Part shown: positions 1-64,000 of the stretch, in pieces
How the letters are laid out: each line of letters starts with the position of its first letter
How positions within the stretch are numbered: the stretch's first letter is position 1
Assembly (NCBI GenBank): GCA_963664115.2
Contig: CAXWPJ010000012.1
Coordinates: forward strand, 96,001-160,000
DNA: 64,000 nucleotides
Direction of reading: 5' to 3'
Source of the DNA: Terriglobia bacterium
Lineage (GTDB): Bacteria; Acidobacteriota; Terriglobia; 20CM-2-55-15
Program-made: the position numbers and the translations under genes
Notes under the pieces: generated by a model
Told to the model about the DNA's origin: nothing
What the model saw: the letters and a program-made list of their open reading frames with translations, nothing else
Databases searched by the model: none

Positions 1-198
1 GCCCTCATAGCTCATGACCAACGGCATGTCATTCGCGATGAAATCAGCGCCAAGGGCAACCCCGAAAAGGCCCAGGACAAGGACCAGACCCACAACAGCA
101 ACGTTGTTCTTCCGAAACTGGCGAACAACTATCGACCAGTAATCTTCGCGCCGCTCTGACGCGGCGTCCGGACGTTCCAGGTCCCGTGATGATCCCAT
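1..198 (-). CDS. Peptide/nickel ABC transporter permease (OppC/DppC-like), N-terminal part, runs off the window edge
   Basis: Manual translation from ATG at 198: MGSSRDLERPDAASERREDYWSIVVRQFRKNNVAVVGLVLVLGLFGVALGADFIANDMPL, an OppC-type N-terminus; lies directly downstream of the OppB-like gene. Confidence 0.8.
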   Translation of the reverse strand, partial: MGSSRDLERPDAASERREDYWSIVVRQFRKNNVAVVGLVLVLGLFGVALGADFIANDMPLVMSYEG

Positions 199-199
199 G

Positions 200-1207
200 C
201 TAGGCGGATTCCTGCTCATACTTGATTCTGGGGTCGACGATCGTATAGAGAATGTCCGCCATCAGGATTCCCAACAACGTCAGGAACGCGCTGATCGTAA
301 AAACGGCCATAATAACCGGGTAATCCCGCAAAAGAACTGCTTCCCATCCCAACTGACCCATTCCCGGAACCGAAAAAATCGTTTCAATCACTATGCTGCC
401 GCCGATCAATGTTGGTAAGAGGTTGGCCATGAGCGTCACGATAGGTATCAACGAATTCCTGAGGGCATGGCGATAGATGACAAGTCGCTCACTGAGACCT
501 TTAGCCCGGGCCGTCCGAATAAAATCCTGCCGGATGACTTCGAGCATGCTGGAGCGCATATAGCGTGATAAAGCGGCCAGCATGTAATACGTCATACACG
601 TCACCGGCAAAACGAGATGCCACAGTCTGTCGCCGAAGCGCTCCCAGAAGGTCCAGTCGCCAGAGCCTAAGGTCTGAAGGCCGAAGACTGGAAACACATC
701 TAGGAAATCCCCACCACCCAGATAAACAATCGCTAGGGTTGCGATCCAGAAATTCGGCAGAGAATATAACGTGAAGAGAAATACTGTGATCACCTTGTCC
801 GATCGGCTGTACTGATGCGTCGCCGAATAAATACCGATAGGAATCGCTAACAAATACGCCAGAATTAAGGAGAGGCCACCCAGTTGAATGGATACAGGAA
901 CCCTCTCCTTCAGCTTGTCCAGAACCGGTCTTTGATCACGGATCGAATTACCGAAATCGAATGTCAAAATCCGTCCCAGCCAACTCAGGTATTGCTCGTG
1001 AAGCGGCCGATCAAGGCCGTAGAGAGCACGGGTCTCTCGAATGATCTGTTCCGCCAGAGCCTGATCACGGATTCCTTGCGTTGCATCTCCCAACCGCATG
1101 GCTGCCGGATCTCCCGGCGCCAACTGAATGATCAGAAATGAGATCAGGGAAATGCCAATTATCGTAGGCACTAAGAGCAAGATCCGTTTAATGAGGTATG
1201 CGCGCAT
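200..1207 (-). CDS. Peptide ABC transporter permease (OppB/DppB-like)
   Basis: MRAYLIKRILLLVPT start, APGDPA, EAA-like RTARAKGLSERLVIYRHALRNS, C-terminal DPRI; start trimmed to the ATG at 1207. Confidence 0.92.
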   Translation of the reverse strand: MRAYLIKRILLLVPTIIGISLISFLIIQLAPGDPAAMRLGDATQGIRDQALAEQIIRETRALYGLDRPLHEQYLSWLGRILTFDFGNSIRDQRPVLDKLKERVPVSIQLGGLSLILAYLLAIPIGIYSATHQYSRSDKVITVFLFTLYSLPNFWIATLAIVYLGGGDFLDVFPVFGLQTLGSGDWTFWERFGDRLWHLVLPVTCMTYYMLAALSRYMRSSMLEVIRQDFIRTARAKGLSERLVIYRHALRNSLIPIVTLMANLLPTLIGGSIVIETIFSVPGMGQLGWEAVLLRDYPVIMAVFTISAFLTLLGILMADILYTIVDPRIKYEQESA

Positions 1208-1264
1208 GATGGAAGGATGGCCCCGCAAGGATGAGGTTCCCTGTACAGGGCCATACGGGGAAAA

Positions 1265-3019
1265 CTACTGTGGACCAGCCACGTAACGCTGCGACGCGAC
1301 GGGTACGAACCACGTCGTCAAGTCATAGCCCGGGCGCGCCGGCAGCAGCTCCGTATTCTGAAAACGCCTATGGTATGCACCGGCTTCCCGCGGGTACATC
1401 ATGAACGTGTAAGGCTGTTCTTCGTGAAGAATCTCCTGAAACCGCCAATACAACTCTCGCCGCCTTTCCGGATCGAACTCCAGACGTGCCTCTTCGATAA
1501 GCCGATCTGCCTCAGGATTTCTAAAACTCACGAAGTTTGAGCCCCGATTTTCAGCTGAACTTGAGTGCCAAATCTGCCTGGGATCGCTGAGCAGATCCGA
1601 CACCCAATTCATGCTCATTGCATCGAATCGCTTATCCCGCGTACTGTCCGACATGATATTGAACTCGACCCGCCGTTCGGTCATTTCGATGCCGACCTTT
1701 CCTAATTCGTCTCTCAGAATTGGCAAGAGCTGCTCCATATACTGGCTGCCCGTATATCCGAGAAACTCAAAACTGAACTTCACGCCATCCTTGTCCCGAA
1801 TTCCGTCTCCGTCGTGATCCGTCCAGCCGACTTCTTCCAGCAAGGCAACGGCTCTTTCGGGATCATAAGGATAGGGATCGATGTTGGGATTGAAATCAGG
1901 GGCACTTGGATTGAACGAACTCACAGCAACTTCAGCAAGCCCGAATCGCAAGCTATCAACGATTTGTTGGCGCGGTATAAGCATCGTCATCGCCCGGCGA
2001 ACACGCCTGTCAGCAAAAAAAGGTCGCATCGGATTCCAGGCAATGAAATTTATCTGTGGGATCGTATAACTTTCCTTCGCGAACTGGGATTCAAAATCGG
2101 CGCCGCTGGTCTGTTGGACCCACTGAATGGGCGTCATTCGAGGGTAGAAATCCGTATCGCCACTCTTGAGCGAGATTAGCGCCGCCGTACTGTCGGTAAT
2201 GAAACGAAAAACAATCCGTTCCAAATTCGCAGGTTCACCCCAGTAGTCATCATTCCGAACGAGTGTAATCTGCGATCCACTCTCCCAACTCTCGAATCGG
2301 TAGGGCCCCGTACCGATCGGCTGACGGTTGGCCGGGTGGCTGTTGAAAGTCGCGCCGAATTCACGCAAGGTCTCATTATCGCGCGCCGCTGGACTGAGAA
2401 TATCTGGCAATGAAAAAGCGTCCAGGACGCCTTCCGGGTCATAGATGTGTTTGGGCAGAATCGGTAAGCTGGAAAGAATAGAATCGTTCAGCCAAAAAGG
2501 CTGGCTGACTATGAGTCGGACTTCACGGCCCTCGACTTCGACGTTGGCCAAATCGCTGAAGTAGCCTCGCCATGGTGCGGCGTCCACAAATGGAACCATC
2601 ATCGCCTTGGCCGAGAACTCCACGTCGTCTGACGTGAATGACTCTCCATCGTGCCACCGCACACCCTCTCTCAATGTGTAGGTGTAGGTTAAATTATCGT
2701 CTGAAATTTCTGGATAGGATTCTGCCAGCAGCGGCTTCTCCGATCGCCAGGTCTCCGTATCATATCCAAGCAGCCACTCGCCGACGAACGAACCGAGGGA
2801 GCCGTAGAATATCGTCTGGGAAGACTGGCTCGACGAGATCAGCTGATTCATCGTGTCCGCTTCGCTTGAAAGCGACACAATCAGCCAATCACCCTGGACC
2901 GGCTCTTGATCACTGCCATCGGCAAAATTCCCAACAGGTCGATCCCCTCCCCCACATCCAGCCAGGACCAACGGCAAAAGAACCACCAGCAACATTAAAG
3001 TTCTGAAGCGACAAGCCAT
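1265..3019 (-). CDS. Family-5 (oligopeptide-type) ABC substrate-binding lipoprotein
   Basis: Lipobox LAGC, LREGVRWHDGESFTSDDVEFS and PIGTGPYRF family-5 motifs; upstream of two permeases. Confidence 0.92.
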   Translation of the reverse strand: MACRFRTLMLLVVLLPLVLAGCGGGDRPVGNFADGSDQEPVQGDWLIVSLSSEADTMNQLISSSQSSQTIFYGSLGSFVGEWLLGYDTETWRSEKPLLAESYPEISDDNLTYTYTLREGVRWHDGESFTSDDVEFSAKAMMVPFVDAAPWRGYFSDLANVEVEGREVRLIVSQPFWLNDSILSSLPILPKHIYDPEGVLDAFSLPDILSPAARDNETLREFGATFNSHPANRQPIGTGPYRFESWESGSQITLVRNDDYWGEPANLERIVFRFITDSTAALISLKSGDTDFYPRMTPIQWVQQTSGADFESQFAKESYTIPQINFIAWNPMRPFFADRRVRRAMTMLIPRQQIVDSLRFGLAEVAVSSFNPSAPDFNPNIDPYPYDPERAVALLEEVGWTDHDGDGIRDKDGVKFSFEFLGYTGSQYMEQLLPILRDELGKVGIEMTERRVEFNIMSDSTRDKRFDAMSMNWVSDLLSDPRQIWHSSSAENRGSNFVSFRNPEADRLIEEARLEFDPERRRELYWRFQEILHEEQPYTFMMYPREAGAYHRRFQNTELLPARPGYDLTTWFVPVASQRYVAGPQ

Positions 3020-3098
3020 ATCGTTCCCCTCTTGTTTACGGTATTCGAAGCGATCGACGAATTATGTCACGAACTTTACCCGACTGTCCGTGAATAGC

Positions 3099-3866
3099 TC
3101 ATACGATTCCGAGTTTCCTGGCAACGAGGTACAGCCCTTCCAATGTCAGGTTCGGATCCGTCGTCTCGATCCACCGGGACTCTTCCTGAATCAGGTCAGC
3201 CATGCCGCCGGTGGCAATCACGTGCGTGTCCTTTCCAAGTTCATCTTTCATGCGCTCAATGACGCCATCCACCAGTGAAACGTAGCCCCAGAAAAACCCG
3301 CTCTGCAGGCTCGTCACCGTCGATCGACCGATCAGTTCCTTTGGCTTCTTGATGTCGGTTCGTGGCAGACGGGCCGCCTGATCGATCAGTGCAGAAGCGG
3401 AGATCTCGATGCCGGGACTGATCAGCCCTCCCAGATATTCACCCTGGGCCGTGATCGCGTCGAACGTCGTTGCTGTTCCCAGATCCACCACGATCGCCGG
3501 AACGCTGTAGCGATCCAGCACAGCTACGGCGTCAACCATCCGATCGGCACCGACCTCATCAGGATCGTTGTACAGAATCGGAATGCCTGCGTTTTCTGCA
3601 GTCACGAAGGTCGCATTCACGTCGAACGATCGTCTGGACACTTCCTCCAGAATCGGATCGAGAGGCGGCACAACCGAAGCCACGATGACTGAAGTCACCA
3701 CACTGACATCAATTTTTTCGAGTGAGAAAAGGTTTCTGAGAAGCATGACGTACTCATCCACGGTTCGCTGCCGACACGTCGACAGTCGCCAACTGTAGGC
3801 CAGGGCTCCACCATCATAGACGCCGAAAACCGTATTCGTGTTTCCCAGATCAATTGTCAGCAACAT
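3099..3866 (-). CDS. coaX: Type III pantothenate kinase
   Basis: IDLGNTNT, EVGADR, VDLGTATT, ATGG motifs; follows birA. Confidence 0.95.
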   Translation of the reverse strand: MLLTIDLGNTNTVFGVYDGGALAYSWRLSTCRQRTVDEYVMLLRNLFSLEKIDVSVVTSVIVASVVPPLDPILEEVSRRSFDVNATFVTAENAGIPILYNDPDEVGADRMVDAVAVLDRYSVPAIVVDLGTATTFDAITAQGEYLGGLISPGIEISASALIDQAARLPRTDIKKPKELIGRSTVTSLQSGFFWGYVSLVDGVIERMKDELGKDTHVIATGGMADLIQEESRWIETTDPNLTLEGLYLVARKLGIV

Positions 3867-3880
3867 CGGTTCGCTCCTCG

Positions 3881-4888
3881 CTACTCCCAGTGAACCACAT
3901 CACCGCTATAGACTTCTTCGACACGGCCGTCGTCCTGCCGAATCCTGAGCGCGCCCAGGGCGTTCAGTCCCTCGGTGGTTCCCTCAATCTGGCGCACGCC
4001 ATCGTGAACCTTTACCTTTCGCCCGTGTGCGAAACTGGAGAGCTCCGTCCACGGTTCAGTAATCGACACCGGACCCTTCGAAACGAATCTGTCGTAGATT
4101 TTTTCAAACGCCGTCAGGAAATCGACCAGGATCTCGATCCGCGAGTGTGGACGCCCGGACTCCAGTCGCAATGAACTCCCGATTTCTCGTAATTCCTCAG
4201 GCATTTCGCTATGGTTCACGTTGATCCCGACGCCCACCACCATCGATCGCACCTGATCCAACTCCGCATGCATCTCAGAAAGTATGCCGCAGACTTTCTT
4301 TCTTCCAACCAGAAGGTCGTTTGGCCACTTGATATCGACTTGAAGTCCTGTCGTTCGCTCAATCGAATCGTGAGCGGCCAGAGCTGCCCCGAGCGTCAGA
4401 AGGGGGGCGAGATTAGCCGACACATCCGGCTTGAGAACGATGCTTACATAGAGTCCAACGAATGAATCCGAAAACCAGTGTCTTCCCCTGCGGCCGCGGC
4501 CGGAAGTCTGCCGCTCGGCAACAACCGTCGTACCATGCCCCACGGAGTCGTCTGAACTCAACAAACCGCCTGCAAAAGCGTTGGTTGAATCGACTTCCCA
4601 GAGATGGAACAGATTCCGTCCCATCGTTTTCGTGTGAAGACGCTCAATGACCAACTCTGGAATCAGAACGTCAGGAAGACGTGTCAAACGAAACCCGGAA
4701 AACGGTTCACCCAGGATTTCCACGCCCTCTCCGCGCAGTTTGTTGATCAGTCGCGCGACGCGCGAATGCGAAATCCCGAGATCCTGGGCAAGCTTCTCCC
4801 CGGAAACCGGAACGGTCATGTTTCCAATCATTGAATAGAGGATTGAATCCAGATGTCGGTCTCTCTCAGTCGCGTGACCCGGCATCAA
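3881..4888 (-). CDS. birA: Bifunctional biotin-protein ligase/repressor
   Basis: N-terminal wHTH (SGEKLAQDLGIS), DSTN, QTSGRGRRGR, KWPND, KVCGIL. Confidence 0.95.
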   Translation of the reverse strand: MMPGHATERDRHLDSILYSMIGNMTVPVSGEKLAQDLGISHSRVARLINKLRGEGVEILGEPFSGFRLTRLPDVLIPELVIERLHTKTMGRNLFHLWEVDSTNAFAGGLLSSDDSVGHGTTVVAERQTSGRGRRGRHWFSDSFVGLYVSIVLKPDVSANLAPLLTLGAALAAHDSIERTTGLQVDIKWPNDLLVGRKKVCGILSEMHAELDQVRSMVVGVGINVNHSEMPEELREIGSSLRLESGRPHSRIEILVDFLTAFEKIYDRFVSKGPVSITEPWTELSSFAHGRKVKVHDGVRQIEGTTEGLNALGALRIRQDDGRVEEVYSGDVVHWE

Positions 4889-5730
4889 CCCATTTTCACC
4901 CGAAGGTGAATGTCAGCAGCAACAACCGAATGCGTCAGTGCGCCGACGGAAATGAAATCGACGCCGGCCTCGGCAAAGCCCCGGATATTGCTAAGGGTGA
5001 TGCCGCCTGAAGACTCCAGGGGAATCCGGCCGGCCACGATCTCAACTGCCTCCCGTGTCTGTTCGGCAGTGAAATTATCCAGAAGGATCATGTCCGCCAC
5101 ACCCTCGATCGCCTCCTGGAGCTCTCCCAGATTCTGGACCTCAACCTCGATCTTCATCGAGCTATTCGCCCACTCACGCGCCACTTGGACGGCCGAGATG
5201 ACACTGGATTGAAAGATGAGATGGTTGTTCTTGATCAATACAGCATCGAAGAGTCCGACACGATGATTGACACCTCCGCCACAGGCCACGGCGTACTTGT
5301 CCAGTATACGTAGCCCCGGAACAGTTTTTCGGGTATCCAGAATTTGAGCCCGCGCCCCGCCGATCGCGGATACGTATTCGCGGGTCCCGGTCGCAATTCC
5401 CGATAGTCGCTGCAGGAAATTCAGTGACGTCCGCTCTGCGGCGAGTATGGAACGGGCGCTTCCCCGGAGCGAAGCCAGAACCGTGCCTTTCTCAACGTCG
5501 GCACCATCATTTGAAACGCTTTGGAACTCGACGTCGGAATCGCAGATTCGCACAACTTCTTCGACTACTGATAGCCCACAAACACGGAGGGACTCCTTAG
5601 CGACATACTCTGCGAAGGCCTGCGCCGCTCCCCCCACGACGGCCAGGGACGTCACATCTCCGGTCCCCAGATCCTCTTCGATAGCAGCTAGAAAACAGGA
5701 CTCTAACGGTGTGAGATCGATAGGCGTCAT
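4885..5730 (-). CDS. nadC: Quinolinate phosphoribosyltransferase
   Basis: GDVTS, DTRKTVPGLR, NHRVGLFD, EVEV, LLDN, SGGI, ISVGALTHS. Confidence 0.96.
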   Translation of the reverse strand: MTPIDLTPLESCFLAAIEEDLGTGDVTSLAVVGGAAQAFAEYVAKESLRVCGLSVVEEVVRICDSDVEFQSVSNDGADVEKGTVLASLRGSARSILAAERTSLNFLQRLSGIATGTREYVSAIGGARAQILDTRKTVPGLRILDKYAVACGGGVNHRVGLFDAVLIKNNHLIFQSSVISAVQVAREWANSSMKIEVEVQNLGELQEAIEGVADMILLDNFTAEQTREAVEIVAGRIPLESSGGITLSNIRGFAEAGVDFISVGALTHSVVAADIHLRVKMG

Positions 5731-5740
5731 CGTGGTAGCT

Positions 5741-8365
5741 TCATCGCAAACGGGCTATCCCCTCAGCCAGACGGACTGCTTTCCCCTGATAGTCCGCCAG
5801 GCGCTGATGATTCTCTTCGACAACTTCCCTGGGAGCTCTCTCGACGAATTTCTTGTTGGAGAGCTTGCCTTCCAGAGCGCTGATTTCACGCCGGACCTTT
5901 TCCATTTCGCGGCCTAATCGGGCTTGTTCAGCTTCCAGATCAATGACACCGGCAAGGGGCACTTCCAGTGCAACGTCTCCTGCGACGGCCTGCGCGGCCG
6001 CTCGTTCCCCCGTCAGCTTTCCGACGACTTCCAGCGATTCCACTCGCGCAAGACGCTTAATGTATGCTTCCTGGCGCATCAGCATCGCCTGAATGCCGGG
6101 ATCTTCGGTACCCACGCGGAGAGGAACAAACTGTTTCGCCTCAACATTGACCTCGGCGCGTATGTTTCGAACCTTGACGATAATTTCCTGAATCAGCCCT
6201 GCGTCCCTTTCGACCGCCTCGTCCACGAAATCGGCTCGCAGTTTTGGATACGGCGCGATAACAATCGATGCTCCATTGTGCGGTATCCGTTGCCAGAGTT
6301 CTTCAGTTATGAACGGCATGAACGGATGCAAGGTCCGGAGTGTTTTTTCAAAGACATGCAACAGGACGGGTCTGGACTGCTCGGGGTGGAGCTTGACCAT
6401 CTCCAGATACCAATCACAGAACTCGTGCCAAAAAAACTGATAGATGCTGTGTGCCCCCTCGTGCAGAAAATAGCGATCCAGCGCCCGGTTGACATCGTCC
6501 ACGGCCCGCGTCTGACGGGAGAGGATCCAACGATCCGCAAGTGAAAGGTCGTCGAGCTGTATCTCATCCTCGGTAACAGGCCGGTCGGACTCAGCCTCGG
6601 ACCGGAGAATAAACCGGGCCGCGTTCCAGATCTTCGTTGCAAAGGCACGGTAACCGTCCAACTGGTCTTCGGACAGAACAAAGTCCGCGCCGGGTGCCCC
6701 GAGACGCGCCAGTGTGAAACGCACGGCATCGGTGCCGTACTCATCGCAAACCAACATCGGATCTCCGGCGTTGCCCTTTGATTTTGAAAGCTTTTTCCTC
6801 TCGATGTCGCGGACGAGTCCCGTGATGTAGACCTCTTTAAACGGAACGTCTCCTGCAAACTTGAGACCGGCCATGATCATCCGGGCAACCCAGAAAAAGA
6901 TGATGTCGAAGCCCGTTACAAGCAAACTCGTCGGATAAAAGGCTGTCAGGTCGTCGGTTTCCCCGGGCCAGCCCATGGTTGAAAACGGCCAGAGCTGTGA
7001 GCTGAACCATGTATCAAGGACGTCCTCGTCCTGAGTAATTTCTTCGCTGCCGCACTTCGGGCACACCGTGGGATCACTCCGCGAAACTATGATCTCGCCG
7101 CACGGGCAGTACCAGGCGGGAATTCTATGCCCCCACCAGAGCTGCCGGGAGATACACCAATCCCGTATGTTGTACATCCACTCGAAATAGGTCTTGGCCC
7201 AGTTCGCCGGAACAAACCGGATGTCTCCGTCCTCCACGGCCCGGATCGCTTCTTTGGCCAAAGGCTTGACATCGACAAACCACTGGGTCGAGAGCAAGGG
7301 CTCAACAATCGCCCGACAGCGCGAGCAATGCCCGACATTGTGGACGTGCGCCTCGACCCGGGTCAGGAAGCCCTGTGCTTCCAAATCGGACAGTATTTGC
7401 TTTCGAGCTTCAAAGCGATCCAGACCGCTATAGGCACCGCCCTCCGGTGTGATCCTGCCGTCCTCGTCAATCACTCCAATCCGTTTCAAGCCGTGCCGCT
7501 CTCCCATATCAAAGTCGGCCGGGTCATGCGCCGGCGTGACCTTCACAACTCCGGTACCGAATTCACGGTCCACGACACGATCTTGAATGAACGGTAGTTT
7601 GCGCCCGACCAATGGCAGGACGCCGCTCGAGTCTTTGAGGTGCACGTATCGCTCGTCCTCCGGATGCACGGCGATCGCGGTGTCGCCCAACATTGTTTCA
7701 GGACGCGTCGTCGCCACCTCGACGAACTCATCCGCACTGCCTGCTATCGAATAGCGAATGTGGTAGAGCTTCCCCTCAAGCGATTCGTATTCAACTTCCA
7801 GGTCCGACAATGCCGTACGGCATCGGGGACACCAGTTGATCAATCGTTCACCACGGTAAATCAGTCGCTCCTCGAAGAGGCGCACAAACACCTCGCGGAC
7901 AGCCCCGGAAAGGCTCTCGTCAAGAGTGAAGCGCTGCCGGGACCAGTCACAGGAATCGCCGATGCGGCGAATCTGCTGTGTAATGAGATCGCCGTACTCC
8001 CGCTTCCATTCCCAGACTCGCTCGATGAACTTCTCCCGGCCCAGATCGTGACGGGTGAGTCCCTCCTGACGAAGCTGCCGTTCCACCACGTTCTGGGTTG
8101 CTATTCCGGCATGATCGGTCCCGGGCAACCACAAGGTGTTAAAACCCTGCATGCGTTTGCGACGAATGATGACGTCGTGAACCGTGTGGTTGAGCATGTG
8201 CCCCATGTGAAGAGAGCCGGTCACGTTAGGTGGAGGCATTACGATGACGAACGGGGGATCGGTCGAATCGGCGTCGGCCCGGAAATACCCCTGGGTCTCC
8301 CAGAAGTCGTACCAACCCGATTCCACTTCGCTCGAGTTATATATCTTCGAGATATCAGTCTTCAT
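5741..8365 (-). CDS. valS: Valyl-tRNA synthetase
   Basis: [40 protein letters not shown] (KMSKS-like), C-terminal coiled coil. Confidence 0.98.
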
Positions 8366-8960
8366 TACGCTTCTTCAACTCATCGTTCACGGCCCGATCC
8401 GCGATCTCCGGAACGACTTCCCAAGCGATGCCTTCGATGACCTCGACGGAAAGCCGCTGAATCACCCGATCGGCGATCGCGTCGATCTCTTCCCCCGAAA
8501 GGTTCCCGCGCCCCCCGTCCGGGTCAAGCTCGGGAAACAAATCTCGCAAACCCAGGATGTCCTCATCAGACTCCTCGATATGAACGCCACCCGCGTCGGC
8601 GATCATCCCGAAAACCATCTCCAGAAGCTCCTGAGGCTCAAAGGGTTTATTGATCCGACCGTCAGCGCTGACACGTTCGGCTTCTGCCGCATCAAACTCT
8701 TCGAAGGCTCCGACGAGCAGGACCACCGGTGTCTTACCCAGCACCGGATGCTCCTTGACGAACGAACACACCTCATAACCGTTCTTACCGGGCATATAGA
8801 TGTCGGCAAGCACTATGGAAGGGCGGACTTCCTCGAACTTACGTACAGCGGCTTCTCCATTGCTGACCGACACCACCGTGTAGTCCCCACCGTCAAAGGT
8901 CTGGGCCACCAGCCGTTGGATGGTCGTGCTGTCGTCAGCGAGCAGAATCGTTTGTGTCAT
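8355..8960 (-). CDS. Receiver-domain protein with RomR-like C-terminal helix
   Basis: ILLADDS...LADIYMP...KPF receiver domain; C-terminal [24 protein letters not shown] resembles the conserved RomR C-terminus. Confidence 0.8.
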
Positions 8961-9065
8961 GGTGTGAGGGAGTGGTCAGTTACGAGTTGATAGGTAATAG
9001 ATCGGGCGTTCGGTCAGTGTTTTAACTATCAACTTTGCCGGCCCGGCCGGCACTGGCATAAATAT

Positions 9066-9091
9066 GGGCGGCCAGAAGGCCGCCCGTTTTT
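9066..9091. terminator. GC-rich hairpin, possible bidirectional terminator
   Basis: GGGCGGCC-AGAA-GGCCGCCC followed by GTTTTT on + and ATATTT on -; just downstream of bamD. Confidence 0.5.
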
Positions 9092-9135
9092 ATCCGCTTT
9101 CTCGTTCCCCCGCAGGTCAATCCCACGGTCGTTTC

Positions 9136-10149
9136 CTATTGTTCCTCTAACGGTTCGTCCGGGCCTACAATGGCGCCTTCTACCTCAAAAACACCTTCTG
9201 CCCCTCCGGCCCCACCCTCTTCACCCGGAATGATGGAGGCCGCGGTCGTTTCCGTAGAAATGTCGGGACGCCGACTCCAGATTCCGAACACGCGAGCCAG
9301 CAATCCTTTACCGTCAGGCTCGGGAGTGGATTCCGCTCGTGCAAGAGCGACAGGGTTCACCGTGGGTATGACCTGGTCCAATTCACCCAAACGTTCCGTA
9401 GCAAGTTCGACAAATTCCGAGAGTGGGTGGTCCCGGATAACGCGGGTGTAGTAAAGAATCGATTCTCCTTCGTCCTCGCTACTGCGCAGCACTTCGGCAA
9501 GCCGGTACAGGGCCTCCGGCATCGCGGTAAAATCCGGGTACTTTTCGAGAATTTCGAGGTAACGGTCGGTGGCGGCAGGATAAGACTCGACCGTCGAATA
9601 GTAATTCGCTATCTGCAAAACGCCGTCAGCCAGCACTTCCTGCACGGCTCGAAGTTTTTCCTTAGCTTCGTCCAACAGCGGGCTATCCGGATAGGTGGAT
9701 ACGAAGTTCTGCAACTCAAGCTCCGCCATCTGAGCCTGGGTCGGATCCCGGTCGGACTTTTCCATCTGCCGGACGTGTGCCATTGCAACCATGAGCTGGG
9801 CGTCATCGGCTAAGTCGCTTGTCGGGAAAAAAGTGATGTAATCCTTGAACTCAGCCTCGGCTTGGATCAAGTCCGCGCGAGTCCCCAGTAGATAAAAGGA
9901 TTCTGCTACCGCGTATTTAGCCTGTGGCAAGAACTCGCTGTCCGGATAGGTATTGATGAGCGTATTCAACTCGAGCCGTGCACGGACATAACGACTCTCA
10001 TCCAAGTCGAACAACGCTCGGTTAAACAGCGTCCGGTCCGGTTCATCGAGGTCCCCACCGATATCGATGTCATCCGGATACCCGCCACATCCTGCTGTAA
10101 GGAACAGAACGGCGACTACAAACCAAAGCTGATGTAACTTCCGTGTCAT
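9136..10149 (-). CDS. bamD: Outer membrane protein assembly factor BamD
   Basis: Lipobox TAGC, TPR helices, LINTYPDS, DRDPTQA, YPDSPL. Confidence 0.9.
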   Translation of the reverse strand: MTRKLHQLWFVVAVLFLTAGCGGYPDDIDIGGDLDEPDRTLFNRALFDLDESRYVRARLELNTLINTYPDSEFLPQAKYAVAESFYLLGTRADLIQAEAEFKDYITFFPTSDLADDAQLMVAMAHVRQMEKSDRDPTQAQMAELELQNFVSTYPDSPLLDEAKEKLRAVQEVLADGVLQIANYYSTVESYPAATDRYLEILEKYPDFTAMPEALYRLAEVLRSSEDEGESILYYTRVIRDHPLSEFVELATERLGELDQVIPTVNPVALARAESTPEPDGKGLLARVFGIWSRRPDISTETTAASIIPGEEGGAGGAEGVFEVEGAIVGPDEPLEEQ

Positions 10150-10183
10150 TCAGCGACCCTTAAAATCGAGGAAAACCCTTAGA

Positions 10184-10867
10184 TCATGCGTACTTAGAAT
10201 CATAACCGAGCACGGAGGCCTTTTCCAACATTTCCTGCACCACAGCACCCGGGTCGGAGGCATTGAAAATGGCTGTACCCGCAACGATAACCCCGGCACC
10301 GGCCCCCAGGACATCACCCATGTTGGCGAGGTCTATACCCCCGTCAACCTCGATAACGCAAGCCACCCCGACTTGATCGATCATCTCGCGAAGTCGTCTG
10401 ATTTTTTCAATCGTGTATGGAATAAACTTCTGACCGCCGAAACCCGGATTCACCGTCATCACCAGAATCATATCCACAAGATCCATCACGTGCTCGATCT
10501 CGGTAATCGATGTCGCCGGATTGAGCGCAACACCGACCCTGGCCCCGAACGAGCGGATCAGAGCGACGGTTCGGTCCAGGTGCCGCAGTGCCTCAACATG
10601 GACCGTAATACTGTTGGCGCCTGCCTCGGCAAACGCCGGTATGAAGCGGTCCGCCTCCGAGATCATCAGATGCACATCGAGAGGAAGTTGGGTTGCATCC
10701 CGAATCGACCGGACTACCGGAGGACCAATGGTGATATTGGGAACAAAGTGCCCATCCATGACGTCAACGTGAATCATGTGGGCACCGCCTGCCTCAACGC
10801 TGCGAATCTCATCGCCCAGGCGAGTGAAATCTGCCGAGAGTATCGACGGAGCGATTTGTACGGTCAC
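10184..10867 (-). CDS. rpe: Ribulose-phosphate 3-epimerase
   Basis: IAPSILSADF, HVDVMDGHFVPN, MTVNPGFGGQ, EVDGG. Confidence 0.98.
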   Translation of the reverse strand: MTVQIAPSILSADFTRLGDEIRSVEAGGAHMIHVDVMDGHFVPNITIGPPVVRSIRDATQLPLDVHLMISEADRFIPAFAEAGANSITVHVEALRHLDRTVALIRSFGARVGVALNPATSITEIEHVMDLVDMILVMTVNPGFGGQKFIPYTIEKIRRLREMIDQVGVACVIEVDGGIDLANMGDVLGAGAGVIVAGTAIFNASDPGAVVQEMLEKASVLGYDSKYA

Positions 10868-11643
10868 TGGCTCACTTCCAGAAGAATGACGTCGTTTTTA
10901 GAAATTTTATAACCGGGAGCGGGTTGTTGTCCGACGACTCTGCCTGGGAGCATTCCCTCTTGCTCGACATAGGTGATCTCTCCCAGCCGAAACCCTTCCC
11001 CGCGCATACGGGCCACCAGGGTATCCGCTACCTGCTCAATAAGGTCCGGCATGAGGTAGTACTGCCCGGCCGGGCCAAGAGAAATCAGCACGTTGACAGC
11101 CGGATCGTCCGCACTGATATCACCCGCTTCAGGTCTCTGATACACCACCGTCGATGCATCGCCCTCTCCGGTATGAGAATAAACAGTGTTACCGACAGAA
11201 AGACCCCGTTGATTCAACATGATCTGCGTACTCCTCAAGCTCGATCCGGTCAACCGAGGGACCGGAAACTCGCGCGCCCCCAAACTGAGCAAAACTCGAA
11301 CGCTACGATCTCGTTTCACACGTGCCCCAGCATCTGGATTCTGACCCATGATCAGACCTTCCGGGATCGTGTCGCTAAAACGGCGGCTGTCCAACTCCAA
11401 ACCGAGCCCCTCCTGAGCCACCGCGCGCATCGCCTCAGCCTGAACCATGCCATCCAGGTCCGGAACCTCCACTTCTTGCCCGCGGATGGCAAATCGCATT
11501 GCAGTCATCGCACTGAGCATTCCGACCACGGCAAGGACCAGGATCATTAGCGCAACGACTGACATGCGAACCCAGAGACTATCGCTGCCCTCGGTCGCTG
11601 GCTCCGGTTGTTTTCGCGGAGTGTTGTTTATTGTCTTTAGCAC
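10864..11643 (-). CDS. Single-pass membrane protein with three PASTA domains and no kinase domain
   Basis: TM helix followed by VPDLDG..Q.P..G, VPRLTG..Q.P..G and MPDLIE..QQP.PG repeats. Confidence 0.88.
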   Translation of the reverse strand: MLKTINNTPRKQPEPATEGSDSLWVRMSVVALMILVLAVVGMLSAMTAMRFAIRGQEVEVPDLDGMVQAEAMRAVAQEGLGLELDSRRFSDTIPEGLIMGQNPDAGARVKRDRSVRVLLSLGAREFPVPRLTGSSLRSTQIMLNQRGLSVGNTVYSHTGEGDASTVVYQRPEAGDISADDPAVNVLISLGPAGQYYLMPDLIEQVADTLVARMRGEGFRLGEITYVEQEGMLPGRVVGQQPAPGYKISKNDVILLEVSQ

Positions 11644-11694
11644 CGTTCAGTCTATCGCTTTCAGTTTATACAGTTTATGTCCCGGCCGTCCCGA

Positions 11695-12642
11695 TCAGGG
11701 CCTTTCGACAGCGGTGAACCTGTCCCCGGGGACAAGACGAACGCCGTTAGCAAAATCTATACCTGATACGGGGTTCTTGTTCTCCAACTGGAGTCGATTG
11801 AGCTCCAGCCATCGGCCATCTCCACAACTCACAGTCAAACGGTTTGAGACAAACCCAATGGTGCCGGGTTCGCAGTTTTCGGCGACGGCCCCGGAGCACT
11901 GCGAGCTGAGGATCCGACAGGTTTTACCCCTGAAACCGACGACGACTGAGGGCCATGGAAGAAAAGCACGCACTTTATTATGTATCGCCTTCGACGACTC
12001 GTGCCAGTCGATATACCCGTCTTCTTTCCTGAGCCGGGGCGCCATGCTTGCCAGACTCTCGTCCTGCGGCGTCGGATTGACCGAACCCTGCTCAATCGCG
12101 ACTAGCGTCCGAACCAGCAAGCTTGCGCCGAGCTGCGCCAGACGGTTGGCCAACAGTGGGGCCGTCTCGTCATGAGCGATTTCGGTCTGTTCACAGAAGT
12201 AAACGGGCCCGGTATCCATACCTTCGTCGATCTGCATCGTACAGACGCCGGTCACTGCATCCCCGTTGGCAATGGCCCGATTGATCGGGGATGCCCCACG
12301 GTATTTCGGCAACAAGGAGCCATGCAGGTTCACGATCCCGTAGCATGGCAACTCAATAAGCCATGCAGGCAGGATTTTTCCGTACGCAACGACGACGATC
12401 AGTTCGGCGGAGAGATCTTCGATAGTCTCCCGGATGCGCTCAGTTTTGAAAGATTCAGGCTGTTCGACGCCCAGACCCAATGACAGCGCAGCCTCTTTGA
12501 TCGGGGAGAAATGAACTCTCCGTCCCCGCCCGCTTGGCCGATCCGGCTGGGTGACGACGGCAGTGACACTGTGTCGGGCGGAAACCAGCGCTTCCAGCGA
12601 AGGGACAGCAAAAGCCGCGGTGCCCATGAAGGCGAGCCGCAT
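11695..12642 (-). CDS. fmt: Methionyl-tRNA formyltransferase
   Basis: FMGT, VVTQPDRPSGRG, VVAYGKILP, HGSLLPKYRGASPI, GMDTG. Confidence 0.97.
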   Translation of the reverse strand: MRLAFMGTAAFAVPSLEALVSARHSVTAVVTQPDRPSGRGRRVHFSPIKEAALSLGLGVEQPESFKTERIRETIEDLSAELIVVVAYGKILPAWLIELPCYGIVNLHGSLLPKYRGASPINRAIANGDAVTGVCTMQIDEGMDTGPVYFCEQTEIAHDETAPLLANRLAQLGASLLVRTLVAIEQGSVNPTPQDESLASMAPRLRKEDGYIDWHESSKAIHNKVRAFLPWPSVVVGFRGKTCRILSSQCSGAVAENCEPGTIGFVSNRLTVSCGDGRWLELNRLQLENKNPVSGIDFANGVRLVPGDRFTAVERP

Positions 12643-12645
12643 GGC

Positions 12646-13155
12646 CTACCATTCATCCTGCTTGACGAGTTTCCGGATCTTTCGCCGAATGAGATCCCGT
12701 TTGATGAAACTCAGATGATCAAGGAACAGCACACCGTTGAGGTGGTCCATTTCATGGCAGAAAGCCCGCGCCAGCAAATCAGACCCTTCGAGGACCAGTT
12801 CCCTGCCCTCGATATCCACTCCCTGAATGACGACGTTCTTCGGACGCCGGACCGCCTCGGTGAAGCCGGGAATGCTCAAGCAACCCTCTTCCTCGTATTG
12901 TTCGCCGTCGGTGGATACGATTTCCGGATTGAGAATGACCATGAGGTTGTCTTCCTTTTCACCGGCACTGGTGTCGGTCACCATGATCCGCTGGGAAACG
13001 CCCACCTGTGGCGCAGCCAACCCGACACCGGGCGCCTTATACATGGTTTCCACCATGTCCTGTATGAGCTTGATTTCCGAGTCGGTCACGTTCTCCACGG
13101 GCGCTGACACTTTATGGAGAACGTCCGCACCGAATTTGACAATGGGTCGATTCAT
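12646..13155 (-). CDS. def: Peptide deformylase
   Basis: GVGLAAPQVG, EGCLS, HEMDHLNG. Confidence 0.98.
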   Translation of the reverse strand: MNRPIVKFGADVLHKVSAPVENVTDSEIKLIQDMVETMYKAPGVGLAAPQVGVSQRIMVTDTSAGEKEDNLMVILNPEIVSTDGEQYEEEGCLSIPGFTEAVRRPKNVVIQGVDIEGRELVLEGSDLLARAFCHEMDHLNGVLFLDHLSFIKRDLIRRKIRKLVKQDEW

Positions 13156-13279
13156 AGCTCGAAATTACTATCCTAACATCTCTAATGGTTTGGAGTTTTC
13201 GTTCGAATTGTAGATACGGGCAGGCCGTTGAAAGCATTGTGGTCTCATGAGAGTGTTCACGCTAAGAACTTCGTGAAAC

Positions 13280-13480
13280 AAGATTTCGCTCGGTCGTTCA
13301 AGCGGCTGACCATCTCGCGCGCGTTCCACGCGTGGGCCGAACGACCGGCGACCCTCTCCATCATCCTTGATGGAGAGGCGTATTGGGGATTAAGAAATGT
13401 TGAAGCCGTTCTTAAAGATAACCCGCAGCGTTCCTCGCTGCGGGTGGACAACGAGGCGGTAGCCGAGGCGTCGGAGTAAT
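13280..13480 (-). ncRNA. Candidate structured RNA, copy 1 (GGA-loop hairpins)
   Basis: Homologous to 19102-19292. Shares a 25-nt identical block and AATCCCCAATA; hairpins ACCCGCAGCG-AGGAA-CGCTGCGGGT, CCTCTCCATC-AAGGAT-GATGGAGAGG and CGCGT-GGA-ACGCG inside a CGGTCGTTC/GAACGACCG stem. Confidence 0.6.
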
Positions 13481-13586
13481 TAGATAATCGGATCGAACCG
13501 CGCCAAACTGCTAATCACCGAATTACTTAATCAGGACGCCAGGAGAGACTAAGAACGCCGTCAACAGCACCGCTACAGCTGATATT

Positions 13587-14771
13587 TCAATCGACCCCGC
13601 CAAACCTCCGGAGTTGATCCAGATATCCCGAGTAATTCCTGAGCGTCTCGCCCATCGAATCGCCACCGAACTTTTCGGCTACGGCAGCCCCAAGAACCAG
13701 GGCCACCATGGACTCGGCGATGACCCCGGCCGCCGGTACAGTACAAGTATCTGAGCGTTCGTGCGCCGCCAAGAAGGGTTCCTTCGAAATCATGTCCACA
13801 GAACGGAGGGCTTTCTTGAGCGTAGGGATAGGCTTCAGATACCCGATTACCCGAACATCCTCGCCGTTGGTCATTCCCCCTTCTATGCCGCCGGCTCGAT
13901 TCGACAACCGCACGAAACGGCCCGTTTCCGGATCGAAGGTGATTTCGTCATGGGAAACCGAGCCACGAAGTCCTGCGATACTGACGCCGTCGCCAATTTC
14001 AACAGCCTTGACCGCGTTGATCGACATGATTGCCTGGGCGAGCCGGCCGTCAATTTTTAAGTCCCAGCCGGTATGCGATCCCAAACCAAGAGGCGTGTTT
14101 CGCACGACGACTTCAAAGGTACCCCCGATCGTATCCCCGTCTTTCTGCGCTCCCTCGATCGCGGCGACCATGCGCTTCGAATAGTCTTCGAGGACGCAAT
14201 GCACGACTGTGTCATTGCGAACCGATTCGAGCTGTTCCCAAGAAACAGAAAAACCATCCGGGACCTTGACCCGACCGATTGCTGTTGTGTGACTCAGTAT
14301 GTCCACATCGAAAGCCCTCAGGAACTCTTTGGCCACTGCACCCGCAGCTACACGCGCCGTGGTTTCGCGCGCGCTCGAGCGTTCAAGAATATTTCGGGCA
14401 TCCGATTGATCAAATTTCTGAGAGCCGACGAGGTCCGCATGTCCGGGCCTGGGCCGGGTGACGCGTCTTTTCTCCGCGACTTCGGTCGAAACCGGCCCGA
14501 CCGACATCACGCCTTCCCAGTTCGGCCAGTCCCGATTCTCGATCAGCAGGGCAATGGGACTCCCCAGAGTCCGACCGTGCCTCACTCCGGAAAGCACGCG
14601 AACCTGGTCCGACTCGATCTTCATGCGCCCGCCACGGCCATATCCTCCCTGACGGCGCTTCAGTTCAGCGTTGATGAAATCTATACTCAGATCCAGATTC
14701 GCCGGAACGCCATCCACGATCGTGACCAGCGCCTGCCCGTGGGACTCACCCGCGGTCTTAAAGCTCAGCAT
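13587..14771 (-). CDS. aroC: Chorismate synthase
   Basis: True start MLSFKTAGESHG; RRQGGYGRGGRM, RPRPGHADL, ERSSARETTARVA, ERSD. Confidence 0.96.
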   Translation of the reverse strand: MLSFKTAGESHGQALVTIVDGVPANLDLSIDFINAELKRRQGGYGRGGRMKIESDQVRVLSGVRHGRTLGSPIALLIENRDWPNWEGVMSVGPVSTEVAEKRRVTRPRPGHADLVGSQKFDQSDARNILERSSARETTARVAAGAVAKEFLRAFDVDILSHTTAIGRVKVPDGFSVSWEQLESVRNDTVVHCVLEDYSKRMVAAIEGAQKDGDTIGGTFEVVVRNTPLGLGSHTGWDLKIDGRLAQAIMSINAVKAVEIGDGVSIAGLRGSVSHDEITFDPETGRFVRLSNRAGGIEGGMTNGEDVRVIGYLKPIPTLKKALRSVDMISKEPFLAAHERSDTCTVPAAGVIAESMVALVLGAAVAEKFGGDSMGETLRNYSGYLDQLRRFGGVD

Positions 14772-14928
14772 TTGACCAGTATAGCAGTCCCCCTGCCCGT
14801 CGGCCGGGACTCGATAAACCCATAAGTCAGAGCTGGGGTTCAAACCTCTCGAGCGCTTCGAAACCTTAGCGGTCCACCGACGAGCATCGTTGACCCTAAA
14901 AGGGGTCTTCCGATACGATGACCTCGTA

Positions 14929-15687
14929 ATGTTTTTCAGCCCGAAGACGCTCGTCATCGAGATACAGGGACTCTCAATGATGACAGTCCGTGCACTCCTG
15001 GGCGCATTTAGGCCCCCGTTCTACTTTCGTGAAATCCTGATTCAAATGGACCACGTCGGGGTCCAGTCGATGACCATCATCATCCTGACTGGGTTTTTCA
15101 CCGGCGCGGTCCTCGCCCTTCAAACTTCATCAACACTGGCCACGTTCGGCGCCGTCGGTCTGACAGGGTCTCTCGTGTCGATTTCCTTGGTTCGGGAACT
15201 CGGGCCGGTGCTGGCAGCTCTGATGGTGGCCGGTCGTGTCGGCTCCGGAATGGCATCAGAACTGGGCTCGATGAAGGTCACCGAACAGATCAATGCGATG
15301 CGCGCCCTGGGAACCGATCCCATCAAGAAACTGGTTGTACCCCGCATCTTCGCCACCGTCGCGATGCAACCGCTGCTGACGATAATTGCGGATGCGGTGG
15401 GGGTGATCGGCGGCCTCTTCGTAGCTGTAGGTCTGCTGCATATTTCTGCGAACCTCTATCTGAGTTCGGCATGGGATGTTCTCAGCTATAACGACATCCT
15501 GGGGGGCCTTCTCAAACCTCTTGTCTTCGGCGCAATTATCTCTACGGTCAGTTGTTACACTGGTCTGAGCACCGAAGGAGGCACGCAGGGAGTCGGCCGC
15601 TCCACGACACGCGCGGTGGTTGCGTCCTCGGTTCTGATCCTGGTCTCGGATTTCTTTCTAACGCGCCTCATTCAGACGTATTCATGA
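14929..15687 (+). CDS. mlaE: MlaE-family lipid ABC permease
   Basis: RELGPVLAALMVAGRVGSGMASELGSMKVTEQINAM, GVGRSTTRAVV; start uncertain (14890 or 14929). Confidence 0.92.
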   Translation: MFFSPKTLVIEIQGLSMMTVRALLGAFRPPFYFREILIQMDHVGVQSMTIIILTGFFTGAVLALQTSSTLATFGAVGLTGSLVSISLVRELGPVLAALMVAGRVGSGMASELGSMKVTEQINAMRALGTDPIKKLVVPRIFATVAMQPLLTIIADAVGVIGGLFVAVGLLHISANLYLSSAWDVLSYNDILGGLLKPLVFGAIISTVSCYTGLSTEGGTQGVGRSTTRAVVASSVLILVSDFFLTRLIQTYS

Positions 15688-16523
15688 AAACGCTGGGTCA
15701 GAAGCAGGTATCAGGAACCAACTCATCCTCCGGTGTCATCCTTGAACTTCGAAATGTAACGAAGTTCTACGGCGACCTGCGGGTGCTCGACGACGTGTCG
15801 TTTCAGCTCAGGGCGGGAGAGACGAAGATCATTCTCGGCGGTAGCGGCTCTGGAAAGTCAACCATGTTGAAGTTGATGATGGGACTGGAACGTCCTGACG
15901 ATGGGACGGTCATGATAGAAGGTCAGGACATCACGCGCATGAACGAGCGGACGCTCGGCCGGATTCGACCGAAGATCGGCATGGTGTTCCAGGAATCAGG
16001 ACTGTTCGATTCTCTCTCCGTCTTTGACAACGTCGCTTACCGCCTCTATGAGTTGAACCTCGACGAGGATGAAATCGAGGAACGAGTCCGAAGAGTTCTC
16101 GGTTTTGTTGGCCTGGAAGAAGCGATTGACCGTATGCCGTCTGAACTGTCGGGCGGTATGAAGCGGCGCGGCGCGTTGGCACGGACTCTGGTTTCTGAAC
16201 CCAAGATCATGCTCTACGACGAACCGACTGCCGGTCTGGATCCAGTTACCTCGCGCCGCATCAACGAGCTCATCATACGGTTACGGGATACGCAGGGAGT
16301 CTCGGGCGTGTTCGTTACCCATCGATTGCGTGATGCGTTTACACTGGCGTCTGAATACGCCCTGGAATCTAACGGCAGTTTACAGTTCAAGCGAGAGGAC
16401 GGTACTTTTTGTCTGGCCCACACCCGCTTTGTCATGCTCAATCTGGGCAAGATCATTTTTGAAGGACCCGACGAAGTACTCCGAGAGTCGAAAGACCCTT
16501 ACATACAGAAATTTTTATCTTGA
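15684..16523 (+). CDS. mlaF: MlaF-family ABC ATPase
   Basis: GGSGSGKS, LSGGMKRR, YDEPTAGLDP, DPYIQKFL; ATG at 15684 overlaps the mlaE stop. Confidence 0.92.
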   Translation: MKTLGQKQVSGTNSSSGVILELRNVTKFYGDLRVLDDVSFQLRAGETKIILGGSGSGKSTMLKLMMGLERPDDGTVMIEGQDITRMNERTLGRIRPKIGMVFQESGLFDSLSVFDNVAYRLYELNLDEDEIEERVRRVLGFVGLEEAIDRMPSELSGGMKRRGALARTLVSEPKIMLYDEPTAGLDPVTSRRINELIIRLRDTQGVSGVFVTHRLRDAFTLASEYALESNGSLQFKREDGTFCLAHTRFVMLNLGKIIFEGPDEVLRESKDPYIQKFLS

Positions 16524-16672
16524 ACAGTCTGTTATTCGTAGCTTGAGAAATCGGTTTGGCGCATCCGTCCGACTAACGGTTCGGGCCCGCGTAATGATAA
16601 TTTAATCGTTAAGCTTAACGGTTAGCAGCCCGGCGGACACTCCGCCACCCACTGCTTGGGAAGGGGACTACC

Positions 16673-17749
16673 ATGGCAACCCGTCAATCAGTATCCTGGA
16701 TCGAACTACGTGTCGGCATCCTCGTCCTCGCCAGTTTTGTGCTATTGGCAGCCGCAATCTTCTTTGTGGGTGGCGAGACGGGTTTCTTCACTCCAACGTA
16801 CACGATTACAACTTACTTCGAATCGGCAAACGGCATGAACACGGGCGCCGAAGTATGGCTGGAGGGGGTCACGGTGGGAAATGTAAGCAGCGTTCGGCTT
16901 TCGAACCTGCCCGAACCGGAACGATCTGTCGCTGTCGAATTGAGCATAGACCAGCAGTTTCAGAACCTGATCCTCTCCGACTCACTCGTCACCGTACAGA
17001 CCATCGGCCTGCTTGGCGACAGCTACGTGGACATCGCGCGCGGCGCCGCGACCGGCGACCCGCTACCTGATGGAGGCACGCTGCAGGGACAGGGCGCCGG
17101 TGATATTCGGGAACTGATCACGGGAACCAACGACATCATCGCTAACCTGGGAATCCTCAGTGACCGCGTACAACAGATCGCCAGTCAGATACAAGAAGGA
17201 GAAGGCACGTTGGGCCGATTTTTGACCGATACGTCCGTTTTCGACAACGCAAACGACATCGTGTTGGAAGCCAGCCAACTCGTACGGGATGTGCGTACCG
17301 GTGATGGCACTCTCGGTCGGCTTATATCCGACGATGTCCTGTTTACCCGGATTACCGCCGCGGTCGACCGAATGGAATCGGTGTTCGCCGACGTGGATAG
17401 CGGCGAAGGGACGCTTGGAAAGTTCATTCACGATCCAACAATATATGACCAGGCCAGCGAGCTGGTTCAAAAGGCGAGTAATGTCGTGGATCGATTGGAA
17501 CGGGGCGAAGGCACTCTCGGTCGGCTGAGCCAGGACGACACCCTCTTCGTCGAAGCGCGGACGGCGATGGAAAGCGTCTCGACCATGGTCTCGAACGTGG
17601 CCAACAGCGAAGGGACCGCGGGCCGGCTAATCAACGATCCGTCCCTCTATAACAACGTCAACCAGGCGGTCTCGGAGGTGTTGAAACTGGTCTACGATTT
17701 CAGACAGGACCCTGGAAGATTCCTCACCATCAATTTCAGACTCTTTTGA
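16673..17749 (+). CDS. mlaD: MCE/MlaD-family protein with long repeated helical extension
   Basis: ELRVG + TM, GVTVGNV, GLLGDSYVDI; five G[ED]GTLG[RK]-type repeats. Confidence 0.9.
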   Translation: MATRQSVSWIELRVGILVLASFVLLAAAIFFVGGETGFFTPTYTITTYFESANGMNTGAEVWLEGVTVGNVSSVRLSNLPEPERSVAVELSIDQQFQNLILSDSLVTVQTIGLLGDSYVDIARGAATGDPLPDGGTLQGQGAGDIRELITGTNDIIANLGILSDRVQQIASQIQEGEGTLGRFLTDTSVFDNANDIVLEASQLVRDVRTGDGTLGRLISDDVLFTRITAAVDRMESVFADVDSGEGTLGKFIHDPTIYDQASELVQKASNVVDRLERGEGTLGRLSQDDTLFVEARTAMESVSTMVSNVANSEGTAGRLINDPSLYNNVNQAVSEVLKLVYDFRQDPGRFLTINFRLF

Positions 17750-17788
17750 GCGCACCGCCCCGACGGGCCCAGCGCAGGGAGACACTCG

Positions 17789-18256
17789 ATGAAATTGGAA
17801 GCTAGGAAGAAAATAGAAGAAGAAGTCAAGACGCTCGAAAAGGAACTGAAGACCGAGCTCCCGCGCGCACTGAAGACAGCTGTCGCAATGGGAGATCTCC
17901 GTGAAAACGCCGAGTACCACGCAGCAAAGGAACGGCAGGACTTCGTCCAGGCCCGATTGAGCCAACTCAGGAAGCGGCTTTCGGACCTGTCGATGATCAA
18001 CCTCGACAAGATCCCCCGGGATAGAATTTCGCTCGGATCAACGGTCAAGCTTTACGATGTAGAAAATGAGGAAGAAATCACCTACAAACTTGTGACTACT
18101 GAGGACGCAAATCTATCCGAAGGCGCGATTTCCACCACGTCTCCAATCGGCAGGAGTCTACTCGGCAAGCAGGACGGCGACGCCGTATCCGTGAGAATTC
18201 CCGCCGGAGCCCGATCCTTCGAAGTCATCAGCTTTACAACGATTCACGACGACTAG
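17789..18256 (+). CDS. greA: Transcription elongation factor GreA/GreB
   Basis: GDLRENAEYHAAKE, ISTTSPIGRSLLGK. Confidence 0.93.
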   Translation: MKLEARKKIEEEVKTLEKELKTELPRALKTAVAMGDLRENAEYHAAKERQDFVQARLSQLRKRLSDLSMINLDKIPRDRISLGSTVKLYDVENEEEITYKLVTTEDANLSEGAISTTSPIGRSLLGKQDGDAVSVRIPAGARSFEVISFTTIHDD

Positions 18257-18355
18257 AGCGAGAAACCTTTCTCAACTGCGATTTGTCCGGGACCGGAAAT
18301 TAGCGTAAAATTCCACGGATGGGGGTATCCGGGCACACCCCAAACTAAAGACCTG

Positions 18356-19036
18356 ATGACATTTCACACGATCAGCGGAAAGATCGGCAAGAGCGGCAAA
18401 AAGGCTCAGGATTTTCTCGTTGACCGCCTGTCCAGGCACCGCGTCAACCCCAACATCCTCACCTTCATTGGCCTCGGAGTAAACATCTTCGCGACAGTAC
18501 TCTTCGCCAAGGGCATGTTCTTCTGGGCTGGGTTCGTCGTGCTGTTCGCCGGGGTCTTTGACATGCTCGATGGCGCCGTCGCCCGCGTCACCAAAACCGT
18601 AACGACTTTTGGAGCATTCCTGGATTCCGTTATCGACCGGTACTCCGACATGTTGATGCTGTTCGGACTGCTCATTTGGTACGCCAAGATGGACCGCATG
18701 TTCTATGTCGGCCTCACCGCCATGGTCATCATCGGTTCCGTCATGACCAGCTACACCCGCGCCCGCGCCGAGTCCCTGATCCCCGCCTGCAAAGTCGGCT
18801 TCCTGGAACGCGCCGAACGGATCGTGCTTCTGATCATCGGGGCCTGGACCGACCGTATGGCCGCCATACTCTGGATCATGGCAATCCTTACCAATTGGAC
18901 GGTTTTCCAGAGAATCTGGTACACCTGGAAGGAAGCCAGCAGACTCGAGCGGCAGGAACTTTCTCTCGCGATTGAAGAAGAACAGGACCCCTCAAAGGAA
19001 GCCGAAGTCGCCGCAAAAGCCTCACTTCGAGCGTAA
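18356..19036 (+). CDS. CDP-alcohol phosphatidyltransferase (PIP-synthase-like)
   Basis: PNILT, DMLDGAVAR...FGAFLDSVIDR signature, SYTRARAE and ERAER motifs. Confidence 0.9.
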   Translation: MTFHTISGKIGKSGKKAQDFLVDRLSRHRVNPNILTFIGLGVNIFATVLFAKGMFFWAGFVVLFAGVFDMLDGAVARVTKTVTTFGAFLDSVIDRYSDMLMLFGLLIWYAKMDRMFYVGLTAMVIIGSVMTSYTRARAESLIPACKVGFLERAERIVLLIIGAWTDRMAAILWIMAILTNWTVFQRIWYTWKEASRLERQELSLAIEEEQDPSKEAEVAAKASLRA

Positions 19037-19101
19037 TAGTCCTGCTTTCTGAGTCAGAGATTCGTCACTTAACAGATTCGTCTTTCCGATCTGATCATTT
19101 T

Positions 19102-19292
19102 ATTACTCCGACGCCTCGGCTACCGCGTCTTTCCTCTGAAAGCGGTCCACCCGCACCGGAGGACCGGTGCGGGTTATTCTGGGACAGGAGCTAACGTTCC
19201 GCCAATCCCCAATAAGCCTTGCCATCAGGAAGATGGCGAGGGTCGCCGGTCGTTCGGCTAGGATGGCCGATTGAACGACCGAGCGAAATCTT
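19102..19292 (+). ncRNA. Candidate structured RNA, copy 2 (GGA-loop hairpins)
   Basis: Homologous to the reverse complement of 13280-13480. Hairpins ACCCGCACCGG-AGGA-CCGGTGCGGGT, CCTTGCCATC-AGGAA-GATGGCGAGG and TCGGCTA-GGA-TGGCCGA; G-U pairs indicate the + strand. Confidence 0.6.
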
Positions 19293-19408
19293 AATTGCAG
19301 ACCTTTAAATCCACTGCACCTGGATACAAGCGACCATTTGCGTTCAAATTTCGGTCTCAGGGAGTGCCAATATAGGAAGGAAAATCTCGAAGCTATCCGA
19401 ACGTCCGT

Positions 19409-20098
19409 CTATCGAATGACATCCCCTGGAATGTCCAAGTTGAAAACGTCATTGGAAATGCGGCCGTTAAGCACGATGTCGGAATATTTCACGATCTGAT
19501 AGTCACCGCCGGCTTCGTTCAACCGGCTCTGTATGGGAATCCATCGGCTCTGATCGACCCACAATTGAATCGTGGGAAACATACCGGCAACGCGTTCGGA
19601 TTTCGGTTCAAGCTTCAAAATCGATGTTTGAATGCCATCCAGGATCTCCTCGCCTACAAGGACCACATCGTAATCGTCCCTGAGCCTCTGGTTCGAAGCT
19701 CCGAATCCAATCATCAGGAATTCCGCAACGTTCCCTCGCTCGCCGAGATCATGTTCCTCCAGAACATTGATCCGAGGACGGTACAGTTGCGCCTTGCCGT
19801 CGGCTACAAGCAAGTGCTGTTCAGCCGGTTCGCTGATGCTGAGTCGAATGCGGCTGTCTTCGCCGGTCCCAGCAAAATACACTTTGCCGGAGTCCGTGCT
19901 GCGGACGTTGACAAAAATTACAACCTTGGTGCGCTCGATGTCGGCCTCGAGATTACGAAATGCCCGGCCGGCCAAGTCCATGTGTTCCAACACCGCGTCC
20001 AGACCGGTGCCGGCCTGGGCGCCCGGACCGGTCTGAGGAAAGGCCAGGGGGCTCCCGAACAGGGACACCAGGGTCAATAACCACAACAGGGATTTCAT
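19409..20098 (-). CDS. LolA-like periplasmic lipoprotein carrier
   Basis: Signal peptide, LEADIERTK..SGKVYF, LLVADGKAQLYRP, LKLEPK, IQLWVD..WIP LolA-fold pattern; ATG overlaps the upstream stop. Confidence 0.78.
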   Translation of the reverse strand: MKSLLWLLTLVSLFGSPLAFPQTGPGAQAGTGLDAVLEHMDLAGRAFRNLEADIERTKVVIFVNVRSTDSGKVYFAGTGEDSRIRLSISEPAEQHLLVADGKAQLYRPRINVLEEHDLGERGNVAEFLMIGFGASNQRLRDDYDVVLVGEEILDGIQTSILKLEPKSERVAGMFPTIQLWVDQSRWIPIQSRLNEAGGDYQIVKYSDIVLNGRISNDVFNLDIPGDVIR

Positions 20099-20460
20099 TG
20101 CTGCACTACCCAAAACGAATACGCCGCGATGGTGCCGCGGGTATTGTCTATGGGCTCAGTCCGGTAGATGTCTATGGGTTCGTCCGATTGAAGAAACGCC
20201 TGCAGGGTGTCGCGTGCCTCCAGTTCCAGTCTTGGGGACGGATTCGCAAAGATCCTCGCATTGACCTGAACCATATAGACCACGTTCCCGTCATCGTCGA
20301 GAACCCTTTGAACCTCGTCCGGGGGAGACAATCTTCTGAAGTCGGGACGGTCGTTGAAAGCAACCTGAGGAATCATAAAAATGGCAATCAGAATCAGTCC
20401 GCACAGGACGTCGTACTGAAAGGAACCGCGACCAAATTTCCAGATGATCCAGCTTTTCAT
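20095..20460 (-). CDS. Small membrane-anchored hypothetical protein
   Basis: RGSFQYDVLCGLILIAIF TM segment; tightly packed between the ABC ATPase and the LolA-like gene. Confidence 0.72.
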   Translation of the reverse strand: MKSWIIWKFGRGSFQYDVLCGLILIAIFMIPQVAFNDRPDFRRLSPPDEVQRVLDDDGNVVYMVQVNARIFANPSPRLELEARDTLQAFLQSDEPIDIYRTEPIDNTRGTIAAYSFWVVQQ

Positions 20461-20464
20461 CTGC

Positions 20465-21211
20465 TTAACCCTCCGCTGTTACAGTCTGAGACACCAGACT
20501 GGCATCCGTACTCTTGTCACTGGACCCTCCACCTCTGCCATCACTATGAACCGTGCCATCCCGCATCTCGATGATTCGATCCGCATGAGCGGCAAGATCG
20601 GGGTTGTGGGTCACGATAATGATCGTCTGACCCATGCGCCGGTTCAACTCGCGAAACATGGTCAGGACGATCTCGGAGTTTTTCGAATCCAGGTTTCCCG
20701 TGGGTTCGTCCGCCAGAATGATCGCGGGTTCCTTCACAACAGCCCGGGCGATCGCGACCCTCTGTTGTTCCCCACCCGACAATTCTGCAGGACGACGGTC
20801 CATATTGTCTTCCAGTTTGAGCAAATTAAGGATTTTCGAAAGCCGGGTGTCGACCGCAATATCTCCATGATCTCCATGAATTCTCCTGGCAATCTCAATG
20901 TTCGCACGCGCGGTCAGGGTTGGCAAAAGATTGTACTTCTGAAAGACAAAGCCGACTTTGTCCCGCCGAAACGCTGTCCGCGCGGAATCGTTCATCTCCG
21001 CAATCTCCTGGCCGGCAATCAGCACCTGACCCCCGGTAGGATGGGTCATCGCACCCAGGATGTGCATCAGGGACGACTTGCCGCAACCCGACGGTCCCAT
21101 GATTGCCACCATCTCACCCGCATCTACGCGAATGCTCACGCCGCAGAGGGCCGCGACTTCAATCTTCCCTGACCGGTATACCTTCGTTAAATCAATAGTT
21201 TCCAACAACAT
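20465..21211 (-). CDS. LolD/MacB-type ABC ATPase
   Basis: [43 protein letters not shown]. Confidence 0.93.
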
Positions 21212-21261
21212 ACGTCTTCTCTTAACTCAAACCTCAAACGGCTTGAGTTGTACCACCTTAG

Positions 21262-22362
21262 CTATTCATAGGCGAGAGCTTCAACCGGATCCTGACTCGC
21301 TGCACGGAGGGAGGGGTAGATCGCGCCAAGGATGCCGCTGACCAGGGCTAGACCAATGGCCTGAAGAATCCAGTCGGTCGGGATCACAATCGCAAGCGTG
21401 GGATAGGCACGTTGGACCGTGTCGGCGACCACGAAGCTCAGTCCGATACCAATAAGTGTGCCGGCAACGCACAACCAGAGGGTCTCCGTGAGGATCATCC
21501 GAACGACATAACGCTTCGAGGCCCCGAGCGATCGCAGAATACCAATTTCACGGGTCCGTTCGCTGATCGTCGTGTACATCGAAAGAAATATGACAAGCAC
21601 TCCGATGGAAACCGCAAGCGACAGCACAACGGTCAGAAACGCGTCAAGCGCAGGCACGCTGGTGTTGCTCATCAACGAAACCATGTCCCGAACCGGAATT
21701 GCAGGGTAGGTCGGCAGCATCGCCTCCAGTTGATCAACCATCGCATAGGTGTCGTCGGGGTCATCGAGTTTGATGTAAAACAGCGAAGCTCTATCGGGGG
21801 CTCCCATCATTTCCTGGGCTGTGGCCAGATCCATGTACAGCCGGGCGCCTTTGCCGTTATCCACAACGCCGGACACTTCAAAACGATGGTTCAGTATCGA
21901 GATCTCGTCTCCGACACCGATGCCTTTGGCTTCTGCGTAAAGATCGTCGATCAAGATCTCATCGCTCGACTGGAAAATACGGCCGTCAATATAGGAAAAA
22001 CCACCGCCAAGGGCACCGAAGCTGTCTTCGTCAATCCCGAAGACGATGTCCAGACCACCCTGGGAATTGAATTGAGTCACGACTGGAGCAACCGACGCTA
22101 TCCCCTCGACCTCGGTCAACCGTTCGCCAATGGCAACCGGCATCACCGAGCTGTTCAATCCCAGGAACACCGATGAGCCGGGCGCCTGAAGCATAATTTC
22201 CGCTCCAACTCCCTGCGCACGCTCCCCGATATCGATCTTGATTCCGGTCACCAGGCCTACGATCAGAAGGATGAGCGCGACCTCGACAGAGACAGCGACA
22301 ATGCTGACCGCGGTCCTGACGGGCCGGTGGGCGAGGTTGGCGAAAATAATTTCCTTGGTCAA
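21262..22362 (-). CDS. FtsX/MacB/LolE-like type VII ABC permease
   Basis: N-terminal TM, periplasmic domain, ERTREIGILRSLGA, YPSLRAASQDPVEALAYE. Confidence 0.9.
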   Translation of the reverse strand: MTKEIIFANLAHRPVRTAVSIVAVSVEVALILLIVGLVTGIKIDIGERAQGVGAEIMLQAPGSSVFLGLNSSVMPVAIGERLTEVEGIASVAPVVTQFNSQGGLDIVFGIDEDSFGALGGGFSYIDGRIFQSSDEILIDDLYAEAKGIGVGDEISILNHRFEVSGVVDNGKGARLYMDLATAQEMMGAPDRASLFYIKLDDPDDTYAMVDQLEAMLPTYPAIPVRDMVSLMSNTSVPALDAFLTVVLSLAVSIGVLVIFLSMYTTISERTREIGILRSLGASKRYVVRMILTETLWLCVAGTLIGIGLSFVVADTVQRAYPTLAIVIPTDWILQAIGLALVSGILGAIYPSLRAASQDPVEALAYE

Positions 22363-22400
22363 GGAAACCTCAGCGATCGGTCTTCAGGCATAGTCACGAT

Positions 22401-23312
22401 TCAATCCAATTGATCCGGTTCGGCGTCACTTATCTCGATCAGCTCCGCGCCTCGGGGAACCTCGACCATAAATGCGCTTTCCTCGATGGGCGTATTCAGT
22501 TGGGTACTGTCAAAGTTGATTTCCAGCGAATAATCTTCGGCAGGCCGTTCGATCAGAATTCGCTGCGGGAAACTTATGCCGTCTATATCCTGGTAGAGAT
22601 CGTAGGCCACGTCGGTCTCGCGGACCCCTTCGAGTCCAAAACTCTGTTTCCTCGAAACCCTAAGGTCTCTTCGATCGATCCATAGCTTTTCGATTACCTG
22701 AGGCGCATCACCAGCGCTGTCGACGAACTCAAAGACATAGAAACTGCGGCGGCCATCGACGGCTTCATAGAAGACTGGTATTACGTTCGAGCTATCGACA
22801 TACTGGGCAACGTCCACGAAAAGGGCATCCATGATGTGCTGAGGCCTGAGATTCAGTATGGCGTTTTCCGCAGTGGCCTGGGTCGAGGTATCGCCGACGA
22901 ACACACGGTTTTGAACCGGCACGTTGAGTTGAAACCGCTCGCCGTCAGACACCATATCAAACACGGTTACCAGCGCCAGCGGGGCCTCTCCCCGCATCCG
23001 GATACGGGACGGCCTCTCCACGACAAGAAAACCTCGGGTCTCCCGATATACGGTTTCCTCCCCCCGGGTCAGCACCCCTGCAGAAGCAGTGAAGTTGACT
23101 GCCGCCGTCAGGGTACTCACAGATCTACTGATTTCTTCAAGGTTTTGGAGCAACTCCCCTCGCGAGGCATCCAGTGAAGGAAACGGGAGTTCTTCGGTCG
23201 GGACAACCCTCGTTCGAGAAACACCACAACCCGTCAACAGGAGAACCACGCTCAGCCCGATCAACTTGAACGATCCCGTAAAACCGGCAGGTCTTGAAAC
23301 CGTACTCCGCAA
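22401..23312 (-). CDS. Lipoprotein with a probable LolA/LolB-like fold
   Basis: Likely TTG start at 23312 after GAGGAAA; lipobox LTGC; VERPSRIRM, VSDGERFQL, KLWIDR, FPQRILIERP beta pattern. Confidence 0.7.
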   Translation of the reverse strand: MRSTVSRPAGFTGSFKLIGLSVVLLLTGCGVSRTRVVPTEELPFPSLDASRGELLQNLEEISRSVSTLTAAVNFTASAGVLTRGEETVYRETRGFLVVERPSRIRMRGEAPLALVTVFDMVSDGERFQLNVPVQNRVFVGDTSTQATAENAILNLRPQHIMDALFVDVAQYVDSSNVIPVFYEAVDGRRSFYVFEFVDSAGDAPQVIEKLWIDRRDLRVSRKQSFGLEGVRETDVAYDLYQDIDGISFPQRILIERPAEDYSLEINFDSTQLNTPIEESAFMVEVPRGAELIEISDAEPDQLD

Positions 23313-23340
23313 TTTCCTCGATTCCCTCAAATTTCTATTC

Positions 23341-23949
23341 TTAGATTTCCTGGCTTGCCACTCGACGCCGGGAAAACACATAAAAAACAGTGGACACGAC
23401 GATAACGGCCGCAATACCTGCACCGATCTTTCCGAAATTCTGCTGGACAAAGGTGATCGCTGCGGCGCCGTACACAACGGCAAGAATGCCCTGGGAAAAG
23501 TAACGGATCCCGCGGCCGACCAGGACGGCAATCATGAAACGTGGCCAGGATATGCCGAACATTCCCGCTGAGAGAACAAATACCTTGAATGGTGTCGGCG
23601 GAGGCAAGAGCGACGGCACAACCACGGCAAGAATCCCGTAACGGCTATACCATGTGCGGACCCTCTCCAGGCGTCGTGCGGAAAAGCGCTTCCGGACCAG
23701 GGCTTCACCACCCCTTCGACCGACGGCATAGAGCATGGCACAACCAATGACCGAGCCCAGGGTTGTCAGTCCGGCATAGACCAACATCTGTTCCGGCGCC
23801 CGAATCGAGAACGTCATCAACAGGATGTCGTTCACTTCCGGCAGCGAGACGAACGATGAATCGCATATCGCCAGCAACATCAACCCGACACCACCGTAAG
23901 GTAGCAACGCCTGCTCCAGCCATTCGGAGATCGTACTGAATATTTCCAT
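23341..23949 (-). CDS. DedA/YqaA (VTT-domain) membrane protein
   Basis: DSSFVSLPE, GSVIG, LLPPPTPFKVFVLSAG, GRGIRY. Confidence 0.88.
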   Translation of the reverse strand: MEIFSTISEWLEQALLPYGGVGLMLLAICDSSFVSLPEVNDILLMTFSIRAPEQMLVYAGLTTLGSVIGCAMLYAVGRRGGEALVRKRFSARRLERVRTWYSRYGILAVVVPSLLPPPTPFKVFVLSAGMFGISWPRFMIAVLVGRGIRYFSQGILAVVYGAAAITFVQQNFGKIGAGIAAVIVVSTVFYVFSRRRVASQEI

Positions 23950-24248
23950 TTTGCGATCGAATTGGCAATCGAAGTGCCCGCCGCTGCTCCACCAAGGCCT
24001 TTACCTCAGACAGCCTCTGCGCTCTCACGAAGCAGGCTGCTATCTCGTACAAACCTTTTATTTTAGCACGTCCATTCCACGCCAGTCGGGCCTATTTGAG
24101 CGGTAGAGATCGGGCGGTTTATTCCGGATTCTTGTCCCAGCAGGCCCGCTTTTGACTTCTGACTTGTGGCGCAGATTTCCAAGCTTTCCAAATTTGGCTT
24201 GAAGTCGTGTAGACTGGCCCGGATATCAATTTCCGAAGGGGACTTACG

Positions 24249-24587
24249 ATGAAAAAGATCCTCTCTTTCGTTTTTATTGCAACTCTTCTCGCGAGCGCGC
24301 TCGCGCTCCCAACCCTGTCTCAAATCCGTGGAGGCCGGCGCTCGGAAACTGAGGCCCGGGTCCGTGCCGAAGCCCGGCAGGAACGGAGGGACGAGGCGCA
24401 GGAAGAGCTCAAGACCGCGACGAATGAACTGGAGACTCTCGCGAAAGTTTTGGTCGATGAGGTTGCCGCGTCTGACGGATACACGACCTCAATGCAGATT
24501 CTGGAAGCGAGTGGCCGAATCGAAGAACTCGCCAAACAGATCGAAGAACTCGCCAAGACGATCAATCGAAGGGCCCGGGGTCGCTAG
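24249..24587 (+). CDS. Secreted helical hypothetical protein
   Basis: RBS GAAGGGGA, Sec signal MKKILSFVFIATLLASALA, amphipathic helices. Confidence 0.72.
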   Translation: MKKILSFVFIATLLASALALPTLSQIRGGRRSETEARVRAEARQERRDEAQEELKTATNELETLAKVLVDEVAASDGYTTSMQILEASGRIEELAKQIEELAKTINRRARGR

Positions 24588-24847
24588 TACGGTCGAGGGA
24601 CAGAGACTTCGTCCCGGATCGATTCGTCGGGACAGGTCGGGGGCGGCAATGCGCGCCCCCTGACATTCAATCTTGCAACTGCCCACCAACCGGCTTCACT
24701 CCAAAGACCACCCTCCGCCACATCGTGATCCATCAGTGTAGGAATAAGGAAGACGATGATGGCGATTGTCGTCCATCTGATTTAATTGTTGGCTGCTCAC
24801 GCTGACCGAGCGGGGGGACACAACCAGGCGCTCTGTCAGCGCACAAC

Positions 24848-26098
24848 TCATTGAGTCAGCGTAAAGGGTGAAACGCTCGTAAAGACGGAAAAATCTGTCT
24901 TGAAACGCAAAGATACGACCGTCACTTCCACGTCGCTCGTGATCTGCATTGTACCGATATGACCGGTCGATTCGGCGAAAAGTTGGAAGACGAACTGGAA
25001 ATTGTGGTTCAGGGGAGCGAGCGTCGCCGTCTGCTCTGTCCCGACGATCTGGCCTTCTGGGTCGAGCAGCTTAAAAGTTATATTCGCCGTCTGAGTCGAG
25101 GACGGGTTTGCGTATGACACGGCTGTCAGGAATCCCTCCTCATCCACGAAAATCGCCTGCGACCTATCCGTGGACGAAGGAGGAAAGCTCGCCTCGGCAA
25201 CCACAGAAGAGCCTGAAAACTGAGAAACAATGGCGCTGCCCGTCACTGGAATGTCAGAAGCCACCGTTGCGAATCCTATGCCGATGTTGGACGAATCTGA
25301 GGTTGACACCAGCCGCCGGCTTTCCCCGCCTGCCAGTTGGAAGTCGATGGTCCCCGTGGCGAATTGCTGGTCCAGATTGTCCAGCAAACGTGGCACGAGC
25401 GGAATCCCTCCGAAATCCGCAAAGTCGCCGAAAGTAATCGTGCCAGTTGCAGGTGTGCTCGACGCACTGGGGTTCGTAATAAACAATGTCGTCTTAAAGC
25501 CACCGCCGTCCACAATTAGCGGAAAATAGAAGATTTCGTTCTGGGTAATTACCGTCGCAGCTGAAACAGTCACTTCGTCTGAGTAAATAAAATCTCCCGT
25601 TGAGCTTCCGCTGCCATTCGCCGCATTGCCTGCCACACTAAATCGGACGTCCCCGGTGGCACTGCTTGATGGTGAAGTCCAGTCGAAGGAAAACGTAGCA
25701 CTGCCGCTCCCCGCCTTTCCGAATGAGTGCTCGATTCCACCTAGAGGCCCCAGATCAAGCTTTGTGCCGCCACCGGCTGTGAACGAACCAGCCTCAGCCA
25801 CCGTCGAATCAACAGCAGTCATCTGGAAACCGAAAAGGCTCTGACCACTCTGGCTAACCGTGACTGTCAGTGGGTAAGTCGTGCTTGGACTCCACTGACT
25901 AGGCAGTCCACCTATATTTACGCCTCCACCAAAAGGGGGGTTCACCTGAAAGTCGTTGTGACAGCCCGATGTACTACAGGTCGTTCCAGTCACACCTGAA
26001 CGCTCACTGGGAGGCCCAGCAAAATTATTCCCCCAAACCATAGCTGCCCAGGCCAGCAGCAGCACCGAAGCAAAGAATGACAGTCGATTCAGAGACAT
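24848..26098 (-). CDS. Secreted protein: Reeler-like N-domain with a CxxxxCH motif plus a beta-sandwich repeat domain
   Basis: Signal peptide, TCSTSGCH, FGFQMTA, FSFDWTSP, AGNAANG..GDFIY; C-domain FPLIVDGGGFKTTLFITNP. Confidence 0.75.
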   Translation of the reverse strand: MSLNRLSFFASVLLLAWAAMVWGNNFAGPPSERSGVTGTTCSTSGCHNDFQVNPPFGGGVNIGGLPSQWSPSTTYPLTVTVSQSGQSLFGFQMTAVDSTVAEAGSFTAGGGTKLDLGPLGGIEHSFGKAGSGSATFSFDWTSPSSSATGDVRFSVAGNAANGSGSSTGDFIYSDEVTVSAATVITQNEIFYFPLIVDGGGFKTTLFITNPSASSTPATGTITFGDFADFGGIPLVPRLLDNLDQQFATGTIDFQLAGGESRRLVSTSDSSNIGIGFATVASDIPVTGSAIVSQFSGSSVVAEASFPPSSTDRSQAIFVDEEGFLTAVSYANPSSTQTANITFKLLDPEGQIVGTEQTATLAPLNHNFQFVFQLFAESTGHIGTMQITSDVEVTVVSLRFKTDFSVFTSVSPFTLTQ

Positions 26099-26190
26099 TC
26101 AGCACTTCCTCCATTTCCACCAAGAGACCCATTCCACAGGTCAAGGGACTAACGGGAAATTAAATTTCCTCTTGTTTCAACCCGAATTCT

Positions 26191-27720
26191 CTACTCCAAC
26201 ACCAAATCGACGGGACTTCCATCCATAGCAAAGAAACGCATGATGCCGGTGGTCACTTGCCCGGCATGACCACTAAACAGGATGGTCTGGGTCGTCCAGC
26301 CCCCACCGTCGACCAGCTGAAAGAATAACTCTGCAGTCGTCGTTACACCCGCCTCATTGGTCGCTTTCATCGCTGTCATCAGGGCGTTTTCGCGCTCGTT
26401 CATTCGGCTTCGAAGCCCGACGACGGCAATCGTATCGAGTGAGCTCACCTTCAAGACACCCTTGAGAGGGGAAGGGAGTACGTCCGAGGCAAACGCGTCA
26501 TTCAAAAAGATCGCCTGTTGCCCCGATGCAGGAACCACCCGTTCTGTAACGGCGACCAGAGAACCGTCTAGGCGGGTCAATTCCAGAGTCACCGTCGTCG
26601 GCTCAAAAGCGATGTTTGCGACGGCAACACCGGACTGAACGGAACCGATACTGCCGGGTTCACCGGAGCTTTCCACATACATCCTGAACGCATTCCCTGT
26701 TTCAGAAGGCGCTATGGTCGCTTCGGATATGGTCGTGAGCTCGCTGTCTTGAATGCCAATAACGATTTGGGCAATCGGAGCGATATTCCCTTCATCGGGA
26801 ACGACACGAAACGAACCCAACTCTACAAACGGACTCGGGTTTGTCGTAACGAACTCCGTGAAGCCGCGGGCACTGAGGGAGTAATCCTGTGTCGTCAGTG
26901 AAAGTCCGTTCAATGGTGTGGGTGTCGTAAGTCCCGGCGACACGGGGTCGACAGTGCCCTGGGTGATGAATCCGACTCTTCCAGCAATCGTTTCGTCCGT
27001 CGGATTGACTAAAATCACCCGCGACGACCAGGCCCCACCCGTAACAAAATGAGGTAGAAACACGGTCTCCGTCGAAGTCCGCGTGAGATCGGATACCGGC
27101 ATACTGCTGAAGACAAAATCGCCATTCGAAGCGAGCGACAGTCTCAATGCCACTACCGACACGGGGAGCGTCGAGGTTAAGGTCAGAGCACCCTTAGTTC
27201 CCGTCGCCAAATTGAAGGGATCTTCGGAAATGAACCGGGCAGTCTGTCGGTTTGCCCCAATCGTAAACGATCCCGAAGCAACATCAGTCGGGAGCTGGCG
27301 CGAGTCCGAAAAAACAAAGTCAATCCGCACGTCTCCGTCGTTTGGATTGACGATTGCGAGGACTGTGTTAAGGATATTGGTGGTGAACGTTACAAACACG
27401 CGCCCCGATGTCAGAAGGGGTGCCTCCCCAATCCCGGTTTCCGTCAAGAGCTCACCGTCCGAATTCCGGAAACTGATCATCTCGAAACCCGACGGCGTTG
27501 TGCCCAAGGCATCGGGTTGGATGCGCGCATGCGTCACTGACGCTTCCGAGTCGTTTCCACTTGTGATCAGGGAAACCCCTCCACGATCACTTACTGAGTA
27601 GGGACGCTCGGAACTGCCCGCCTGCGGCATCGGTACCATTGGCACCACGCCCCACAGCAGTGTGCTTCCACCCAAAAAAACGACGGATATCAAAACAACT
27701 ATTCGATTCGCAACCACCAC
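26191..27720 (-). CDS. Secreted beta-rich repeat protein
   Basis: Signal peptide; repeats TVLAIVNP / SRVILVNP / GVAVANI and FLPHFVTGGAW / FFQLVDGGGW. Confidence 0.75.
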   Translation of the reverse strand: MVVANRIVVLISVVFLGGSTLLWGVVPMVPMPQAGSSERPYSVSDRGGVSLITSGNDSEASVTHARIQPDALGTTPSGFEMISFRNSDGELLTETGIGEAPLLTSGRVFVTFTTNILNTVLAIVNPNDGDVRIDFVFSDSRQLPTDVASGSFTIGANRQTARFISEDPFNLATGTKGALTLTSTLPVSVVALRLSLASNGDFVFSSMPVSDLTRTSTETVFLPHFVTGGAWSSRVILVNPTDETIAGRVGFITQGTVDPVSPGLTTPTPLNGLSLTTQDYSLSARGFTEFVTTNPSPFVELGSFRVVPDEGNIAPIAQIVIGIQDSELTTISEATIAPSETGNAFRMYVESSGEPGSIGSVQSGVAVANIAFEPTTVTLELTRLDGSLVAVTERVVPASGQQAIFLNDAFASDVLPSPLKGVLKVSSLDTIAVVGLRSRMNERENALMTAMKATNEAGVTTTAELFFQLVDGGGWTTQTILFSGHAGQVTTGIMRFFAMDGSPVDLVLE

Positions 27721-27868
27721 CCATTCCCCCCTGAAATACTACGGATAATCGAAGATCCTTTATTTTTTCATACTCGGACCGCTCTCTGCCACATGCCACA
27801 ACCATCAACCATTTGGAATTCGTTGTGCGCGCATGGCTCGCACCTACAGAAGAAGTGTGGTCCTCGGC

Positions 27869-28573
27869 CTAGGATTTCATTGTCGGCCGCATCACGACTT
27901 CGCTGATAAAGCTGTTGGCTTCCTGGCCAACGAGCATCCGAACGGCATGGGCCACGTCTCCCGGTTGGAGAATTCGATCCCGGGACTTCCCCTTGAGGTC
28001 CTTAGGTGAAAACGTCGTGTTCGTCGAGCCCGGGCAAATCAAAGATACCCGAACCCCGTGCTCGCGCACTTCCTGCATAAGCGCTTCTGTAAAACCAACG
28101 ACACCGAACTTGGAAGCGCAATAGAGAGAACGGCCCGCCGAACCCACCTTACCGGCGATCGAAGCAATGTTGATAATCTGCCCCCGTTTTCGCTCGGTCA
28201 TGGTCCCCAGCACGGATCGACACATCAGAAAGATGCCTTTGAGGTTCGTGTCGATCACGCGATCGAAGTCGTCTTCACTGGCCTCGGTGGTCGCTCCAAA
28301 GTGGTAAACACCGGCAGAATTCACCAGAACGTCCACTGCTCCAAGTTTCCTTTCGGTCTCCGCGACGACTTGTCGGACTTCCGATTCAACGCGAAGATCG
28401 GCCGGAAAAACCATAGCATCAGGGACAGAGCGAGCGGTTTCTTCCAACTCGGACCGCGTCCGTGAAACCAGGGCGACACGCATTCCCAGCCGGCCCAGTT
28501 CCACTGCAATCGCGCGGCCGATTCCGCGGCCGGCTCCCGTCACTATTGCGACCTGATTTTCGAGAGAGACCAT
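27869..28573 (-). CDS. Short-chain dehydrogenase/reductase
   Basis: TGAGRGIG, NSAG, YCASK. Confidence 0.95.
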   Translation of the reverse strand: MVSLENQVAIVTGAGRGIGRAIAVELGRLGMRVALVSRTRSELEETARSVPDAMVFPADLRVESEVRQVVAETERKLGAVDVLVNSAGVYHFGATTEASEDDFDRVIDTNLKGIFLMCRSVLGTMTERKRGQIINIASIAGKVGSAGRSLYCASKFGVVGFTEALMQEVREHGVRVSLICPGSTNTTFSPKDLKGKSRDRILQPGDVAHAVRMLVGQEANSFISEVVMRPTMKS

Positions 28574-28676
28574 GAGTTAAATAAACCTGTTAATGAGACG
28601 TTGATAGGAGTTAAGAGTTAAAAGTTATGCGCTGAGTCCTTTCGCCCCCCGGCCCTCTTACTAACTGTTAAGGCTG

Positions 28677-30449
28677 TTAACTATTCGCCTGCAGTTCCTG
28701 CTCCCTGTACTGCAGTTGATAGAGCTTAAAGTACAGACCGCGCTGGGCCAGTAGCTCCTGATGGGAACCAATCTCCCGGATCCGGCCCTTGTGCATAACG
28801 ATGATCTTGTCACAGCGCTGTATCGTAGAAAGCCGGTGCGCAATAATGATCGAGGTCCGCCCGCGCATCAATCGTTCGATCGCCGTTCGGATCTCGCCCT
28901 CGGTCTCGGTATCCACGCTCGAGGTCGCCTCGTCGAGAATCAATATTTCCGGATCGTGCGCCAATGCCCGTGCGAACGCGAGGAGCTGGCGCTGCCCGAC
29001 AGATAACGTTGTGCCCCGCTCGTTGACTGGATGCTCCAGCCCCTCCTCCAGGGAACGAATGAATGGCCCCAGATTGACGTCTTCGGTAGCCTGGCGCACT
29101 CTCGCCGGCGATATTTCCGATCCGAGCCGGATATTGGATTCCAGCGTTCCGGAAAATACGAATACATCCTGCAATACAACCGCGAAGCGCCGTCGCATGT
29201 CGCTCAGGTCCATTGCTGAAATGTCGACTCCATCGAGCAGAATCCGCCCCTTTTGTATGTCGTAGAAACGTGTCAGAAGACTCGAGATGGTTGTCTTCCC
29301 TGCCCCTGTGTGTCCGACGATGGCAACGGATTCGCCCTCCCCGACTCGAAACGATACGTCCTTGAGGATCCAATCCTCGTCGTTGTATGCGAACCAGACG
29401 TTCTGAAATTCGATCTCGCCACGCGCCTCAGCGATTGCCCTTGGCGAGGCCGGCGAAACGACCGTTGGAGGGGTGTCGAGCAAATTGAAAATACGTTCGG
29501 AACTCGCCATCGCGGACTGCAGGATGTTGTATTTTTCACTCAGGTCCGCAATCGGGCGGAAAAATCGCTGGGAATACTGAATGAAAGCAATCAGGGTCCC
29601 GAGGGTCAGAATGCCTGTGAGCACCTCGCCGCCTCCGTACCAGATGATCAATGCGATTGCGGTCGCGCTCAGCAGTTCGACGACGGGATAAAAGACGGCG
29701 TACGCCATGATGGAGTCGAGCGTCGCACCCAGATGCTCGCGATTGATGCCGTCAAACCTCTGGGCGCTCTTACGCTCCCGGTTGTAGAGCTGCACGACGC
29801 TCATTCCGGTGATGTGTTCCTGGAGAAATGCATTGATCTTGGCGATCGCGATCCGCACCCGGCGGTAGCCATCGCGCGCGCTCGTTCGGAAAACGGCCGT
29901 GGTAATGCCTATAAACGGAATGATCCCCAGAACAATCAGTCCCAGGCGCCAGTCCAGGACCAGCAAGACGATCATGATACCGGTGAGCGTGAATATATCC
30001 CCGAAGACCGATACGATGCCGGATGAAAACATTTCGTTAAGAACATCGACGTCTGTCGTAACCCGCGTAATCAGTCGACCCACGGGATTGCGATCGAAGA
30101 AACTGTTCGACAGGCTCTGAATGTGGTTGAAGATCTCGCGTCTCATGTCAAACATGATTCGCTGACCCGTGCTCTGAAGCGTATAGGTCTGCAGGAAACC
30201 GATACCGTACTTCGCAACCAGCAGACCGAAATAGACTGCAGCAATCAGCCCGAGCCCACTCATGTCACCGGCAAGGATGTAGTTGTCGACAGCCACCAGC
30301 GTCAGCCATGGGAAACTGATTTCAATCAGGGACTCGACAATGATCAGGAGGAAAGCAAACAGGACCATAGCTCGGTACGGCAGCAGATAGACCAGCAGCC
30401 GTCGCATCAGGTGGGCATCATAGGCCTTTCCAAGTACTTCTTCTTTCAT
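28677..30449 (-). CDS. Heterodimeric ABC exporter subunit (TMD-NBD)
   Basis: GHTGAGKT, degenerate signature LSVGQ, canonical Walker B ILILDE, IAHR. Confidence 0.94.
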   Translation of the reverse strand: MKEEVLGKAYDAHLMRRLLVYLLPYRAMVLFAFLLIIVESLIEISFPWLTLVAVDNYILAGDMSGLGLIAAVYFGLLVAKYGIGFLQTYTLQSTGQRIMFDMRREIFNHIQSLSNSFFDRNPVGRLITRVTTDVDVLNEMFSSGIVSVFGDIFTLTGIMIVLLVLDWRLGLIVLGIIPFIGITTAVFRTSARDGYRRVRIAIAKINAFLQEHITGMSVVQLYNRERKSAQRFDGINREHLGATLDSIMAYAVFYPVVELLSATAIALIIWYGGGEVLTGILTLGTLIAFIQYSQRFFRPIADLSEKYNILQSAMASSERIFNLLDTPPTVVSPASPRAIAEARGEIEFQNVWFAYNDEDWILKDVSFRVGEGESVAIVGHTGAGKTTISSLLTRFYDIQKGRILLDGVDISAMDLSDMRRRFAVVLQDVFVFSGTLESNIRLGSEISPARVRQATEDVNLGPFIRSLEEGLEHPVNERGTTLSVGQRQLLAFARALAHDPEILILDEATSSVDTETEGEIRTAIERLMRGRTSIIIAHRLSTIQRCDKIIVMHKGRIREIGSHQELLAQRGLYFKLYQLQYREQELQANS

Positions 30450-30455
30450 GACGCT

Positions 30456-32213
30456 TCAGTCACTGATCGCCAGCTCCTCTTCCAACAACTGCCGCTGGTG
30501 GAGTTCCGCGTACTGGCCGCCAAGCGCCAGCAATGCGTCATGGCTACCCCGTTCGACGATTGCCCCACCGTCGAGCACAACAATTTCGTCGGCGTCTTTC
30601 ACCGTCGATACCCTGTGGCTGATAAGGATCGAAGTCCGATCCCGCATGACGGCGCGAAGTTCGTGCAGGATCTGCTCCTCTGTGTAGGTGTCGACGCTGG
30701 AAAGCGCATCGTCGAGGATTAGAATCCTGGGATCGCGGACCACGGCGCGGGATATCGCGGTGCGCTGCTTCTGGCCTCCGGACAAGGTAATGCCCCGCTC
30801 GCCGACCATGGTCTCAAAGGCCATCGGAAACTCTTCTATATCGCTTTTTATGTTTGATATACGCGCCGCATCTTCAACTTGTTCATTAGATGCCCCATCG
30901 ATGCCAAAGGCAATGTTTTCGAAGATCGTCTCGCCAAAGAGAAAGGTGTCCTGAGGGATGAACCCGATTGCACGACGGAGGCGCTCAAGGGGAAAACGTT
31001 CAACAGGAATCCCATCGATGAACACGGTTTGCTCCGGCGGGTCGTAAAGACGCGGAATGAGCTGGGCCAGCGTGGACTTGCCCGAGCCAGTCGCACCCAC
31101 AATGGCGAGCGTCTTCCCTTGCGGGACCCGCAAGGAAACATCCCGCAGCACGGGAGTATGGTTATAGGCAAAGCTGAGGTGCCTCAGTTCAATTTCGCCG
31201 CGAATTTCGTCATCAACGCAATCGGGCGTGTCCGCGATCTCGGGGACGGCATTCAGAATGTGGTCCAGTCGCGCCATCGACGCCCGGCCGCGCTCAAGCA
31301 GGTTGACCACCCACCCCACCGCGATCATCGGAAAAGCCAGCATTCCCAGATACACAGTGAATGCGACGAAATCACCCAGGGTGATGACGCCGGAAACCAC
31401 CTGGCGCCCGCCAAACCAGAGCACCACAACGGCCGCGAAGCCGATCGTGAACTGCATCGTGGGATAGAACAGACTGGTCACTCGGATCAAATCCATGTTC
31501 TTTTCCAGCAAGCGTTGATTCAAGCCGTCAAAGGCCTCTTTTTCATGCTCTTCCTGCACAAAGACTTTCACAACACGGATTCCCGCCAAGCTCTCCTGCA
31601 CACGGGCACTGAGGTCGGCCAGTCGCTGTTGCGACTCCTCACTCAGGCGATGAATGCGCTTACCGAACTTCCTGACCCCGTACGATATGAGCGGCAGCGG
31701 GAGCAGAGCCACAAGGGTCAACCGCCAGTCGATGCTCAACATGAGCACGATGGCGATCGTCGTTGTGGCGATGGTGTTCGCGGTGTACATGATCCCTGGG
31801 CCCAGCAGCATGCGCACGTTGCTCAAATCGTTCGTCGCCCGTGACATGAGATCGCCCGTAAAGTTCTTCTGGTAATACGAGAGCTCGAGCGTCTCCATAT
31901 GTTCGAAAACATCGGCCCGGAGGTGGTACTCGATCCGGCGGGAGACGCCGATCATCAGCCATCGCATCAGAAATCGCGCAATTCCCTGCAAGACGGTCAA
32001 ACCAACGATCAACCCGGCATAGAAAACCAGTCCTTGGCGGGTGATCCCCCCGCTCAGGCTGTCGATGCCGTATCGAATGACCCAGGGATTGGCCAGAGCC
32101 AGGCCGGAGGTCGCAACGACGCAGACCAGGCCCGCGAACATCCGGGCCTTATATCTTTTGAGATAAACGATTAACCGGGCTAAAGTACTAGTTTGAGGCG
32201 TCTCAGGGGGCAT
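30456..32213 (-). CDS. Heterodimeric ABC exporter subunit (TMD-NBD)
   Basis: GATGSGKS, LSGGQ, degenerate Walker B ILILDD; the pair has the one-degenerate-site pattern of TmrAB/BmrCD-type exporters. Confidence 0.94.
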   Translation of the reverse strand: MPPETPQTSTLARLIVYLKRYKARMFAGLVCVVATSGLALANPWVIRYGIDSLSGGITRQGLVFYAGLIVGLTVLQGIARFLMRWLMIGVSRRIEYHLRADVFEHMETLELSYYQKNFTGDLMSRATNDLSNVRMLLGPGIMYTANTIATTTIAIVLMLSIDWRLTLVALLPLPLISYGVRKFGKRIHRLSEESQQRLADLSARVQESLAGIRVVKVFVQEEHEKEAFDGLNQRLLEKNMDLIRVTSLFYPTMQFTIGFAAVVVLWFGGRQVVSGVITLGDFVAFTVYLGMLAFPMIAVGWVVNLLERGRASMARLDHILNAVPEIADTPDCVDDEIRGEIELRHLSFAYNHTPVLRDVSLRVPQGKTLAIVGATGSGKSTLAQLIPRLYDPPEQTVFIDGIPVERFPLERLRRAIGFIPQDTFLFGETIFENIAFGIDGASNEQVEDAARISNIKSDIEEFPMAFETMVGERGITLSGGQKQRTAISRAVVRDPRILILDDALSSVDTYTEEQILHELRAVMRDRTSILISHRVSTVKDADEIVVLDGGAIVERGSHDALLALGGQYAELHQRQLLEEELAISD

Positions 32214-32348
32214 CGGACTACTATTCTACATTTATTGCAGCGCGCTTTTAAACCCAGGCACCGCGGGGAGAGTCCAATAGTACTAGAGGCGTTTCTCGAA
32301 CAGGTTCGAGAGGCGGAACGGCCGTTCTACCAGTAACTTCGGAACATC

Positions 32349-32975
32349 ATGGGTCACACCGCGACTACCATCATGCCGGTTGCGACGAAGGTCACACAGG
32401 CCGCACAGGACAGAGATGAGGACAAAGACCTTGTCTCGCGATACCTCGCCGGGAACATGGTTGCTTTCGACGAATTGATGACCCGCCACCAGCGGGCGGT
32501 CTACAGGCTATGCTTCCGGTTTGTGCAAACTCGCGAAGACGCGATGGATCTGACCCAGGAAGTCTTCATCAAGGCCTTCGAAAACCTTTCAGCGTTTCGC
32601 GGGGATGCCCGCTTCAAGACATGGCTGTATAGAGTGGCCGTCAACCACTGCCTGAACCATGTAAAGAAGAATTCCCGGGAGTTCGTCGAAGTCGACGAAA
32701 GCATAGGGAGCGTCAAGCCGCACTTCCATAACAGACTCCTCGAAAAAGAACGGCGAGCGATCGTAAAAGAGCTCATGGTGAACCTCCCACCCAAGCAGAA
32801 AGCGATTCTCGAACTGCGCATGAACGACAATCTGAGCTACGAGGAAATTGCGGGCATACTGGGACGCTCGGTGTCGACGATCAAATCCAGCGTTTTCTTT
32901 GCATTGACGAAACTCAAAAAAATGGTCCAGCAACAGTCAAACACGGGCACCATAAAATCGAATAACGCCGGATGA
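32349..32975 (+). CDS. ECF sigma-70 factor
   Basis: DLTQEVFIKA, FKTWLYRVAVNHCLN, LSYEEIAGILG..TIKS. Confidence 0.93.
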   Translation: MGHTATTIMPVATKVTQAAQDRDEDKDLVSRYLAGNMVAFDELMTRHQRAVYRLCFRFVQTREDAMDLTQEVFIKAFENLSAFRGDARFKTWLYRVAVNHCLNHVKKNSREFVEVDESIGSVKPHFHNRLLEKERRAIVKELMVNLPPKQKAILELRMNDNLSYEEIAGILGRSVSTIKSSVFFALTKLKKMVQQQSNTGTIKSNNAG

Positions 32976-33631
32976 CGTCGGGTCACACAATGTTAAAGTT
33001 CTTTGGAAAGTTCAGGCATCTAAGAGCAGAAGAGTTCATCGACCTTCTGGATGGGCTCGGCCTTGGGACCGAGCGTGGGGCTCATCTCGAGCGGTGTTCC
33101 GACTGCCGGACAACGCTGGCCGCTATCACCGAGTTGCGTCAGGACATTTCGAACGTCGAATTAATTGACGCTGAAGCTGCAGATGCCGCGGTTGCGAATG
33201 CGGATTGGCTTGAACTCGGTTCCTCAGTCAGGGACAGTCTGCTTTCACGCTCAGTAAAGCGTTCTTCGATTCTACAGCGATGGACCGGTTGGACGCCGGC
33301 ACCTGCCCCGTCCTGGAGCGTGGCGCTCATGATCCTTGTTTCAGCAATGACCGCGGCTGGTCTGTGGCACTACCAGACCGTACATCTGACAAATGAAACA
33401 ACGGGCAGTTCACTGACCGAAGGCATAGAATTATCTTTACCGGATTCCGGATTTGAGTTCGAGCTGTTTGCGGAGGATTCTGAAGCCGTCGAGGCAGAAG
33501 CTCTCGCCTGGTCTCAAACCGAAATATTCACAACCCTGAACGAACTCGAAGTGGGTGAAGAGGAAGTGCTCCGCGAATTAATCGCCTTGGCTGTTGCCGA
33601 AGATTCGATCTTCGAGCCCTCAGTGCAATAA
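32972..33631 (+). CDS. Zinc-binding (ZAS) membrane anti-sigma factor
   Basis: HLERCSDC (HxxxCxxC), single TM, overlaps the sigma stop. Confidence 0.8.
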   Translation: MTSGHTMLKFFGKFRHLRAEEFIDLLDGLGLGTERGAHLERCSDCRTTLAAITELRQDISNVELIDAEAADAAVANADWLELGSSVRDSLLSRSVKRSSILQRWTGWTPAPAPSWSVALMILVSAMTAAGLWHYQTVHLTNETTGSSLTEGIELSLPDSGFEFELFAEDSEAVEAEALAWSQTEIFTTLNELEVGEEEVLRELIALAVAEDSIFEPSVQ

Positions 33632-33647
33632 TGGAAGCAGTGCAGCA

Positions 33648-34205
33648 ATGAAAGCTAGATTCGCCACAATCATAATTCTGATGCTGCTGGCAACGGGTGT
33701 GTCGGGGGAACCCCTGCTCCGACAGGGCCCGCGTGAGATTGGCCGTGAGATTGGCAAGATCCGACCCCAGAGACCGGGACCGAGGCGAAACCTGCGCGCC
33801 CCCGATGTCAGCACGATCCAGGAAATGGTCGAGGGTTTCTATGTCAGCCGTTTTCAACAGGAATTGGATTTGGACGACGAACAGTTTGCACATGTTCTTC
33901 CGATGCTGCGAGACTCGCTGAGGGAAAGAAACGAACTGGGACAGAGGCGGGTACGAACTCGCAATCAGTTGCGGCAAGCAATGCAGGACAACGCCTCTGA
34001 CGACGAAATAAACCGGCGGATCTCGGAACTTGACGCAAGCGATCGCGCGCTGTGGGAAGCCCAGGCAAACCTGCTGCGTTTGGTTGACCCCGACCTGTCT
34101 CCGGGCCAGAGGGCACGGCTGCGCTTCGTCCAACCTAATCTTGAAGAACGCATTCGAAACATGATCGAGCGTTCCCGCGCTCGGCCTACCCAGCCACAAC
34201 GATAG
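33648..34205 (+). CDS. Spy/CpxP-like periplasmic helical protein
   Basis: Signal peptide, LDLDDEQ and LSPGQRA (LTxxQ-like) motifs; third gene of the ECF triad. Confidence 0.7.
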   Translation: MKARFATIIILMLLATGVSGEPLLRQGPREIGREIGKIRPQRPGPRRNLRAPDVSTIQEMVEGFYVSRFQQELDLDDEQFAHVLPMLRDSLRERNELGQRRVRTRNQLRQAMQDNASDDEINRRISELDASDRALWEAQANLLRLVDPDLSPGQRARLRFVQPNLEERIRNMIERSRARPTQPQR

Positions 34206-34345
34206 ACCGCGGCGACATCATCAAGAGAGGCATTGCAGAAACTGCGATGCCCGGAAGCAACGACTCGGAATTGGGGCCGGGAAACATCCTCGCGACCAAT
34301 AACGCGGTATTCAACCGAGCACTACCCGAACGGTTTTTTTCCAGT

Positions 34346-36676
34346 TCAGAACCGTAATTTCGTCTGAACCGTAAACTGGCGACCGGGACCCAGGGCAGTC
34401 CCTGAAAACACGCCGCTGAAATTGATCACGTTGAGGTGGTCCGTTGCGTTTCGAAGGTCGAACTGCATCGTTACGGACCGGCCCTGGTCGCTCCACAGCC
34501 CAAGGCCAACAGACAGGTCAAGGCTGAAGACTGACCGCAGACGGCTCCGCTCAAAATTTACGCGCTCAATGATTTCGGGTGGGATCGCCTCGGGGTTGTC
34601 ATCGCCGGCATCGTCATAATCGTCCTCGAACTCGACTGGCAGCCCGCTACCGTAGTGGATTCCGCTCGCGAACCAGACCCGCGCGTCCGGCTGCAGGCGG
34701 ACCAGGGCCGACAGTGTGTTGCGTTGATCCTGGCTGATTGAAAAACGCTCTCCGGGTGCCCGCAGTTCGTCTGCCCCGGAGCCTTCGATGAACAACCCCC
34801 CCGTAACCGGAGTTGTCGCATATCCAATCATATTCGAGTAACTGAGGGAGGAAGAAAGCCAGCCCCAGCCGGGAAGATCGATCCGAACCTCGGTCCCGGT
34901 GATCCGCGCGGTGTCGAAACTGATTGGGAACGACAAACCCGTGTTCAGGAAGACATCGTCGTCCATGTAGTTGCGGAATGTCCGCCAGTAGTGACTCACG
35001 TCCAGCCGGAACGTGTCGAGGAAAGGCTTGCTCAGACCAAGTTCAAAAAAATTACCGCGCGAGGCAGGAAGAGGGATGGATTTTTCGACCTCATCCACAC
35101 CCAGATCTGCGGCCCCACTGCTGAGCAAGAGGTTCTCTGCAGGCGGCGGCTGGAAAACACGGTCATATGCCGCTCGGAGTTGGAGATTTGCCGCTGGAAT
35201 CCAGTAGCTCAAAGCGATCCGTGGGCTGAGGGCGTCGGCTTCGATCAGAAAGTCGTAGTGGTCATAGCGGAGCCCGATATTTGCAGCAAAATTGCCCAGG
35301 CGAATGTGATCCTGAACGAAAAACGAAACCTCGTTGCTCTGCCTTTCGTCGCGAAAGTCCAGGTCGACGCCGGGATAGGCATCGGTTTCAGCAAAGCGAA
35401 ACATCTCGCGCACGCCGCTGACTCGAAGGTCGCCACCTAACTTCAGCGTATGGCGCTCGCCCTCAACGCTAAGGTCTGCGACCAATACCGACTCGCGGAA
35501 GCCCCGGTCCTGTTCAACCCGCACCGGTGTCGATTGGGGATTGCTCCAGAGTTCGGCTGTCAGATCGCGATGCATGAATCGAACTCCCCCCAGGATCTTT
35601 GCCGAAAGGATGCGCTGGTAGTGCACCTGCATTGAGGTCTCGCCTGAAAACCTGTCCTGCCGCTGTCCCCGGTCCTGTTGCACCAGGTCGTTGGGCACGA
35701 GAAACCGGCTTTCATCAGTCCGCACAGAGAACGCAATTCGATCCTGGCTGGTCAAATCATGGTCCAAGCGGAAGTTGATGCCCGCCGCCGTAGCTTTATT
35801 GGTGAAATTTTCGAGGGATGGTGGATCCAGGTAACGCGCTGTGTAACCGGCGTGGCTACCCAGAGAAATCGAGGTGGCTCCAGTCCGGAACTGGTACCGA
35901 ATGGATCCAGACCGGTTGTCGAAACTGCCGATTCGGGAATTGAACTCCACGCCGTGCCCGGGCGTGGCAACCCTGCGCGTGTCGAGAGCAATGACACCAC
36001 CGAGACGGCGACCGTATTCGGCGGGAATACCACTGGTCATCACGTTGACGGTTTCAATGTCAGCGATCTCGAATGCCGGAGCAAAACCGATTGAACGATT
36101 GTCGTACACCGGCATCCCGTCAACGACGTACTGGGTGTCGTACTCCGATCCCCTGGGATGCAGAACACCGTTGGCCTCCAGCAACCAACCGGGCAAGGTA
36201 GTCACAACATCCACCCCACTGCGGCCGAGTGTATTGCCCGCGATATCATCCAATTGCGTCCGGCCGATCCGCATCACCGGGGCGGGCTGCATCACGTCCA
36301 ACAAAGGCACAGAGTCGCTCACGGTGATCGCCGTCGTCGTCCCCGCCACTTCGAGCGTGATCGCAATATCGCGCGGCACCGGGGAACGGACTTCAACAGT
36401 GGTGCTGAACTCGGCAAATCCGCTCTGACGAACGGTGAGGCGGTATGCGCCTGGAGGCACCCGCAGCAACCGCGCCCGGCCCTCCAAGTCAGTCCGGGCC
36501 TGGGCTTCAAACAGTGGGCTCCGGCCCGTCAACTCGACTGCAGCGAGGGCGATCCCCAGTCCGTCCGAATCGCGGACCGCAATCCGCAGTTCGCCCTCCG
36601 TGACCTGGGCCACAGCAACGCTGGAACAGAACAGAATGAGTGAGAGGAGTTGGAGCCTAAAGCCAAATTCTTTCAT
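34346..36676 (-). CDS. TonB-dependent receptor with N-terminal carboxypeptidase-regulatory-like domain
   Basis: Signal from MKEFG, PPGAYRLTV, plug YVVDGMPV, beta-barrel, terminal Phe. Confidence 0.88.
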   Translation of the reverse strand: MKEFGFRLQLLSLILFCSSVAVAQVTEGELRIAVRDSDGLGIALAAVELTGRSPLFEAQARTDLEGRARLLRVPPGAYRLTVRQSGFAEFSTTVEVRSPVPRDIAITLEVAGTTTAITVSDSVPLLDVMQPAPVMRIGRTQLDDIAGNTLGRSGVDVVTTLPGWLLEANGVLHPRGSEYDTQYVVDGMPVYDNRSIGFAPAFEIADIETVNVMTSGIPAEYGRRLGGVIALDTRRVATPGHGVEFNSRIGSFDNRSGSIRYQFRTGATSISLGSHAGYTARYLDPPSLENFTNKATAAGINFRLDHDLTSQDRIAFSVRTDESRFLVPNDLVQQDRGQRQDRFSGETSMQVHYQRILSAKILGGVRFMHRDLTAELWSNPQSTPVRVEQDRGFRESVLVADLSVEGERHTLKLGGDLRVSGVREMFRFAETDAYPGVDLDFRDERQSNEVSFFVQDHIRLGNFAANIGLRYDHYDFLIEADALSPRIALSYWIPAANLQLRAAYDRVFQPPPAENLLLSSGAADLGVDEVEKSIPLPASRGNFFELGLSKPFLDTFRLDVSHYWRTFRNYMDDDVFLNTGLSFPISFDTARITGTEVRIDLPGWGWLSSSLSYSNMIGYATTPVTGGLFIEGSGADELRAPGERFSISQDQRNTLSALVRLQPDARVWFASGIHYGSGLPVEFEDDYDDAGDDNPEAIPPEIIERVNFERSRLRSVFSLDLSVGLGLWSDQGRSVTMQFDLRNATDHLNVINFSGVFSGTALGPGRQFTVQTKLRF

Positions 36677-37105
36677 CGCTGAGTGTCTTCGGTTCCTGCC
36701 GGCTATCATCAGCAGAAAGCCGCTTTCCGCTTTAAGGCTACACCAATGCTTTCCGAGAGCGAACGTCATCATTGCCCCAACCCTGTTGCTTACACTTAGA
36801 GCCTGGTGGCAGAGATGCAGTCTCGACCTGCCATCCCACTCCGGATACCTGCATCACGCTGAATGAAAACTATCGTTAGCTGAAGAAATCGGAAGGACTG
36901 CAGTTGCGCTCTATGAGCGCACGATAACCTTCTAAATCGTGCGGCCACTGACCGCACCTACCGATCAGTGTTCTTTAATCGATCCAGAACATAAGATTCT
37001 GGTGCCTCTGGTTTTTGCGGTAGTTGTGATCGGCAAAGTCTATTCCTGCAGCTCTGATCCTTAAGACAAGAACCTTGCACCTTCCGGGTGAAGTCCTGTT
37101 TCCCT

Positions 37106-38425
37106 CTATCCCGCCAAAAGAATCTGCAAATCCATCAGATTCGTCTGGGTCGGACCCGTCGTGATCAGGTCGCGCACAGACTGCAGGAAGGTGAACGAAT
37201 CGTTGTCCCGAAGAAACTTCGTCGGTTCCATATCCATCGCGATTGCGCGGGAACAGGTGTAAGGATCGACGATGCCGCCGGCTGCCGTAGTCGGCCCATC
37301 CGTGCCGTCTGTTGCCACGCTGGCGAAACAAACGGGTTTCCTCCATGACTGCATTTTCAAGGCCCACGCGAGCGCCATTTCCTGATTGCGGCCGCCGCGG
37401 CCCGCCCCTCTGACCGTTACCGTCGTCTCCCCCGCTGCGAGCACACATGCCGGGGGCGCGACCGGCTGCCCACTGGAACCTATCTCACGCGCAATGGACG
37501 CAAAGAAACGCCCGACGTCCCGCGCTTCGCCTTCGATCTCCGAGCTCAGCACCAGAGTGTTGAAACCCAATGCTCCGGCCTTGTTGGAAGCCGACCGAAG
37601 TAAAAGCCCGTTATTGGCTATGATGTGATTGCTGACGCGCTCGAAGAGCGGGTCACCCTTCTTGGGAGTTTCCGGAATCTCTCCATGGGCACCCCTCTCA
37701 AGGCGGCTCCTGACAGCAGTGGGAACCGGGATGCCATATTTTCCGACGATCTCTAAAGCATCGGCAAAGGTCGTCGTGTCCGGTGCGGTCGGACCTGAGG
37801 CGATGAAATCGAGCGGATCGCCGATCACGTCGGACATGATCAACGACACGACGCGAGCGGGAGCCGCCCAACGGAGTAACTGTCCACCTTTGATCGAGGA
37901 GAGATGTTTTCGAACTGCGTTAAGTTCGCGAATCGCAGCTCCCGCTCGAAGCAGATTGGATGTTACCTGTTGTTTTTCTCCCAGCGTGATTCCATCAGCC
38001 GGTGAAGGCAGGAGAGCCGAACCGCCACCGGAAAACAGGCACAAAACCACATCCTGCGGATTCAGGTCACGCAGGATTTCCCGCATTCCCTCCACGGCCA
38101 GTTCCCCGGATCGATCCGGTACAGGATGTCCCGCCTCGAATACCTGGATGTGATCGGTCGGCAGCCGGTGACCATATTTTGTTATCACAAGTCCAGCGGA
38201 TATGCTGTCGTTAAAAAGACGTTCGACAACCTGCGCCATGCCGGCGCCAGCCTTTCCTGCACCGATTACGACAAGACGCCCGTCGACTGCAAAGGTCTCA
38301 TCGCCGACCGCAAATCCGTCGCCGGTGACCCGGATCGCCCTCGGGATACAGACCTCCGGACGGGCGGCATCCAGGGCCGATTGCCAGATCTCCTGGGCCG
38401 CTTCACGTAACTGGGAAATCGTCAT
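37106..38425 (-). CDS. Glycerate 2-kinase (DUF4147/MOFRL family)
   Basis: GAGKA, AGHPVPD, SGGGSAL, IASGPT, GGRNQE, TDGTDG, TGPTQTNLMD. Confidence 0.93.
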   Translation of the reverse strand: MTISQLREAAQEIWQSALDAARPEVCIPRAIRVTGDGFAVGDETFAVDGRLVVIGAGKAGAGMAQVVERLFNDSISAGLVITKYGHRLPTDHIQVFEAGHPVPDRSGELAVEGMREILRDLNPQDVVLCLFSGGGSALLPSPADGITLGEKQQVTSNLLRAGAAIRELNAVRKHLSSIKGGQLLRWAAPARVVSLIMSDVIGDPLDFIASGPTAPDTTTFADALEIVGKYGIPVPTAVRSRLERGAHGEIPETPKKGDPLFERVSNHIIANNGLLLRSASNKAGALGFNTLVLSSEIEGEARDVGRFFASIAREIGSSGQPVAPPACVLAAGETTVTVRGAGRGGRNQEMALAWALKMQSWRKPVCFASVATDGTDGPTTAAGGIVDPYTCSRAIAMDMEPTKFLRDNDSFTFLQSVRDLITTGPTQTNLMDLQILLAG

Positions 38426-38525
38426 ATCAGTGAATGCTTCTATCACGAGGCCGATTGATGTGGAAACGTTTCCTGCAGCCAAGGGTCTCGAACAGGTAAA
38501 CTATCATTTCTTTATAGCCGGGCTA

Positions 38526-39059
38526 ATGCATTCCAAATCACAGGACACCGTGTTGATCTCGGAGTCACAAATTTCGGAACGAATTTCCGAAATGGCACGG
38601 GACATTGCTAGCGATTACTCGGGAACTGAACTTCTGGCCGTGGTCGTCCTTCGCGGCGGCTTCATATTTGCCAGCGATTTGCTCCGCAAGATAGATTCAG
38701 CTGTGAGCGTGCGCCTGGATTTCGTTTCGGCGAGCATTTATGGCAGAGAAACGGTTTCGACCGGACAAGTGCGAATCCTTCACGATCTCCAGGATTCGGT
38801 CGAGGGCGCGAACGCACTGATCATCGACGACATTCTGGAAACTGGAGAAACATTGACCCGCATCCGGGAGCTGATTGAAGAACGCGGCGCGGCTTCGGTC
38901 CGTGTGGCCACACTTCTCCACAAGGAGGGAAAACTGAAGCGTCCGCTCACGGCCGATTACGTCGGATTTCAAGTTCCGGACGCATTCGTTGTGGGCTACG
39001 GTCTGGATTTCGCCGGACGCTATCGAAACCTTCCCGACATTAGAATTCTTGATGCATAG
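38526..39059 (+). CDS. hpt: Hypoxanthine phosphoribosyltransferase
   Basis: VLRGGFIFASDL, LIIDDILETGETL, FVVGYGLD..YRNLP; start trimmed to the ATG at 38526. Confidence 0.95.
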   Translation: MHSKSQDTVLISESQISERISEMARDIASDYSGTELLAVVVLRGGFIFASDLLRKIDSAVSVRLDFVSASIYGRETVSTGQVRILHDLQDSVEGANALIIDDILETGETLTRIRELIEERGAASVRVATLLHKEGKLKRPLTADYVGFQVPDAFVVGYGLDFAGRYRNLPDIRILDA

Positions 39060-39116
39060 ACCACTAAAGATCGCTCCTACGAAAGCTCCGAAAGCATTGA
39101 TGCGCTGGGCGGTGGC

Positions 39117-40874
39117 GTGAGCCAGGAACTCAGTCTGCGATTCTCCGATACCCGTTTTCTTTCAGATGTCATGGAAATCAACCATGAGATCACCGCGATC
39201 CTTGATCTGGATCCCCTGCTGAAGAAAATCGCCGAAACTACTCGAAGATTCATTCCATACCAGGTGTTTGCGATCTTGCTGGTCGATGAATCGACCGACG
39301 AACTCTACTATCGCTTCTCGATGGGCCATCCCGAAGAGGTTGTCACACATTTAAGGGTTCCGATCGGTCAGGGAATCATCGGTACGGCGGCGCGGGAAAA
39401 ACGCCCGGTGGTTGTCGACGATGTTTCAAAAGATTCCCGATACATCAACGTCGTGGCCGGAACCCAGTCGGAACTGGCGGTACCCCTCATCAGCAAAGGG
39501 CGCGTCCTGGGTGTCCTCGACATCGAAAGCCCGGAGATCGGTTACTTCAGAGATGCGCAGGTACGGATGCTCCACTTGCTCGCCAGCCAAATTGCAATCG
39601 CGATCGAAAACGCCAATCTATACGAAAGTGAGAGACGCAATCACGAGATGTTGTCCTTGCTTCACGACATCAGCCACGAGATCGCATCCACTCTCGACGT
39701 CGAACAGGTGATCAACAAGATCGCCGAAGCGGTCAAGCCCACTGTTGATTACCATATTTTTTCTGTCCTTCTCCTGAATGATGCCGACAAGGTATTGCGT
39801 CCACGCATGGTTTTCCGGCACGCGGTCGAGGCATACGAAAAATTCGATGTACCTCTCGGCCAGGGCCTGATCGGCACCGCAGCGCTCCAAAACCAGCCAA
39901 TCCGTATTGGGGATGTGAGTCACGATTCCCGCTACATCAACGTGCACAGCGAAACCGTATCTGAGATGGTCATTCCCCTGGCATACAAGGGGCGTGTCAT
40001 CGGTGCCCTCGATTTAGAGAGCACCGAGCCCGATCACTTCACCGAGTATGACGAGCGCCTCCTGATGACCTTGGCGACACGCATCGCGTCGGCTCTGGTA
40101 AACGCGGAGTTGTATGAAAAAGTCGCGGAAAACGAAAGACGGCTGGAACACGAGCTCGAGATTGCCCGGGAAATCCAGCGGCAGCTGTTACCGGAGGCAA
40201 TACCCCCGATCGGCGGGCTGGAAATGGCTGTGTCGTTTACGCCCGCCGCGCATCTGGGGGGTGATCTCTACGACCTGATCCACTTCGATGACGGACGCTT
40301 CGCTATTGCCGTCGGAGATGTTTCGGGCAAAGGAGCCCCGGCTGCGCTCTATGGCGCACTTGCCAGTGGCGTGATCCGCACACGGGCCACGCGAAAATAC
40401 CCTCCGGCTCAGATGCTGGAACTGGTCAATCAGACGCTCAAGCTGCGCCCCATTGGAACCCAATACATTGCCCTGGTCTACGCAGTGTATGAACCCGATA
40501 CAAAGCGGCTGACCTTTTCCAATTCCGGACTGCCATACCCGATATGTGCACATGGAGATGGCAGCGGCGTCGGTTTTCTGGATGTCTCGGGAATCCCTTT
40601 GGGCCTGCTTCCCGATTCGAAGTACGAAGAACGCGTCATCGAAATCCAGGAAGGAGACCTCATCGTCTTGTACACGGATGGCATTGCCGAAAGGCGTGAT
40701 CCCGAGGGCGAAGAGTTCGGACTCAAGCGGCTTTCTGAACTTGTTCTCGAGAACAGGGACAAGACACCCGATGAAGTTATCAAAGCGATGACAGATACAT
40801 TGGATCGCTACAGCGGGGGCAGTCCGGCCCATGACGATCAGACGCTGCTCGTCATGAAGATGACCGCAGATTGA
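39117..40874 (+). CDS. GAF-GAF-SpoIIE (RsbU-like PP2C) phosphatase
   Basis: Two GAF repeats (GQGIIG/GQGLIG, SELAVPL/SEMVIPL), GGDLYD, GDVSGKG, YTDG, DDQT. Confidence 0.93.
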   Translation: MSQELSLRFSDTRFLSDVMEINHEITAILDLDPLLKKIAETTRRFIPYQVFAILLVDESTDELYYRFSMGHPEEVVTHLRVPIGQGIIGTAAREKRPVVVDDVSKDSRYINVVAGTQSELAVPLISKGRVLGVLDIESPEIGYFRDAQVRMLHLLASQIAIAIENANLYESERRNHEMLSLLHDISHEIASTLDVEQVINKIAEAVKPTVDYHIFSVLLLNDADKVLRPRMVFRHAVEAYEKFDVPLGQGLIGTAALQNQPIRIGDVSHDSRYINVHSETVSEMVIPLAYKGRVIGALDLESTEPDHFTEYDERLLMTLATRIASALVNAELYEKVAENERRLEHELEIAREIQRQLLPEAIPPIGGLEMAVSFTPAAHLGGDLYDLIHFDDGRFAIAVGDVSGKGAPAALYGALASGVIRTRATRKYPPAQMLELVNQTLKLRPIGTQYIALVYAVYEPDTKRLTFSNSGLPYPICAHGDGSGVGFLDVSGIPLGLLPDSKYEERVIEIQEGDLIVLYTDGIAERRDPEGEEFGLKRLSELVLENRDKTPDEVIKAMTDTLDRYSGGSPAHDDQTLLVMKMTAD

Positions 40875-40877
40875 AGA

Positions 40878-41663
40878 TCACTGCTCCACACCCGCAATCA
40901 CCCGCTCCATTTCCGTATGAATGTGGCCATTGGTGGCAAGAATCTCCTTGGAATCGACGTAAAACCGTCTCCCGTTAAAATCCGTGACACGGCCACCGGC
41001 CGCCTCCAAAATTACGGTTCCCGCAGCGGTGTCCCAAGGCTGAAGATCCAATTCCCAAAAACCATCGCATCGACCCGATGCGATGTAACACAGGTCCAGC
41101 GCTGCGGATCCGGCGCGACGTACGGCTTGCGATTCGATGAGAAACGAACGAAACAGTCCCAGGGCCCGGCCCACTTTCTCACGAAACTCATATGGAAAAC
41201 CCGTCAGCAGCAATCCACCTGAAAGACTGGACACATCGGACACCGATATCGGTTCGCTGTTCAGGAAAGCGCCTCCACCACGGCTGCCGCTAAACATTTC
41301 GTCCCGCACGGGGTCGTAAACAGCACCGCACAACAATTCACCGCGGCGTTCAAAGCCGATCGAAACCGAGTACATGGGAAATTGGTGGGCGTAGTTGGTC
41401 GTACCATCGAGCGGGTCGATAATCCAACGGTCCGATGAATTTGGGGTCGAGACCGCGACCAGGCCCGACTCCTCAGCCAGAATCCCATGGTCCGGATACC
41501 GCGCACGGATTTCACGAACAATCAGTTCTTCGCTTTCGCGGTCCGCCACAGTGACGAGGTTGGCACGACCCTTGAACTCCACACGCTTGTCCCGCGACGC
41601 GTAGTACTTCAGGATCTCACCGGCCGCACGGGCCATGTCCTCGGCAAAACTTAGGAATTCCAC
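40878..41663 (-). CDS. suhB: Inositol monophosphatase family protein
   Basis: VTVADRESE, AEE, WIIDPLDGTTN, GSAALD, WDTAAG. Confidence 0.92.
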   Translation of the reverse strand: MEFLSFAEDMARAAGEILKYYASRDKRVEFKGRANLVTVADRESEELIVREIRARYPDHGILAEESGLVAVSTPNSSDRWIIDPLDGTTNYAHQFPMYSVSIGFERRGELLCGAVYDPVRDEMFSGSRGGGAFLNSEPISVSDVSSLSGGLLLTGFPYEFREKVGRALGLFRSFLIESQAVRRAGSAALDLCYIASGRCDGFWELDLQPWDTAAGTVILEAAGGRVTDFNGRRFYVDSKEILATNGHIHTEMERVIAGVEQ

Positions 41664-42065
41664 TTCAAAGTCTGGCCTGTAATTCGATCCATATCAGTTC
41701 GCAAAGGTGAGACAAACATACGCTGGCGCCCCATCGGTCGTGCTCATCAAATCGGACCGTGGCTTGGACGGATCGCAGCTTGTTGGTTTGAGCCGACACC
41801 GCACAAAACTCCAGTATAAACAGCCTGCCGAGATATCGGTACAGACGCACTCAGATCTCGAGGCCACCAGCAAGGTCGGGCCCGGACCTTGGGTCCGGAA
41901 CAGGAACTTGGAGTCCACCGGCTCGAAGCTTGACATGAAACCAGCTCCAAGCGAAAATCGGGCACCCGAAACTGAATTCTCCAGGCGGCCTGCAAACGCA
42001 CAAGCAGTCGGCGGCGTGGGCAGTGTATATAGGATGAAAAACCAAATCGAGTGAGGGTTTATTCC

Positions 42066-43610
42066 ATGTTACGAAGAGTTTCCGATTTCATCATTATTTT
42101 CGTGTGTGTCATGGGTTTGTCCGCCTGCCAGTCGGAGCTGCCCGCCACAACGGCGATCTGTGCGGAATTGACGTCGCTGACGCTGCCGAACACGACCATT
42201 ACATTGGCCGAAGATGTTGCGCCGGGGGCCTTCAGCCCGCCGGCAGGAGGAGCGGATGGTTTCCAGGATCTACCTGCTTTTTGCCGCGTCGCAGTAACGC
42301 TCACACCCAGCGCGGATTCGAACATCAAGGTCGAAGTCTGGCTCCCGACCGAGGGTTGGAACGGTAACTATCAACCGACTGGAAACGGGGGCTGGGCAGG
42401 TTCGATTGGCTTCGGCCGGATGTCGGACGTCCTTGCCGACGGGTATGCAACGTCCGGAACGGACACGGGCCATGAAGGCTTCACAAGTGAGTTCATGATG
42501 GGTAACCCGGAGCTGCTGACGGACTTTTCCTACCGCGCATTCCACGAAATGGTCGAAACATCGAAGGCCGTGATTGGAGAGTACTACGGCGACGGTCCCA
42601 CTCTTTCGGTGATGAATCAGGCCGGTGGCGCCGGTCGCCAGGCCATCTTGATGGCGCAGCTTTATCCAAACGATCTGGATGCAATTGCGGTGCCCGGAAC
42701 GCTCGACCTGTGGAAGACGCGGTACCACTTTGCACAAATGGCAACATTTCAGTCCGTCCACAGGAGTTCCGAGAGCCCTATTTCTGAAGAAAAGCGAGCC
42801 ATGGTCCATGAGGCGACGCTGGGTGCGTGCGATGCCCTGGTCGATGGTTCTGTGGATGGACTGATCGAAGATCCGCGCAGCTGCGACTTCGATCCAGGCG
42901 TGCTCCTGTGCCAGGGTCCGGACGGTCCCGATTGCCTGACCACAGCCCAGGTCGAAACAGCACGCTCCATGTACCGCCCGGTGATCCATGCCTCGACCGG
43001 CGAAGTCATAACGACCCACTATCTCCGCGGCAGCGAGCTGAACTGGGATTCACCCGAAGAGACACCCGCTACCATCAATGCATTGGAATTCTTTAAGGCC
43101 GCCGTGTTCGAGGACAGATCCTGGGACCACCTGGCGAGGCCTATCAACTTCGACACCGACTTCGAACGAGCGAACAGACCGGAGATGATCGAGGCCCTCA
43201 ACGCGACAGAGGCGGATCTCGGAGCATTCATGGGACGGGGCGGTAAGATCCTGATCGTTGGCGGTTGGGCAGATGCCAGCACGACCTGGTCCGGCAGCGT
43301 GGACTACTACGAGGCCGTTGTAGCCGAGATGGGTGAGTCCGCGCGCGACGGAATCCGCTTGTTCATGATTCCCGGCATGGGCCACATCATGAGTCCAAGG
43401 GGATCCATGGGCTTCAACTTCGACAGTCTTGGAGTTCTCCTGGATTGGAAGGAGACAGGCACCGCACCCGACCAGGTCGTCGTCAACCGCTACGCGGACG
43501 GTACGGAAGTGGGCACACGGCTCGTGTGCGCCTATCCACAAACGGCCAGGTATCAGGGCGCGGGCGATGTGAATGACGCTGCAAATTTCTCGTGCGTTTC
43601 GCCCGAGTAA
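42066..43610 (+). CDS. Tannase/feruloyl-esterase-family lipoprotein lacking the catalytic Ser
   Basis: Lipobox LSAC, FCRV, EVWLP..WNG, GNGGWAG, TDTGH, CDA..DG..DGLIEDPRSC; NQAGGAGRQ replaces GCSxGGRQ. Confidence 0.88.
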   Translation: MLRRVSDFIIIFVCVMGLSACQSELPATTAICAELTSLTLPNTTITLAEDVAPGAFSPPAGGADGFQDLPAFCRVAVTLTPSADSNIKVEVWLPTEGWNGNYQPTGNGGWAGSIGFGRMSDVLADGYATSGTDTGHEGFTSEFMMGNPELLTDFSYRAFHEMVETSKAVIGEYYGDGPTLSVMNQAGGAGRQAILMAQLYPNDLDAIAVPGTLDLWKTRYHFAQMATFQSVHRSSESPISEEKRAMVHEATLGACDALVDGSVDGLIEDPRSCDFDPGVLLCQGPDGPDCLTTAQVETARSMYRPVIHASTGEVITTHYLRGSELNWDSPEETPATINALEFFKAAVFEDRSWDHLARPINFDTDFERANRPEMIEALNATEADLGAFMGRGGKILIVGGWADASTTWSGSVDYYEAVVAEMGESARDGIRLFMIPGMGHIMSPRGSMGFNFDSLGVLLDWKETGTAPDQVVVNRYADGTEVGTRLVCAYPQTARYQGAGDVNDAANFSCVSPE

Positions 43611-43632
43611 TTTAAGGACGGAAGGGGACGGG

Positions 43633-43701
43633 AAGGGGACGGACAGTTCATGCAATATTGTGACTTGGCGAGTGTATTTCGCCTGAAGTGTCCGTCCCCT
43701 T
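43633..43701. repeat. REP-like inverted repeat between convergent genes
   Basis: AAGGGGACGGACAGTTCA / TGAAGTGTCCGTCCCCTT (17 of 18 complementary), with partial extra copies of GGAAGGGGACG just upstream. Confidence 0.6.
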
Positions 43702-43710
43702 TCCAGTATC

Positions 43711-44766
43711 TTAGCTGCGGATTTTTGGAATGACCTTCTCGCTGAAAAGGCGGATGGACTTCTCGGCTTCGTCGATGGAGAGATCGTTGAAGTTGACCTG
43801 AAGCGAAGCGACATCGAAACCGCCGGTGATTTCCTGGTATTCGCTAATGCGATCGGCGATGGATTCAGGGGTGCCGATAAAGGCGGCACATTTCTCCATT
43901 TGGGTCTCGATGGTCTCCTTGGCCAGCATCTCGATCACCTTATCGTAACCGGGATAGTCGACAGAGCTCTTGCCCTCAAGCCACCCGGCAGCAGCTACGA
44001 CAATCGATTTCAGGTAGCGGTTCAGTGGCCCACGCGCTATTTCCATGGCCTTGGATTCGTCCTCGTGACAGAACAAATGGTGCGCGAGCATGACCCGACC
44101 CTCGCCCGGGTGGCCGGCCCCCTTCCAGGCATCCCGGTAAGTCTTGATCAGATCGCCCATCATGCCGCCGGTGAGCGGGATGGCCATCACGTTGTAGCCC
44201 ATCCGGCCGGCGAACTCGAACGACGCGGGCGTTATAAGAGCGGCGACCCAGAAGGGCGGCCGGGGTTTCTGAGTGGGGCGCGGCAGGATGGTCACGTTAC
44301 GGAAGCTGTAGAATTGCCCCTCCTCAGTAACGTTCTCCTCTTCCAGAAGCTGTCTGACCTGCTCCATGCCCTCGGTGAACCGGGCCTTGCTCTCGTCCAG
44401 GCTGCGACCGAAGATTTCGAACTCGATCGGGAGGAAGGCGCGGGCGAAGCCACATTCCAGGCGCCCACCTGATATGGCGTCGAGCATGCCGATCTCACCG
44501 GCGATCTTCAGAGGGTTGTTGAAGATGGGTAGCACCGCACCGGTGACCAGGCGCGCATTTTGTGTGCGCTGGGAGGCGGCCGACAGGAAAAGGTGTGGGT
44601 TGGGCGAATAGCCCCCATAGGGCTGGAAATGGTGCTCGACCGTGCGGATATGGGTGAAGCCGAGTTCGTCGGCGAGTCCGGTCAGATGGAGGCAGTCGCC
44701 CCAGTAATCTACGCCCGATTTGAGGTCGGGACCGACGTCGGGAAAAAATTGAAGACCGAACTCCAT
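43711..44766 (-). CDS. Luciferase-like (LLM-class) flavin monooxygenase
   Basis: ADELGF..VEHHF..YGGYSPNP, LDAISGGRL, PRPTQKPRPPFW, IGTPE; start trimmed to MEFGLQ. Confidence 0.92.
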   Translation of the reverse strand: MEFGLQFFPDVGPDLKSGVDYWGDCLHLTGLADELGFTHIRTVEHHFQPYGGYSPNPHLFLSAASQRTQNARLVTGAVLPIFNNPLKIAGEIGMLDAISGGRLECGFARAFLPIEFEIFGRSLDESKARFTEGMEQVRQLLEEENVTEEGQFYSFRNVTILPRPTQKPRPPFWVAALITPASFEFAGRMGYNVMAIPLTGGMMGDLIKTYRDAWKGAGHPGEGRVMLAHHLFCHEDESKAMEIARGPLNRYLKSIVVAAAGWLEGKSSVDYPGYDKVIEMLAKETIETQMEKCAAFIGTPESIADRISEYQEITGGFDVASLQVNFNDLSIDEAEKSIRLFSEKVIPKIRS

Positions 44767-44905
44767 GACAAACCTCCACCACATCCACAGGCCAATGCTT
44801 TTAGACCCCAAAACTCAGCAACATTCCGCATCCCACGCGGACCGGACAATGGGACCGCACATTGGAGGGTAGCGTGTTTGCCTGAAGGTTTCCAAACCTC
44901 CGACT

Positions 44906-45985
44906 TCAGTTCCCCGTTGGCTCCCCTGCCAATCGAGCGGCAGCACATTCACCAAGAATAGTCAGGTGGCGCAGCGGGGCTTCGAGGTCGACAAACGGGT
45001 GAGGATCTCCGGGATTCCGAAACCGCAGGGCATTGATCTTGTCCTTGAGTCTGTCCTGCGCAATATGACTCGTGATCAGAACATCTACGCGGGCATCAGA
45101 CAAAGTCTCCGAATAACGCTGGGCTGCAGTTCTGTAAGTACCGAAAGCGTCCGCACGGTCCCGGAAATACCGGAAACCAAAATTATTGCCACCCCAGATT
45201 GTCCCAAGATGGTTTCGGTTTCCATCCTCGAGAGGAATCAGCGCTGAGATCGTACCCGGGGTGTGGCCTGGAGTGATGTACAAGCGCACGGTCGTGTTGC
45301 CGAGGGTCACTTCCATCCCGTCGGTCGCCACAATGTCCCTCCGGGGTTTGAGGTCTTCAGGAGCACGATCCTGTTCGATCAGATCCCAGTCGGTCGCAGA
45401 CAGGATGATGCGCGCGCCGTAGGTATCCTGGAGGTGCCGGGCGCCTCCGAAATGGTCGGTATGTCCGTGGGACACGATGACATACTTGATATCGGCCGGA
45501 TCCAGACCGAGTTTCCTCAATCCCGCATCAACGGTCTCCTCGACGCTGTAATCGAAAGTAGCGTCGTACATGATGATGCCCTCAGAAGTCGTGATGGCCC
45601 AGGCCACCACACCCTCCGCAATGGACGCCGTCCGCGTACCGAGGTAATACAGATTGTCGAATACCTTGGCGGGTTCGTCGTACCACACCGAACGCGGCGG
45701 CGGGCCCCGTCGGACGGGAGCCCCCCCAGCTGGGGCAGCCTCCGCACGAGGCGCGGCGGGCGGCGGCTCAAAGCAAAGCCTGTCATATACCCAGCTTAAA
45801 TCCTGCCCCGGCCGGTACGCAGCATCACGGGCAATATCCAGATGGGCCTGGACCTCATCGCTTGGTGGGCTTTGTGGGGCCGCTCGCACACCCGCGACGA
45901 GGTTCACCTGGCCGGCAACGGCCAGAACCGCGATGCCAAAAAATAGCTGCGCCAGATAACGCTCCAAAGTTCCCTCCCCCTTCAC
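44906..45985 (-). CDS. Exported MBL-fold hydrolase, subclass-B3-like
   Basis: Signal peptide, KVFDNLYY, HGHTDH, PGHTPG, TSH. Confidence 0.9.
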   Translation of the reverse strand: MKGEGTLERYLAQLFFGIAVLAVAGQVNLVAGVRAAPQSPPSDEVQAHLDIARDAAYRPGQDLSWVYDRLCFEPPPAAPRAEAAPAGGAPVRRGPPPRSVWYDEPAKVFDNLYYLGTRTASIAEGVVAWAITTSEGIIMYDATFDYSVEETVDAGLRKLGLDPADIKYVIVSHGHTDHFGGARHLQDTYGARIILSATDWDLIEQDRAPEDLKPRRDIVATDGMEVTLGNTTVRLYITPGHTPGTISALIPLEDGNRNHLGTIWGGNNFGFRYFRDRADAFGTYRTAAQRYSETLSDARVDVLITSHIAQDRLKDKINALRFRNPGDPHPFVDLEAPLRHLTILGECAAARLAGEPTGN

Positions 45986-46295
45986 AAAGACCGGGTCCGG
46001 TAATTGAGGTCGCCAGACTCTAGCAGATCCGAAAATCGATCTCTACCGGAAATCCGGAGGATTGCTCCCGACTCCCCCACGCCAGAGCTGATCAAAGCTG
46101 CCTATGAGGGATGGCCAGAATCACCGGGAGACATCAATAGGATGCAAACTTCTGACCGAAGCTGCTGCTGTTATGATAGTACCCGCCTTGACAATATCGT
46201 CTAGCGCCCGGTAACCGTGGGCATCCGCGTTGCCGTAGGTGCGGGGGGTGAAACGAATTAACTGAGGGAATGTCTGAACGAAAAAGGGGTCTGCC

Positions 46296-47198
46296 ATGCG
46301 AATCTACGCTTTGATTGGATTGATTGGAACGCTTCTGTTTGCTGGCCTCGGCGCGCAGCAACTGCCGGCACAAACGGTACCGGCACTGACCGTCCAGGAA
46401 GTCCTCTCCCGGAACATCAACGGGACGAGAGAGCAGCAAATGCGACCGATTCCACATAGGATCATCGGAAACCTCTACTACGTCGGCAGCGAAACACTCA
46501 GTTCCTTCCTGGTTGCCACGCCGGAGGGTCACATCCTGATCAACAGCACCTTCGAACGCAACGTTCCACTGATTCGACAGTCTGTCGAAAGACTGGGGTT
46601 CAACTTCGAAGACATCGAGATTCTTCTTGCGAGCCACGGTCACACCGACCATGTCGAGGGCGATGCGATGGTTAAGGAACTGACCGGCGCCGAAGTGATC
46701 ATGATGGCCGAAGACGTGCCGGGGGTCGAGCGCATAACGCCCGGCGGCAAGCCGCATCCCGTCGACGGAACGCTGCGGCATCTGGACGAAGTCTCCCTCG
46801 GTGGCACGACGCTTGTCGCGCATCTCACTCCCGCGCACACGCCAGGCTGCACGACCTGGACGATGACAATGGAAGCGGGCGGGGAGAACTATAACGTAAT
46901 GATTCTCGGTTGCGGGTTCGGCACCGGTTCTCTGGTCGACGAGGACGGAAGGATGACCGACCCGGTCGACCAGTACATCGCCAGCCTGAAATATCTGCGA
47001 AATATTCCCTGCGACGTGTTCCTCGCCGCCCACGGCCCGCAGTACAACCTGATGCCCAAATATGCCAACGTCGGCCGGACACCGAATCCTTTCATTGACC
47101 CTGAGGGTTGCAGAAACGAGCTGGACAACTGGGGGAAGTTGTTGATCGCCCGTATAGGTCAACAGGTGGAGGCAGCGCTCAGCCAAACGCCCGAATAG
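46296..47198 (+). CDS. Subclass B3 metallo-beta-lactamase-like protein
   Basis: Signal peptide, PHRIIGNLYYVG, HGHTDH, PAHTPGCTTW, CDVFLAAH, NPFIDPEG. Confidence 0.9.
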   Translation: MRIYALIGLIGTLLFAGLGAQQLPAQTVPALTVQEVLSRNINGTREQQMRPIPHRIIGNLYYVGSETLSSFLVATPEGHILINSTFERNVPLIRQSVERLGFNFEDIEILLASHGHTDHVEGDAMVKELTGAEVIMMAEDVPGVERITPGGKPHPVDGTLRHLDEVSLGGTTLVAHLTPAHTPGCTTWTMTMEAGGENYNVMILGCGFGTGSLVDEDGRMTDPVDQYIASLKYLRNIPCDVFLAAHGPQYNLMPKYANVGRTPNPFIDPEGCRNELDNWGKLLIARIGQQVEAALSQTPE

Positions 47199-47318
47199 GG
47201 AGCGATACACTCAAACCAGAGCTGTAAGGAATTTCCAGGATTCGGCTGCAGCGCTTCAGTGAAGCCCCCGACTTCGTAGCGCCGCAACGCATCTGTCCCA
47301 ACTATTGTTACCGTCCGA

Positions 47319-48218
47319 CTATTTCTTCACGACTTTCTTGATCTGTCCCGGTTCGTCGGAGTCGACCATGTAGATTTCGCCGGTGCTCGGATCCCTCGTG
47401 ATATTGTGCGGCGCAGCTTCCAGCCCTGCAATCTCTTCGATGATCCTTCCGTCCTTCACGACGATGAGCTTGGTACCTCGTGTGTCGCCGATGTAAAACG
47501 TGTCGTTGTCATCCATCGTGAATCCCGAACCCATCGTAAGACCCAGCCCGGCCCATTCTTCGATGAACGTGCCGTCCTGGTCCCACACCTGAAGGCGCGG
47601 GTCATCGGAATGACGGTCCAGAACGACCAGGCGACCCATGGAGTCGATTTTGATCCCATGCAACTCTTCGAATTCGCCTGGGCCAGTTCCCGGAGTGCCG
47701 CCGATAATCTTGATGAACGCACCATCTCTGGAAAAATGCACGACGCGATTGTTCTCATAACCGTCCGCCACGAAAATATCGCCATTCGGAGCAATGACAA
47801 TATCGCTCGGGCGGTTGAAGGCATTCCTGGAGCTGTTGTCGCCGGCGACACCTTTCGTTCCGAGGGCCATCAACTGCTGGCCGTCCATGGTGAACTTGTA
47901 AACCATGTGGGCCCTTCTGTCCGTGACCCAGACGAAGCCTTCATGGTCAACATCAATGCTGTGTGTATCCACGAACATCCCCTCGCCCCAGGCACTCTGA
48001 AGTTCCCCTGAACGGTTGTAAACGAGGACGGGCGGTTCCGCTCGTCGAAACACGAGTATTGATCCCTTTCCGTCGGCAGCGACCGATATCGTGTCGCCCC
48101 ATTCCTCACCCGGGGGAGGCGCACCAAAGTTTGTTACTTCGTAGTTGCTGTTCGTTGTCTGTGCGGAAGCAGTCGCGACCAGAGCAAAGATCGCCAGGAC
48201 CTGGATGCAAAATTTCAT
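47319..48218 (-). CDS. Secreted NHL-repeat protein (peptidyl-alpha-hydroxyglycine lyase-like)
   Basis: Signal MKFCIQ..TASA, THSIDVD, FNRPSDI, VADGYENNRV, LHGI, PHNI. Confidence 0.85.
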   Translation of the reverse strand: MKFCIQVLAIFALVATASAQTTNSNYEVTNFGAPPPGEEWGDTISVAADGKGSILVFRRAEPPVLVYNRSGELQSAWGEGMFVDTHSIDVDHEGFVWVTDRRAHMVYKFTMDGQQLMALGTKGVAGDNSSRNAFNRPSDIVIAPNGDIFVADGYENNRVVHFSRDGAFIKIIGGTPGTGPGEFEELHGIKIDSMGRLVVLDRHSDDPRLQVWDQDGTFIEEWAGLGLTMGSGFTMDDNDTFYIGDTRGTKLIVVKDGRIIEEIAGLEAAPHNITRDPSTGEIYMVDSDEPGQIKKVVKK

Positions 48219-48518
48219 TGATAACCTCCGTCGTTCTGCGCTTGGAACGAAAAAGCCTGTACTGGCCACAATATGTGGCGCTGTGATTCATGGCCGTGGT
48301 TCCCGAGTAGACATGCCCAGTCGGAAGCTGTCAAGAAATAATCCCTAGCCGATGCAATCACGAACGAGTTCTCGATGGGATGTCCGTCTCCGGGCCGGAT
48401 GTCCGACGTCGACCCCGGCAGCGGCGCAGCTGTCCGAACATTGAGAGGCCGCAAGACCCGGCTAATCCCCTCCCCTTGGGGTATGATCGCCTTTCGCCGC
48501 TATTGGAGGATGAGACAA

Positions 48519-49715
48519 ATGAAAAGATTGCTAACTTTAGGGTTTCTCGCTGCACTTTTGAACCTCGGCAACGGTCAGGAACTGGTCGCCCAGGATCTTC
48601 TGATCACCAACGCACGCATCATTGATGGCAACGGTGGGACGATCGAGCAGGGCTCCGTCGTGGTCCGGGACGGGCGTATCGCATCGGTTTCCGCAGGGAC
48701 CACGGCGGCGCCCGGGCTGATGGAAATCGACGCCCAGGGCATGACCCTCATGCCGGGATTCATCGACGCACATCGCCACATCATGCGGGGCGACGCGGAT
48801 CAATGGTTCAGTGAACAGGCATCCGACCGGATGCAGGAGTTTCTTGACGCCGGTTTCACAACGATACTCTCCGCCGGTGACTCCATTGAAGGCATTCTCG
48901 AACTTCGGAGACGGCTCGCCGAAGGCGAACTTGCCGGCCCCCGTCTCCTGACCTCAGGCCGCGCCAGTACCACAGGTAGCGAGGAGGAGGCCCGGGCCCA
49001 GGTCCGGACGGCTTCCGAAGCGGGAGTCGACGTTATCAAAAGCAGAATAGAAATTGTCCTGGAAGGAGAGCGTGCCAAGGAAATCCTGATGGCTATCACG
49101 GACGAGGCCCGGAAGGTGGATATACCGGTCATGGTCCATGCTGCAACACCGATCGATATGATCGCGTCTGTCGAAGCGGGCGTCGACCGGCTGGTCCACG
49201 TACCGCACGGGGGTTGGTTGGACGACACCGATGGCGCACGTATGGTGGCCGACGCCGGCATTCCGATGACGTCAACGATAGGATTCGGCGTTCCGGTGTT
49301 CGGGGTGTACGGGGACGACAATGTGCCCCGCTTTCGAAACGGCGGTCCGTGGCCGGACTCAATCCCCAGGGGCGGGATGATCCGCCCGGCCGGAGAGAAA
49401 GCGGTCAACGCCCGCTACCTCTGGGAGGCCGGGGTCACGATCGGCTTTGGAACCGACACCGGGTTTCACCCGAAGGATTCCCTCGCCCACGAATTGCGGC
49501 CGCTCACTCTGGTGTTTTCAGCCCAGGACATCATCGCGATGCTGGGAAAGAATGCTGCGGTCTTTCTCGAAATGGAAGACGAAATCGGGACCCTCGAGGC
49601 CGGCAAGGCTGCCGACATGGTGATCCTGGACGGTGATCCTCTGGAGGATATCTACGACGTGTTACATATCGGAATGGTGATCCAGGGTGGAAGAGTCGTC
49701 GTCGACAACCGATAG
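48519..49715 (+). CDS. Secreted amidohydrolase-superfamily protein
   Basis: Signal MKRLL.., PGFIDAHRH, VIKS, VHA, LVH, GTD, IGTLEAGKAAD. Confidence 0.9.
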   Translation: MKRLLTLGFLAALLNLGNGQELVAQDLLITNARIIDGNGGTIEQGSVVVRDGRIASVSAGTTAAPGLMEIDAQGMTLMPGFIDAHRHIMRGDADQWFSEQASDRMQEFLDAGFTTILSAGDSIEGILELRRRLAEGELAGPRLLTSGRASTTGSEEEARAQVRTASEAGVDVIKSRIEIVLEGERAKEILMAITDEARKVDIPVMVHAATPIDMIASVEAGVDRLVHVPHGGWLDDTDGARMVADAGIPMTSTIGFGVPVFGVYGDDNVPRFRNGGPWPDSIPRGGMIRPAGEKAVNARYLWEAGVTIGFGTDTGFHPKDSLAHELRPLTLVFSAQDIIAMLGKNAAVFLEMEDEIGTLEAGKAADMVILDGDPLEDIYDVLHIGMVIQGGRVVVDNR

Positions 49716-49764
49716 GATGGGATAGCAAAGGGGCGGTTTGGGCCCGCCCCCTGTGTCGACGAAA

Positions 49765-50730
49765 CTAGGGCAACGCAACGCCGGCCCGGTCGCGATCGCT
49801 TCTCCCTTGACGGTGCCACACAACCTCGCCGCTCGTGATCCCGCCGTTGCTGATCGTGAAAGCGTAGCTCTGTTCTTCTCCAGGACCGAGTCTCGGAACT
49901 CGCCAGACTGCGCGACTACCGTCCTCAACACCCGAATACCCATCGGCAACTGCATCCGCTACGGTGGTCCCCTGTTCAAGGTTCAGCGTCACGGCAATGT
50001 TCTCTGCGGTCAGTCCGAGTCCCTCTTGCCCTCCATTTGCGACAACGAGGTTGTAAGAACCGGGAGCCGGTCCCGCCGTCACCCGCGACGAGATACTCAC
50101 ACGATATCCAAGCGTGTCCTTTAGATAGACATATATCTCTTCCAGGACACTCTCCGGCAGCCGCGCACGCGAATAGTTGCCCATTCGAACGGGTCCGGGG
50201 TTCTCTCCCAGATCGACGCGTAGCCCGTTCATGGTTGCCGCGTGATCGTAGACCAGGTCCTTCCACCACTCGAAATCGGCACCGAGCGAACCGGCATCCG
50301 CGCGAGGCCCTCCCAGTCCGTCACCGTGGCACTGTGCGCAGCCCACACCAGCGATGAGCAACTCCTGGGCGCGTGGTGCGTTGGCTGGAAGCGGTGTACG
50401 CCAGGGACCCGGTGCCGCCACCCGGGGCAGACCGCTCAAGTAGGCATGAAGGTTGGCCACTTCCTGATCGCTGTAAAGGACCGGGGGATAGGCGGGCATG
50501 ATGCCCCAGGGCTGCCTCACGGCTCGCGTGAACTGTTCCAGGGTCAACTGACGTCCTGCCAGATCCGGCCCGAATGCGCCCTCCCCGTTCGTGCCATGGC
50601 AATCGACACAACGGTTCAGACCCCGGTTTCCCCAGAGAACTCTGCCCGCCTCGGCATCGCCCTGAGCCGAAGCGTCTATGGCAAACGACAAAGGAAACAA
50701 CAGCAGTATCGCGATAAAGAATTGACGCAT
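49765..50730 (-). CDS. Periplasmic dihaem cytochrome c with C-terminal beta-sandwich domain
   Basis: Signal MRQFF..ASA, CVDCH with distal MPAY, CAQCH with distal RMG. Confidence 0.88.
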   Translation of the reverse strand: MRQFFIAILLLFPLSFAIDASAQGDAEAGRVLWGNRGLNRCVDCHGTNGEGAFGPDLAGRQLTLEQFTRAVRQPWGIMPAYPPVLYSDQEVANLHAYLSGLPRVAAPGPWRTPLPANAPRAQELLIAGVGCAQCHGDGLGGPRADAGSLGADFEWWKDLVYDHAATMNGLRVDLGENPGPVRMGNYSRARLPESVLEEIYVYLKDTLGYRVSISSRVTAGPAPGSYNLVVANGGQEGLGLTAENIAVTLNLEQGTTVADAVADGYSGVEDGSRAVWRVPRLGPGEEQSYAFTISNGGITSGEVVWHRQGRSDRDRAGVALP

Positions 50731-50830
50731 GTCTGGACCTCCTAACATGAAAAATGACACAACGCGACGGTTCTTGCAGACAGTCAAAACGGTGGCCGCT
50801 CGCGCGTGCTGTACCTAAATAGAACCCAAG

Positions 50831-51841
50831 TTACTGTTGCGATTCGAGGAACAGTCCCAGCTGTGCCTCGGCGCACTGACCGACAACCGTCAGATGACGC
50901 TGGACGGCCTCGGCGTCAACAAAGGGATGCGGTTCGCCGGGCTGTCGGAATCGCAAGGCGTTGATCCGCTCCAGGGTCCTGTCGTGGTTCGTATGGCTAG
51001 CCAGAAAGACATCCACCCGCGCCCTTGCCGTGATCTCCCGAAAGCGCTCGGCAGAGGAACTGTAGGTGGACAGGGCCTGGGAACGCTCAGGAAAGTGCCG
51101 GCCGCCGAGGGCGTTCCCTCCCCAGATGCTTCCCAGATGCCACCGGTCTCCATCCCTGAGTGGGATCAGCGTCGATATCGTGCCCGGTGTGTGACCGGGC
51201 GTGACATAGAGCGTCACGGTGGTATCACCCAGCGTCAGTTCCATCCCGTCGGTGGCCACCATGTCTTTTCTGGGTTTGATCTCAGACGGGTTGGCGTCGT
51301 TGGCTACGAGATTCCAGTCGGCCTCAGACATAATGATGCGCGCGCCGTACCTGTCCTGGAGTGTCTTGGCACCGAAGTAGTGGTCGGAATGGCCGTGGGA
51401 GATGATGACGTACTTGATGTCGGCCGCATCGAGCCCCAACTGTCGCAGCCCGTCGACGATCTCGTCTTCGACCATGTAGTCGAAGGCTGAATCGTGCAGA
51501 ATGATTCCCTCCGACGTCGTTACCGCCCACATGGAGTGCAGATAGCTGCCGACGTAATACAGATTGTCGAAGATTTTCTCTGGCGCCGCATACCATTCTT
51601 CGCGCGGTGGAATCGTTCTGGAGGCCGGCCGCGGTTCCGGATCCGGCGCGTTGATGACGTTAGTAGAAAACTCTCCGCAAAGCCTGTCGTATATCCATGT
51701 AAAGTCATGTCCCGGTGTATATGCCGCAGCCTTGGCTCGAGCATCGTGAGTTTCAGACGTGACGGTCTGGGCATTCGATACAGTCGAAATCCATCCACCC
51801 AGCAACATGACTGAGAGTAGCGACGGCAAGCAGATCTTCAT
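50831..51841 (-). CDS. Exported MBL-fold hydrolase, subclass-B3-like (paralogue of 44906-45985)
   Basis: Signal peptide, KIFDNLYY, HGHSDH, PGHTPG, ASH. Confidence 0.9.
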   Translation of the reverse strand: MKICLPSLLSVMLLGGWISTVSNAQTVTSETHDARAKAAAYTPGHDFTWIYDRLCGEFSTNVINAPDPEPRPASRTIPPREEWYAAPEKIFDNLYYVGSYLHSMWAVTTSEGIILHDSAFDYMVEDEIVDGLRQLGLDAADIKYVIISHGHSDHYFGAKTLQDRYGARIIMSEADWNLVANDANPSEIKPRKDMVATDGMELTLGDTTVTLYVTPGHTPGTISTLIPLRDGDRWHLGSIWGGNALGGRHFPERSQALSTYSSSAERFREITARARVDVFLASHTNHDRTLERINALRFRQPGEPHPFVDAEAVQRHLTVVGQCAEAQLGLFLESQQ

Positions 51842-52086
51842 GATTCCTCCCGAACGTGAATTCTGATTCGATGATGGGTTCCAGAAGACTATCAGATAGG
51901 GAATGAGCGATAAAGCGAATGGTATTCTGACCCGTCAGAGACAATCGATCCTTTTCCTGTCAACCCGGAGGTCGCCGATTCAATCACGACCCGATAGCGT
52001 GCCCCTGCAAAGAACCCTATGATGGTGCAAGTTTGACGTGAGAGTCGTATCATCGGGTTCGTCCCAAACCGCGGAAGTGATTTCGA

Positions 52087-52680
52087 ATGCGCATAACTGC
52101 AAAGCGTCTTCTCCCTGTGCTCCTGTTCGCAGTGGCGACTCCCGCCCGTGCGCAGCTCGAGACCACCGAACCCGCTCCCGGCGTGTTCCTGGTTGCGAAA
52201 CCCGGGATGCCCGACCCGCGCTTTCAGCAAACTGTCATTCTCCTGCTCACCCACGACGACGGCGGCACAGCCGGGCTGGTTTTAACCCAGCCCTCAGGCA
52301 TGGCGCTAGCCGATGCGGACGAACCCAGGCATCCTGTTTACAGTGGCGGGCCGGTTGCCCCAAATCAGGCCCAGGTGCTTCTGAGGGGTGAACGGCCCAA
52401 CAGCACCTTCCGGAAAGTATGGGACGACGTGTGGTGGTGTACGGACATCGACGCCATCGAAGCCTTGCTGGAAGAGAACCCAGGTCCCGATGTTTTGCGC
52501 GTATTCGTGGGTTACGCAAGTTGGGCTCGGGGCCAGCTCGATGACGAACTCGCCGCCCCCGACGCCTGGGCTCTGTTCCAGGCCGAGCCCGACGACGTAT
52601 TTCTTTCGGATCCGGACGCCCTGTGGGACCGCTTCATGGGCCGCAACCGACGTCTCTTCGCGTCGCGCAGTTTAAGATAA
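52087..52680 (+). CDS. YqgE/AlgH (DUF179) family protein with an apparent signal peptide
   Basis: FLVAKPGMPDPRF, GGPV, GYASWARGQLDDEL; N-terminal MRITAKRLLPVLLFAVATPARA. Confidence 0.87.
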   Translation: MRITAKRLLPVLLFAVATPARAQLETTEPAPGVFLVAKPGMPDPRFQQTVILLLTHDDGGTAGLVLTQPSGMALADADEPRHPVYSGGPVAPNQAQVLLRGERPNSTFRKVWDDVWWCTDIDAIEALLEENPGPDVLRVFVGYASWARGQLDDELAAPDAWALFQAEPDDVFLSDPDALWDRFMGRNRRLFASRSLR

Positions 52681-52760
52681 GGGTCAATTGCCTTATTCCT
52701 TCATTCTTAACAGGAACAGCAGCAGAGGAAAATTCGGGAAATAGGGCTCTGACCCCATTT
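52679..52760. repeat. Degenerate REP-like inverted repeat
   Basis: AAGGGTCAATTGCCTTATTCC versus GGAAATAGGGCTCTGACCCC, imperfectly complementary. Confidence 0.35.
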
Positions 52761-52877
52761 TCCCCAACAGGTCTTCTTGCAGCGCGATCCCTCGTTTCCA
52801 GCTGGAATGTGGTTTATACTGCCGCGAATTTCAAACCGCACCTGTGCCCATAGCCTCCAGTTGTCGGAGAAAACGAA

Positions 52878-53633
52878 TTGAAACGCAGAAGGATCCTACA
52901 ATTACTAACGGCGGCCGCAGCGAGCCTTTGGACCCGGGTGGTCCCCCCTGGAGCCTCACTGCTCGAAGCCGCAATTCCGAATCGACCATCCCAGGAGCCT
53001 CCTGCAGACAACGCCAACCTTCTGCTCCCGCTGTTCCCTTTAGACCTCGTCCTGTTTCCGGAAACGAATCTGCCGCTGCACATCTTCGAACCGCGATACA
53101 AAGAGATGATTCAGGATTGCCTGGACAACCGTTGGGAGTTTGGAATCCTGCTGGACCAGGAAGGATCCATCAGCAACACGGGCTGCACCGCTTCCATTTC
53201 CGAAGTGTTAGCCCGTTTTCCGGACGGCCGATCAAACATTCTGGTTCGAGGTGAACAGCGTTTTGAAATCTCGCAGCTCGACGAAGAAAGAGCCTATCTA
53301 CGGGGCACGGTGGAATTCCTCGGAGACGATGCTGCCGAATCAGCCGATGAATCACTGCGACAACGCGGCATCGAGCTTTATGGCCGTCTGAGCGAATTGC
53401 TGCAGTTGGAAAACCAGCCGTTTCTCACGCCCGCTCCCATATGGACCGATACGCAACTGTCCTATCGGATGATGGCCGGCATCCCAGCGGCGGCGGATTG
53501 GAAGCAGGAATTACTGGAACTTCGATCGGAACCCGAGCGTCTCGTTCGCGTCATCGGTTTTTTCGATGAGTTGATCGAGTATCTGGAGAGCCTTCCGAAC
53601 GAGTCCTCGGATCCCGGTCAGCAGACTGTCTGA
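52878..53633 (+). CDS. Stand-alone LON N-terminal (substrate-binding) domain protein with a Tat-like leader
   Basis: LPLFPL..VLFP..LPLHIFEPRY, GCTA, PDGRSNI, KQELLE; N-terminal MKRRRILQLL. Confidence 0.85.
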   Translation: MKRRRILQLLTAAAASLWTRVVPPGASLLEAAIPNRPSQEPPADNANLLLPLFPLDLVLFPETNLPLHIFEPRYKEMIQDCLDNRWEFGILLDQEGSISNTGCTASISEVLARFPDGRSNILVRGEQRFEISQLDEERAYLRGTVEFLGDDAAESADESLRQRGIELYGRLSELLQLENQPFLTPAPIWTDTQLSYRMMAGIPAAADWKQELLELRSEPERLVRVIGFFDELIEYLESLPNESSDPGQQTV

Positions 53634-53982
53634 TTCCGGCGCCCAAAATCTTTCGTTCGGGCTAATCTGAATCCAGCTTAGAAACATATGAGAACAGCGC
53701 ACCCCACACCCTAGGTGTCGGGCTCTTAACCTCCGATTGGTTTCCCGAGCCGGAGATCCCCGCCCTCTTCGCTATTGCATCCTATTAGCATCAGACACTT
53801 ACATCCATATTTTTCCGCCAATGGTTGCCTTGATCATCATCCACCTGTTGAAGTCACCCACCTTCGCGGACATTGAGATTTTCACCGAACGAAAACTCTA
53901 CTCTCACCTGCCATTCCTCGATTGGCCTCCAACTGGATGTATCTACCATTGTTTCAATGGATTACTGCGACACTCGAAGCTC

Positions 53983-54027
53983 GCCAATTCTCAGTGTCCG
54001 ACAATGTCGTTAACAGGCGTTGAGAAT
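53983..54027. repeat. Palindromic site A
   Basis: GCCAATTCTCAGTGTCCGACAATGTCGTTAACAGGCGTTGAGAAT; near-identical inverted copy at 63188-63231. Confidence 0.8.
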
Positions 54028-54102
54028 TTAATAGCGCCTAACTCACTCCTCTAGTATCTTTTACCGGGTTTTTCTCGGTTCTTTCAGCGACACACTATAA
54101 CG

Positions 54103-54220
54103 ATGGAATCTGGCACCAAACTGGGCCGCTACTAACTCCTGAGCCTCCTTGGTAAGGGTGAAATGGGTGAATTGTGGCGTGCTCGGGACACCAAGCTCGG
54201 GCGTAAAGTTGCCATCGAAG
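54103..54220 (+). pseudogene. Ser/Thr kinase 5' remnant 1
   Basis: MESGTKLGRY*LLSLLGKGEMGELWRARDTKLGRKVAIE (Gly-loop and VAIK region, internal stop), cut by an IS66-like end. Confidence 0.85.
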
Positions 54221-54393
54221 GTAAGCGTCCAAGCTAAACCGTGTAGCGCGGCAGTCAAGAAGGCGTCATTCTTGGCGGATGGAAGCGAATCGGAAGAAGC
54301 GGCCCCAGAAGGTCGAAGCAGGAACGGCAGCGGATCGTCGAGGAGTCGCTACAAAGCGGGAACATCGGTGGCCGTCGTGGCCCGGGCTCATGC
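54221..54393 (+). mobile_element. IS66-family left-end remnant with frameshifted TnpA fragment
   Basis: Starts GTAAGCGTCC (IS66-type terminus); frameshifted RSKQERQRIVEESLQ / GTSVAVVARAH HTH fragment. Confidence 0.65.
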
Positions 54394-54536
54394 GTAAGCT
54401 TCCCCATCTGAGAGGCATGTCATAAGTGGAGCTTTCTGGCAGTTGAGGTTCACCCGACGTTGGATGGGTCGCTTTTGCATCCGATCGTGCAGAAGGCCTT
54501 GAGGTCTATGTAAAATTAGATTCGATGAATTGAAGA

Positions 54537-56168
54537 GTGAACGAATCTATGGCCAAAAAAGAACGAGTTTGTGTGATTGGAGCGGGCCTGTCGGGCCTCA
54601 TTGCACTGAAGGAATTGCTTAAAAAAGGACATGACGTCACTTGCTATGAAAAGGAACTTCGCGAAGGAGGAGTCTTTAACTTTCCAACTGGTGTAGCTTA
54701 CGACACAATGCGTCTTACCGTCTCCCAGCACTTCATGTGCTTCACTGGGATGCCTGCGCCACCGCAGGAAAAGCGAGAGCTCTGGACACGAAGACGGTAC
54801 GCCCAGTATTTGCAGTCCTTCGCAGAAAGATTCGACCTTTTTAGCTACATTCAATTTAGCACCGAAGTAAAGGCGATCGAACTGTGTCAGGGAGGCCAAG
54901 TTCGGGTTACTTGTCGTCATAGCACCGAGAGTTACGACCGAAAGTTTGACGCAGTCGCGATTTGTCAGGGTGCGTTTCGCGCAGACGCCCCGCGAATGCC
55001 AAACATCGATGGTCTGGATAACTTTCCAGGAAGAGTGGTTCACAGCGGAACTTACAACGGCCCGGAGTCCTTTAAGGGTATGCGCGTATTGTGCGTAGGA
55101 ATGGGCGAAACGGCCGCGGACATTACTCTGCACATTTCTGAAGTAGCTGCGAGCTGCACATTGAGTATGCGGACCTTTCCCGAAATAATAAAAAGATACC
55201 GGGGTCCTAGCCAACGCACCACCGACGTCGACTCTACGCGACTCTTTCACTGGATGTCGCCGGAACAGCGAAACGATTTCTACGCCTTCAAACGGAAGTT
55301 TAGGGATACGAGGAAGCTTAGCGATCACGATCGGTTGGTTTACGAATGGAATCGAAAATCAGGTGGACGTCGCTCCCTCCAAAAGAACGACGATTTCGTA
55401 GGCAACGTCATTAATGGACGAATTCAGGTGCTTGCTCCGTCGGAGCTTAAACGTATTGAAGGCAATACGGTGATCTTTGACGATCATTCAACATTGGAAG
55501 TGGACGCAATCGTATTCAGCACAGGATACGAGGAGAGCTCCATTCCCAAAAATTGGATCAAGGACGTCGAGATCTCTGATGTTCGTCAGCTATACAAGCA
55601 TGCATTCCATATAGACCTGGGGAGGCAGGTTGCTTTTTTTGGTTGGGCACGACCTCGGCAGGGAGGGGTTCCTGTAATCTCTGAATTGTTAGCCAGGTAT
55701 TTCGCACTACTTTGCAGCGGTGAACGAGAGTTGCCTGCGAAAAGTGAAATGAAACGTGTAATTGCTGAAGATTTTGCGCGCGAGGAGGAGTGGTTCGCCA
55801 ATTCAAAATCTACACGTACGCTAGTTCACTACACACGCTATTTAGATGATCTTGCCGAACTGATTGGATGTCTTCCCCATCTGGAAGATTATCTGAATGA
55901 TCCAGAGCTGCTCACACACCTGATGTGTTCATCAAACATTGGAATGAGCTATCGGTTACAGGGCCCAGACGCCTTCCCCGAGATACCCAGAGAGGCTTGC
56001 GTGTCGGCGCCCATCGCTGATCCATATGAAGCTATCGATAAGTTTTTGGACTACTCTCTTAGACAGAGACTGAATCTTGACCTGGCAAACCGGGTCGCTG
56101 AGATCATTCGCACATATCTGACCACACACACGACGGACATGCCTTCGACGGAAACTTGGGGAAGCTGA
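54537..56168 (+). CDS. Flavin-containing monooxygenase (class B, FMO-like)
   Basis: GAGLSG, FPGRVVHSGTY (FxGxxxHxxxY), GMGETA, FSTGY; visibly lower GC than the core genes. Confidence 0.9.
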   Translation: MNESMAKKERVCVIGAGLSGLIALKELLKKGHDVTCYEKELREGGVFNFPTGVAYDTMRLTVSQHFMCFTGMPAPPQEKRELWTRRRYAQYLQSFAERFDLFSYIQFSTEVKAIELCQGGQVRVTCRHSTESYDRKFDAVAICQGAFRADAPRMPNIDGLDNFPGRVVHSGTYNGPESFKGMRVLCVGMGETAADITLHISEVAASCTLSMRTFPEIIKRYRGPSQRTTDVDSTRLFHWMSPEQRNDFYAFKRKFRDTRKLSDHDRLVYEWNRKSGGRRSLQKNDDFVGNVINGRIQVLAPSELKRIEGNTVIFDDHSTLEVDAIVFSTGYEESSIPKNWIKDVEISDVRQLYKHAFHIDLGRQVAFFGWARPRQGGVPVISELLARYFALLCSGERELPAKSEMKRVIAEDFAREEEWFANSKSTRTLVHYTRYLDDLAELIGCLPHLEDYLNDPELLTHLMCSSNIGMSYRLQGPDAFPEIPREACVSAPIADPYEAIDKFLDYSLRQRLNLDLANRVAEIIRTYLTTHTTDMPSTETWGS

Positions 56169-56195
56169 GACTGGCCGGTGCCGTGATTTTCGAGG

Positions 56196-56224
56196 TCAAG
56201 TCCTGAGAAATCATCTTCTCGGAC
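56196..56224. repeat. Palindromic site B (left part; completed at 57725-57735 after removing the IS3)
   Basis: Reconstructed TCAAGTCCTGAGAA-ATCATC-TTCTCGGACCTTGAGAATTG aligns with site C TCAACGCCTGATAA-ATCA-TTGTCGGACACTGAGAATTG. Confidence 0.7.
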
Positions 56225-56283
56225 TGTACGTCGTCAGAATAATTCGGACAAAAAGACCATTTAGCTAAGAGACGGTTTTGAAG

Positions 56284-57267
56284 TTATACCACTCCAATCC
56301 TAAGGTTCTCGATTTTGCGTCGAGCCAGCGTTTTTCTTTTGATCTGGTCACGACGTGCAAGGATCTGCTGATCCCTCCCGAAGAACACGTCAGCCGGTGT
56401 CACGTTGTTCAGAGATTCGTGATACCGATGGTGGTTGTAGTGTTCGACCCATTGCGCGATCGCCTGCTCAAGTTCCCACGGATAATAGTAGTGTTCCAAC
56501 TTGACCACGTTCTTCATCGAACGGTGATAGCGTTCGATCTTGCCCTGTGTCATCGGGTGATAGGGCGCACCCCGGGTGTGTTCCATACCACGACGTTGTA
56601 AATAGTCTTTGAGTTCGTGCGATACGTAGCAGGGGCCGTTGTCGCTCAACAATCGCGGTCGGTGCCGGACTTGTACTTGTCCGACATCTGTCGCCTGTAG
56701 TGCAACGTCCAGCGTGTCCTGAACGTCAGATGCGGCCATGGTTTGAAAGAGCTTCCAGGCGATGATGTAGCGAGAGTAATCGTCCAGCACGGTCGACAGG
56801 TAGTACCAACCCCAACCGACGACCCTGAAGTAAGTGAAATCAGTTTGCCAGAGTTCGTTCACACGCCGGGTTGGCTGCTGGAAGTGATCGCTGGCCGTCA
56901 TCACGATGTATGCGGGACTGGTGATCAGGTCGCATCTCTTCAGAATCCGATACACGCTGGATTCGGAGATGAAGTAGTCCTGGGTGTCGGTGATCTGCCA
57001 GGCCAGTTCCCGCGGTGAGGCTTCCGGGTGGTTCAACGCGGTTTCGACCACCTGTTCCCGCACCGGTCCCGGAATCCGGTTCCAGCAGAAGCCGGGGCCG
57101 GAATGCCGATCTAACAAGCCGGCTGCGCCACGCTCTTTGTATCGTCGATACCAACCGTAGAACGTGCTGCGGGGGACGCCCAGCTCCCGGAGGGTCGCTG
57201 TCACCGACAACTCCGAGTCTTCCACCACTCGGATCGTCTCCAGCTTCTCAGATCCCGATTGCCTCAT
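56284..57267 (-). CDS. IS3-family OrfB (DDE/rve transposase)
   Basis: WQTDFTY, LDDYSRY, SDNG, GKIERYH; ATG overlaps the OrfA stop and an A7 slippery run lies at 57302-57308. Confidence 0.9.
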   Translation of the reverse strand: MRQSGSEKLETIRVVEDSELSVTATLRELGVPRSTFYGWYRRYKERGAAGLLDRHSGPGFCWNRIPGPVREQVVETALNHPEASPRELAWQITDTQDYFISESSVYRILKRCDLITSPAYIVMTASDHFQQPTRRVNELWQTDFTYFRVVGWGWYYLSTVLDDYSRYIIAWKLFQTMAASDVQDTLDVALQATDVGQVQVRHRPRLLSDNGPCYVSHELKDYLQRRGMEHTRGAPYHPMTQGKIERYHRSMKNVVKLEHYYYPWELEQAIAQWVEHYNHHRYHESLNNVTPADVFFGRDQQILARRDQIKRKTLARRKIENLRIGVV

Positions 57268-57629
57268 ATATCGATGCTCTCGGAGTCCGTTACGTTCAAC
57301 GTTTTTTTCAGAAAACGATTCTTTAGCAGTATTTCGGCCACGACCTGCTTCAACTGATCGTTTTCCTGCCGCAACTCGGTGACTTCGCTCGATGTCGCTT
57401 CCCGCTTCGTGTCCCCAGCCAGCCGTTTCTTCCCCGCCTCCAGGAAGTCCTTGCTCCACCGGTAATACAGATTTGACGGAATCCCTTCGCGTCGGCACAG
57501 TTCTGCGATGCTCTCTTCGCCTCGCAACCCTTCCAACACGATCCGCACTTTCTCCTCAGACGAGTACTTCTTGCGCGTCTTTCGACGAATCTCTCGTACC
57601 CGATTCTCTGCCGACACTTTCTCACTCAT
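57264..57629 (-). CDS. IS3-family OrfA (HTH)
   Basis: KYSSEEKVRIVLEGLRGEESIAELCRREGI..YYRW, C-terminal LKK. Confidence 0.9.
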   Translation of the reverse strand: MSEKVSAENRVREIRRKTRKKYSSEEKVRIVLEGLRGEESIAELCRREGIPSNLYYRWSKDFLEAGKKRLAGDTKREATSSEVTELRQENDQLKQVVAEILLKNRFLKKTLNVTDSESIDI

Positions 57630-58030
57630 TCGATCCTCCTTCAGATCGTTCTGATTAGAAAAGTGTCTCTTAGTTTTTTAGGGTATTTCGTACGAAATGC
57701 TCTGACGGGCTACACTTCTCGGACCTTGAGAATTGATCCCACCACTTTCTGATAAGCCGAGTAACCTTCGATTGGGGCATATGGACGGTTTGCCGACTAT
57801 ACGGCAAGTGTAAGCTCGACTGATGTGCCAGATGGCTTCTGAGGACTTGAGAATAGATCGGTAAACGAAACGGCGTTTATCGCGGGTAATCCCACGCAGC
57901 TTCCCCAACGACCCGTCCCCACAAGCGGAAGTACGGTTTGGCGGTTAGACAGGCATGTGACCATTTCATTGACCTCAAGTCGTATTATTTAGCCAGAATT
58001 TCGCTGTTCCTTTTGGCGACAGACGAAATC

Positions 58031-58111
58031 ATGCAATCCGGCACTCAACTCGGCCACTACACGATCCGTTCTGCCCTCGGTAATGGTGGGATGGGCCAGG
58101 TGTATCGGGCT
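58031..58111 (+). pseudogene. Ser/Thr kinase 5' remnant 2
   Basis: MQSGTQLGHYTIRSALGNGGMGQVYRA, then the homology stops. Confidence 0.8.
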
Positions 58112-58206
58112 CCTGAGTCATTATTTTCGATTGACGGTAACTTGGCTCCCTCTTAATATTGAGCAAGCATTTCAAATCGTTTGGGCGGAGCCTGAAGTAG
58201 CCCTTT

Positions 58207-58308
58207 GCGGATAAGCGGTTCAAACAGGGTCCGACACCTATTGCAGCGCTGTCGATGTCGCCGTATGGGCGTTATGTCAACCCACGCGCGGCCGAAGGCC
58301 GTCGCGCG
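58207..58308 (+). repeat. 102-bp inverted repeat D (left of the sulfatase-like gene)
   Basis: 86 of 102 identical, ungapped, to the reverse complement of 60426-60527; contains GCGGATAA, TTATGTCAACC and a GGCCGAAGGCC hairpin. Confidence 0.9.
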
Positions 58309-58654
58309 GATCTGCCTCTGATCCTGAACCTCTGTCCATCCACTGTCGGCACAGGAGCGTCAACGCGGTGAAGGCGGAAGCCAAGGAAGGACGGCGGGCC
58401 GAGGAACCACTGTACTTGAAACGTCGTGCATTAGCGTCCGCACGCATTGCGAAATCTAGAAAGTACTTACCTGAGTTCCAGTTACCCCCGTGGGTTCTTA
58501 CATGACATGCCCTCAGAGGTCGAACGACCCGTCGATCTGCGGCACCGCTCAAGATTTGTAAGATGCCTCATGTAAAGATGAATGACGCCACATTTTCATT
58601 GGCCCGCCTCAAGAACCTGAACGGCAGCCGACCGGGCCCAAGGACATAGACTCC

Positions 58655-60355
58655 ATGTCTCAAGACCTTCGCGCTGAGCTTTCAACGTCGTTAGCCGCAT
58701 CGGTCTTTCTTGCCTCGACATTGACCGTTTTTGGTCCGTATCACTCCTATGTAGCGAACTATACGGAATTGCCGGTACTCCTGAGGCACATCGTGCCGTA
58801 CCTTGCCGCACTATTTGGGCTCGTTGTCGTGGTGGTGTTGTCCGCTTTGTTTATCACGATCAAGCGCTCATGGCACCCTCGATTCGTCACCTTTGTATTT
58901 GCTCTGGCCCTGTTGATGTGGCTTCAAGGAAACATTTTTGTTTGGGATTACGGCGTCCTCAATGAAACCAACTTAAATTGGGAAAGATTCCGGATCATTG
59001 GCCTTGCCGAACTTGCCGCCTGGTATCTCGTGGCCAGGACGGCGTTCGTGTCGCTGGTTACGAGACAGAAGCTTATACGTGATCTCAGCATCGCCCTGAT
59101 CGTGGTTCAAAGCGTGGTGGTTTTGGCGGTTCAAATCCAGGGCGCACCGGATCCATATTGGCTCCGGACTGAGCTTGATACGGACCATGAATCAGCTTTC
59201 AGATATTCGCCGGATCAAAATGTGGTTCTCGTGGTTCTCGACGGCTTCCCATCCTTTGTATTTCAGCGCATTGTTGAAGAAGACCCAAGTTTCGGTGAAA
59301 TCTTTAATGGTTTTACCTACTTTCGGAACGCCGTCTCCGGCTATCCGTTTACGATGGGATCGGTTCCAAATATATTGACCGGACAGTTCTTTGATAACTC
59401 CCAACCGTACCCGGACTTCGTCCGTGCCGCTTATGTCAATGACTCCCTCCCTTCAACGTTATCCGAACACGGGTACCAGGCCGACGCGTTCGAATTTCAG
59501 CTCACGACCGTTTTCAATCCTGTGTTCTCGAACAGCGTTCCAAGGCAGTTTTCTTCTACTCGTCGCGTCGAAAGTGTTGATCTTCTGCTCAGGATCACGG
59601 CGTTCCGGTCCCTTCCACATTATTTGAAGAGCATGATTCCGATATTCGATTTGCAGAATCCGATGGGGTTGAGTGAGACTGAGGCGCCGCTCGACCTGAT
59701 TAATTCTGTTGTCGACCGACTGTACGTGGATGGGCCGGGACCCACCTTTAAGTTCTATCACCTCCTGATTCCCCACGAACCATTCAGCCTTAACGAAGAT
59801 CTTGAGCTTGAGTCATTAGAGAACGATACTCTCGGCTTCGTCAGACACTCGACTGCAGCACTCAGGCTGATGGAACGTTTGCTGGATGTCCTGCAGAACT
59901 CTGGTATCTATGACAACACGTTGTTGTTGATTGTGGGGGACCACGGCTACCCAACAGAACTGGGTCCGCCGCTTGATTCTCTGGAGCCCGCCATCGGTGA
60001 TTTGAATCCTGCGTTTTTTCGGGCGCTGCCTTTGGTTCTGGCAAAACCTTTAGGGTCCACCGGCCCGCTCAAAGTGTCGGACGCACCAGTGCACCTTATG
60101 GACATTCCCAGGACGGTGCTTACAGCAGTTGGAATTGAGAACGACGCTCCAGGGTTATCGATGTTTCAGTCTGACGTAGTAGACGGTCGAGTCCGCCGGT
60201 TTCTCCTGCACGACTGGGAACCGGGGACAACTGGAAGGCACCGCGAATGGGAGTCACGGCTTTATATGCCCCCACTCAGGGAGTTTTTCGTTGACGGGTT
60301 CAGCTGGTCGGGTGCTGCCTGGAGGAGTTCGGGGTCGACGTTTGAGCGTGATTGA
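58655..60355 (+). CDS. Membrane-anchored sulfatase/alkaline-phosphatase-superfamily protein (LTA-synthase/phospho-transferase-like)
   Basis: About five N-terminal TMs, VVLVVLDGF, PFTMGS (Thr at the nucleophile position), HLLIPHEPF, GDHG. Confidence 0.82.
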   Translation: MSQDLRAELSTSLAASVFLASTLTVFGPYHSYVANYTELPVLLRHIVPYLAALFGLVVVVVLSALFITIKRSWHPRFVTFVFALALLMWLQGNIFVWDYGVLNETNLNWERFRIIGLAELAAWYLVARTAFVSLVTRQKLIRDLSIALIVVQSVVVLAVQIQGAPDPYWLRTELDTDHESAFRYSPDQNVVLVVLDGFPSFVFQRIVEEDPSFGEIFNGFTYFRNAVSGYPFTMGSVPNILTGQFFDNSQPYPDFVRAAYVNDSLPSTLSEHGYQADAFEFQLTTVFNPVFSNSVPRQFSSTRRVESVDLLLRITAFRSLPHYLKSMIPIFDLQNPMGLSETEAPLDLINSVVDRLYVDGPGPTFKFYHLLIPHEPFSLNEDLELESLENDTLGFVRHSTAALRLMERLLDVLQNSGIYDNTLLLIVGDHGYPTELGPPLDSLEPAIGDLNPAFFRALPLVLAKPLGSTGPLKVSDAPVHLMDIPRTVLTAVGIENDAPGLSMFQSDVVDGRVRRFLLHDWEPGTTGRHREWESRLYMPPLREFFVDGFSWSGAAWRSSGSTFERD

Positions 60356-60425
60356 ACTATCGGTGCTCTTCTAAACCAAGCAACAACTTGGTGCCACAGA
60401 ACCAGGCAAAGCCGGGGCAGTGACT

Positions 60426-60527
60426 CGCGCGACGGCCTGCGGCCGCGCGCAGGTTGACATAACACCCATACGGCGACCATGCCCGTGCTGCAATAGATCT
60501 CAGACACTGCTTAAACCGCTTATCCGC
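60426..60527 (-). repeat. 102-bp inverted repeat E (right of the sulfatase-like gene)
   Basis: Inverted partner of 58207-58308; GGTTGACATAA at 60452-60462. Confidence 0.9.
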
Positions 60528-60729
60528 CACCTGACGTCAGCCCTCTGCAGGCATTGCCAGCACGCAGGAATTTCTATTGACGTTGGACAGCCGGGGTCAC
60601 TTGGCCGTATTAACGTCAGTTTTGTATCGGAGATGGTCCGGCACCGACAGTGACAAAAAATGATGCCGGGGCATGTCGGATAGAATGGTTTGAAGTGAGG
60701 CGCAGGCGCGGCCGGGAACGAGAAGACCT

Positions 60730-60877
60730 ATGGGTTTTCAATCCATGGATTGGAGGCTGAATCGGGGAGACGCAGTGATGGTGGGGGGTGGTTGTAGCGG
60801 AAGAATGGGTTTTCAATCCATGGATTGGAGGCTGAATCGGGGAGACGCAGTGATGGTGGGGGGTGGTTGTAGCGGAA
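60730..60877. repeat. Tandem duplication, 75-bp period
   Basis: 73 identical bases at 60730-60802 and 60805-60877. Confidence 0.95.
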
Positions 60878-61016
60878 AATCACTGTCGATCGCCCGAGTG
60901 GGGTGGGTTGGATATAGCGAAAGGGCACTTGAGCACGCGTGTTTTTGGCGTCTGGACACACTTCGGCGATGCAGTCTGGACGACCGCGTTGGGCTGGAAT
61001 TGTTGAGTGTCGATGG

Positions 61017-62201
61017 CTACGCACTATCCTGAATTGGAACCTCCTTTGATTCGAGAGCGGCGAGCTGTGCCGCGGTTAATCGCTCGACCAGACGCATCGG
61101 TCCCCGGCAGATCGGACACGGTGCCGGTGGGGTAGCACCCGCCTCGGACTCCGGCTCGGTGATGGACTCCTGACCTAAGAGGTGCCGACAGAGTTCCAGC
61201 ATCGTCTTGCGTTTCCGATTTGCCATCCATCCGTAGTACCGGATGCGGGGAAAGCCTTTCGGTAAGACATGCAGGAGGAATCGACGGAGGAACTCTTCGG
61301 GTTGGAGTGTCATTGTTCGTGGACGGCCATTGTGGCGATAGTCCTTCCAGCGGAATGTAACGCCGGATTGGTTGACATCGAGGATGCGATGATTCGAGAT
61401 GGCCACCCGATGGGTATAGCGGGCCAGGTACTGAAGGACGTGTTGGGGTCCGCCGAATGGTTCTTTGGCGTACACCACCCAGTTCCGATCCTTCAGATCG
61501 TCGAGGAACCGCTCGAAGGTGGATTCGGTGGCCAGTTCCAGACACTCCCCATGGAAAACGAGCGTCTTGTTTCCGAAGGCTTCGGCTAAACCGTCGAGAA
61601 ACTTTTCTCTGAAAACGTAGCTGAGCTTCTGGACCGGGAGGAAGAAGTCGGTCCGGGAGGAGTGGATCCACCGGTCGTGATCCGGGGACAGTCCGCCACC
61701 GGGAACCACACAGTGGATATGGGGATGGCGTTGCAGGGTTTGTCCCCAGGTATGCAGGATGCTGAGGAATCCGATCTCGCCGCCCAGATACCTGGGGTTT
61801 CGGGCCACTTCGATCAGCGCCGCCGCACTGGTTCGGAACAGAAGCGCATAGAGCACCTTCTTGTTCTGCCAGATCAATGGGATCAACTGATGGGGCAGGC
61901 TGAAGACCAGATGGAAGTATCCGATCGGTAGCAGTTCCTGTTGCCGTTTCTCGACCCAGGTGTTCCGCGCATTGGTCTGGCACTTCGGGCAGTGGCGGTT
62001 CCGGCACGAGTGGTAGACCAGCGTTTGGTGGCCACAGTGGTCGCATCGTTTCCGGTTCCCGCCCAGTGCGGCGGTCCGGCAATGGGTAATCGCGTTGAGG
62101 ACCTTGACCTGGGGCCAGGCCAGCGCTTTCAAATACCGTTGTCGGAATCGGTCTCCGACGATGCGAATCACGTCAGCCACCTCAAAGGGTGGCCGGCTCA
62201 C
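61017..62201 (-). CDS. IS91-family (Y2, HUH) rolling-circle transposase
   Basis: Zn domain CRT..C..C..SCRNRHCPKC, LHTWGQ..HPHIH, YLARYTHR, FLRRFLLHVLPKGF. Confidence 0.95.
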   Translation of the reverse strand: MSRPPFEVADVIRIVGDRFRQRYLKALAWPQVKVLNAITHCRTAALGGNRKRCDHCGHQTLVYHSCRNRHCPKCQTNARNTWVEKRQQELLPIGYFHLVFSLPHQLIPLIWQNKKVLYALLFRTSAAALIEVARNPRYLGGEIGFLSILHTWGQTLQRHPHIHCVVPGGGLSPDHDRWIHSSRTDFFLPVQKLSYVFREKFLDGLAEAFGNKTLVFHGECLELATESTFERFLDDLKDRNWVVYAKEPFGGPQHVLQYLARYTHRVAISNHRILDVNQSGVTFRWKDYRHNGRPRTMTLQPEEFLRRFLLHVLPKGFPRIRYYGWMANRKRKTMLELCRHLLGQESITEPESEAGATPPAPCPICRGPMRLVERLTAAQLAALESKEVPIQDSA

Positions 62202-63079
62202 TTCTTTGGATCCTTAACCACAGGTGAAAGCTTCAACTGATCCAGAGGATTGCGCGCGGTTCGAAGATGGCGCCGGGACAGTTGCAGGTAGAGCGTGGTA
62301 TCGCTGAGCCGACTGTGTCCCATCAAGAGCTGGATCGTGCGCAAGTCGGTCCCGGACTCTAGCAGGTGGGTCGCGAAGCTGTGCCGTAGCGTGTGCGGAC
62401 CGATCCTCTGGGTCAGACCCGCACGCTGGGCGGCCCCATGAACGGCATGCCAGACCACCTTGTCCGAGATCGGAGCATCCGTGCCCCGGTGTCCTGCACT
62501 GCTGTGAAACAGATAGACCTCGGGCTTTTTCAATAACCAGTACCCCCGTAACGCTTCAAGCAGATTGCGACTCAACGGGACATCCCGGTCCCGACGCCCT
62601 TTCCCGTCGCGGATATGCACCAGCATCCGTTCACTGTCGATGTCGGCCACCTTCAACACGGCGGCTTCGGCCCGTCGCATCCCGGTCCCGTAGAGCACCA
62701 TCAGGATGGCCCGGTGCATCGGACTCAATGCGGCTTGGATCAACCGGCGGACTTCAGACGGACCCAGGATCGTGGGTAGTTTCCGCGCACTCTTGGGCAT
62801 GGGCAGATCATCCAGTTCCAGATCCGCACGTCGCAGCAGCACCTTCTTGTAAAGGAATCGTATCGCCGAGGTCCGCATCCCGACCGTACTCGCCGCCAGC
62901 TTCTTTTCGGTCAGTAAGTACAGCTGAAAACGCCGTACCTCCTCGGCTCCCATCAAGGCCGGAGACTTGCCGAAGTAATTCGCGAATTGTTCGACTGCCA
63001 GAATGTAGCCACGACTCGTGGCCGGGGAATAGTTCCGTCGCTGGAGTTCCTCCAGCATCCGTTCTCGTAGTTGGGTCAT
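62198..63079 (-). CDS. Tyrosine recombinase/integrase with N-terminal SAM-like domain
   Basis: TGMRRAE, GKGRRDR, HTLRHSFATHLLE, LMGH, TTLY: R-K-H-R-H-Y intact; stop overlaps the transposase start. Confidence 0.95.
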   Translation of the reverse strand: MTQLRERMLEELQRRNYSPATSRGYILAVEQFANYFGKSPALMGAEEVRRFQLYLLTEKKLAASTVGMRTSAIRFLYKKVLLRRADLELDDLPMPKSARKLPTILGPSEVRRLIQAALSPMHRAILMVLYGTGMRRAEAAVLKVADIDSERMLVHIRDGKGRRDRDVPLSRNLLEALRGYWLLKKPEVYLFHSSAGHRGTDAPISDKVVWHAVHGAAQRAGLTQRIGPHTLRHSFATHLLESGTDLRTIQLLMGHSRLSDTTLYLQLSRRHLRTARNPLDQLKLSPVVKDPKK

Positions 63080-63187
63080 AAGACACCTCCTTATGACCGC
63101 TACTTTATGGGACAGACTCTATCTGCTGTACGCCGACTCCGAGCGCCTGCGGCTTAGTTCAAACCGGCTATACGAAGAACCCTCGCC

Positions 63188-63231
63188 ATTCTCAACGCCT
63201 GATAAATCATTGTCGGACACTGAGAATTGGC
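63188..63231. repeat. Palindromic site C
   Basis: ATTCTCAACGCCTGATAAATCATTGTCGGACACTGAGAATTGGC; inverted near-copy of 53983-54027. Confidence 0.8.
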
Positions 63232-63328
63232 CGTGACCGAACAGGATCACAACTTCCTTGCTTATAACCCCTACCTGTAGTTAGATTTATCCAACTTTTT
63301 CACGTTTCGTTTCGGTAAACAATAATTT

Positions 63329-63353
63329 ATGGAATCTGGCACCAAACTAGGCC
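63329..63353 (+). pseudogene. Ser/Thr kinase 5' remnant 3, interrupted by IS1380
   Basis: ATGGAATCTGGCACCAAACTAGGCC, 24 of 25 identical to 54103-54127 (MESGTKLG). Confidence 0.75.
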
Positions 63354-64000
63354 CTGAACAAGCGTGATTGACGAGGAAATGATAGTGCAATAAGAGCGGA
63401 AGTACCCGAAATGCCCCCTCTCCGTGCGAAAAAAACCTTGAACAGATTCTTCGGAAAAGGAGGCATTTCAGATGAACGATTATACGCGCAAGAACATGAG
63501 GAACCGCAAGCGGCGAATCGAACGTCGGCTTGGGGACCGGCATTGGACGGATCAGGTAGAGCCGATGTTTTCGGCGAGCAACATTCAGTACGAGATGGGA
63601 GAGCGGACGCGGGGCACATCGGTTGGTGGTATCGGGACGATGCAACTGGTGGCGCGGCGGACCGGGCTGATCGAAGCCATCGACAAGGGCGTGCATGTGT
63701 TGAAGCGGCACCTGCCGTATCACGAGTCGGATCACGTGCTGAACATCGCCTACAACGCCTTGAGCGGAGGAACGTGCCTGGAAGACATCGAACTGCGGCG
63801 CAACGATGCGGTGTATCTGGATGCGCTGGGAGCGCAACGGATTCCGGATCCGACGACGGCGGGAGACTTCTGCCGGAGATTCGAGGCCGACGACGTGGAG
63901 TGTCTGATGGAGGCAACCAATCAAGTCCGGCTCGGAGTCTGGCGACAGCAACCGGCGGCGTTTTTCGAAGAAGCGGTGTTGGACGCGGACGGGACACTGG
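63352..64000 (+). mobile_element. IS1380-family element, left part; transposase starts at 63472 and runs off the window
   Basis: Begins CC(C)TGAACAAG; RBS AGGAGG; translation includes LKRHLPYHESDHVLNIAYN..CLEDIE..ALGAQRIPDPTTAGDFCRRF. Confidence 0.85.

What the first reader, a model, noticed from the sequence alone, without database searches (positions are those of the whole stretch)
13280..19292. Two paralogous ~200-nt structured RNAs with covarying GGA-loop hairpins (candidate CsrB/RsmZ-like family)
Seen: 13280-13480 (-) and 19102-19292 (+) are homologous non-coding elements whose stems are conserved while the sequence changes. Pair 1 is ACCCGCAGCG-AGGAA-CGCTGCGGGT versus ACCCGCACCGG-AGGA-CCGGTGCGGGT. 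Pair 2 is CCTCTCCATC-AAGGAT-GATGGAGAGG versus CCTTGCCATC-AGGAA-GATGGCGAGG, with a U-A to G-C compensatory change and a C-G to U-G change. Pair 3 is a shared CGGTCGTTC/GAACGACCG stem capped by different hairpins that both loop out GGA. All three G-U pairs in copy 2 favour the GGA strand. Established: multiple loop-exposed GGA motifs are the hallmark of CsrA/RsmA-sequestering sRNAs, and UCAAGGAUGA in copy 1 matches the (A/U)CANGGANG(U/A) consensus. Copy 2 lies between convergent genes, so it is not a 5' leader. Inference: a redundant pair of protein-sponge sRNAs in a lineage where I know of none described.
Basis: partly seen in the sequence, partly recalled or inferred. Interest (0 to 1): 0.82.

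Follow-up and report, generated by a model that had tools for sequence, protein, structure and literature searches.

The report
Mini-transposon with conserved GGA hairpin core
The two hairpin-rich stretches are two of about 60 copies of a small non-coding jumping DNA element in an Acidobacteria genome; its ends have decayed while its inner hairpins, whose loops match the binding motif of the regulator CsrA, stay conserved, likely through exchange between copies, and no RNA from it has been shown.

Summary
The hairpins, covariation and GGA loops are real, but the two stretches are not a pair. They are 2 of 64 hits (42 full cores) in this Terriglobia genome, with 61 or more model matches in each of 4 congeners. 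The whole element is about 280 bp, has CTAG-ended terminal inverted repeats, and is missing at 42 of 51 orthologous sites, some with a clean single CTAG. The unusual part: ends and linker diverge at the neutral rate (0.62-0.69 against 0.65) while the hairpin core keeps 0.90-0.94, and its loops fit the CsrA A(N)GGAX code. Against a sponge role: no Rfam family, no fitting promoter or terminator, no strand bias in G-U pairs or orientation, copies without GGA-strand read-through are equally conserved, and the canonical CsrA sits beside fliW. Best reading: a MITE whose core is kept and shuffled by copy-to-copy exchange; a CsrA-binding RNA role is the main rival (about 0.25). The scan noted this kind before, in this genome and three others.

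The parts
13249..13542 (-). Copy 1, whole element (MITE) between aroC and def
   Evidence: ends placed against the family consensus; site also filled in G002, no core in G001, G003, G004, G005
13519..13542 (-). Copy 1 left terminal inverted repeat, decayed (6 of 24 mismatches to consensus)
13250..13273 (+). Copy 1 right terminal inverted repeat, decayed (9 of 24 mismatches)
13461..13472 (-). Copy 1 conserved 5' motif S0 (0.91-0.95 identity to consensus in all five genomes)
13421..13445 (-). Copy 1 hairpin 1, AGGAA loop, followed by a T-rich run (terminator-like match)
13353..13378 (-). Copy 1 hairpin 2, six-base ANGGAX loop
13291..13347 (-). Copy 1 hairpin 3, long-cap type
19041..19323 (+). 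Copy 2, whole element between convergent genes; right end placed by spacing only, too decayed to match
   Evidence: site filled in G002 by a copy lacking hairpin 2, no core in G001, G003, G004, G005
19041..19064 (+). Copy 2 left terminal inverted repeat, decayed (7 of 24 mismatches)
19110..19121 (+). Copy 2 conserved 5' motif S0
19149..19174 (+). Copy 2 hairpin 1, AGGA loop
19217..19241 (+). Copy 2 hairpin 2, AGGAA loop
19247..19281 (+). Copy 2 hairpin 3, short-cap type with AGGAU loop
12646..13155 (-). Flanking gene def (peptide deformylase, PF01327)
13587..14957 (-). Flanking gene aroC (chorismate synthase, PF01264); ORF as listed, the true start may lie further in
18356..19036 (+). Flanking CDP-alcohol phosphatidyltransferase gene (PF01066)
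19409..20113 (-). Flanking LolA-like gene (PF17131)

Best explanation
The two stretches are copies of a roughly 280-bp non-coding repeat with CTAG-ended terminal inverted repeats and empty orthologous sites, a MITE that was likely spread by IS630-type transposases working in trans, and whose three-hairpin core is likely kept and reshuffled by DNA exchange between copies after the ends have died. Steps shown: copy number, terminal repeats, filled and empty sites, neutral decay of ends and linker, conserved and covarying core, different hairpin alleles at orthologous sites, and one subfamily wrapped in new IS630 ends. Steps inferred: which transposase moved it; that gene conversion centred on the hairpins (possibly started by hairpin cleavage or by the RAYT-like Y1 enzyme found in the same genomes) keeps the core alike; that template switching makes some of the double changes and the flipped loops. 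I put about 0.9 on the MITE identity and about 0.5 on this account of the core.
For: 64 hits, 42 full cores; about tenfold depth over both cores in four other public runs. Terminal repeat consensus on both sides, clear in G002 copies, within 30% mismatch at 42 left and 39 right ends of 108 full copies against 0.0 and 0.1 in random controls. 42 of 51 two-sided orthologous sites have no core in G000; L080 and L081 show 279-280 bp inserted at a single CTAG. 35 DDE_3 matches in G000 (IS630 by NF033545), CTAG-ended; 5 of 34 lie within 200 nt of a core, 0.16 expected at random. Four aligned G001 copies carry the old element inside new IS630 ends. Orthologous copies carry different hairpin alleles and over 7 pairs are hardly closer in the core than random cross-genome pairs (H2 0.86 against 0.83, H3 0.78 against 0.80); regions are weakly correlated among copies (H1-H3 0.19, H0-H3 -0.07). 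Flipped loops in 6 of 334. Copies with and without an upstream gene reading into the GGA strand are equally kept: GGA 80 of 107 against 41 of 51, unpaired stem cells 5.6% against 5.8%. No orientation bias: 9 against 14 in co-oriented gaps.
Against: Exchange alone should also even out the 39-nt linker between hairpins 1 and 2, which is as diverged as the ends (0.60-0.67). It does not explain why GGA is kept next to free loop bases (20 of 180 against 42 of 120 non-major cells in 60 hairpin-1 loops; cells not independent). No intact transposon with matching ends and the core was found: best ungapped end match 18 of 26 (IS630 of G002), and an IS4-family end scores about as well with a gap. G003 has 61 matches but no DDE_3 hit. 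The Y1 genes are not flanked by intact modules.
Confidence: 0.5

Rival explanations
1. The MITE carries, and has amplified, a CsrA-binding RNA module. Copies are transcribed on the GGA strand (own promoter or read-through) and are kept by selection because together they titrate CsrA, alongside FliW.
For: Loops fit A(N)GGAX: in hairpin 2, A 97%, G 87%, G 97%, A 97%, X 75% majority; in hairpin 3 the first four bases 97-99%. One-base insertions fall at the N position in the few longer loops. Closing pairs match RsmZ stem-loops (PMC4005645). GGA kept beside free bases. Core 0.90-0.94 against neutral 0.65 at an orthologous site; 1 of 77 variable columns in H2-H3 against 19 of 104 and 9 of 40 in end and linker of a young subfamily. 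82 of 192 perfect A(N)GGAX hairpins in the genome lie in the element. Distant relatives in genus g3 keep AGGAA in 33 of 41 loops with a changed stem; they occur in G044 and G045, which have CsrA, and not in G006 and G016, which have none. L001 CsrA keeps R44.
Against: No conserved sigma-70 promoter (0 matches at copy 1, one 9-of-12 match at copy 2); no U-run terminator at the 3' end except one weak match in copy 1. No G-U bias, no orientation bias, no effect of read-through. CsrA is in 16 of 18 family genomes but multi-copy element in only 6 of 34. The canonical csrA lies in a flagellar fliW-csrA cluster; fliW is reported absent from species with known Csr sRNAs (PMC4682653, passages). The second CsrA-like protein has T at position 44. 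Long caps keep GGA in 9 of 28. Among the six best g3 loci aligned, only one (L151) kept hairpins 2 and 3; most g3 copies show the 5' module alone, often as inverted doublets.
Confidence: 0.25
2. The core is a REP/REPIN-like DNA module copied by a RAYT-like Y1 enzyme; the old IS630-type ends are passengers and the GGA is only the complement of a pyrimidine DNA loop.
For: One Y1 clade (54% identity or more to the G002 protein) is in all 7 genomes with many copies and none of the other 28; best NCBIfam match is REP-associated tyrosine transposase, below cut-off. In g3 the module forms inverted doublets and tandem arrays, with GTAG at the stem foot in 20 of 42. The only exact S0 12-mer outside known copies in G000 lies 129 nt behind a Y1 gene; a decayed module pair follows the G004 gene (E 0.002).
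Against: The co-distribution is one or two phylogenetic events; G046's protein joins the clade (100/98) with only one weak element match. No GTAG at that place in the window's genus. 6 of 8 clade loci have no module match better than E 0.6 nearby. Clean empty sites match the whole TIR-bounded 280 bp, not the core.
Confidence: 0.13
3. Copies are kept as two-way transcription terminators or 3' stabilisers at gene ends, like ERIC or Correia transcripts.
For: 30 of 57 copies lie between convergent genes against 15.5% of all gene pairs; only 4 of 57 in divergent gaps. Hairpin 1 of copy 1 scores as an intrinsic terminator.
Against: The same placement follows from tolerance of insertions and from TAG stop codons offering CTAG. 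It gives no reason for loop sequence conservation. Copy 2 has no terminator match.
Confidence: 0.1
4. One reading: two dedicated, redundant CsrB/RsmZ-like sRNA genes.
For: Motif and covariation; sub-threshold RsmZ and rsmX matches (E 3-9).
Against: About 60 copies, terminal repeats, both sites without a core in 4 of 5 relatives.
Confidence: 0.02

Closest known systems
Bacterial MITEs with TA/CTAG ends: RUP (proposed IS630-Spn1 partner), Correia/NEMIS, ERIC (review PMC2229807, passages)
   Same: Non-coding, dispersed, intergenic, terminal inverted repeats (24 bp, as listed for Correia), structured interior, association with IS copies.
   Different: Longer (about 280 bp), GC-rich; ends decay while the interior is conserved; interior is three GGA-loop hairpins; one subfamily is re-wrapped in ends of another IS630.
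CsrB/RsmZ/RsmX sRNAs (RF00166, RF02144, clan CL00106; PMC4005645, passages)
   Same: A(N)GGAX loops on C-G-closed stems, covarying stems, 2-3 GGA loops in 34 of 42 full copies by MFE.
   Different: Scores 16-19 bits against cut-offs of 44 and 56; no fitting promoter or terminator; about 60 mobile copies; host has FliW.
TwoAYGGAY RNA motif (RF01731; bioRxiv 10.64898/2026.09.22.753630, passages)
   Same: Multi-copy intergenic structured repeat with GGA loops, tens to about 200 copies per genome, doublets, function untested.
   Different: No match in G000, G002 or G044 at E 1 (nothing rang in the controls either); loops are AGGAX, not AYGGAY; no common basal stem found; terminal repeats present.
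REP/REPIN-RAYT systems (PMC5581495 and bioRxiv 10.1101/2021.07.10.451892, passages)
   Same: Conserved palindromes with variable spacers; inverted doublets and GTAG in the g3 relatives; low-copy Y1 gene in the same genomes.
   Different: In this genus the unit is a single TIR-bounded 280-bp element; Y1 genes are not flanked by intact repeats; Y1 score below the RAYT cut-off.
Bacillaceae-1 RNA (RF01690)
   Same: One sub-threshold match (E 6.5) on the opposite strand; its consensus loops are the reverse complement of these loops.
   Different: 20 bits against a cut-off of 35, in 1 of 20 loci; a lead only.

Membership tests
Bacterial MITE | Short, non-coding, many dispersed copies | tested here: met
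   64 hits in G000; 61-74 model matches (capped) in each congener
Bacterial MITE | Terminal inverted repeats | tested here: met
   24-bp consensus on both sides; decayed in the two window copies
Bacterial MITE | Filled and empty sites with target duplication | tested here: met
   42 of 51 sites without a core; single CTAG at clean empty sites, CTAG on both sides of L007 and L023; TA or CTAG duplication cannot be told apart
IS630-mobilised MITE | Ends matching a resident IS630 transposon | tested here: inconclusive
   best 18 of 26 ungapped; IS4-family end similar with a gap; met for the re-wrapped G001 subfamily
CsrB/RsmZ family sRNA | Rfam score at gathering threshold | tested here: not met
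CsrB/RsmZ family sRNA | Several A(N)GGAX motifs in hairpin loops | tested here: met
   PMC4005645
CsrB/RsmZ family sRNA | Stand-alone gene with promoter and intrinsic terminator at a conserved locus | tested here: not met
   only sigma-70-type promoters were scanned
CsrB/RsmZ family sRNA | RNA-binding CsrA in the genome | tested here: met
   L001 PF02599 with R44, beside fliW
CsrB/RsmZ family sRNA | Transcribed on the GGA strand and binds CsrA | not testable with these tools
   only assembled contigs of one recorded RNA run were available
TwoAYGGAY (RF01731) | Model match; two AYGGAY loops on a basal stem | tested here: not met
REPIN-RAYT | Inverted REP doublet with conserved tetranucleotide | tested here: inconclusive
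   seen in g3 relatives, not in the window's genus
REPIN-RAYT | RAYT gene flanked by cognate repeats | tested here: inconclusive
   remnants behind 2 of 8 clade loci, none intact; NF047646 below cut-off

The most novel reading that the evidence does not exclude
A transposon-amplified CsrA sponge: a MITE captured an Rsm-like hairpin cassette, spread it to dozens of gene ends (the search found 199 candidates in one congener), is re-mobilised by the ends of other IS elements as old ends die, and the host keeps the cassettes as a distributed RNA sink for CsrA in a lineage that also uses FliW, a combination that a review calls undetermined (PMC7652899).
Probability: 0.22. Interest if true: 0.82.

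Novelty: new variant of a known kind. Interest (0 to 1): 0.45.

Why it matters
As a MITE it is an ordinary kind of element in a little-studied lineage. It matters for the inverted conservation pattern: dead ends around a constrained, recombining hairpin core whose loops follow the CsrA code, and which gains new IS ends. That makes two open questions testable with short oligonucleotides and one small protein: whether Csr-type RNAs act in FliW-bearing bacteria, and what keeps multi-copy GGA-loop repeats (TwoAYGGAY and the like) conserved. It is also a caution: covariation plus GGA loops in two copies does not show an sRNA gene.

Tried and rejected
Rfam at gathering threshold over the window: 0; weak RsmZ, rsmX, P11, Bacillaceae-1 matches all far below cut-off. 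RNAalifold on 108 copies with flanks gave a poor consensus; its G-T:A-C count (24:4 on 7 pairs) was dominated by one allele and was replaced by per-hairpin counts. The first hairpin-1 loop profile mixed two loop types and was redone on one type. Expression: one run on record as RNA, contigs only, small share; nothing can be said on strand, ends or level. No contig joint skips either copy in four close public runs; contigs do not show absence. Search for an intact transposon holding the core: none among 30 DDE_3 loci, 14 genome loci or 18 metagenome loci. Most automatic empty-site alignments were not clean; only L080, L081 and, less cleanly, L085, L120, L130 and L117 are usable. Gene context rests on my own ORF caller (4250 genes; one miscall fixed). 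A small conserved peptide was considered by eye and dropped because the long cap changes the frame; not tested by a call. Literature searches for Acidobacteria + CsrA + small RNA (5 papers), MITE + CsrA + GGA (1) and MITE + IS630 + small RNA (7) listed nothing whose title or abstract start describes this element; supplements were not read, and those of Weinberg 2010 could bear on Acidobacteria motifs.
Full report
Observation. The quoted stems are in the sequence at the stated places, the two stretches align at 81% mean column identity and both fold far better than shuffles (z -5.5 and -4.7). Copy 1 lies between aroC and def, copy 2 between a CDP-alcohol phosphatidyltransferase gene and a convergent LolA-like gene. 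No Rfam family reaches its cut-off in the window.

It is a large family, not a pair. An iterated profile finds 64 hits in the 4.89-Mb genome, 42 with a full core. Depth over both cores is about ten times the flanks in four other public runs, and one contig spans copy 2 and its flanks with one difference, so this is no assembly artefact. BLAST finds the repeat in 4 of 4 congeners and 0 of 26 other relatives; a covariance model gives 61-74 matches (capped at 74 scored) in each congener. Matching records are titled Terriglobia MAGs (13 of 14 loci) and one Gammaproteobacteria MAG (L050).

It is a MITE. Homology runs about 70 nt before and 30 nt after the core and ends in a 24-bp inverted repeat that starts with CTAG. 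The repeats are clear in many G002 copies and match at 42 left and 39 right ends of 108 full copies, against 0.0 and 0.1 in random controls. Of 77 copies from other genomes, 51 could be anchored on both sides in G000: 42 sites have no core and 9 do, two of them in the opposite orientation (two of the 42 point to one decayed remnant). At two clean sites 279-280 bp are inserted at a single CTAG. Both window sites are filled in G002 and have no core in G001, G003, G004 and G005. IS630 elements (35 DDE_3 matches in G000) end in CTAG, and 5 of 34 lie within 200 nt of a core. The exact partner is open: the best ungapped end match is 18 of 26, and an IS4-family end is about as close with a gap. Four aligned G001 copies hold the old element inside new IS630 ends. 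A minority of copies have ends like those of IS1-like (2 left, 6 right) or IS1182-like elements (7 left, 3 right) against 0.1-0.9 expected, which suggests repeated re-wrapping (inference). Copies favour convergent gaps (30 of 57 against 15.5%) and avoid divergent ones (4 of 57).

The unusual part. Conservation is inside out. At the aroC-def site, G000 and G002 are 0.65 identical at fourfold sites (478 of 740); the element's ends and linker are at 0.63, 0.69 and 0.62, the core at 0.94, 0.93 and 0.90. Seven orthologous pairs give ends 0.53-0.64, linker 0.60, hairpins 0.78-0.86. In the young G001 subfamily hairpins 2-3 vary in 1 of 77 columns against 19 of 104 and 9 of 40 in end and linker. Stems covary (17 of 33 pairs). 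Yet orthologous cores carry different module alleles and are hardly closer than random cross-genome pairs, and regions are weakly linked among copies, which points to exchange between copies (inference).

The CsrA case. GGA is in 103 of 124, 100 of 119 and 87 of 91 loops (133 copies from five genomes plus L050, those outside G000 picked by similarity to copy 2, which favours conservation). Hairpins 2 and 3 follow A(N)GGAX with X the most variable base, on a C-G closing pair, as described for RsmZ (PMC4005645, passages). In 60 hairpin-1 loops the two bases before GGA vary three times as often as GGA. The element holds 82 of 192 perfect A(N)GGAX hairpins of the genome. The genome has two CsrA-family genes: L001 keeps R44 and sits with fliW and a flagellin-domain gene; L002 has T44. 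Distant relatives in genus g3 (55 and 30 matches in G044 and G045) mostly show the 5' motif and hairpin 1 with its AGGAA loop (33 of 41), as inverted doublets, arrays and some TIR-bounded units; two g3 genomes without CsrA have none.

Against it. No conserved sigma-70 promoter or 3' terminator. G-T and A-C departures are not significantly different (30:24, 14:14, 52:36). Orientation in co-oriented gaps is 9 against 14, and the 18 copies with no upstream gene reading into the GGA strand are as well kept as the 38 with one. Long caps of hairpin 3 keep GGA in 9 of 28; 6 loops are flipped. CsrA is in 16 of 18 family genomes and FliW in 13 of 18, far wider than the element. FliW is reported as anti-correlated with the BarA-UvrY sRNA system, with Acidobacteria named among likely FliW users (PMC4682653, passages); a review leaves joint action of FliW and sRNAs open (PMC7652899, passages). 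No usable RNA data.

The RAYT lead. One clade of Y1 proteins occurs in the 7 element-rich genomes and at that similarity in none of 28 others, but a G046 protein joins it, its branching follows the genus labels, and it scores below the RAYT cut-off. Remnants of the 5' module follow 2 of 8 such genes. This stays a lead.

Verdict. A real, covarying, GGA-looped core inside an approximately 280-bp MITE; not a pair of sRNA genes. I favour maintenance by copy-to-copy exchange (0.5 for the whole account), then a CsrA-binding RNA role (0.25), a REP/RAYT module (0.13) and a terminator role (0.10). Exchange does not fully explain the free linker or the fixed GGA, and that gap is the reason for the middling interest score. 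Earlier scan notes describe an IS630-type MITE core in this genome, which may be the same family (not verified: the sequence look-up did not return it), and GGA-hairpin repeats in three other genomes; they are unchecked notes and were not counted as evidence. Papers were seen as search listings or passages only, as marked; none in full, no supplements.

Noticed in passing
G000 whole genome: Heavy IS load: several families with tens of near-identical copies (self-BLAST counts of about 78, 56, 33 and 21), many CTAG-ended, although CTAG is sixfold under-represented (2910 against about 18400).
   Followed up: partly
L002:1402-1629 (-): Stand-alone CsrA-like protein (75 aa) whose Pfam match stops at residue 43 and which has T at position 44; a similar short match recurs in most family genomes. 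Possibly a non-binding or differently binding paralogue.
   Followed up: partly
L152 and other G044/G045 loci: REPIN-like inverted doublets and tandem arrays (spacing about 280 nt) of the S0-hairpin 1 module in genus g3, some inside CTAG-ended terminal repeats.
   Followed up: partly
L013, L055, L056, L061 (G001): Composite MITE: the old element with decayed ends nested in fresh ends of the resident IS630.
   Followed up: yes
G000:C10:490039-494639; L229-L235: RAYT-like Y1 clade with a shared upstream motif, one to three matches per genome; stop codons in the G000 second copy and in G004.
   Followed up: partly
L050: A full copy in a 3.8-kb contig of a MAG titled Gammaproteobacteria: transfer or mis-binning.
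   Followed up: no
L153 (G017:C1:3764186-3767375): Single match (51 bits) with a hairpin-2-like AGGAC loop in genus g4; could be an orphan or ancestral single-copy form.
   Followed up: no
L242 and G000:C10:484009-487416: IS1-like elements carrying cargo genes between their ends (an HTH/metallopeptidase-like ORF by eye in L242; another IS in C10).
   Followed up: no
one search run list: Earlier notes call the host a soil bacterium; the only habitat label shown among holders is a seawater metagenome (share 0.35). Habitat left open.
   Followed up: no
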